A stretch of DNA of 63,147 bases, counting the filler, from Bigelowiella natans CCMP2755 (Eukaryota > Protista > Cercozoa), in NCBI GenBank assembly GCA_000320545.1. It is 12 parts of 12 records of this genome, joined end to end, with 100 filler letters (N's around TTAATTAATTAA, not from the genome) between each part and the next. Parts side by side here need not be neighbours in the genome. Positions count along the whole stretch, not along the records: positions 1 to 7,349 come from ADNK01002743.1; 11 more parts are not named here. One strand, given 5' to 3'. Position 1 is the first letter of the stretch. Each line of letters starts with the position of its first letter. This document shows, one piece after another, positions 1-63,147 of the stretch. A program made the translations under genes and the position numbers. The notes beneath the pieces were generated by a model. That model was not told the DNA's origin and searched no databases. It was given only the letters and a program-made list of their open reading frames with translations.

Positions 1-159
1 GATCCTAGATCTGTTGTGGATCGAATGCTGATAGTGAGAGGGTGCATGTGGATTGCTTTGTCTTAACGACACTGCAAACACACACACACACACACACACA
101 CCACGCACACATTTACTTAGATCCGCACGCATGCACGCGACAACCCCTACCACTGCAGG

Positions 160-534
160 ATGGGCCTAAATACAGGCCTTTCTTGGCGATTCTGACCCAT
201 GGGTCGCATACCGTCTTTCTTTTCTACAAAACGCTAGCAGATTCTAGGTAGCGTGATGAATTGGGTAGGCTCCTTGCTCCTCGTTGACCTCGAAGCATCA
301 TCGTCGTTCTGATTAGTAATTCCGCGGCCTCAACACCCCCCCCCCCCCCTCCCCATACGTTATCAGGAGCGATGGGAAAACAAACACAGGGGCGCTGGAA
401 TTGCTGCTGCAGCCCAGGAGCTTGCTCGTATTTTCACAGGTAGTAGCAGGTGGCCTCCCCCCCTCCCAATGCGGAAAGCGTCTTCTCGCGTACTAGCATG
501 CTGCATACAATGTGATATGGAGCATCCACACGGG

Positions 535-609
<75 letters not shown>

Positions 610-979
610 TACATGCATCTGCTACCACATACGTTTGTTCCATGCCGTTGCTCCTGGATTTGACTCCTACCGTGCATGCGTTGCCCTGCTGCATGCCCTG
701 CGTGTTGTCGCCGCTCAGAGCGCATACAAACGCCTTTTCCACGGCATCGCGGAAAGAGACACCGACCTAATTTCGACTGGTACGATTTCTGCCGAGAAGG
801 CCGTTGATGCTGCTGCTGCTGGTGGTGGTGGTGGTGGGGCCACGGATCTTAACGATAAAAGCGATGAGATTAGTATTAAGTCTGCAGTTCCAAACCAAGA
901 CGCGGCGTATCGTCGCCGTTCTGTGGTAATGAAGCGTGGGAAGCGGTTGTCGCTGACAATTAGAGAGGTCGTTAGATGA
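160..979 (+). CDS. 3' exons of a hypothetical multi-exon gene
   Basis: Open segments bounded by AG/GT (160-248, ~366-440) and a terminal exon ending ...RRRSVVMKRGKRLSLTIREVVR* at 979, separated by microsatellite introns. No recognisable domain. Confidence 0.4.
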
Positions 980-1399
980 CAACGATAGCAATGCACAGAC
1001 AGCGAACACGATTACGTGCGTGGTTCTTCAATCAGTCCATCAGGCGAGTCCTTGTCGCAAAGCATCGCATCTCATAGTAGCTCATGGCAAATTTGAGTTT
1101 TACCACATGCGCATGCAAGCATAGAGTAGTAGCATTGGTGTCGAACATGACTATATGACAGGTAGCTATGTGCCTGTCAATTGTCGACATCATACGCAAA
1201 TTACGTCGTGTGCGCGCAGATTTGAATTCAAAAATGAAATACATGCAGCTTGTACTAGCTAGCTAGTGTATAAACAAAGCAGCGGCCATTTGACTGCTAA
1301 ACAAAACATGCGCAAAATCGAGATGTAGGCTATTCACTAGTAGCTCATTCATTACTTTTGTGTGTGTATTGATGTATATGTGTCACATTTCGCCTCATT

Positions 1400-3370
1400 C
1401 CAAAGGCAAATGAAGAACTTAATACCCCTCTAAATGGAAGGACGATCTCTCTCCTACAAGTAGCTTCAAAGATGGAAGACAAACTAGTAGAACACCGTCT
1501 TCGCGAAGCTGTGCCTCCCAAAAACATGAGTGAACACCAATGCGCATTCATGAAAAATGGATCCTGCGAAACAGCACTGACGAAAATGACGCAAACAATC
1601 GAGGATGGAGTACGTGACAAAAAACTCGCAGCCATCACATTGTTTGCAGATGCCTCTAAAGCCTACCCAAAAGCATGGCACTCCGGCATTGTTCGCAAAC
1701 CATGTCACAAGTGTGGAATGCGAGGCTCCCTGACATTGTGGATAGACGACTGGCTTAGAAATCGCACTGCCAGATTCAAATTTGGCAACTCCTTCTCTGA
1801 ACCTATGAATCTGGAGAGCGGAGTTCCTGAAGGATCGTCGCTCAGCTGCTTCCTGTTCATGACATGTTGCGACATTTGTGAACACATGAAAAACACTGAT
1901 TTCCAAATCTGCTGTGACGACGTCACACCATGCAAATCATTTTCCCCCAAGCGATGGGGGAAAATGCAAGATGATATCCAAGAGGATCTAAACAAAATGA
2001 CGGAATGGTGCATGAAATGGCGGATGCGGTTCAATGGGGACAAGAGCGGATGCCTCATCATGGACAAAAGAAACAAAGCCCACCAACACCAAACTTCTTG
2101 GAACATTTCTCTGAATCTCCAGGGCAACACAAAAAGGGTCGACAGCGGCCGATGTCTCGGTTTGATCTTGGACAACAAACTGACCTTCGAAAAACATGCT
2201 CTCGCTTCTCACCTGAAGTTGCAAAAAAAGAGAAGGTTCTCATTGAGGTCATGTTGTTTCAGATGCTTCATGCCGCTAAATGTCAGACTGAAATTTTGCA
2301 AAACATGGTTCACTGCATCGAGCAGATGCGCGGCTCCAATGTGGAGATCACGCAAAAACAAGCGCATCAAACAGCTGGATTCGTTGGAAACCCACACCCT
2401 GAAAAGAGTGTTGGGATCACCTGGATCCATCTCCAACGACGTTCCCCACGTCATTTCAGGCACATTGCCACCCCGATGTCAAACCACAGTGCAATGTGCA
2501 AAATCGTGGTTGCGCACTAACGCATGGATCGACAAGGGGAACGGCCATGAAGTGCACGAGGGCGCAAACGTTTGGAGCAGTTGCGGTTGCACAATTGAAA
2601 ATCGAAAAATCACAGATGACACATCGTGGATTCATGTGCCCACAAAAACATGGAACAAAGTGTCCTTGTTTCGCCGGCTCAAGTCGATGGCTGACGACCT
2701 GTTGGAGGACGAGCTTCCCACCATTTTGACGACACCAAACACGCTCAAACGTGATTTGGAAAAACATCACAATCTGATCAAGTCCTCTGCTCGCATCAAG
2801 TTCGAGGAGGAATGGACCCATGATTTCGTGAGAGCTGTGCATCTCAAGAATCTTGGATTCCTTCCATCATCGCAGATCACTGGCATCAATCTGAAACTGC
2901 CCAGCATTGCTACATCATGGATGCGCGCCATCTGTGGAGTGGGCAATCTCGGCAAATTCATGTTGTCACGTGGACAATGTGATGTGACAGATGCCACATG
3001 CAATGCATGTGGAATCCTGAAGGACATGGATCATCTCCTGCAATGTCCAACACATGGCCAACAACGATCCAGATTGCGCAATCAAATGACCGCAATCATG
3101 AACCGCAACGACGAGACGAAGCGGCTGACAAAGGCTGAAAAAAATTCAAGAACTGCTGCGCGCAATGCGCGTCATCTTCGGTCGAAAGAGAATGCTTTTG
3201 TCGCGCCTTGCCACACTTTTGCATGCATGAAGTGCATCGTGGCAGAAACCAACAGACACATCATCAGCGCTGTAGCCGCTGCATTGCACAGCTACATCAG
3301 GATGACCATTGAAAAAATTCAATTTGTTCATTACATCCGTCTCATATGCACATATGTGTGTACATATTGA
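1400..3370 (+). mobile_element. 5'-truncated, degenerate non-LTR retrotransposon (LINE) ORF2: reverse transcriptase plus C-terminal zinc knuckle
   Basis: RT motifs RTISLL..SKMEDKLV, FADASKAYPKAWH (cf. DxSKAFDxVxH), GVPEGSSLS (cf. GVPQGSxLSP), CCDD (cf. YADD), W..KWRMRFN..KS and RCLGLILDNKLTF (cf. KYLGxxLD), then CNACG..DMDHLLQCP. Catalytic motifs are mutated, so it is inactive. Confidence 0.9.
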
Positions 3371-3757
3371 CCACAAACTTCATTTCTTTTAGCATCATTG
3401 TGAACGAGTAACCTGTCGCATGATGTGCACACTACAGGCATACTCAAATAACACACACAGCATCGTCTAGATGTGCAGCACCAACGCATCACAACGCGGC
3501 GCTACATGCTGGCATATCGCACACCCCTAGCAGACACGCGCAATGTTGTGCAAAGACGACCATTGCGAATTATATTCCTGCTGCATGATAGACATGCAAC
3601 ATGTTACACACATATTTGCACTGTACGTCAACAACAAAATGAGGACTCAATGCAAACTGCAACAATTGCACACCAACATTGCATGGGCGCGCATTGCTAG
3701 TGACATGCTCTGGATGCTGCTAATGTGCATCAGCGCACGACTCTCTTCTTATCCTCA

Positions 3758-4067
3758 ATTGACAGACTGTCGTCGGCCTACATCGTCATCTCCGCCATTG
3801 CCGTCGCCGAGGACGCCTCCCCAGCTAACGGGGTTGAAATCAATACCAGCCCCTGCGAAGGAAGTGTGAGAAAGAAAACAATTAGTTCGTCATCCGAAGC
3901 CCCCCGTCGGTGCTTTAGGCTCGAGCGCTCTCGCAGCGGCGTTCTCGCATCTTACCGGTGACTTTCGTGTCCAGACTGCTTCCCATGCTCTCCCCAGGAA
4001 TGTGCGAGACTTTCCGGGGTTGTACTGATCAATGGGTGCGTGCGTGCGTGTGTGTGTGTGTGTGTGT

Positions 4068-4115
<48 letters not shown>

Positions 4116-4191
4116 TAGTGTTATATGACCTGAGAGCTGGTTGGATTGGACGGGTTCAGGGGGCACGAATTTATCCTCCTCTGCAATAATT

Positions 4192-4235
<44 letters not shown>

Positions 4236-4594
4236 GTGTGTGTGTGTGTGTGTGTCTGTGTGTGTGTCTGTGTGTGTGTGTGTGTGTGTGTGCTTGTGCT
4301 TGTGCTCGCGTGCGCGTTTGTATGACTGCGCAAGACTATAATGGAGTTATTTTGCTGATTCACATGTCCTCCTTATGGCTTTGAATAAGACACCTTCTCC
4401 GTCGTCTCCAGAGGCTAGGAGGAGGGGGTTCGGCACGCCACGGGGCTCATACTTTGCCTAATATGCACATATATGCAGCAGGCAACATTGAAGTTGAGTG
4501 AAAACAGCAAGTGTTATTCCTTTGAGATATAGAGAGAACAATCGGTTTCTAAGTTGGTGCTGCCATTACACACATACATACACACACACATATG

Positions 4595-4631
<37 letters not shown>

Positions 4632-4674
4632 ATATTTATACTTATATTATATGTTATACATATCGAAACTACAT

Positions 4675-4715
<41 letters not shown>

Positions 4716-4906
4716 CCTCTAATGGATTCGCCATAATTAGTTTATAATCTCCTTGCGAAGCTACGGTACCGAGAAATAAGACGCACACAACAACCACAGT
4801 TCAGCCATGCAACCGGTTAAAGGCGAAAATGTTTGAAACATTTATTATCTAGTTAATGTAAGACTAACAAGTAAGTAAGAAGTATGCATTGTGGTGTGTG
4901 TGGGAA

Positions 4907-4948
<42 letters not shown>

Positions 4949-5465
4949 GGGAGAGAGAAGAGAGAGTGCGCTCATCGTTGCAACGAATACATTAGTAGTA
5001 GTTTGATTGGAAATAGCCTAATAATAGAGCACTGTCCTCTCAGAGTTAGTAGGAGTTGGTTTTTGGTAGTCTGTCTACAACGCGCCCCCACCTAAGCTGA
5101 TCGGCGTCATCGATGTGGCCGTGACTTCCAAATCAACGCTGTTCGCAATTTATTTGTGAAATTTTGAGAACTCGCCCTCAGGCAAGCGCACACTTAGATA
5201 AGTATCAAATCACCCCCCTCCCCCCCCCCCCCTCGCCCCCCCCTCACTGCCTCCCTTTCTATAGACACGTGTTTTTCGTTTTAATATATCGGAAAGTCAT
5301 GCCGAAGGGCTTTGTGGATGTGCGGACATGCATTGTAGCACACAGCGGGTAGCCGTTATTATTATTACTTGCAAAACTTATCATGAAGGAACTTCTCCCG
5401 TTTGGGCCAACAGTTCTGGATGAAAAACAGGATCAGGCACAATGTAGTCGGCAGTAAAACGGGTA

Positions 5466-5511
<46 letters not shown>

Positions 5512-5971
5512 GATGCCTCATATACACCGGAGTCCAAATTGATTGCATCACGTCATGCCACATAAATAATTTGTATATGACATATAATATGTATAAATAA
5601 ATAAATAAATATATATATTAGAATTCGCTGTAACTAGAATAAAATATGTCTACATAACAGGTATACTCAGGCACTCTTAGTATCTGCGTGCCTAACCGTC
5701 CTATCGATGTTGTTGTTAATGGTGTTGGTGATGGTGCATTGCATTATGAGCACCTGAAGCATGAAATCTGCTAGAATGGAAGCGACGGAAAGAAGCCCTG
5801 TTCGGTGTTGTACAAATGAACTTTTATACAATATTCGCACATATATGTGTTATGTATCTTCCTCTCAAACCTCCCCCCCCCCCTCCCTCTCTCTCTCGCT
5901 CTCTCTTTGACACACCTATTCACATATGCATTTGCATCTCATTCGAATTAGAGGATTGTGTGTGTGTGCGT

Positions 5972-6037
<66 letters not shown>

Positions 6038-6477
6038 GAGAGTATACAAATCAACGAAATTTGATAACTTCGCATGCAACTGTAGTCATCATTGTTATCG
6101 TCGTCATAAATGATACGAGAATGGAAAGACGCAAAGACAGGATCATCGTTCACGCCGTCTACTAACCTAGTCCGGCACCAAGAGCAACCAGCAAGTTTAC
6201 CTTTTACCATAACACCACTTAGTCTAAACAATTTACTACTACTATTATCCAGAAATGCTGGCTGCAATAGCTGATATTCCAAGCTACCGTTCCTATTAGC
6301 TGCTCTTCCACATAAAATGGCGGACGCCGAGGTCGCACACGCACGAAATAATTCGAAATAATAACTCATCGGCGCTTTTTCTTTTGGGAAGGACTGATTT
6401 TGAATCATGAATTACTATGAAGAATTGTCCTGCTTGGCCATAAATTGTCACGACAACGCGGATACCTTAGAAAGACA

Positions 6478-6549
<72 letters not shown>

Positions 6550-7154
6550 AAACAGCACACAGAATGATATGCTTTTGTTTAAACAATGTTGCTCCCTAAT
6601 CATATCTAATTTTATCCCCTTCGCGCTGCGGAAAAGAAGCTAGATTGAGTGCTGTTTTTGTGTTTCTGCGCCGGCGTTACCATAGAGTTTCTTCATGACT
6701 CTGTGCGTCTCGTTCACGGGATTGACGTACTGAATCATCCGGTAGTTGAAACCGTCGCCTGCATGCATGATTAAAGGAAGAAGTTGTGCTTTGCAAAACA
6801 AGGTGATGCATGCGCCACTGCTATCGTGCTGTGTGTGTTTTTGCCTGTGAGTTATGAAAACCCTCTGAGCAAAACCATCATCGTCATCATTAATCGCCAT
6901 CGTCATCATCTTTCTTCGTCATCAAGGCGACGCAGAAGGCGCTCTCTCTCCTTCGGCATCAAGCACACCTTCATCAATGCGAGAGAAATCCCACGTTGGA
7001 AAGCAGTCTTGCACATCTAAATATCGAGGATGATGATAGTGATGACGATGAGGCCGAGGTTCATAAGAGACTTACTACGACTGCTGCTGCAAGAAAGGTG
7101 CGACTCGCAATAGCAGGTGGCGTAATCAATGCAAATGACGAATGCAGTTGCATA

Positions 7155-7196
<42 letters not shown>

Positions 7197-7340
7197 CTCG
7201 AATCTTCATCGCAATCGTAATGCGCCTTCGCAAGCAGCACGGCGCCGTTCTCACGAATCTCCTCAAAATCACTGAGGACCAAAAGAATTACAAATGCTGA
7301 CGATAAACAAACCAGCATGTCCAATATTGCAGGAGGCTGC
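3758..7340 (-). CDS. Hypothetical multi-exon gene (partial)
   Basis: A series of short minus-strand exons between microsatellite introns (e.g. DFEEIRENGAVLLAKAHYD, GFNYRMIQYVNPVNETHRVMKKLYG, RFTADYIVPDPVFHPELL, EDKFVPLNPSNP), with a last exon AGIDFNPVSWGGVLGDG..SVN*. No domain recognised. Confidence 0.35.
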
Positions 7341-7349
7341 TGTGCATGC

Positions 7350-7449
7350 NNNNNNNNNNNNNNNNNNNNNNNNNNNNNNNNNNNNNNNNNNNNTTAATTA
7401 ATTAANNNNNNNNNNNNNNNNNNNNNNNNNNNNNNNNNNNNNNNNNNNN
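7350..7449. other. Artificial contig spacer N44-TTAATTAATTAA-N44 (also at 10773, 14225, 16806, 18080, 20588, 21880, 23755, 24952, 27462, 59528)
   Basis: Eleven identical 100-bp blocks whose core gives stop codons in all six frames. This is an assembly linker, not biology. Confidence 0.97.
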
Positions 7450-7609
7450 GCACCTGGTCGGGAACAAAGTAGTTTGTTGCTCCCTCAGCACGCTCCGCCC
7501 TCCCCTCTCTCTTACCAAGATTGCTCTTGAGCGCTAGAGAGAGCGCAATCAGTCATCGCTTCCTTAGTCATCCGCAGAAGAGCTATGTTCTCTTGAGAGA
7601 GTATCACAA

Positions 7610-7651
<42 letters not shown>

Positions 7652-8493
7652 TCTCTTACCCATTCATCCTTTGTGGCGAGCTCATGCATTATGGCTTGGA
7701 TTGCTAAGATATAATTGTATAGCGTATATTAGACTACCGGTAGTAGTAGTAGTAGTAGTAACACATTTACGTACTGGATGTAGTAGTATAAACACAATGT
7801 ATGCACCGCGTGCTGTTCGATAGAAGAGGAGGAAGGGAAGATGGAGGAGGGGATAATGTGGATTTTGTATCTAGAATATTTCTCGTCATTCTAATCATCT
7901 CCAAGCCCAGCTGTTAATGATCATATATTTTCTTATTCTTCTTCTCATCACTACTACGGGGGAATTACGTTTGAAGAGGCGTATGTCTCTCCACGGTTTC
8001 GGAGATGTGCGGAGCTGGTACAGCTCTGGCGTCCAACACGTGTTGTCAAGGTCAAACACGAGCAGTTTTGGACGGGGATCCCCAGGCTTTAGAACGTTAC
8101 TCACGGGCAGCGTATCTGCGACGTGGAGGTGGCAAATCACAAGCATTGACATTTAACTAAGGTTTCTCTAAACAAAGTTTACAGGGTAGGAGGGGGATGC
8201 GTATGTTTGACTTTAGCACTATTTTTACCCCAGTCCTTCTTGAATTTTCCGGCTTTAGTCTGGAGCTGGGAAGAGAGAATAGCGCGATTATTATTTGTGT
8301 TATCCACCTCCCCTCGCCACCCCCTATCGCATCCTCTCCTTCCGCAGAATGTGCTTGCTACGGGCTTAATCAGCAGGCCTTTGAGATGATCACTGCTCTT
8401 GCGAATACTTGTTGCTTTGCTTCTGAGCGTCAAAGTTGCCTGAGAAGAAGAAGAAGAAGAAGAAGAAGAAGAAGAAGAAGAAGACACAGACAT
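7450..8493 (-). CDS. MDP1: Magnesium-dependent phosphatase 1-like HAD phosphatase (5' part), with a long Ser/Arg-rich N-terminal extension
   Basis: PKLLVFDLDNTCWTPELYQL..RDIRLF matches the MDP-1 motif I (DLDxTxW). The next exon reads AIQAIMHELATKDEW. The gene is truncated by the spacer. Confidence 0.7.
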
Positions 8494-8870
8494 TACTGCT
8501 GTTGTAATCTAGTGAAAAATTATGGTGCATGTTTTATATTTTATGTATGAACTTCCCATTTTGGCGCCGTATTTTTCCATTCCAATACTAAGACGACTCG
8601 CAATAGGCGAGAGAGCGATGGGCAATCAGAAAGAAAAAATGTAACGGCAGCAGCCCACTAATTTTCTTCTTCACCCTCTTCTATTTTATTTATCCAACTA
8701 CCCACTCCCATCCACTTTCAAATACCTACCGCTGATAAAAATGCTAGGAGGGAAAGCATGTGTGTCAATAATCCCCCCACAGACAAACACACAGACAGAC
8801 AGAACGTAGAGGGGGGCACTCCTTTTCTGAATTGTGATGCAGGTCACGTAGATACCCCGATCTTTGCTGA

Positions 8871-8995
8871 TTCCATTGCATTTCTATGCTGCGACAACAA
8901 GATCATTGTTGTTTATTCCAGCACATTTCTATACTGCGACAACAAGATCATCATTGCTTATTCCAGTGCATTTCTATACTGCGACAATGAGATTT
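8871..8995. repeat. 45-bp tandem repeat, ~2.7 copies
   Basis: Unit ttccagcacatttctatactgcgacaacaagatcatcattgctta, repeated with few substitutions. Confidence 0.85.
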
Positions 8996-9726
8996 GGAAA
9001 TCGTACTCAGGTGAACGTAGGATCAATTTTTGTGCTCGAGACACATGTTTCCGATGATCCTCCCCGTTGTCCATCTCATCTCGTCATCACTTCATTACAT
9101 CTCTTGAAAGAATAAGGATCTGGATGAGTGACTGTGCCCTTCACGACAATTATTGAGGACTCTTTTCTCCCATCATCATCATCACAAATGCGTGCGAAGA
9201 AGGCAGGGTGAGAACATTCTGTACAGATAGGCTAGATTTCTGGTTGTTGTGATAATGCTTCGCCTGTAGTAGCTGTAGTAGGTGTTTAGCATTCATCTCC
9301 AAATGTTGATAACTTTGCAGATTGACTAGTTATCCACGACGACTGAGTCCTGTCTCGGCCGCACTGTTATTCATCGGAGGGATGACTGTAGGATTCGGTC
9401 TACCGAAAATGCTGCTGCTATATGTGCAGGTTTTAAATATCGATATCACTCAATCAAGTTATAAACCGAATATATTGTATGGAATGTCGCATGGTTTATG
9501 AATAACAATGGAGAAGATTTATTGCCCGCTAGATTGTGTGTGTGTGCCACCAAGTTTAGAGTCACAAAGACAACATGCTTTGGAATAAAAACCACCTTAG
9601 GTTCAGTCGTTCGGTAAGCACCATTCATCGCACCATCTCGATGCTCATAGGACATCGTTCACCTCTTCATCCTCCTCCCCTTCTTCGTCGCTCCACGATC
9701 CCATCGTCAGAGAAAGCAATGAGAAG

Positions 9727-10710
9727 ATGAGAAGGGGGTTCCAGACTCTACTCTTCCCTTCCATTTCTATGGAGAAGGAGGAGGAGGAGGAGGAGGAGGA
9801 GAGAAGCGAGAACACAATGACAGAAGATAAATCGTCATTACCATTCAGAGATGCTGGTGACCCTGAAACCGTTCCATCTGCCCCCATTACTGTTGTTTCT
9901 GAATGGACGGATTGCCGTACCTCGGGGGGGGGCTGCAAGGACAAAGCACTGATTTTCACCATGGACTCAATACAGGTGGTGTATCAACATTAAAGGCGAC
10001 CTATTCCATATTTGATCGAAGAAGGATATCCATACTCATACTTTCCATCCTCTCTCTTTCTCTCTCCCATCTCTTCTTTTTTTAGAGCCGTGTCGATGAG
10101 AGTAAGAGCGGAGGGGCATCTGGAGAGATCACAATACGTTTAGCACTTCAGAATGGTCTCGGGGTCGGTTATTCTTCTGCCTGTTGTCGTTCCTCAATAT
10201 ATACAGCTACAAGTGTAAATATGTGTGCCTGTTGCCTGTGTGCGTGTTGTGCATCAATATGCATGCATACATGCATGCATGTGTGCGTTTGTGAGTGTGT
10301 GTGTGTGATTGGCGGCGTCGTATTATTCTTCATTAACATGTAATGCCCCTCCTTCTCCACGCTTCCTCGTCTTTCTTCTCTGAATCATGGTCTCTAATAT
10401 CGTTTGTTATATAGAACCTTGGTGTGGAGAGCATTGTTGCACGTAGTGACGCCCAATTTGAGTGTAAGTAGTATGTAGTCATCAAAGAGCATTTAGTAGC
10501 TGCATTCGAGCAAGCAGAGAAAAATATGTGAATACGTAGCAAGAATAAACAATGCTCATGATGATTCTATTACTTACTTACCCCCTGCCCCTTCACCCCT
10601 CTGCTTATCTATTTTCCCTACCACTTCATATCTGTGTGTTTTGTGACCGAAAATAGCTCAAAATATGGACGATTTCAAGCTGATATTCTTGGATCCATGG
10701 ACATGGGTAA
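9727..10710 (+). CDS. Partial multi-exon gene, possibly a glycosyltransferase (GT18/MGAT5-like)
   Basis: Exons ..KALIFTMDSIQ / SRVDESKSGGASGEITIRLALQNGL / NLGVESIVARSDAQF / DDFKLIFLDPWTW. The GGxSGE segment and xxIFxD resemble GT18 motifs, but the match is weak. Confidence 0.3.
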
Positions 10711-12274
10711 GTGCAAGAGAGGAATACGAAAACAATCATCAATTTTGATGAATGCCACCACTAACAGCATCANNNNNNNNNNNNNNNNNNNNNNNNNNNN
10801 NNNNNNNNNNNNNNNNTTAATTAATTAANNNNNNNNNNNNNNNNNNNNNNNNNNNNNNNNNNNNNNNNNNNNGTAGTAGTGTGGTGGGTCGGGTGGGGTC
10901 GCGGGGGGGGGGCGAAGGGAGTGAGTATATCTCACAACCGTTTGTTGGCCGCTTGTTGCTTGGAAATGAACCTTTGGCAGTTATCGTGGAATCGCGAGTC
11001 CAACGACAAAAAGCTTTCGGATTCGACAAGGAGGAGAAATGGAGGTAGTAGGAATAGTGACTATGCAAGAAGAGGCAGAATGTTGCGGTCTACATGTCTG
11101 CAGGCTGACTTCCACGTAGCACTGTACAACTAAGATTTCTCCTCCTCCGTACTTTGTTTTGATAATGCCGTGCGTAGCTGGGGGGAGCGGTAGTAGATCT
11201 GGCCCGAGCTCATCTTCTTCATATGGGCGGAGGAGGGGCAGCTCTGTCCCAGGAGGCGGAGGTGGCAGACGAAGAGGTAGAGAAGTGATATATTTCTTCT
11301 CTTTCATGTGCGACTTCCCTGCAAAATCCAATGTTTGGTCTCATTTTTTGAAATTTTTGAAAGGATATGGTGGGACATCCTCATCGTCGCCAGGAGGCAA
11401 GCCTCTCTCCCGCTTATCGCGTTCCCGCAGATAATGCCATCTTAGCAATGAGTTACTGGCAACAACGGAGACAATCCGAATGATGTACTGATCACACTCC
11501 AACTCCCAAAAATGAAAATTACGGCTCAGGCAGCCAGACATTTCTAGATTTCCATTCATGTAAACTCTCATCATCAGGCATGTGTAGATTCATAGCAGGT
11601 ATGTATGTATGCATTGGCGCATCGATAGCAGCCAACGTCATGTTAGCAGTGTTCGCTCGATGCGACGCCATTCAGCACAAACACATGAGGTTGTTGTGGA
11701 GCAGCCACTCATTGCAGCGCAATCGGCACAAACTTTACGTAGGATGGTCGACTATATTTGCTATAAAGGTTTATAATCACTTCATTACGTCTGATAAATC
11801 GCTGTAATAATTTGGTAAATAATCGATCGATATTCGTCCGATCCATACATGCCTAAAATTTTGCTACACACGATACTACGTATATGGCTAGCTATAGCTA
11901 CATTAATAGATATCTACACTAGTACAAGTCTATGTATATAAAAAGATCAAGATGAGCTAATCCTACCATTGTCGATATCCGTGTCGTACTGTATGCGAGT
12001 GTCCATGCTTCAGATCTGGACGTTGTAATTTCCACAGCAGTAGCCTAAGTACATCCGGCTTCGATGATTATTTGTCTTAAAGAGCTAACAATCAATCGGT
12101 CACAGTGCAAGAGATATCGATGCTATATTGTCCAAGTGTGTGCTTTCGGACGTTGGACGCTCTAAAATAAGTAGGTTGAGTGCCAAACATGCAAGAAACC
12201 CGTCCGACATACATACACTATATTGATCTTATTACCTCTCCATCATATCAACTGCCGACGTGACCACTTGATCA

Positions 12275-14220
12275 TCACACTGCCGGCGATGGTTCCGATT
12301 TCTCGCAGATCGCGTCGGCCATTGCTTCGACGCACGCGGCGAAGCCCCAGCAGTTGGCCTCCGTGCCAGGGTCGGGACCATAGCAGAATCTGTCGAGGGG
12401 GAGCTCTTTCTTAAGCGCGTCTTCGATGACAGAGTTCTTCACCGCTGCGAGTCCTTTCCTTCCGCTGAAAGATGGTGTGGGTTCGGCAGATATCAGCGGT
12501 ACTAGAATACAATCATAGCCATGCAATTGTGTGTTGGGCTTATTGGAGGGTGAGCCCATTTGAACTGAGCCGGGGACATACTAGGTGAACGTTGTGCATG
12601 GTGTGTATGCACGCAGGGGGGTGTACGTATGCGTGCCTTACTTCGACTGCGTCTTGATCTTAGCAAAGTTTATCAGCGACGAGGAGCTCTTGACGACCAG
12701 CCTGTACGGCGTGTTGATCGAGTTCCAGTGGAACAGCTGTGCGAAGGCCAGCCTCACGCACGGGACCTGGACATCGATATTTTTCACCAGCTTCAACTCC
12801 CTCTGCCCGTGCAGCGGCGTCTCGTTCATCAGATAATTCAGATTGAACCCGGTCTTCCCGTAGAGCGCGGGCAGGCACGTCACAGCCTTGGCCTGCGCGT
12901 CGCTGTAATGCACGGTGCTGCCGAGCCCCGCCTCGACAGCGCTCTCGATCCCCTCGTTGAGCGCCCCCAGCTGCGCGGCCGAGAGCCTCCGCGCGGGCTC
13001 CTGCGAGTTAGGGATCTGCGTTATGCCTCTGTTGATGGCGTCGGCGATGTCCTTAGTCGCCGCCGCAATGGTCTGGTCGACCGCCAACTTTGCAAGAGCG
13101 CTCTTATCGAGAGCCGGGCGTACGACGGTGTTCAAGGCTTTGAACAGCAGGTGGATGAACGTTTCGTATTGGTCTATGTTCGCGCGCAGGGGGAGGGGGC
13201 AGCGCACCAGCGTGACGGGGTCATATGTGGACTGGGCGAGCACACTCTCGGTGACGAACGCGAGGGTGGTGAGGAAAGAATCCAACTTCATCAGACTCTT
13301 TATGTTGTTGTCGTTGTAGAACTCCTCCACTCCCGGGAGCTGAGAGGGGGTTTGTGGGTTAGGGCTTGTCGACTCTTGTTACATGTTCGTGAAAAGATGG
13401 GGATTTGGAATAGATGGTGGGCAGTGATGATGATAGCAATTATTCTATTCCCCCCCCCCCCCCCCTCCGCTCTCTCTAATAGAAAGCAAAAAATGGAAAA
13501 TATTTAAGAACCAAACCTTTTTGAGTCCTTTGACCATCAGATCCTGCACGGTGTCCTTCTTTTTCCCCTTTTCCCCACCCTGAAGGAGCTTGCGAACGCT
13601 GTTGGCAAAGCTGAACGAGCTTCTTGTCGAAGAGAGCGCTCTCACGATCTGTCTACCGGGGGAGAGCCCCTTGAGCACGCTGTACCGTGAGAGCTGTGCA
13701 AGAAGCTTCGACACGTAAATATACACCCTCTCTCGGATAAACTCATCCCCGCCCTTGCTCTCCACGATCTCACTGTTAAGATCCATCACAGCCTTCTTGT
13801 ACTTGCTTTCGTAGTAGCGCGTGCCGTAGTTCGTGTAAAGCCCGTAGCGCTGGCGCAGATCCTCCCCCAGGCTTCCGCTGCCCCATCCCGTCGGGATCAG
13901 TTGGTGCATCTCACTGACCAAGTGGCTGACGTGAAACTCCTCAGCTCTGAATTCGTGGGACTCCGAAGTCTGTTCCTTGACCCTCTTGAGAATGGAACCT
14001 ACAAGCTGCGATGCAAGAGATTCTATGACTGCCACCTTCTCGCTGAAGGCACCGCAGCTCGCGGGGGTGGTTCCCCCGTTTTCCCAGGAGAGACAGGACG
14101 CAGGGAAGCGGATAAGACGGTGGCGACCGGAGGCGACGGTGGCCACGGGCTCTTTGTCGACTGTGAGGGATGGTGCATGTTGATTTTAGTTTGCCGTTAT
14201 TGTTCAATACGCGCTCATGC
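12275..14220 (-). CDS. Hypothetical protein (3' part of a multi-exon gene with long exons)
   Basis: Long GC-rich open frames at 13445-14146 and 12638-13343 joined by a GT..AG intron, with a terminal exon ending ..ADAICEKSEPSPAV*. No domain recognised. Confidence 0.6.
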
Positions 14221-14536
14221 ATGANNNNNNNNNNNNNNNNNNNNNNNNNNNNNNNNNNNNNNNNNNNNTTAATTAATTAANNNNNNNNNNNNNNNNNNNN
14301 NNNNNNNNNNNNNNNNNNNNNNNNGGGAGGGAGAGGGACAGAGAGAGAGAGAGAGAGAGAGATAGATAAATGTATAGATATCTAGATAGATCAGGATGGT
14401 AAGGAATAAACGCGCAGACACGCACATACGCCCACGCACACACCCCCCCGCCCCTCCGCCTCTCACTCACCCTTACGACATCGTGCAGAAGTTGCCCACA
14501 CATCACCACTGCTGTAGTAATTAATTAATATATTAT

Positions 14537-14605
<69 letters not shown>

Positions 14606-14639
14606 TTATATAATCATCACCACTCATGCGGGTACGCAG

Positions 14640-14921
14640 GTTTTCGAGGACGAAGATTTCGAGCAGGTCGTTGAAGTGCCTCCACCGCAAGACGATATTA
14701 CCATCAGCGCCGAACTGGCTACTATGCTGAGCAGCGTGAATGCGGAGGCTGCTGCCAGTACCGACAACTACGACAAAGCAGCAGAAAGCGACGAAGAGGT
14801 TGACGTGGAGTTCCTCTTCGGTGATGACGATGACGGCGACGATGATGGACCCGACTACGAAGAAAGTAACATGGGTGAGGACGGTGGGATCATTCAGGAA
14901 GCCAAGTTTGAGGACATCTAG
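14640..14921 (+). CDS. Terminal exon of a hypothetical gene with an acidic C-terminus
   Basis: After a CAG acceptor: VFEDEDFEQVVEVPPPQDD...EAKFEDI*. Confidence 0.45.
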   Translation, partial: VFEDEDFEQVVEVPPPQDDITISAELATMLSSVNAEAAASTDNYDKAAESDEEVDVEFLFGDDDDGDDDGPDYEESNMGEDGGIIQEAKFEDI

Positions 14922-15983
14922 CTAGCTAGCTAGCCAGCAGCATGATGGGCTTTAGTTAATGAGAACTGTCTTTCGCAAAAACAATCGTACACAAGAAAAG
15001 TTGCGAGTATTCTGTATGAACAGCGGCGCACGCTGTAAGTGAGCACACAGTTACGACAGCGCTACGTGCAAACTGCTGGCTGCATAGGTTATATATTGCA
15101 ATGAACGATTTTCCCTGCATTTTGTTTTTGCGTAATAACTATTGATATGCGTGAATGCATTTTGTCTAGTAAGTATGTGTCAGCGTTATTAGAGACATGT
15201 ATGTATGTATATATAAAGTGGCATGCTAGCATGATGCCTGCAATATGCTGGATCAAGATGTACAGGATGAAGCTATAAGGGCTCCATGGTAATGCATGCA
15301 TGCATGCAAGGCAAGCTTGCTGATGCGCTGTGTGCGTTGCGAGAGCAGATCGATGCTACAAAAGCCGCCTACAACAATATGACTAAATGTCCACACATGC
15401 AATGCACGTACGCGCGAAAACAAAAACAGTTCTTCGTAGCGCCATATGTCGCAGCCGAAGCACACTAGCACACATACGCTAGCACGTGCGGTCATATTAG
15501 CTCGCATTGTGATCGATCGAGCAAGGATTTTACCTACACGCATATGGCATGCTTGCTGTTGTCTTACAGCAGGGAGAAGTCCCCTATCTAGCTAGCTATG
15601 CTAAGGAATTGAATGGCCATGACATCGCTAGCAATGTTAGTAGACCCCAACTGTGTACTATCATCATCAACATCATCATCATTATTATATATTATCATCC
15701 TCGTCAGCATAAAAACCGGTTTGTGCTACGTGCTTTACAGTCAAGGAACAGATGCGAGTTTGGGCTCATCGAGCTGCTCTACCACACGCATGCACGGCTT
15801 TTTACTTCTTCGATGACGACCGCTTTCGCTGCATATTCTGTACTACGGCATTATGGAGCTTCGCGAGAAGCCTCTGGCACTTTTTATATCTACTATATGT
15901 AAACACACACAGACACACACACACACACACATATTAACATATGTGCATATTCATTCTCTTTGTCATTTGCACTGTGGCGAAGG

Positions 15984-16800
15984 CTACGAAAATCGAGCCG
16001 CTCTCGATGAGGGGGAAACACACCGAAATTTCAAAAACAACCCACTACCACCACCACCACCACCATCCAACAACACAAGCAACACCGTGACCGCTACCCC
16101 CCCCCCCCCTCTCTCATCATTTCGAAAGTGAGCGTGCAGCAGCATATAATAGTAATTCGGTAGGAGCAAGCAGCATTTGCAAACGGCACACATTCTATGA
16201 TCGAGGGCCGAAGAATGCATGCAGCCGCTCCGGTATGAAGATGATATGATTCGATATAACGTTGACCTTGCCATCTGTGCGAGCAGCTGCTTTCTTGTCT
16301 CAGGGCTGCTGCTGGAGATCGCCCATAGCGTCCTCGCGCATGCAAGTTGCACCTCCAAGCTGGGCTCATTCCTCTCCATTAACTACGCATATACCATGCA
16401 TAGACCATCAGCGAAATAACGTGACGGACGGGCGAGGAGCGGCTCGAGGGGGGGGGGGGAGGGGGGTGGAAGGGGGCAGAAGAAGATGAATGGAGAAGTG
16501 GATATCACATACTTCTCGATGAAGATGGATACGTTTGAATACCATTGGCATGTGCGTGGAATTGGTTGCTTTTCGCAACACATGTTAGGCTTTGGACGGG
16601 TCATAGCTGCTTGCCCCCCCCCCCAACCCCTGCGACCTGTCGAATAAAAAAGGTAAAAAACCGAAGGGAGAGAAACTTACCTGCAGAGAATGAGCCGGGA
16701 TTGTTCATAATTCAGCCATATTGTTATGTCTGTAGTAGGTGAGATTCCTCCTATCCGCGCATGTTTGGATGCAATCTCCGCGGGGGCTCCCACCCTCACG
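15984..16800 (-). CDS. Hypothetical gene fragment (possibly ARM/HEAT-like helical protein)
   Basis: Exon EPSLEVQLACARTLWAISSSSPETRKQLL resembles an armadillo-repeat helix. Flanking exons are uncertain. Confidence 0.3.
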
Positions 16801-17533
16801 GGGGGNNNNNNNNNNNNNNNNNNNNNNNNNNNNNNNNNNNNNNNNNNNNTTAATTAATTAANNNNNNNNNNNNNNNNNNNNNNNNNNNNNNNNNNNNNNN
16901 NNNNNAAGGATACGAACCGCGAGTGGAAGAAGCCACTGCAAGTAACCAACAGTGAAGGCGCAGCAGGCCATTACGATAGCTCTGTGTGAGGAGATAAAGA
17001 TTGATTGCTTGTTTTCCTACAGATAAAACGGAAGGCTGACCTGCTAATTACGTGTTTCGAACCGAGAATTTCATCGATTAAATTGGAACAATGGCCAGAT
17101 GTGCGGAGGGATCGTGTAGCCTCAAATGTAATGCTCGAGGAGCCGGTCCATCATCTTCCCCGGCTACTTCGTACGTCACAATGTGAGAGAGGGGGGATGT
17201 TCGAGTATTTTCAACGTATCTCCCGGCAGTTAGTATTGTTGCCCGGTTGTTGTCTGAAGACATCCAACATCGGGGGAAATGTAAGATATACTGGGTTTTA
17301 AAATAAATATATTTCTTTTACTGTAAAATGAAGTGGGAAATAGGGCCCCTCTCGAGGAAGATTTCAAATTCCCCCTACTAGTTTCTTACACATATTTTCT
17401 TCCCCCCCCCCCCCCCCCCCCCCGGGTATATCTGTCGCTACTACAAAGCAACCACCACCTCTGCGTGAGCGCCTCCTATTTCAAGGGCGAGGATGAGCGG
17501 CTCGTAGGCCGACTGTGAAGCATTCGTTATATT

Positions 17534-17570
<37 letters not shown>

Positions 17571-19488
17571 CAAAAATATGTATATTGTGTGAGATGCATT
17601 GATGATGATGACGACGATAACGATAACGATGACGATGACGACGACGATGGTGACGAGGATGATGATGAGATTAGGGAACGCATTCCATCGGAAGTTCCCC
17701 CATTGGGGTGTGTGCAAGTCCTCGTTGAATGCGTGTCACATTGCTTCCTCATGGAGGGATTAAGAGAACGGTGCAGAGCGGAGGGTGGGGGACAGGGAGG
17801 GGGGGAGTTCCGACCTCGTCCCGAACAAGGCCTTTCTGCTCCATCGACTGAAACACCTAGAAAGCATAGACCATAGCCAGACACACACACACACACACAC
17901 ACAAACACACACGATATAAGAAACATAAATGCGCAAATAAACACCATTCACGCCAGTGGCAAAAGAAAGGAAAGAGCCCTGCAATCAACCGACGATCGCT
18001 ACGACGTCGCATAGCATTATCATCGTTTCTTCGTTTCCGTCATTCTCTCAGAAACCCTCCCCCCCCTCCCCCCCCCCGGNNNNNNNNNNNNNNNNNNNNN
18101 NNNNNNNNNNNNNNNNNNNNNNNTTAATTAATTAANNNNNNNNNNNNNNNNNNNNNNNNNNNNNNNNNNNNNNNNNNNNTGCTCGATATATGGTGAAGAG
18201 AAAGGGGGGGGGGGGGGAGGGGAAGGGGTGCCATTAATCATTGGCCTGCTTATGTCCTAATCAATGCGAAATACAATAATAATCGGTTGCTAGCCGATCC
18301 CATCGCCCTCCTTTGAATAGTTTGCCTAATGCATTGTCTCCAGCTGCAGGACAGCTCCACGGATGATGGCACCGAGGAGTACGTAATAGAGGACCCTGTT
18401 CTTTTGATGGAGGTGGGAAGGCGATTATGGCGGTGGTGATGCTGATAATGAGTACGGTGTGTTAACGGAGGCGGTGACGATGATCCATCAAATGCGTGTT
18501 TGGTTTGGTGCCCCTCTCGCAAAGGTGATGGATTTGCAGGAGCTAATCGATTCCACGGAAGATCAAGACAAGCTAAAAAGAATATATCACGGTACTTCCC
18601 TAACCCTGCCCCCCTCCCCTTTCCAATACGGGGCGACTGGAAGGAACGATGAACATGAGTTGCGTAAAATAACACGATCAATGGCGTTCCGCAGGGGAAA
18701 ACTGCGGCCTCGAGCCGTGCCATCATCACCAACATCGTACCTAACCGGAGTGCTGCCTTTGTAGACGTCGAGTCGAGCTATAGGAGCTTTGTTGGGTCAG
18801 TCTCCGCTGCATTTGAAGAAGGTAGCGACGATTAGCTAGATTATATACTCTTAACACACATACACGAGCGCGCGCGCGCACACACAAACATGCAAGCATG
18901 CATGATACACATGAAACGCACTGGGAAATGTGTGTTTGCGGGACGGGAGAGCTGTGTGAAGACAACTTTCGAATCCTCACAGCCGCAGCCCTGCAATGGC
19001 GTTCCAGCGAACGAATCGTGTCGCATCCCATGCAAGCAGATTTTCGATTCTTTAGCTTCTCTTCCCTTCTCGCAGCCCCCATTGCCGTTGACAATATCGT
19101 TTTCTACGATGCATCCTCGCAGAGTGTCCTTCGGGCGTGCAGAAGAGCATTCACTGCCTTTCTTACTACGATAAGCTCCGCAAGAGCGTGTTGGCTAAGA
19201 TGGACGCTCAGTGATCGACCGAGAAGGAGCATTTTAAGGACAGAGTGCCTCATATATGCTGTTGTAGTAGCCGAGTCTAATGGCGGAACAAGGCCTCGAT
19301 TGTGCTCATACTAACACCGCATTTTTGTAGCTGACTGCCTAGTGCTACATAGTAGTTGTTCTGCGTTTCGTGCGCGGTTGATGATCTTCAGCGCTTGCTG
19401 TTTGTGTCGTTATCCCCTCAATGAGCGAGTATCGTGTGTGTAGTTATGAGGCGGGTGTAAGTAAGACGGATAAATTATAAAATCAAAT

Positions 19489-19560
19489 TAAATTTGTTCA
19501 ATGGTCATCGGTCCATGTAGCTGTGCAATGCAGCGGCTACAGCGCTAATGCTCAATCTGT
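19489..19560 (+). repeat. Short dispersed repeat, copy A (~70 bp)
   Basis: taaatttgttcaatggtcatc..atgtagctgtgcaatgcagcggctacagcgct..aatctgt, recurring at 31024 and 60321. Confidence 0.75.
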
Positions 19561-20486
19561 CGGATGTAAGTGAATAATCATATTATTTTAATAGCCATTT
19601 TAAGACAGCATCGCAGAAGCGAGCAGGCTAGCAGGGCGGCGGCAACCGTTCTAGCTAGGATGTTGTTTAATTGCTGATCGTTTGTGCTACCAACGTACAC
19701 AACATTCGCTACATGCGCAATCTACTAGACCATATAGCATGCTGACAAACTTTGCTCTTCGAATGTAACTTCCAGTTAAAGACAAATTGATTTTCCTTAC
19801 ATGCTAATATAGCAGCGGCTTGTGAGATCTAGAACATCTCTTCCACAGTTTGCACAGTCTATCTAGCAGTGCACAAGCCAGCAAGCGCGCGTATGCATTG
19901 TATTTGGCTAGTAGGCTCAGGTATTAAAATGTGCGCTCGTGCCAGCAATTAATTAATAACACGTGCGGCATGCTACCGCGAAAGACTAACACGAGTGAAA
20001 CACCTCAATGCATTGCACGCTCCCCTTACACGCGCGCTGCTATTAGGCCTAATATACTCTTACACGTTTTACATGTACACTACGCACCTCTCTGGGTAGA
20101 TCTAGAGATGCCGAATAAATCTACAATTCCTCTACTATATCTTCTTCTCCACGATGAGGGCTATGAGTTCCTTCATGGGGGCCAGCTGCGACGTAATACA
20201 CATGCATTTGGAAGCAACACGTAAGTGTAAGGGACAACAGAATAAGCATTGTCTCGCGACTACGATAACGTTTGCGTTTCGATTTTTCCAAATGTATTTC
20301 TTCTTCCTATTATTTTTTCCGCCACGTGTTCTCAGCCTCCCCCCTACCCCTCTTCTAAAAGAACAAAACCAAAGGGGGGGAGGGGGAACACCCACAGATA
20401 AAATCTCAACAATGAGAAGCAGCCAACTGCGGGTATTCTATTCTATTATTTGCGTTGTTTTGCTATAGAACCATGATTTACTTTCG

Positions 20487-20523
<37 letters not shown>

Positions 20524-20692
20524 ACTTTCCCTTTCTCTCATTGAATGACATTATTATCATCATTGCCATCCCCAAGACCGCTTAATCNNNNNNNNNNNNN
20601 NNNNNNNNNNNNNNNNNNNNNNNNNNNNNNNTTAATTAATTAANNNNNNNNNNNNNNNNNNNNNNNNNNNNNNNNNNNNNNNNNNNNACGTC

Positions 20693-21282
20693 CACCTGTG
20701 TTCATTGATAGGAGTTAGAAAAATTCAGATTGTGTTTTATGCACATTTTTTTACGTAAAAAAAGTGACTTGTTTGGTTAAAATGTGCAAAAGACTTTTTG
20801 TGATTTGTTTGGGAAAAACACCCCAAAGACTTTTTACATTTTTTACCTAACAAAATGTGTAAAAAGACTTTTTACATTTTTTACCATACAAATCTTGAAA
20901 ATAATATCACAATGTGACAAACTCCAAATGACGATCACCGAATTTGCATCCCTTTTTTTCCCATTCGCCATGACGCATGGGAAACAAGGACGCAAATTCG
21001 GTGAATTATTTGTTAGTAAAAAATATGCGAATGACTTTTTACATTTTTTACCAAACAAATCATGAAAATAATATCACAATGTGACAAACTCCAAATGACG
21101 ATCACCGAATTTGCATCCCTTTTTTCACATTCGCCATGACGCATGGGAAATATGGATGCAAATTCGGTGAATTACTTGTTGGTAAAAAACACACAAAAGA
21201 CTTTTTACATTTTTTACCAATTTATCTACATGTATCAAATCAAATTTGAATTTTTCTAACTCCTATCAATTGAACACAGGTG
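20693..21282. mobile_element. Non-autonomous TIR element (MITE), 590 bp, with CAC termini and a 4-bp TSD (CGTC)
   Basis: The left end cacctgtgttca(-)ttgataggagttagaaaaattca is the reverse complement of the right end tgaatttttctaactcctatcaattgaacacaggtg. CGTC flanks both sides (20689-20692 and 21283-21286). There is an internal ~170-bp direct duplication. Confidence 0.9.
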
Positions 21283-21507
21283 CGTCAAGCCTCACCTGGA
21301 TCTCTGGTTGGGGTCTGGGATGGGGGCGCGAGAGGCAGTGCCACTGATCTACGCTGTCTTCAACTATTTTTCTCTTTTGTTATCCCAGCCCTCAAACTAC
21401 CCCTCATTTATTACATAAATATTTTTACCATTTGTCAAAAAATTTTATAAAACATTTTTACTTTTTACATTTTTTATTTTACATTTTTTGTACTTTGTGC
21501 ACTCTCT

Positions 21508-21623
<116 letters not shown>

Positions 21624-22046
21624 ATATCTATATGCGTAGATATATATGTAGATAGACGCATGTAGATTTCTCACCGTCTACATAGGTGAAGGAGAGGGGG
21701 GGGAGAACTGGAAGCGCTCGGCGTACTTGTACGAAGGCAGCGAAAATGAAGGAAGCCGAATGACAAACGCGGAGCAGCAGCTACTGCAGGCAGGCGGAAT
21801 GAGGGACGGACGGAGGAGATATATCGAACGAGAGACGAGAAACTGTAGGAGAAGTGTAGGAAAATCAGGATGGAAGGGANNNNNNNNNNNNNNNNNNNNN
21901 NNNNNNNNNNNNNNNNNNNNNNNTTAATTAATTAANNNNNNNNNNNNNNNNNNNNNNNNNNNNNNNNNNNNNNNNNNNNCCCCCAAATCCCCTTTTTCCT
22001 TTTTCCCCTTCCCCCCCCCCCCCCCCCCCCCCCTCTCTCTCTCTCA

Positions 22047-23570
22047 GAAAGGAAGAGCGGCGGCTAGAGGAGCTTCTGTTTGCAACCACGAATTTCGGTA
22101 GGAATTTGAACGTGAATGGGAGATACGCTCTTGTCTTCACTATTAACGACTCGGTGGAAATCACTGCTCCCTCTTCTACACCTTTACTTTCCGCCTTTTT
22201 AACAGATGAGCATGGCAGCTCGGAGAAAGGGAAAAACGAGGCGAAAGCAGCCTCAGGGGGGGGCGCGGGGGACGATCCCTTTGCTCTCGAGGGTCCAGAA
22301 GAGGGCAAAACGCTGCAGGCAGCTTGGGTGGATGAGCATGATGAAACCATTGAGGTCGGTTGGTTTTTGCACTATAACAAGAACACCGTTGTACTTCTTC
22401 GGCTGCCTTGACCATGATTGATGATGGTGATATATGGCTCCCGCTCTTTTCCTTCCTCTTCGTTCGCACGTTCAGGTTAACGTGGCAGCAAAGGGCCGTC
22501 TGAGAAAGCTGCGCAAGGATGAGGACGAGACCATGCTGTCCGGGGATGTTTACGTGCAGCGGCTCCGAGACCAGTTTAGTGCCTACCCATCACTACATTA
22601 GAGATAAATGATTGCGTCATCTCATCCACGTGCCGAATCCTCTCTACTTCTTTCCCCTCCCCCCCTCTGAAGTCTCGCACGTGCACATCAATCATGTGTT
22701 ATGAAAATTGCCTCAGGTTTAAGAAAATTCACCAGGCTAACGATGACTCCTGGGCGACGATCCCGAGTAGTAACATGGCAGGGTTGGGGGGGGGGGGGAG
22801 GGGGGGGGGTTTAAGAAGACTATAATCCTAATACACTACTTTGCCGTGTAGCATCGCTTTATTCGAGCACTATCGTTGCTGTCCCAATTTGCAGCACCTC
22901 GCAATATATTTGAAGATAATCTTGTTCGCACACACACACACACACAAACACACATACACACACACACAAACGCGCTCGCTCGCGCGCGCACGCACGCACC
23001 ACAGTCAAAACTGTCCAGTTTGATTTGTGCGTATTATCTGCATCGCTATTCTCTAATTGCAATAATGCGCGGCACTGCTACAGACGAGGGGGGGGAGGCG
23101 ACTGATGAAGGAGCGAAGCAGCTACTAGCTACCACGAGAGGGCTGCTGGCATCATCTTCGAGGAGAAGAAATCTTGCTGCTCTTCCAGAAAAGGAAATCC
23201 GGGTAGTGTGTCGGAATTCTGTATGAGTTAATTCCTAAATTCGTCGTGCTACGCATACAAACCCCCAAGTGATAAATCAGAAAGTCCGTCTCCAGTCTGT
23301 GCCCTTCTCAGTGTTTCTCCTCCCCCCTCTCATTTCCCCTGGCAGGTGCTGCGAATGAAAGATTTGAACATAGACGCGCCTTCGGAAGCAGTGGTGCGCT
23401 CTGTGAGGTAACGTCCCTCCCCCCCCCCAATCCCGGCCCTCATCTTATCCTATCTCAAAGCGCGTGTTCTTTACTGTGCCTTCTCTCACTCCAAAAGCTA
23501 ACCCCAATCATAATTCCTCTTTCTTCCTCAGGTTTCATCCCAATGGCGAAGTTGCGCTGACAGCCGGGTA
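22047..23570 (+). CDS. UTP18: U3 snoRNA-associated protein 18 (WD40; SSU processome), partial
   Basis: Exons KEERRLEELLF, AAWVDEHDETIEV, RLRKLRKDEDETMLSGDVYVQRLRDQF and LRMKDLN..AVVRSV/RFHPNGEVALTAG, all typical UTP18 motifs in the expected order. Confidence 0.85.
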
Positions 23571-23854
23571 CAGAACGAAGGAGGGCAGGAAGGGAGGGAA
23601 GGGGGAGGGAGGGGGGGGGGGGGGATTTGTTGGGAAGGGGGGCCCGCAGTTGCTTGTGAGGGCCTGTTATCACATGATCCCCAGGGGGGTTTTCCGGGGG
23701 GGGAGGGGGGGTGGGGGGGGGGAAAAGCAAGACCGGGCCCAAACTTTTCTTCCTNNNNNNNNNNNNNNNNNNNNNNNNNNNNNNNNNNNNNNNNNNNNTT
23801 AATTAATTAANNNNNNNNNNNNNNNNNNNNNNNNNNNNNNNNNNNNNNNNNNNN

Positions 23855-23893
<39 letters not shown>

Positions 23894-24768
23894 GTATGTT
23901 ACGCGCACACAACTCGCACACAACGCACAAAACTACGCACAGGTCGGCGTGGAGAGCAACAAGCGCATGATGAGTGTCATCAAAGCACTCCAATCCATGG
24001 CCTGTGACCTGGTGAAGGAAGGAAAGGTAGGGCAATAATGGCGAGAGTGGGGAGGGAGGGGAGGGACGACGAGACACACATATTTACACTTAACACACAC
24101 ACTCTCTCACACTCACACACGCAAACTTGTAAAATGTACCATACTTACACGTATCATTTCCATATCGTTTTAACATAAACATCTTAGACCATCGTAAAGG
24201 CGAGCGAGTGGCCGGAATTCGGTACCTTTCACCCCCCCCCCCCCTCCCTCCCTCTCTCCTACCAAGCGATCGCGAAATAATAGCCGGTGGAGGTGGCAGC
24301 AAACCCCCACTCGCTCTTGTCCTTGGCTCGTCATTGTTATATAGTAGTAATGCTGGCAGCAGCAGCCTTAACTCGTGACGATGCTTTTGCCCTCCTGTTA
24401 CGGCTACGAACGTACGTACGTACAACACAGGCCTGAAGATCACTTCGGATAACAACTTCCCCACGGCTGCCGGGCTAGCCTCATCCGCATCTGGCCTTGC
24501 GTGCTTCACCAAGTGCCTCGCCGCGGTTTACCAAATCCCAGATACAGAGATCACCAAGCTCACAGCAATCGCAAGGTGTTATTCCTGTGTGTTTGAGGGG
24601 GGAGGGGAAGGGGGGGTGGGGGGGTTACCATTCCATAAGAATATACGAGCACAAACACGCACACACACACACACATTTCTCATCCGTTAAATCCTACACA
24701 GACAGGAATGATATGTGTAGGCATTTATCAAATTGTGTAGTTATGTTCCCATTCTTCCTCCAATTTCT

Positions 24769-24813
<45 letters not shown>

Positions 24814-24910
24814 TCTCTCTCTCTCTTAAACTTGCAACTACAGGCAAGGATCAGGGAGCGCGAGTCGCAGCCTCCATGGCGGGTGATGATAAAAACCATC
24901 CAACAAAATT

Positions 24911-24946
<36 letters not shown>

Positions 24947-37326: not shown

Positions 37327-40060
37327 CTACTCGCAGATCTGGGCTTCAAAGAGGTTTGGCGTCCCGTAGATGTTAGCCTCGACAGAGTAGTTGTGAGTTC
37401 CGACCGTATGGCAAATCTGCAGGTAGTTCTCGGGTAGCGTCATCATGTAGGGCGGGCTCATTGGGACCTCGGTACCTGGAAACTCATGCGTCCAGAAAGG
37501 GGCACGGAGAGTGAGGCCTCCGCACTCGGAGATGTCCACTTTCTTGAGGACACGGAGCTCCTTCATCGCCTTCATATTGTAGTGCTGCCCGTCGATGAGG
37601 AATGACGTGCTGTCCTTAAGCGATGCGGTGCCTTCACCGTACCCGCCCGTCGACACGTAGTACCTGGTCAGAAGAAGAGAATGTGTTAGAAGACGATTCT
37701 CCTTACTATTATCTTTCCAATTCTTACTCGTTGTAGACACTCTCGCTCTTGTTCTGGCCGTCTGCACATCCACTTGTGTAGTTCCCGCTGTCATTCAGCA
37801 CCTCACACCGCGTAATGTCAATGTCACAGCCCCAGCCGGGGTACACATAATATCTGATGGGAGAAAGAGGGAAGAGGTAGGAGAGAGTGACTTAATAGCG
37901 AGTCGTGGTGATAAATGATGATGGCACACATGCACGCACGTACGCACCCTCACCACCAACGCATTAAGGAGGAGAGAGCTGTTTATTCATGATATATTAA
38001 TGGGTGAATATATTTTGTATTTCGTCACTGCAGCCCTAGGATGGGCACGTACTCGGCTTTGAGAGGATTCATGGTGTAGTTGAGATCATTATCGCCCCGA
38101 AGGTCGGAGGCGGGGTCGTAATCGAAATAGAAGGTTTTCGGCTCATTCAGCAGAAGCCCAGGCTCGTTGAGTCCAGGCCCGGCAATGTGAAAGAGACAGT
38201 AGTGGTAATTGTACGTCGTGTAGTCGTCCTTGCGGTAGCACGTTCCGTTGCCGTCGTCTCCATATACATAGAACGGCATTTCCTCGAGTTTGTGGCATTC
38301 CTCCGTACAGTTTTGCATAAGCACATGCTGGTCATCATACGTGATCATGTACGAGTAGTTGGTGCCGATTGCGTCTTTCTGATAGATGAGCGCGCTGCCG
38401 TTCTGCACGGAGCAGCCGTGGATCTCGGTGCCATTCTCGAAGAAGCGGTCCGGCCCGATCTCGATGCGAGTCCGCCAGTCAGTCTCCGCGTAGTGGTAGA
38501 ACGCCGTCTCATCGACGTAGCGAATGAATCCTCGCGACTTGGCATTGGTGAACAGGTAGTCGCCCTGGTCGTTATCCGCGCCATCATCCGCTTCGAGCTC
38601 GTACGTGAGCGAAAACCCTTGGTCCTCCTGCCTCAGGGTGCCGTAGACTGTAAGATGGTGCACGCGTCCTGCCTCGACGTCAACTACTCCTACGTAACCC
38701 GGGATGTAGATGTCAAGGGTCGCGTAGCCGGCGACGTCGCGCGAACGGACGCTGACTTCCAAAAGCGTGCTTTCATTTCCTTTGGTGCCCACCCCACAGA
38801 AGCGACGGTCGACCGTGGTGGTGAAGTACTTGCTCTGGCTTTTGAGGTTGGGATGGTCCCAGTTGGTCGCGGAGATCGAGCAGACAATCATCTCGGCGAA
38901 CTTGATTACCTCATTGAACCTAAATGATGTTGCCAGAAGGAGGGGGAAAGTCAAAAGAAAGCAGAGTAAGTCGCGTGGCATGTCTGAGGGAAAGCAAGTT
39001 ATGTTTCTGAGCGACGTCCGAGTTCCTTTGTTCAGCCTATTTTACCGACCTCCCCCCCCCTCCCTCTCCCCCCCCCTTCTCTGGGTGTGTATGTTGAGCT
39101 TGTTTTGCAGACCCATGTCCGGTTCCTGTCAGGTCGCTATAGCCGTAGCTGTTGCTGTGAATATGAATATCCTCTATGATCTGCTTTTCCGAGGTATCGA
39201 AGGCGGGAGCCGGGAAGTCGGTCGCCTGGAGGCTTGCCTTCTTGGTGCCGCTACGTGTCTGACTTTGGCGAAGGCTCCTAGTGTTGCGTCCTACGACAGC
39301 AAATGCATCCAAGATCGAATCAAACTTGAAAAGTTGTTCTTGCGTGCGACTCCTGGGACCATTGGCTGCACCGCCTCCGCCACTACCGCTACTCCCAGTG
39401 CTCACGCTTTCTGTCTTCGTTCCAATGATCTGGAGCGAAGAGGGCACGTGCATTTTCCCAAAAGGTCCGTGTTGAACCCCCGGTAGATTAGTCGTGCTCA
39501 GCGCAAAAGCTAAGACAACTATGGCGGTGGCGAAGGACAGAGTCACGCAGGTAGTCAATACCTTCTGGGACTTGCTCAACCCTCTCTGTTCAATATATAC
39601 ACACAATATATTAAAGGGCAATTTACAAGGAGGCGAGAGTAGAGGGTTAATCAGAATCAGGTGACATCATGAGGTTGCAAGAGGGAGAGTGAAGGTAGGC
39701 CCTTCCGCATTGCTCTATCCCTTGTGACCTACCGGTTCTCGAAGGTCATCTCGAAAGTCATCTCGAAGCTCAGAGTCAACGGCATCATATTCATCATATT
39801 CCTCATCATGATCTTCCTGTAAATCTACGGGCGATAGATCCGGATCGCTCAGGTACAGCTCCTCCTTCCGTAGGGAATCTGAAAGCAAATACAGATGGTG
39901 TCAAAGCCTCATTACATGGATCTGGAGAGTTGGAATGGTCTGATATGAGTGCTTAGGAAAGAGGCGGGGGCGGGTCCTACCCATCTGGATAACATCGTCG
40001 TCGTCCAGCGTCTGCCATCCCGTTCAGTGATGTGAGAAAATCACAAACAATTGAAATCAG
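37327..40060 (-). CDS. Hypothetical type II membrane protein with a large Cys/Tyr-containing ectodomain
   Basis: An acidic N-terminal exon, a TM segment VLTTCVTLSFATAIVVLAFALS, then long GC-rich exons (38030-38920 and 37327-37665) ending NLFEAQICE*. Confidence 0.6.
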
Positions 40061-40540
40061 TTAAGGTTGTCCAGTAAGATGTGCGGTGGAGGAATGGGCG
40101 TGGTCGTCGTATCAGCAAAGTTGTGAACATGCACGCAGATGATAGAAACTGCATCCTCAAAACTGTGGACGCGGGGCATAACCATGGAAGGCACTCCTTC
40201 GCCTCTCCCCTCGTCCTTCTTTGCTTGGCTAGCGAGGGATGATTGAGGAGGGGACGCGTATGAAGTAGTTATGCAAATAGCCCCTGTTTTTGCCCGTTTC
40301 CCTTCGACGTTACGTCGATACGCCATTTTTCGGCGAAGTATTTTTTCGGGACACAAAACGCCGCGAATTTCCTTGCATTTGTTGTCATTTCCTTTTAGAA
40401 CGCACCAGCCCGGATGTCTGCCGATCAGCCCAACGTCCATCTCGCGTACTCATCGCACTGCTGCGCTTTCATCGGGCCTGGCATCCTGCAGCAGCTGCCT
40501 TGGAGTGCAGTGATCATTCCCGGGGCCTACACTTTCCAGG

Positions 40541-41542
40541 ATGTCAAATGCTAATGTAGATCTACCGAGCCGTGCACAGCCCGTGCAGCTTAGAGGAGAG
40601 ATCGAAAGTGTGATGCGCGAAATCGAGACACTGCGGAAGGAAAACGCGGAGTTGAAAGGTATTGGATCGGTAGTCGAGTTGTTGAGACAAGAGGTCGATC
40701 AATGTAAACGCCAGAACGAGATATTGAAACAGCGCATCAGGCTGGCTTCGATGCGCACACCTACCTTAAGCGTTTGCTACAGTGTTGATGTGGATGCAGC
40801 ATCTCTATTCTGGGACTTCGACCTGATAGTGGTCGATTCGAATTGCCGCGAAGATGCTGTGAAGGCATTAGCAACGGACGGCAGGATCGTATTTGGATAT
40901 CTCAGTTTGGGAGCAGTAGACAAAGGTAGAGCATGGTATAGCACCCTCGAAGAGAAGAAATGTCTGGCGGGAGAAAACAAGGGGTACACAAGTGTAAGGA
41001 TTAACCTTGCCAATCCAGCTGCAGGCAAGTTGTTCCTAGACACTGTTATTCCCGAAATGAAACAAAAGGGTTTCAACGGTTTATTCCTTGACGACCTTGA
41101 TTTGATCTACACGCACAATCAGGGAAAATACGCTGTAGAGCTCATGGGAGCAATTCGCGAGAAATACCCATCGCTAAAACTCTTTGCGAACCGAGGTTTG
41201 GAAATATTGGGAGATTACGCAAAACACATCGATTACGTCCTTTTGGAGAGCTGTTTTGCATTGAATGGCACCATGAGAGACCAAGGGGACCCACAATGGG
41301 CGCTTAGTCATCTAAAGAAAGGCCAAAAGGCAAACCCTGGCCTGGTGGGCTGTGCCTTGGATTACTTCGCTGACAAAGAAGAAAAGGATCGGAAAATCTC
41401 CACCGAACAAGCAGATTTAATTGAAAAAATTAAACAGGCCCACAAATTGCATGGTTTGGTCTCGTGCGTTTCAGTTAAGGCGCTTGATGTTGCCGTCCGC
41501 CGCCGGTGGAGCAGCACATCATGTCAGATGTCGGGTGTCTAA
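40541..41542 (+). CDS. Intronless GH114/PelA-like (endo-alpha-1,4-galactosaminidase-type TIM barrel) protein with an N-terminal coiled coil
   Basis: FDLIVVD, VFGYLSLG, N..Y.S..INLANP, KGFNGLFLDDLD, IREKYPSLKLFANRGLEIL and DYVLLES are the motif series of GH114/GH166 hydrolase domains. Confidence 0.75.
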   Translation: MSNANVDLPSRAQPVQLRGEIESVMREIETLRKENAELKGIGSVVELLRQEVDQCKRQNEILKQRIRLASMRTPTLSVCYSVDVDAASLFWDFDLIVVDSNCREDAVKALATDGRIVFGYLSLGAVDKGRAWYSTLEEKKCLAGENKGYTSVRINLANPAAGKLFLDTVIPEMKQKGFNGLFLDDLDLIYTHNQGKYAVELMGAIREKYPSLKLFANRGLEILGDYAKHIDYVLLESCFALNGTMRDQGDPQWALSHLKKGQKANPGLVGCALDYFADKEEKDRKISTEQADLIEKIKQAHKLHGLVSCVSVKALDVAVRRRWSSTSCQMSGV

Positions 41543-41579
41543 CCGAAAGATCAGAAGTGCATGCTGATGCACGTGTTGT

Positions 41580-42960
41580 TGAAAACGCCGCAAAAAGTGC
41601 AACTCAATGATGGCGCATTGCTAGATTGTTCATCGTGCTGCATGTTCCTTTTTTTTGGTTTGCACCGTGTTTGCTGGCATCATTTGAATTGCATTTGGGC
41701 ATCGCTAGGTCACGCATGGGCATCGTCCACAGCTTGATCGTGGCGCGATGCGTGCGTACATCACTGCGACAGCGAGCCACCAGCACGGCTAGACGGCACA
41801 GCATTGAGCAAAACCGCTGTGTGTCATCAGTCATCAGACAAGCGCGAATGTGTTTTTTCAGTCAGCTCGATCGATCCGCACAGCAGCTGAGCTCACATCG
41901 GTCGTCGCGTGGGATGTTCAACTCGCATGCACAGCGGCTGCGAGGACAGCTAGACGGTCTAGCAGTGCTAGCAGTTCATGTGAGCTGGAAGCTGAGCGAG
42001 GTGCTTTTGCAGTGCCAAGTCTAGCACATCCTGGAAAAATTGCAACTCATGCCAAGGCCAGAAGGCACGCGTGTTGTGCCGTCGGTTGTGCAGGAGGCCA
42101 CTCCACGAGTTGTCGAAGAGATGGATTTCTTGATTCCTGGGTGCTGAACTGCTTCGTGCAGCTCTTCTGCCCATGCATTGCTAGATTGATGTCCGGAGTT
42201 GTCCGAAGGTTTTGCTGTCTGTTGAGGTCAGGTGCCTGAAGGTGTCCAAAACAAGAAACAAGAAACAACGCTGATCGTCTCGACTGCACCACCAAAGCAT
42301 TGCATGACACTTGCAACGTGCGAAACGCGGTGGCTCGAGCTGAAAACAACGAGTGCTCTCTGCTAGCTCTGGTGTGAAAACCAGCGTGACGCAAAATTGG
42401 AGTGCAATGGCTGCAGCGAGCACAACCAAAAGTGGAGAGGAACATTGAACATTGAACATTGAACATTGAACATTGAAATGAATCATCTGAGCATCAATGC
42501 AAAACAACGTGCGCAAGAAAAACATTGGAAACATGCGTTTGCACGCACCAGCGTCCACAAGCAAAAATCATTGCGAGGGCTGTGTTTTTGCATGTGTCAA
42601 ACTACTCATGTGTTGCCATCTTTGAGTTAGGACTGCAAAAAATGGGGGGGGGGTAGTCTGATCAGTGCAAGGGCTTGAGGAACGAAACAAAGGAAGGAAC
42701 GTTGATTTGTTGAGCTGGGCAGTGTGCCCTTGGATGGAAATGGAGATTCCTTGGAGTGTCTCCTTGTCAGAGCTGTTGATTTGTTGATGAGTTGAGAGCT
42801 GGGCAGCGTGCCCATGGCGCTTTTTTCCTACGACAAAGAGCAACAACGCCCAATCGCTTGAAAGCTTGAAGGAGGCCCTCATTTTTTAATTGCGACAAGA
42901 TGCGACAAACAAAAGACAATCAAACCCATTCGGCAACACATGTCCAAGATCACAATGCTC
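41580..42960. other. TpA-depleted degenerate (probably repeat-derived) tract, including (AACATTG)5 at 42441-42475
   Basis: About 10 TA in 41581-42600 by eye, many spurious overlapping ORFs and no recognisable protein. Confidence 0.7.
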
Positions 42961-43533
42961 CAAATCTATGCACACATCATTAGAAGTCTTGCATAGTTTA
43001 GTCCTCTTACACATCGTACTTTTCCCGATGCGGCGGAAGTTGTTTTTAGATTGTCGCTCGCTAGAACTGCAGGGGGTCCTGCGGGCTGCTGAGCTACTGT
43101 TAGCGAAGAGCAGCCTCGAGCACCCAGTGCACTAAAATCAAGAGGTTGCGAGTCCGAGAATCGGAACTCGGCGCGATGAAAAGCACACATGTGACGTAAA
43201 GGACCGCTCCTTTCAACGCAGGGCATTGGATTGAAGGAGGACCAATGCCTGGCACTTACGAGCGTCGACGCGTCAGGATGTTCAGTGCTAATCTCACTGC
43301 TTTGGAATTTTTCTTGTGAACATTCTCGATCGAAAGACAGAAACGAACCGTGGCTTTGCGCTGCGGCATTTCCATGTGCCACATTTTGAGGAAAATCGGG
43401 TCATGTCCCTAATGCAAGGAATCTGTTCTTAGCAAAGTTTCCGGCTTGCCATGCTCCTTTCGTGGCTGCGTAGCTGTTACGAGCAACGCAAAACCCGGCA
43501 CGCTAATCCCCTCCCACAACCCAACTGGACGCA

Positions 43534-46353
43534 ATGATTGCAGCACTTTCGATCCTTGCACTAGCTTCTACCGCTGCCGGACAGGCTGCGCCACCGCCTG
43601 CACCAGCAGCACCAGTGACCATGGCCGAAGTACTAGCGAATCAGGAAGCGTGGAAAGATGCCATCTTGGCTATCAGTAATTCATTCCTGCGAGGCGGCGA
43701 CTACATCGATGTTGCCAACGAGGCTGCCGCAAGGCTCTACGGCTACGCAGACAACAACGTTCTGTTCAAGCCTACAAAAGCTGCTGAGTTTCCATTCCGT
43801 CCAACTGCAACAGGAGCGCTGTCTTACTTCGTCGGAGGCGATGTTGTAGACGGGGGATTTGCGGAAGATGGGGGATTTGCCATCAACGGTGGCGACGGAT
43901 GGAGCAATGTTACATTCGTAAACCACCAGATTGATCTCAACGGTGGCGTTGCAATAGCAATGGGAACCTATTTCTTCACCTCCGCCAAAGATGGAAGTGT
44001 GTCTGAAGTCCATTACACCTTCGCGTACAAGCGTAGTCCTGACGGAATAGTTCGCATCTTTGTTCACCACTCATCCGTGCCGTACGCTGAGCCTCCCACG
44101 CCTATTACCGAGGCTGAGGTGCTTACGGCTCAGGATAAGTGGGCTAGGGCCATTTTGGACATTTCCAGATCCTTCCTTACCGGTGGCGACTACATCCAAA
44201 ACGCAAGCAATGCGGCTGCTGAGCTCTACGGTTACGCGAATATGAGTGTCCTCTTCAAGCCAACCCAAGCTGCTGAGTATCCGTTCCGTCCCACTGCAAC
44301 AGGAGCGCTGTCCTACTTCGTCGGTGGCGGGGTTGTGGATGGTGGCTTCGAAGAAGATGGAGGATTTGCTATCAACGGCGGCGATGGATGGAGCAATGTC
44401 ATCTTCCAGAACCATCAGATTGACCTCAACGGCGACATTGCCGTTGCTATGGGAACCTACTACTTCACCTCTGCTAAGACTGGAGAGGACACTGAAGTTC
44501 ACTACACCTTCGGCTACAAGCGAAACCCCGAGGGCGAGGTACGCATCTTCGTTCACCACTCCTCAGTGCCTTACGCCGAGGCTCCTAAAAAAGTTGAGGA
44601 GGCTCAGGTACTTGCAGCCCAGGACAAGTGGGCAAATGCCATTTTGACCATCAGTAGCACGTATCTTGCCGGCGGCGACTTTGTCAAGGCAGCCAGCGAT
44701 GCCGCGGCTGAGCTCTACGGCTACGCTAACATGAGTGTCCTTTTCAAGCCAACCCAAGCTGCTGAGTATCCGTTCCGTCCCACAGCAACAGGAGCGCTGT
44801 CCTACTTCGTCGGTGGCGGGGTTGTGGATGGTGGCTTCGAAGAAGATGGAGGATTTGCTATCAACGGCGGCGACGGGTGGAACAAGGTTGTGTTCGAGAA
44901 CCATCAGATCGACACTAGCGCCCCTGGTGTTGCCATTGCCATGGGAACCTACTACTTCACTTCAGCTAAAGATGGAAGCGTGTCTGAAGTTCAGTACACT
45001 TTCGGCTACAAGTTTAACAGTGAGGGTGAGCTACGCATCACCGCACATCACTCCTCTGTGCCATGCATGGCGACCCCTGTTCCCATTACTGAGGGTGAGG
45101 TCCGTGCAGCACAAGACCAGTGGGCAAGCGCCATTTTGGAAATTAGCAACTCCTACCTTCGAGGTGGCGACTTTGTCGCTGTTGCTAACCAAGCTGCTGC
45201 TGATCTCTACGGTTGTTCAAACATGAGTGTCCTTTTCAAGCCAACCCAAGCTGCTGAGCATCCGTTCCGTCCCACAGCAACAGGAGCGCTGTCCTACTTC
45301 GTCGGTGGCGGGGTTGTGGATGGTGGCTTCGAAGAAGATGGAGGATTTGCTATCAACGGCGGCGATGGATGGAGCAAGGTTGTGTTCGAGAACCACCAAA
45401 TTGACACTACCAGCCCCGCTGTTGCCATCGCCATGGGAACCTACTACTTCACTTCTGCTAAAGATGGAAGCGTGTCTGAAGTTCAATACACCTTCGGCTA
45501 CAAGCGTAACAATGAGGGCGAGCTATGCATCACCGCACATCACTCCTCCGTGCCATATGTGGTATCTGCTGTTCCTATTACTGAGTCAGAGGTTCTGGCA
45601 GCACAGGATGCGTGGAAACAGGCCATTTTGGACATCAGTAACGCCTACCTTCTAGGTAACGACTACGTCGCTGTTGCTAACCAAGCTGCTGCTGATCTCT
45701 ACGGCTACGCTAACATGAGTGTCCTCTTCAAGCCTACCAAAGCTGCTGAGTTCCCGTTCCGCCCAACCGCAACGGGGGCCTTGTCTTACTTCGTCGGCGG
45801 CGATGTTGTCACGGATGGCTTTAGTGAAGATGCTGGATTTGCTATCAACGGCGGCGACGGGTGGAGCAAGGTCATCTTCAGGAACCACCAGATTGACCTC
45901 AACGGCAACGTAGCTATCGCCATGGGTACCTACTACTTCACTTCGGCTAAAGATGGAAGCGAGTCCGAGGTGCAGTATACATTTGGCTACAAGCGTAACC
46001 CTGAAGGCGAGCTCCGTATCAGCGCCCATCACTCATCTGTGCCATACAGCAGCGCCGCTGCTGCATCAAGTGGAGACACTGTTACTGAAGCAGATCTGGA
46101 TAACTTGAGGGAGGACACCATCGCAGTAGTCGTCGCTTTTTCTGTCATCGTACCAATCCTTCTGCTGATTAACATCGCTGTTTGCTGGTTCCTCTTCAGG
46201 AAGGTTGGTACCAATGACCAGGTTACGTACACATACAAGAACAACGGAGGTTCGAAAGATCTTAATGAGAAAGATAACATTGGAATGATGAAAAGGGAAA
46301 GCCTTGGCAGCGTGGTGGAAGATACCAAGGGTAGAGGCATGGAGGCAGTCTAG
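43534..46353 (+). CDS. Iota-class (COG4337-type) carbonic anhydrase with five tandem domains, a signal peptide and a C-terminal transmembrane anchor
   Basis: Intronless 939-aa ORF with the signal peptide MIAALSILALASTAAG. Five ~163-aa repeats each carry LYGY..VLFKPT.A, GALSYFVGG, EDGGFA, AIAMGTYxFT, YTFGYK and HHSSVPY. TM segment IAVVVAFSVIVPILLLINIAVCWFLF. Confidence 0.9.
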   Translation: MIAALSILALASTAAGQAAPPPAPAAPVTMAEVLANQEAWKDAILAISNSFLRGGDYIDVANEAAARLYGYADNNVLFKPTKAAEFPFRPTATGALSYFVGGDVVDGGFAEDGGFAINGGDGWSNVTFVNHQIDLNGGVAIAMGTYFFTSAKDGSVSEVHYTFAYKRSPDGIVRIFVHHSSVPYAEPPTPITEAEVLTAQDKWARAILDISRSFLTGGDYIQNASNAAAELYGYANMSVLFKPTQAAEYPFRPTATGALSYFVGGGVVDGGFEEDGGFAINGGDGWSNVIFQNHQIDLNGDIAVAMGTYYFTSAKTGEDTEVHYTFGYKRNPEGEVRIFVHHSSVPYAEAPKKVEEAQVLAAQDKWANAILTISSTYLAGGDFVKAASDAAAELYGYANMSVLFKPTQAAEYPFRPTATGALSYFVGGGVVDGGFEEDGGFAINGGDGWNKVVFENHQIDTSAPGVAIAMGTYYFTSAKDGSVSEVQYTFGYKFNSEGELRITAHHSSVPCMATPVPITEGEVRAAQDQWASAILEISNSYLRGGDFVAVANQAAADLYGCSNMSVLFKPTQAAEHPFRPTATGALSYFVGGGVVDGGFEEDGGFAINGGDGWSKVVFENHQIDTTSPAVAIAMGTYYFTSAKDGSVSEVQYTFGYKRNNEGELCITAHHSSVPYVVSAVPITESEVLAAQDAWKQAILDISNAYLLGNDYVAVANQAAADLYGYANMSVLFKPTKAAEFPFRPTATGALSYFVGGDVVTDGFSEDAGFAINGGDGWSKVIFRNHQIDLNGNVAIAMGTYYFTSAKDGSESEVQYTFGYKRNPEGELRISAHHSSVPYSSAAAASSGDTVTEADLDNLREDTIAVVVAFSVIVPILLLINIAVCWFLFRKVGTNDQVTYTYKNNGGSKDLNEKDNIGMMKRESLGSVVEDTKGRGMEAV

Positions 46354-47247
46354 ACATACACATTTCTTTCACGGCAGTAAAGTCTGAAGGAATATGAATT
46401 AACGATGATGATGATTTTGTTTCCCTGAGCACTAAAAGATGATGATGATTGTTGTTTGTTGGAGATGAACACTAGTCGTTTTATTCTTAAATTTCACCTA
46501 ATATTCATCAAAGTATTGTGTGACCGAGTAATCTTGAGAAAGGCATTCATTGTCATGAATGGCACAAAACCCAATTCGAGCACGGCTAGAAGTTGCGCAA
46601 CAAGCACCGGAAATTGCAAGGACATGAACACTGTGTTCAGCTGTATGTGCAGCCTTGCAGCAGAGGCCTAACTAGCCCAATCAAGCTACTTTTATGCATG
46701 CTCAAGCACCGCATGAGCGCGGAAGCTTCAAATCCTCGATCTGCCCCGCCTCGCCCATGAACTCTCCTCTATGTCCATTACACGTAAGCCTCACATTAGG
46801 CTAGCTAGGTAACATCGCTAGCATCCGCGCACGACAGACGATGCCATATATGTGCATGTGCATGCGTGCGCACCCGCCGCATTAACGTCATTTACGCTGC
46901 GGTACTGAGCCTTATTAGATGCAACAGATGTGCAATGTCTTTTATCAGTACATCGCAGACTTAAGGCTAGTAGGCTGTATCATACTATCCGAAGACGTAA
47001 ACACTCTATGCAATGCCGAGGAAGGGATATGTATTCATTCTTAAATAATTGAGCAAGCAGTGTACTCTGGTAATATTAAGTTAGTTGGCACGCCAGGTAA
47101 ACAAGCTTCCCATTGTCACACTAACTTCACTGCATCATGCGATGTCCAGCGGTAAACTACTAATTTCTTTCTCGTGAATCAAAATCGATTCTCCTTCTTC
47201 TTCGAGATATTTCAATCAATATGGCACTAGTAACCAAGCTATGTATC

Positions 47248-48382
47248 CTAAATGACGTTACTCATCATTTGTTCCAGGTAAGCTTCGTAGTGAATTTTTC
47301 CTGGGGAATAAAATGGGTAAATTTTTACATTACACACAAATCGAGAGTAAGAGATTAAATTTGTCTCAATACCTGTTCTGGAATCCTTTGCTACGCTAAG
47401 GAAGTCTTCTACTTCTTTGTCATGAAAGGCAAAATTATTTGACGTGAGCGCCTCCACAATAACTTGTTCATCTATTTCGCCTTTTCCTTCAGGATCAAGC
47501 ACCTACGTGGCCGCCCGTTTTAGGTAAAAATCATTGATGGTATCAAAGTAAAGAAGCTACCCTAAAAGCTTGGAGAATCGTATCGCGGTCATCAGGCTGA
47601 TACAAGTTCTTCTTTAGCACCTGAGCAGATCAATGTGGGCTTACTATCCAATTTTGACGTCACCAAAAAATTGATTCTTAAGACTACCTTGATCATAAAC
47701 TCCTCGAATCGGTCGTATCGCACCCTAATTTCTTCATCCTCCTTGATTTGCTTTATTATATCATTTGATACATCTTCCTCAGTGGGATATGCCCCCAGAT
47801 ACCTCATGATCGATCGCACCTCACTGATTAAAGGGAAACACAGAACACATTTTGAGAACGAAGGGTGGTTGCAGCTAGGTAGATACTGGCATCATCATAT
47901 TCGATCTCTTTCTTCTGAAAATATTTATCGGTTCGCACAGGAATTAAACATATGGGCATACCGTTCGTCGCATGTATTGTTGTTCTCGCTGTCAAAAGGC
48001 TCGAACGCCTCCCGGATTCGCCGTTTTATCGGATGATCAGGGTCGTTCGTGTCAAGAACCTGTGGGACCTCCTCCTCCTCATGGTCTCCTTGTTTCTCTT
48101 CCCCCTCCTTCTCTTCTCCGCCTTTGGCCCCGGAAGAGCCAGTTTGCACTTCTTTCTTACCTTCCTCTTGTGGCTTCTCTGTGTTGCTCTTCGCCTCCTG
48201 AGGTGGGAAGAGGTGTGAGTTATTATTTCTTTGACAAATTCAGGGAGCACGAATGCAACTTCTTTTCCCATCACCCTGCAAATTGTTCCATAGAGCTGAG
48301 AATGAAATACTACCTCTGGGGCTGGGCCATCGGTGGCCTTCTTCTCCTCTCCTTGAGGGGAAGCAGCGGTAACGTCTGCCAT
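47248..48382 (-). CDS. EFCAB2: EF-hand calcium-binding protein 2 / dynein regulatory complex subunit 8
   Basis: Spliced RIREAFEPFDSENNNTCDERE-VRSIMRYLGAYPTEED..VRYDRFEEFM..TILQAFR-VLDPEGKG..EVEDFLSVAKD..GKIHYEAY, matching the DRC8/EFCAB2 pattern. Confidence 0.85.
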
Positions 48383-48899
48383 CGTTGATGAGGAACTCTG
48401 AAACCGATGATGTTGCAGCTGATTGTTTGCTCTGCTTGATAAATCAGTGAAAATGCAGGCCATTTTATTCGATTTCCTCCTAAGAAGGGCAACCGATCTT
48501 TGAATCTTGCTAGATCGGAAATAACCCGATAAAACGAGTGCATTTTCTGGAACTTGTTCATGTGTAATTTGCTGCTATCGCCAATCTGCTTGCAGACAGC
48601 TTTCTGTACAATTTAGTACAATTTTATATGCCGAAAATATCCCAAGGAGATCTCTTGCTTTGAGGATATATTAATACAATATGAAATTTAGGATATTTTA
48701 AGGATGCGGCATAGAGTTTTGTCCGAATAACTTAAAAACGACGCATCGGTGAATATTATTGCAGTAATAACTCCGATAGGATGGGTGCCCTCTCCCCTGC
48801 TGCCCAGAAAATGAACACGAATAAAAATGCACACAGACAAAAACTCGCGAGCACAATGCCAACACTACAATGCCAACACTCACACATCCACACACACAA

Positions 48900-48967
<68 letters not shown>

Positions 48968-49002
48968 CATATATTTGCATGCTTACATATTCATTTTCTC
49001 TT

Positions 49003-49084
<82 letters not shown>

Positions 49085-49399
49085 CTCGTTCCCTCTCCCA
49101 CGAGCACTACATACATACGGCATACACACCGCAAGCATTCTCGTGGCGATTCAAGTTCTAGTAATATAATGGCCTCAAACTAGATTTCCTCGTTCGTCGA
49201 AATAATTTCCTTCTAAAACCGCATTAAATCTTCAGGAAAATCTCACCGTAGGAGAAAGATTCGCCCTTACGATACCTTTTGTACGGACTCTTCCCGGATC
49301 GCTGCGTACAAGCGGTATGTATGCGACTGTTCGTTTATTACATGTGGAAATAAATGCATGTGTGTCGGCAATAATCAAAATCACTGATTGCGAATCGCT

Positions 49400-50810
49400 G
49401 ATGCACAGTAAGGAGTCACAGAACAGAGATCTTCCACCAACAAAAAAGGTGATAAGCGTCTAGTTTTAGTTCCGAAGTATAGTCAAGGAGCATTCCTGAT
49501 CGTGCATAAATTTGATTGCCATTCATAGGATGAAAAGCCCTCCGCTAGTATGCGGAGGTTCCTGCAGATGCAGGAGTACGTGCGCAAAGTTAAGGCCGAA
49601 GATGCAAAGAAAAATCAGAAAAAAAAGAAGGGCAGTGGAAGTAAAGCTGAGGATAATTTGACAGAAGATAGCAGCAAGAAAAAGAAAAAAAAGATTCTGA
49701 ACGTAGCAGATAGGTTCCCGGGCGAATCTTTTGCAGCCTTCTCCAGACGGGTAAACCGAGCGACGCAGCGCGAGCTGACCCGGTTGCGACAGGTGTTTCT
49801 CTTTAACCATCACCGTCTTCTTGCAGCGTTGATCCATACACCTGGTTTGTGTGGCAGGAGGCGGTGAAGAAAACCGAAAAGCGAGAAGAAACAAACTCAC
49901 GTACTACTTTATTCCCTCGTCTATCGGTCTTATTTCCATCGTGGTGGAAACGTAGATATGACCCTTTATCTTCCCGCCAGGCACAAAGAAACGAAACCGC
50001 TTAGAAAAACAGCAAGAGCGACGGAGAAAGAAGCTGATAAAAAAGAGGAAAAAGAGAAAAGATGCTGATTCTAATGACGAGGTAGTATACCATTTTGTTC
50101 GATACACTGAGCCAATATGAGCTGACCTCAGAGAATGGGATATGCCCTGTTCAGCGACCATCATATCCTAGATTCATTTTTGACATACTTCTCTCAGAAG
50201 CTTGAACGGGATTCGCCAGGAGGATTCACCGGCGCTTCGAGTAGTGCTGGTGGCGACATCGATGCTGTTGACTCAAAGAAATTCCTTCCAGGCTCTGATC
50301 CAGTTGCCTTTGGAGAGGTTGTCTACACTATTGATAAGTTTCAACAAAGATTTCCATAGAATATGGAGGAGTTACTAGCCAAAATATAGATGAAATTAGA
50401 AAGATGTATGGCCGTTCTCATTCGTCGCTATGATGATTAAGTAGTAGTTTGATAGTAGATGTAGTCACAGTTTGTTTAGGAGATATAGGTGTGAAAGACG
50501 GGTGAAAAATGATAGGCATTATATCGTAATTACCCAGGTTGCGCAACGTCCGCCAGACTTTGTCGCGAAGCCGAAAATAAAATCAAGGCCGCTGGCAACA
50601 CATTGTGCAGCGTCAGTAGCCGAGGATTCGGACGGCGAGGACGACGAAGGAACTAGTAGGATCCCGGACAATAACGAACGAATGGTAGAGTTAATGCGAG
50701 CCCGTGCTATGCTGGCATACAAGATGGCTAAGAAAAAAAGAAGAGCTCAAAATCCGCAAAGTTTTGCAAACAGAAACCGCCGTAGGAACGATGAACCGCT
50801 CATAACATAG
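49400..50810 (+). CDS. CCDC137: CCDC137-like Lys-rich nucleolar protein
   Basis: Motifs RFPGESFAAFSRRV, DPVAFGEV-AQRPP and ELMRARAMLAYKMAKKKR. The start exon is uncertain. Confidence 0.6.
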
Positions 50811-51706
50811 CATCAGTATTTCATCTGGGATTATGTGTTATTGAATGATGTGGCACGATACCATATTTCTGGGGCATTGTCAACATGGTGATTCCAGACA
50901 ATATAGCAATGCCACTACAGGCCCACAAAACGTATGTCTAGATGTGCCTGTTACACACCATGCGATGCACCATGCCACGCTGCCCACATGCGCACATATT
51001 ACATCATCACGCACACGTGCGGGTTATGATGTATCATAGACAATCTTCCCACCACAGACACAAAATCACACCATGCATGCACTGCTAGACTGTGCGCTCA
51101 TCTGTGGTCCTTGTGTGCCGTGAGCATTGATTGCAACAGTGCACGCGCGCGTGACGTGTTTTGTTTCCGTTTGCAAATCCAGACTTCTGATGAACCGAAT
51201 TTTGTTGGTGGAAAATTGTGACCCAAATTTGACTGCGCTAAAATTCAACTGCATGCATCCACTCGCCTTGGAAGGCAAAAAACACATTGGTGCGAAAATT
51301 TGCACAAGATGCGTCGAGAACACGGTGAATCGAACACAGCCGGCCAGCTGTGAGCTAGCCAGACAGTTGGCAGCGTGTGGATCGAGATCATGTCAGACTG
51401 ACGAAGCATCATGTTCTCTCCAACTTGGATCGTGCTGACAATGCTGTTCCCTTTGTAGGAGCTGCAACCGGAAGGCGACGGCAGTCCGTGGCCTTGAGCA
51501 TCAAGTCCTCAAGAATGGGAGCTGCCCGAGGCCAGTCGTCGCGTCGACGTCGAGCACACTGGTGATTCGAATCCAAACGAAGGGGAATTATAAAGTGCGA
51601 CAAGGATAAATTAGCGACTTAGATGTAAGATGTCAAAGTTAGGACAACACTGGTGGAAGAGCTTCGCGTGCTCCCTTCTGTGCCCTTGCCCCCCAGGGGG
51701 AAAGTA

Positions 51707-51759
51707 ATGGATAAAAGGGAAGCAGGGTCGGATGCCCACAGGTGATAGCGAATACGGAT

Positions 51760-51811
<52 letters not shown>

Positions 51812-51919
51812 GGAAACAATGTAATCTTCATGTTACAGCAACGCCAAGAAGCACGCGAGGGCCATCATTCACATCGATCTCGACTGCTTCTACGCACAGG
51901 TTCGTCCGAACGTACTCGT

Positions 51920-51966
<47 letters not shown>

Positions 51967-54091
51967 CCGGCTAAAGATTATTTAACATCTACCAGGTTGA
52001 GATGGTCGCTGAGCCTGAGCTTCGCGACAAGCCGCTTGGGATCCAGCAAAAGAACATCATCGTGACCTGTAACTACCCTGCTAGAGCACGGTCATCCATT
52101 CCCTTCCTACGTCATCCGTTGATTGTGTCGCTCATTTGTTTCATTATTTACTCATTGAGCTTAGAGGAGTTGGGAAACTACAGAGGCTTAAGAGCGCTTT
52201 CGAGGCATGTCCGGAGCTGGTTGGCAATAAACCTTCCAACTTACCTATATCGCCTTTGTAGTTAGTGTTTGTTTGATCGTTCACAGGTGATTCGAAATGG
52301 CTCGGATCTGAAGCGCTATAGGGAGGTGCTTGGAAATCGTTGCTGCTTGACCACAATAATCTTGACCACAACCACTATATGTACTTTTCCGCGCATTTCT
52401 TAATTTAAACAAGGCAATCTATCGACAGTTTTCGTGATGGTGCGCAGTTTTATGACTGTCGCGTCGGGAATAAAAGAAGAGCGAGTATCCCAATACTGAA
52501 CATGTGCATCACCATACATATTCAGGCGTCGGAGAAAATCCTTTCTCAGCTCAAGGTCTGTCTGTCGTGTTTATCATTCCATCTTCTGGTTGGCATCATG
52601 CAACCTACCCGTAACAACGAACGCGATACTCTCTCTTGCAGACATTTACGCCGCGGGTGGAGAGACTCGGATTAGATGAGTTCTTTTTGGACGTCACTGA
52701 CGTGGTAACACCTACGTGATCTACAGCTTTGCCTTCTTCCCGTTTCCTAAATTATGCGAGCGACGCAGTAAGTCGGTCGGCCAAACACGTATTTCGAGGT
52801 TTTGCTAACACCTATCCCTCGCCCAACTCCTGATCTGCCACCTTTTGCATATTTCTCCGTTGAAATAAAACACATGTCGATACAACATCACAAGCTACGA
52901 GCTCCACCAGAGGGGCTGGATCTCGAGGACGAGGAACTCTTCGGCGCAAATGAAGGATTCGCCCCACATCTGTACCGCGGTGATAAAAAGCTCATTCTTG
53001 TTGAGGTGAGGTCGACAGTAACCCAGCAGCTGCTGCGGCTAATAAGCATGGCGATCCTCTCCCTTGGAGATATGGGGTTTCTGAGTTAACATGAGCCCAA
53101 CGCGCGCAAACACGTAACAAACTTGTTATGCGAACCTAGACTCAGACCGGCACAAAGTCTCATGTCCCCACCCGCACCCAAAAAGTTGAGCATTGCAGGT
53201 GTATTCCCCCACACACCACTGTACGAAAGACAGGTGCATACACAACGGCAGGTGGACGACGACGATGAGAGAATAACTTATGTATCAAATATTAACCCTC
53301 TCGCGTCTCCCCAAACGTGTTTTTATTTTAAAATTAGGTGCGGATGCTGGAGGAGGCTTCAGCTTGGGGTCGCGGCTGGCTCAGAAGATCCGTGGCAGGC
53401 TTTATAGCGTGCTGGGCTATACAGCAAGCGCTGGTTGTGAAGAGATGCATATGTGCACATTGTGTGTCTGAATAGCAGAAGCGTTTGGACGGTGATGATA
53501 TACGATGTCAGGCGTAGAAAATCCACTTGATAATGCCCGCGACCCCATCGCCAATGCAACCCACAAAGCATATCCCCCCCCCTTCTTACATACATATGTG
53601 GCAAAACTATAAGGAATCTCAGTTTCCAAGATGATCGCCAAGCTCAGTGGCGAGCTCCACAAACCAAACCAGCAGGTAATTAAATTTTCTTTCACCATAT
53701 CTGTACAACGGGGAGGGGGAGGATTCGAGGGATGCAGTGTGTTTTACCTTCCATACATAAAACGCTATTACCTCCATTGGCATCATGGGTTATATAACAA
53801 CAGTCTCAATCATCATTATCGTCACATCGACGCTCTCTCGTGCATGCCTGTCATCAGACCACCATGCTGCCCGCCTATGTGACTGAGTTTCTCTCCGCTC
53901 TGAGAGTCCGCAAGCTACCTGGATGCGGGTAGTGAGCCATAGGAGAGAATTATAGTAGTGAATCATAAAAGTAATCTCTTCTGCTGAGAGACAGCTCGTC
54001 ATCCATCGAAGTGTGTCAAATAACAAACAATCCTCTCGTCATCCTGTAGCGAACTACAAGCTCACTTTGTTCCTGCATGCGCATGCAAATT

Positions 54092-54138
<47 letters not shown>

Positions 54139-54768
54139 CTCTCTATCTCTCCTCGTCCGCTCTCTCCTCTCTCCTTGATTTATTGTGCATTGCTCTCTAG
54201 TTACTCCAGCGCAAGGAAGCTGAAGGAGCTCGACATCGAATATGTGCATCAGCTCCGCCAAGTCTCTCAGAAGAAACTGATATATGTACCACGACTATCC
54301 TTCTAACGATAACAATCGATAATTACTCGATGATGATGATGATGATGATGATGATAGTGGTGACAAATCGTCGGCAGGTACTCGGAGACCAGATCGGAGC
54401 ACGGCTATATCGTCTCTGCAGAGGTGATGATGGGGAGATGTCGAGGTGGTTGTGTCTGACGTCTGATCTATTGGCACCAAGGGGAGGGGGAGAGAGAGTA
54501 GTAACCCGTGCTTCTAGAACATGTATTTCACGAATACAGATAATGTGCAAAATTATGTACGTTATTCTTCCTGTCTATATCATGATTCCCAAAGGCGACG
54601 ATCCATCCCCTGTTGTCCTACGAGAGAAAGAGAAGACCATGGTATGGTGATGACACCAAAATGCACGTATATAATATCGGTCAATATTATCAAACTTGCG
54701 GTAGATAGCAGTAACAGCAGCATAACGTTGGATATTAGACGATGAAAACATTCGAGAAATGTAAGTGT

Positions 54769-54805
<37 letters not shown>

Positions 54806-54907
54806 GTCCTCTGAATTAACAGAGCGAAGAGGATTCATTCCTGGGTTCTGACCATCCAGCAGACGTGGAATCACGTAAGGCTGCGCGCGCACCTAGAAGG
54901 ACATGGG

Positions 54908-54975
<68 letters not shown>

Positions 54976-56331
54976 ATATAATATTTCAGGTATTTCCCGG
55001 CTCCTCCATGACCTATTGGATCGCGTTGACACACGGTGATAAAGAGACCCCCTCCCCCTTTCCTAACGCTCATTCCGTTCGTAAATGCTATTTAGATTCT
55101 GTCGGCACGGAGATCTGCCTTCATTAATTCGACTGACAATCAGGGATAGAGTGAGTGACAGCAGCAGCAGCAGCAGTATTTTCAGATGGTGATAATGGTG
55201 TGAATGGTGCTGATGGCCTTAATCATCATCAGGCGGCGGCGAAGCGGAAAGGCCAATCATCAAACGGGTCCCCGTTAATATTAATATTAATATGCGCTGC
55301 TCTATTCGTTGTACCTTTCCGTCGCGCACGCTCCTTTTAAAGCTCTATCTCCTTTATGCTCTTTTTCATCTCCTCCTTCTTCTTCCTCTTCTCTTCTCCA
55401 TCTTATTCAGTTACTTTGGAGGCAGGAGCAGCAAGCAAGTAGCGGTAGCCGCAACCGTAGGACTGATGTATCATATATCTGTTGTGAGGGTGAAAGCTGG
55501 TGCAACAATCCTCCCCCCCCCCCCAACTTTTACCCGGGTTGTGTCTTTCTATGTCTTTACCAACAGGTAGAGGTGGGTACTTTCCACCCTACGGAATCGA
55601 AGCAGCGCGAGGATAGGCTGATAGGTGATGGAGCTGATCTTGTCGTTCTTGGAATCTAACGCAACTCCCCTTTTCCTCTCTCTCACTGTTGTCTGATGAT
55701 GTCGCTAGGAATCCTGATGCAGCTATTCTTCAAGCTGGTGAGAGTGTGCGAGGAAGAAGAAACGTGGTGTCTCAGTCAGAAGCAGCGGAATGAAACGAGA
55801 GAGAGAGAGAGCGTCAGACACCATCAATTTGATGATGATGCCGTCATAGATACCACCACCGCCTTGACGAATGCCCACGATTAGGTGTCCGATTCAAAGA
55901 GATTCCACCTCACGCTGCTCAACGTGGCCGTTGCTCGATTTCAGCCTCATGGTGGCGGAAACGGAAGGCAACTTGGAATACAGTCTTTCTTCTCAGAGAA
56001 TACCGCTACGGGTAGGACGCGGCAGTCTTTTTCTTTGGAACCGAGAAGTAGTAAATCGACTGCGCAGCACTCAACAGCGCTATGCGGGGCGGAGAGGTTA
56101 CTGGTTCCAACAATCTTACAAGCGGCAACCATTCAACCATCCAGTAAACGCAACAGAAAAAGCAGCGTGATAGCAACGACAGCGACAAGAAACATCGTCA
56201 ACGAGCACAACAGTAGGAGTAGCAGTAGCAGAAGTAGCAGAAGCAGTGAGGCTTTGAAAGGATCACCATCTGATTCCAAAAAGAAGGTAGTGGTTACAGC
56301 AAAGGATATCGACGATCTTTTCGATTTATAG
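51707..56331 (+). CDS. POLI: Y-family DNA polymerase iota
   Basis: Spliced motifs IIHIDLDCFYAQ-VEM..PELRDKPLGIQQKNIIVTCNYPAR, CPEL-VIRNGSDLKRYRE, VERLGLDEFFLDVT, AQKIR..LGYTASAG, KMIAKL..LHKPNQQT, KLPGCGY, SEEDSF and FHLTLLNVA. The QQK, KPNQQT and FHLTL motifs are characteristic of pol iota. Confidence 0.88.
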
Positions 56332-56699
56332 TTGCAGTCGCACACAATTCAGGGATATGGACAATGCTAGAATGCTGAGCTGATTGCGAATCGATGTAGC
56401 AACTTTATCAATCATGCAAATGAATGCACGCCACGTGTGATTTTGTTTTTGATCAATCATGTGGCATATCTTCATCATGGCCATGTACTTGTTTGAGAAC
56501 GAGCCTGCCGATCTGTCGATGTGCTACAAAGAGCAAGCAAGCAGGCACATGCTAGACATGATGCATCGCGGTGGTGGAAAAAAAAACATTGCCGTACCAC
56601 TCTAGCACCGCTAGACTGGTGCGACATGCTAGCATGCTAGCATGCATGAATGATGAATGGGAGAATGTGGTCGATGATGGCAGCGTGCGATGCGATTTA

Positions 56700-57560
56700 G
56701 CGATGAAATGGCAACGGCATGTGCATCCGCAGCAAATAGCAGAATTGAGAAGCCAAGCAATTTGCTCAATCTGTGATTCAAACGAGTGGGTGCGATGTTG
56801 TGATGAGCGAAGCAAGTTTAGCAGATGAAATCTGTGATGTTGACGACAAACTTGGTGAAACAATCCTCGCAATAGACAACTCAAAAGGCCGAACTCGATC
56901 CGTCCTGAGTTCTGTTCGCAAACTGAGGGAAAAGGCAATGAAAGTCCACTCACGTTTGTTTGAGAGCGAAGCTGCAAACGGCTGTGCTCAGCCACTTTTC
57001 CCAACAATCATCACAACTCTGATGTGTTTCCAAACACTGCCCGATGTGATTTGCGAAGCATTCCATATGGCGATGCGAAGGTGCTCCCCAGGCTGCCAGG
57101 CTGGCAGGTTTGACAAGGTTGATTGTCATCACCAACCCCACCAATCGCAAACAGCTTGCCGTCCCCAACAGCCACACCCAAAGCACCCCTCTCAGTCCGC
57201 ACATCAGGCAGTTCCTTCCACCTCACCAACACATCCTTCAAATCCAGGTGCTCCCCAAGTTTGTGAGCATTGCCATGCACGTGCTGTCACGACCTGAACA
57301 GTCATGCCCACCATCAGACCAACCGCAAACAGCTTGCCATCCCAACAGCCAAACCCGCCAAATGTTTCCTCAGAGTCCATGTCAGGTGGTTCCAGAGTTC
57401 CTTCCGCCGGCACGCCTTCAAATCCAGACATTCCCTAGATTTGTGATTCTTCTCACCATCAGACCCAACAGCAAACAGCTTGCTAGCTTGCCATGCTAGC
57501 ATGTGCAGCACTCTTCCCACCCACCAACCACAAACAGCTTGCCCGACAGCCGACAGCGAC
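56700..57560 (-). pseudogene. Decayed kelch-repeat gene
   Basis: Repeated, frameshifted kelch units (GVAVGDGKLFAIGG, DGKLFAVG, SGKLFVVGG, EHLDLK/ECLDLK..W) in a TpA-depleted tract. Confidence 0.7.
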
Positions 57561-57698
57561 ACTCCATTTTTGTCGCAGGACGGAAATCAATGGAGTTTCT
57601 TGGTAAAATTAATAATTCGGGACAATTGGTGCATGAGTGCCGATGCCTCAAATTCCCAACTTCAGGGCTTGTCGCGGAGCTTGTTGCTGGGCAATCTG

Positions 57699-59021
57699 AT
57701 GGATGATGACAAGGCGACGCAACGCCACTTCCGCAGCAGAAGAACACTTTTCGAAGAACGGATCAGGTGGCGGAACAAGCTTAGGTACGTCCAAAGCCAC
57801 AGAGAGCCCACGCGCGCACACGCGCGCACGCTCACGACCGCACACGTTGATTGCTTGAAAACGAAGGAAGATGTACTGTTGAGAGGAACAAAGAAGCAGC
57901 AAATAGATTATCACCCTAAGATGAGAATGATGCTTTACTTTCTGCCCTTTTTCATTGGGACCACAGCCGCAAAAGAGAGGAGGAAGAGACAGCGCTCAGA
58001 AGACAAATACAACCTACATCATATTGCTATTACCGCTACCGTTTCTACTACTACACCTCTTTCTGCACAACCACCGCCTGGCGACATACATCGCACGAGA
58101 TGCTACAAGCAAGAAGATTTCAGTTCAAGGCGCAAGAGCCACAATCACTGCCGACAGGAGGGGGCTTGACCTATGGAGAACGCAAGTCTGTGAACAGTGT
58201 AGAAAGCTCTGTTACCGTCGAGAGCGTTGGAGTCGAGTTCACGTAAGTCTTGCGATTTCTTTCTCATGCTTCCTTCCATCACCCATCGAACATAATAACG
58301 TTATCAGATTCCCGGAGGTGTACCAAGCGTGTAGAGAAGGAGATCTTGAGTTCATAAAGAAGCATACAACTCAGGGAGAATTGGAGAGGAGGGGGCTGCT
58401 TGTGCTCAAACGAGGGTGTGTCATAACAACGCAAACCGCTTTGCTCAATTTATGGGACATGACCTTAAATTCTTGCGATGAAAATTTACAGATTTCTCCT
58501 TCGGAGGAAAAAAGCCAAAGGCCACGACGTAAAAATTCTTGAGAAGTTGTGCCTTCTCGCTGTGCGATGCGGGCACCGCGACATCGTGGCTTATCTCATC
58601 AAACAGGGGAAGGTGAATTTTTCCATGTCCGATTTCTAATGCTGCTGGGAATGCGACAATGATTCAGTTGAAAATGCTGTGAAGTCAAAGATGATGATGT
58701 AATATCCAGCAAACCGCAATCATGCTTTTCAATCCTATCTCCTTTAAATATTAGTTTCAAAATCTGATTCCTCCGCTCCCGCCCCCCCCCCTCTCAAGGT
58801 AAAAAGTCTGACGGGAAGAAGCTCAAAGGGCAAAAAGATTGCCAAAACGGCAGCGTATCAGCACTCTGACTACATTTTACTGGTGTTCCCAGTTGATAGA
58901 TGACAGTATTCTTGGATGATGATGATACTGCTGATGATGATTATGACGATTTTGCGATATTTACACATAAATATGTGTAATGTATATATTAGCTGCTTTT
59001 GTCGCTATTTTGCACAAACAC

Positions 59022-59073
<52 letters not shown>

Positions 59074-59315
59074 CATGTGCATCTATATCTACTCATAATA
59101 TTGGATTATATCTAATCTTCTACCTCGCATTTATGGACGCTCTCTGCTTGCTCAGCATCAAGCTGTAGCCTACGGCCACCTCGACGTCGTAGAGTACCTA
59201 CTAGAGTACCGATGTGACGTCAATGAGCTCAACCTCAAGGGAGAGCATGCGCTGATACGGGCTGCGCGCACAGATGCCCCTCCATCCGTTGTTCGGTGCC
59301 TTCTCCATGCGAAGG
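57699..59315 (+). CDS. Ankyrin-repeat protein (partial, multi-exon)
   Basis: Exons VYQACREGDLEFIK, LAVRCGHRDIVAYLI and HQAVAYGHLDVVEYLLEYRCDVNELNLKGEHALIRAA. Confidence 0.75.
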
Positions 59316-60320
59316 TGGCAGTGTCGCAAACGCGTGATACCGAGTAGCTCGATGCGTATGTTGTTTGGGAAGTAACGGTTTTTGTGAGAGAAGGGGAGGA
59401 GGAGGAGGAGGACGAGGAGAAGGAGGAGGAGTAGGTCTGGGGGGGTGTGCGCTTGTCTTGTGTGGGGGGGCGGGGTGCTTATCTCTGAGGTGAGGGAGAG
59501 GGGTCTCGTCTTAATGGGTGATGACAGNNNNNNNNNNNNNNNNNNNNNNNNNNNNNNNNNNNNNNNNNNNNTTAATTAATTAANNNNNNNNNNNNNNNNN
59601 NNNNNNNNNNNNNNNNNNNNNNNNNNNTCCCCCCCTCCCCCTCCACCCGTTTACCCCTCTCCCGCCCAGGTATTTCACTCCAAGCTGGATCAGAACTCCA
59701 AGCTGAACCCGCTCTCCAGCATTTGCAAGCTTCTTACTCGAAAATGGTGGTGCAGCTGGCTAAAGGTTATAGATGTGCATGTGCCGTACATAATCAAACC
59801 TTACAATGAAGAGTACTTCACAAGAGAAAAAATAGTAAAAACTACAGAGGCAAGTGTAGCTTTGTCGATTTCACTGGAAATTGGGTTCCGTGCTGTGAAA
59901 GCTTCTTTTCGGTGCATGATCATTAGCGATGAGAGGGTTGAAAATGCCGATTGATGATAAGAACATGAGGGGAGTGATATTGACTGAGTTTTTATTTTGG
60001 GCAATTGTGACTCCATCCTTCAGGAATATTGAAAAAGGATATTTCTGTGAAGATCAAAGATCATTTTTGATAAAAGGAAATAGCACGAATCCATGAAAGA
60101 TGGGCGTACCAGCTATCAGTAAACTGCCGTTTGATTCAGAGAAAAACGGGTAGACTATGCGCTATGAACATCATTCAAGCAAACTCTGCATGCAACTATA
60201 AATTGATGACAATACACATTTTACCACTTATAATTACCTACATATGGGTGTATCTGCATGAATTGGTGCGTCGCAAGACAGTACACATATATGTATATGA
60301 GACCGGTACAATGAAGTAAT

Positions 60321-60391
60321 TAAATCCTTTCAATTATCATCCTAATGTAGCTGTGCAAAGTTGCCACTACAGCGCTGCCGTTGTATCTGTT
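60321..60391 (+). repeat. Short dispersed repeat, copy C
   Basis: taaatcctttcaattatcatcctaatgtagctgtgcaaag..ctacagcgctg..atctgt. Confidence 0.65.
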
Positions 60392-61740
60392 GGATTCTGC
60401 AAATATGTACGTGTTCTATGCATGGAAAAGCATGCATGCACACCAGCACTAGAGCAAATGCGAGACGCACGGATGCAATAATTTAATTCATTTTTCAATT
60501 ATTTACACACACACACACACACACACGACACACTCTAGCACTGTGCATGTACGTATGTGTGTACACATGTTACATAACACAGTACGTACGGCACTTCACG
60601 ACGCCGAGCGCGAGTTGACATTCGCTGCGCTGAATGCGCTAAATGCGAAAATAAAAGCCATTACTAGCATTGATTGTGCCTTACAGACTGACGTACCAAA
60701 TGTTGCTGACAGTGTGCCGATCATTGCTCAAAATGAAACATCATGATGATTATGTAGCCTTTCGAACGCGCGTGCGTAGCTAGACCAACATGGCGTGCTA
60801 GCGTGTTTTGGACATGCTTGGGCAACACCTTGGCAATGACTTAGCATTTTGAATGACAAAGCAGAAAGCTAATTATGAAATAAAGTGTTGGTAGCCAAAT
60901 CATCTAATAATGAGTTTGCAACACAATGAGCAAGGCGGGTACTTCAGAAAATCGAAAAAGCGCGGTGCTGTGCTGCATGCGCCATGCAACACTAGAACGC
61001 AAGTGCACATAGTGTCGAACATGATCGCGCAAGTTGCTCATGCTCATGCATGCGCATCCTTTTTGTTACTTTAATTGTCACAAACATTAGCCGAGGAGCC
61101 ATGCTAGCAGCATGGACGTCAGATTATAATGATTACTCTGCAGAACTAGCTAGCTATAGGTTGTACAACAATTTATCATGCATGCGCGCTACGCGTACAT
61201 GTTGTGCGCTTATTTGTTTTGTAACGATTCTACATGCATGCTAGCATGCTTCGCATTGCGTCCAGTTACTAGCTTGTATTATGCTTAGCGTTAGCCACGG
61301 AATTTGTAATGTTCGATTTCATTTGCAGCGGTGATGACGCCTGCTAGCCTGCTGCTCCATTTCCCAATATAAAGACGATTGCATCGTCGTGCTTAATCAG
61401 CGAGTGCATTATGTTACTGAGAATTATTGGTCAATGTGTACAAAATAAAACGCACCATGCACAACGCCGAATGCACGTCATAGCGAATGCTAGCATGGCA
61501 TAGTGAAATCATCTGGATGATATTGCAGGCCAATAAACAGTGGCTAGGTGCACAGCTTGCACATATCTATGTTACGCTGACATTATTGCAGATCAGAACG
61601 TGTAATTTGATTCTAACTTCCGACCATTCGGATTCTGATCAACTATGAAGAAGAAATTGCCTTCTCTATTTCTAGATTTTAAGGTTTTCATTGAGTTTTT
61701 GATTTGAAGTGGCTAGCCATTCTAGCAGCACTGCGAGTAT

Positions 61741-62700
61741 TTAATCGTCATCGTCGCCTCCCCCACGAATGTCCCCCATTCCGCCATTGCCGAAATTTGA
61801 AGTGCTGGCCTCGGCACCAAAAAACCCAGGTGGGTCCATCGATGCCCCAAAACTGGCAAATCCGCCGCCACCACCACCACCACCACCACCTGTGTTGTTT
61901 CCGAAACCCCCATCGCCGTTTCCAGATCCGAAACCATTGTTATTGTCCCCACCCCCAAAGCCTCCATTATTTTCGTTATTAGACCCGAATCCACCGCCCC
62001 CGCCGTCTGCGACGTTTCCTGCACAACCGACATTGTGTTAAAATAAGCTCTCACATGCCAACATTGTAAGCCAACAGTATTGAAGGCGGCACAGGTGTTC
62101 CATCGTTCAATTTTGTCAACGAGCACGCACTGATCTCACAATTCGCCGTCGGCTGCTTTTATAGCTGCTCATATGTGTAGATGATCCGTCGTATAGTTGT
62201 GCTACATGATAGGATATTTTTCGTACATATTATTACCAAAGGAAAGGCCTTGATCGCTACTTGCTCCGAATGTCCCAAAGGAAGCTCCTAGATCTGTGCC
62301 CTCCCCAAAAGTGCCTCCTCCCGCTGCCGCGCCCATCATATCTGTGCGGGGATGATAGTGATGATGATGATGACGACGACGATGATGATGATGATATTAA
62401 CGATTGATCATAATGAAGAATGATGAGGACTATCATGGCAGATATCGTTGGATAATTAGTAAATATCATTATTATCACGAAGTTTATAAACATGGCTGCT
62501 CAGTAAAAATGACGTCGGATACTAAAGGTATACGCTTTTTGTGGCGAATTTAGCAGTCTATTTCACACTTCTCCTCCTCCTCCTCCTCCTCATTTTCAAG
62601 CAGCCATATTTTTTTTTTCCAACTTCAGTACTACTACTACACAGTTAAAAATACCCCCTCCGAACGAGTTGTTCCCAAAGCCACCACCGAGAGTGTCATT
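61741..62700 (-). CDS. 3' exons of a Gly/Phe/Asn-rich (FG-repeat-like) low-complexity protein
   Basis: Minus-strand exons LGGGFGNNSFGG, GGGTFGEGTDLGASFGTFG and GGGFGSNNENNGGFGGGDNNNGFG..GGGDDDD*. Confidence 0.5.
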
Positions 62701-63074
62701 ATCTCCTATTACACCACATCATCATCGTGATCATCACAGCAATCTCAATCTCTCCTCATCAAAAACAAGATTTGGGGACATTTCACACAGTGTGAGTGTG
62801 AAGGAGTAGGAGGAGTAGTTTTAGGAAATGTAGCAGTGGTGGATGATGGGGGCAGGAACGGCATCCACACGCAGGAAAATTTCTGAGGAGGGGCCAATGG
62901 TATCAACACCAATATTGTAGCACATATTGTTGTTGATGGCATTTAAAAAACTCTTTAATACCCTCCCCCAAATACAACACCAATAGGATTCATTTCACCT
63001 TGTTCCCAAGTAACCAAACAACAAACCCAAAAACGACAGAGAGAGCGCTATATGCACACACACCCCCACACACC

Positions 63075-63106
<32 letters not shown>

Positions 63107-63147
63107 AATATAAATAAATAGGGAGGGGGGGGGGGGGTGTCGAGGGA

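What the first reader, a model, noticed from the sequence alone, without database searches (positions are those of the whole stretch)
1400..3370. Candidate repeat-targeted TpA->TpG/CpA hypermutation system ('reverse RIP') that has inactivated a LINE
Seen: about 10 TA dinucleotides (by eye) in 1681-3300, far fewer than in the flanking introns and genes, while CpG is plentiful. The core of the RT ORF has essentially no Tyr, and conserved motifs are changed exactly as TA->TG or TA->CA predicts: YADD->CCDD, KYLG->RCLG, DDxTLY->DDVTPC (cta tac -> cca tgc), QY.F->QCAF and KL..YG->KPCHKCG. Both A->G and T->C occur on the same coding strand, so the process acted on both strands of DNA. The element's edges (1380-1680 and >3240) retain TA. 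Established: fungal RIP drives CpA->TpA in duplicated DNA, methyl-CpG decay removes CpG, and ADAR edits one RNA strand and favours UAG. None of these fits. Inference: this may be a genome-defence mutator acting A:T->G:C at TpA in repeats, for example by adenine or 6mA deamination or by error-prone patch synthesis. I do not know of a described system like this, but I cannot search the literature.
Basis: partly seen in the sequence, partly recalled or inferred. Interest (0 to 1): 0.93.

Follow-up and report, generated by a model that had tools for sequence, protein, structure and literature searches.

The report
TpA-hypermutated LINE copy in Bigelowiella
In the alga Bigelowiella natans, a recently described genome-defence process that turns TA letter pairs into TG or CA has almost completely rewritten this retrotransposon copy and many of its siblings; the process is already reported, but its action on retrotransposons, spreading from their 3' end, is shown here copy by copy.

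Summary
In detail: 10 TA in 1681-3300 against 106 expected (o/e 0.09), and independent DNA runs hold the same sequence. The window is Bigelowiella natans; 1388-3364 is a 5'-truncated LINE. Family copies are bimodal: about 15 young copies (TA o/e 0.3-0.6) and others at 0.03-0.15. One copy differs from a young sibling at 56 sites, 53 of them TA>TG/CA. Against a TA-rich marine outgroup the window shows 93 such changes versus 1 in reverse. The process is already described in this species (Mettrop et al., bioRxiv 10.64898/2026.01.13.699255) from integrated viruses, with transposons inferred only from composition. Added here: hits are independent per copy, post-insertional, on both strands and mostly confined to the element. 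They begin near the 3' end and (TA)n tail and spread 5'-ward, spare CTA/TAG sites, and cannot create stop codons. 'Repeat-induced' is unproven (a single-copy virus is hit; rDNA is spared). YCDD and RCLG are native to the family. This copy was already dead by truncation. The enzyme is unknown; an ADAT/TadA-like deaminase is my best guess.

The parts
1388..3344 (+). 5'-truncated copy of an APE-RT non-LTR retrotransposon (LINE); begins just before the RT domain, lacks ORF1 and endonuclease
   Evidence: 81% identical to young copies over 1388-3345 and nothing upstream; 700-1387 and 3380-4030 are unique apart from a microsatellite; intact relatives carry Exo_endo_phos_2 + RVT_1
1388..1680 (+). partly mutated 5' edge
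   Evidence: of the young copy's TA sites, 8 kept, 6 TG, 1 CG; 10 TA remain, 7 in CTA/TAG context
1681..3300 (.). saturated core; 10 surviving TA, 9 of them CTA or TAG
   Evidence: (9/10 vs 45/145 in the young copy, p 3e-4)
1472..3370 (+). open 632-codon frame, Tyr-poor (5 Y, 33 C); stays open because TA>TG/CA cannot create stop codons
1481..2056 (+). reverse transcriptase domain (RVT_1, E 1e-13)
1910..1921 (+). catalytic motif YCDD changed to CCDD (TAC>TGC)
2999..3046 (+). C-terminal CxxC...HxxxC zinc-knuckle-like motif of ORF2
   Evidence: read from the translation; assignment from my own knowledge of LINE ORF2 proteins
3320..3322 (+). former stop codon: TAA in other copies, TGA in most young copies, CAA here (read-through)
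   Evidence: other copies read T at 3320
3262..3344 (+). high-copy 3' tip, shared with many short truncated copies or a SINE-like partner
   Evidence: contig depth far above single copy; a 29-mer has 239 exact matches, 91 of the first 100 keep both TAs
3345..3364 (+). (TA)n 3' tail or target microsatellite, 7 of 10 units converted to TG/CA
   Evidence: in-phase TA/TG/CA run of 10 units; pure (TA)n in environmental relatives

Best explanation
The locus is a LINE copy in Bigelowiella natans saturated by the host's TpA hypermutator, the process Mettrop et al. 2026 measured on integrated viruses. Shown here: (1) after insertion, TA sites in the element change to TG or CA; (2) each copy is hit independently, on both strands, until nearly all TA is gone; (3) the first hits fall at the (TA)n tail and the 3'-most susceptible sites, and later hits reach further 5'; (4) flanks are mostly spared; (5) CTA/TAG sites resist. 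Damage is by missense only (Tyr>Cys/His; Ile and Leu changes); no stops arise, so dead copies keep long ORFs. Inferred: the chemistry is deamination of the A of TpA to hypoxanthine in transiently single-stranded DNA by a TadA/ADAT2-3-type enzyme, fixed as G at replication, over many rounds (about 50% likely). The enzyme is probably recruited by a silent-chromatin state or an element-derived RNA nucleated at the 3' end, rather than by DNA-DNA repeat pairing (weakly supported).
For: L044 vs young L041: 53/56 differences are TA>TG/CA; hits by zone 0/65, 6/21, 15/21, 31/33 from 5' to 3'. Lightly hit young copies: 24 hits in 225 site-copies at reference 2400-2700, 0 in 1397 upstream (12/15 vs 0/125 sites, p 6e-15). 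TG-versus-CA concordance between heavy copies is mostly 45-65%, near chance. Runs test z = -0.3, so strands are interspersed. Duplicated loci L059/L060 share 3 kb and differ mostly at TA sites, including CA vs TG at the same site. Outgroup L065: 93 forward vs 1 reverse for the window; synonymous T3>C before A 33/37 vs 32/85 elsewhere. Second subfamily L019 saturated against L064. Survivors 73/95 CTA/TAG vs 45/145, p 3e-12. De novo TpA>TpG/CpA at about 6e-7 per site per generation in MA lines; ADAT2 candidate Bn78255. TadA-derived editors give genome-wide A>G/T>C with a TA preference (PMC13225742). Genome has TadA-like loci; no alkyladenine glycosylase match (weak).
Against: No enzyme has been tested. 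TA is palindromic, so the altered base could be T. No de novo hit in a LINE has been observed: high-depth repeats were excluded from the MA calls, and this copy did not change between 2011 and 2025 in the covered parts. Some light-copy hits are shared between copies (inheritance, conversion or recurrence). No Argonaute/Piwi match (exon-wise search, weak) argues against small-RNA guidance. The converted 'tails' could be old target microsatellites.
Confidence: 0.9

Rival explanations
1. Homology-triggered 'reverse RIP': duplicated DNA is recognised by pairing and mutated; the 3' polarity reflects the higher copy number of LINE 3' ends.
For: Hits stop near element edges; polarity parallels copy number, with read depth rising toward the 3' end.
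Against: The main MA target is a single-copy 186-kb NCLDV; at least six full-length 18S copies keep TA o/e 0.84; about 14 copies 99-100% identical are nearly untouched; unique-looking flank of L060 was hit.
Confidence: 0.2
2. Same targeting, different chemistry: a modified base at TpA (6mA that deaminates, or an oxidised thymine that pairs with G) or an error-prone polymerase (Pol eta/iota-like) filling repair patches.
For: A palindromic dinucleotide decaying by transitions mirrors methyl-CpG decay; the strict TA specificity is tighter than that of engineered TadA (66-89% TA).
Against: No Tet/JBP match (uninformative control). AA>AG is absent in L044 (0 of 56), whereas Pol eta hits WA motifs (own knowledge). 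Eukaryotic 6mA is typically ApT in active genes (PMC12695648; B. natans not covered).
Confidence: 0.3
3. Editing during retrotransposition: A-to-I editing of the RNA and cDNA strands of the TPRT hybrid, with a 3'-to-5' gradient set by the direction of reverse transcription.
For: 3' polarity; mild excess of coding-strand A>G (428 TG vs 324 CA, p 2e-4); one ADAR/ADAT1-type locus in the genome.
Against: Duplicated loci diverged at TA sites after duplication, including in flank; integrated viruses mutate the same way without retrotransposition; TAG, the favoured ADAR context (own knowledge), is the disfavoured one here.
Confidence: 0.04
4. Intrinsic TA-poor family composition, or an assembly artefact.
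For: The young active lineage is itself TA-poor in its last 730 bp (o/e 0.10).
Against: Young copies have 61-72 TA where mutated ones have 3-19; environmental relatives have o/e 0.77-0.81 throughout; independent runs match the window.
Confidence: 0.01

Closest known systems
TpA hypermutation of integrated viral DNA in Bigelowiella natans (Mettrop et al., bioRxiv 10.64898/2026.01.13.699255)
   Same: Same species, same TpA>TpG/CpA spectrum on both strands. RT and EN-RT Pfams are enriched among their TpA-depleted CDS, and seven gene models of this LINE family appear in their low-TpA lists.
   Different: They measured de novo rates in NCLDV and virophage regions and inferred transposon targeting from composition only. 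Copy-versus-copy polarisation, independence, 3'-to-5' polarity, CTA/TAG sparing, tail conversion and scars in the active lineage are not in the main text or figure legends I read.
Fungal repeat-induced point mutation (RIP; RID/DIM-2)
   Same: Dinucleotide-specific transition saturation of transposons on both strands, largely element-delimited.
   Different: Opposite direction (A:T>G:C at TpA versus C:G>T:A at CpA); occurs in vegetative clonal lines; hits single-copy DNA; creates no stop codons.
TadA/ADAT2-3 deaminases and TadA-derived adenine base editors
   Same: A>G with a 5' T/U preference; genome-wide A>G/T>C at TA motifs (PMC13225742).
   Different: A natural DNA-directed, element-targeted activity has not been shown for the B. 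natans enzyme; specificity here is near 95-100% TA.
APOBEC3/ADAR editing of retroelements
   Same: Defensive hypermutation with positional gradients (own knowledge).
   Different: Those act on one strand of RNA or cDNA before integration; here both strands of resident DNA are hit.

Membership tests
B. natans TpA hypermutation (Mettrop 2026) | Host is Bigelowiella natans | tested here: met
   JGI Bigna1 proteins at 93-99% identity to a sibling copy; many 2025 single-sample DNA runs hold the window
B. natans TpA hypermutation (Mettrop 2026) | Changes are almost exclusively TpA>TpG and TpA>CpA | tested here: met
   53/56 in L044; 93:1 polarity for the window
B. natans TpA hypermutation (Mettrop 2026) | Both strands of resident DNA | tested here: met
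   interspersed TG and CA; post-duplication divergence L059/L060
B. natans TpA hypermutation (Mettrop 2026) | Restricted to foreign or selfish, silent DNA | tested here: met
   flanks and rDNA retain TA; next to no RNA reads on the element body in 6% of one run
B. natans TpA hypermutation (Mettrop 2026) | Elevated de novo rate in MA lines | tested here: inconclusive
   no change in this nearly saturated copy in one 2025 run; too few targets remain
Fungal RIP | C>T at CpA/CpN | tested here: not met
   CA is enriched (o/e 1.44); changes are A>G/T>C
Fungal RIP | Triggered by sequence duplication | tested here: inconclusive
   rDNA and near-identical young copies spared; single-copy NCLDV hit; polarity parallels copy number
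Fungal RIP | Premeiotic timing, RID/DIM-2 dependence | not testable with these tools
   the published MA lines were clonal cultures with single-cell bottlenecks
ADAR-type editing | One strand only, UAG preferred | tested here: not met
   both strands; TAG/CTA are the survivors
APE-type non-LTR retrotransposon (LINE) | ORF1 plus ORF2 with APE endonuclease and RT; 5' truncation; simple-repeat 3' tail | tested here: met
   clade within the LINEs not determined

The most novel reading that the evidence does not exclude
B. natans has a natural, element-targeted DNA adenine-editing system that nucleates at the 3' end or (TA)n tail of LINE insertions, spreads 5'-ward over about 1-3.4 kb and stops near element edges. 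It recognises more than a dinucleotide (CTA/TAG resistant), apparently works without Argonaute, and has driven the surviving active LINE lineage to shed TpA at synonymous sites.
Probability: 0.4. Interest if true: 0.8.

Novelty: new member of a known kind. Interest (0 to 1): 0.55.

Why it matters
The preprint calls its own transposon evidence suggestive. A LINE family with untouched, half-converted and saturated copies settles that retrotransposons are targets and gives a time series for the mechanism: where it starts, how far it spreads, which contexts it skips. A natural A:T>G:C DNA mutator is otherwise known mainly from engineered base editors, so these constraints help identify the enzyme. 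In practice, Tyr-free open ORFs with TA o/e below 0.15 are a cheap signature for finding the system in other genomes, and a warning that many B. natans gene models are dead transposons.

Tried and rejected
Artefact, family composition and general GC3 shift were rejected. Inheritance from one mutated source copy was rejected (concordance near chance). Long single-strand processive tracts were not seen in saturated copies (runs test). A search of 150 best representatives for Tyr-free LINEs in other organisms found only the close family fragments; two of these were checked and fall in B. natans clusters, so there is no evidence for or against the system elsewhere. Literature searches found no other description.

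Full report
Observation. Window 1681-3300 holds 10 TA dinucleotides against 105.6 expected from base composition (o/e 0.09, Poisson p 7e-33), with TG 1.77, CA 1.44 and CG 0.83; the flanks have TA o/e 0.98 and 0.91. Contigs from DNA runs of 2011, 2021 and 2025 match the window with no differences over pieces of up to about 1 kb, so it is not an assembly error; RNA reads on the element body are close to zero in the 6% of one run that was read.

What the locus is. The genome (91.4 Mb, 3736 contigs) is Bigelowiella natans: a sibling ORF matches JGI Bigna1 proteins at 93-99% identity. Window 1388-3344 is a copy of a LINE family with dozens of long copies. Intact relatives have ORF1 and an ORF2 with APE endonuclease and RT and end in a (TA)n run. 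The window copy starts just before the RT domain and has no upstream element sequence, so it was dead on arrival.

Family evidence. Copies are bimodal: about 15 are 99-100% identical with TA o/e 0.3-0.6, while the rest have 0.03-0.15. L044 differs from young L041 at 56 sites, 53 of them TA>TG or TA>CA. In a second subfamily, genomic L019 is saturated relative to a Tara-assembled intact element. A marine metagenome relative with TA o/e 0.81 polarises the window: of 132 aligned TA sites, 41 are TG, 52 CA, 2 CG and 13 TA, with one change in reverse. This is not a general GC shift: synonymous T>C occurs at 33/37 third positions before A and 32/85 elsewhere.

How it acts (shown). Copies were hit independently: agreement on TG versus CA between heavy copies is mostly 45-65%. 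Both strands are hit, interspersed (runs test z = -0.3), with a mild coding-strand excess (428 TG, 324 CA). Hits are post-insertional: duplicated loci L059 and L060 differ mainly at TA sites, some CA in one and TG in the other, and in L060 the hits extend some 450 bp into the shared 3' flank. Usually the flanks keep TA. There is a 3'-to-5' polarity. In lightly hit young copies 24 hits fall in reference positions 2400-2700 and none in 1397 site-copies upstream (p 6e-15 by site); L044 grades from 0/65 to 31/33. The window's own 5' 290 bp is only half converted. The (TA)n tail is often converted even when the body is clean, and in the window 7 of 10 units are converted; I cannot exclude that some tails are old target microsatellites. 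Surviving TAs are CTA or TAG: 9/10 in the window core and 73/95 in heavy copies against 45/145 in a young copy. In the published mutation list I count by eye 20 of 210 in TAG/CTA, but the background frequency is not available. The change cannot create a stop codon; here it removed one (TAA>CAA at 3320), which explains the long open, Tyr-poor frame. The young lineage carries old scars: its last 730 bp have only 5 TA, all CTA/TAG, and against the outgroup it has lost TA mainly at synonymous sites while keeping 35 of 41 Tyr codons (significant for T>C, not for A>G or for the second subfamily).

QYAF>QCAF, KYG>KCG, YCDD>CCDD and TPY>TPC are genuine TA>TG hits. The Cys of YCDD, the Pro of DDVTP and the Cys of R/KCLG are native: they occur in young copies and environmental relatives, and YCDD and RCLG also in a 41%-identical element.

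Mechanism (inferred). I favour adenine deamination in exposed single-stranded DNA by a TadA/ADAT2-3-type enzyme, fixed at replication over many rounds (about 50%). tRNA A34 follows an invariant U33 (own knowledge), TadA-derived editors leave TA-biased A>G/T>C genome-wide (PMC13225742), and the genome has several TadA-like loci. Because TA is palindromic, a modified A or T, or an error-prone polymerase, remains possible. Targeting by DNA homology is not excluded, because polarity parallels copy number. Against it, rDNA and near-identical young copies are spared and the best-measured target is single-copy. No Piwi domain was found, a weak negative.

Comparison with what is known. Mettrop et al. 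(bioRxiv 10.64898/2026.01.13.699255) report TpA>TpG/CpA hypermutation at about 6e-7 per site per generation in integrated NCLDV and virophage DNA of this species. They note enrichment of RT and endonuclease-RT domains among TpA-depleted CDS, compare it to RIP, and propose ADAT2 Bn78255. Seven gene models of this LINE family are in their low-TpA lists. It works like RIP in effect but is not RIP (opposite direction, clonal cells, single-copy target), and it fails the ADAR tests. I found no other description.

Verdict. A real feature and a correct rediscovery of a process first reported in 2026. This locus is a new, well-documented target class. The polarity, context sparing and independence results go beyond the preprint text I read and are testable with existing MA data. 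Interest 0.55. Limits: no further genome sequence could be fetched, only one TE family was examined, and no enzyme was tested.

Noticed in passing
window 3262-3344: The LINE's 3' tip is shared by hundreds of short elements (239 exact 29-mer matches; varied 5' junctions at 3262-3266; RNA reads on both strands): extreme truncations or a SINE partner.
   Followed up: partly
L045 and L038, 3' flanks: Young copies inserted next to TA-devoid DNA; in L045 only the two 3'-most TAs are converted, as if the neighbouring domain leaked in, while L038 is untouched.
   Followed up: partly
L057:2282-2293 and 2640-2651 (oriented): A 12-bp target-site duplication with no (TA)n tail, so the tail is not obligatory.
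   Followed up: no
flanks of L044, L048, L057; window 1253-1266 and 1337-1342: CTAG-rich runs persist beside elements, consistent with CTAG being the most resistant TA context.
   Followed up: partly
window 900-1140 (and 3586-4000): Low-level stranded RNA reads on unique flanks in opposite directions; the element body has almost none.
   Followed up: no
window 3475-3850: Unique sequence with reduced TA (o/e 0.3-0.5) and raised TG/CA: possible spread from the element or an old unrecognised repeat.
   Followed up: partly
G000 whole genome: No Piwi/Argonaute and no alkyladenine glycosylase match in exon-wise searches; if real, both bear on targeting and on persistence of inosine.
   Followed up: no
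L065/L068 (marine metagenomes): A widespread relative of this LINE (86-member cluster) has normal TA throughout; its host may lack the mutator, or the assembly reflects young copies only.
   Followed up: partly
Mettrop Table S2: Four T>C entries in the NCLDV region are listed in ATG/ATT context although the text says all fall on TpA.
   Followed up: no
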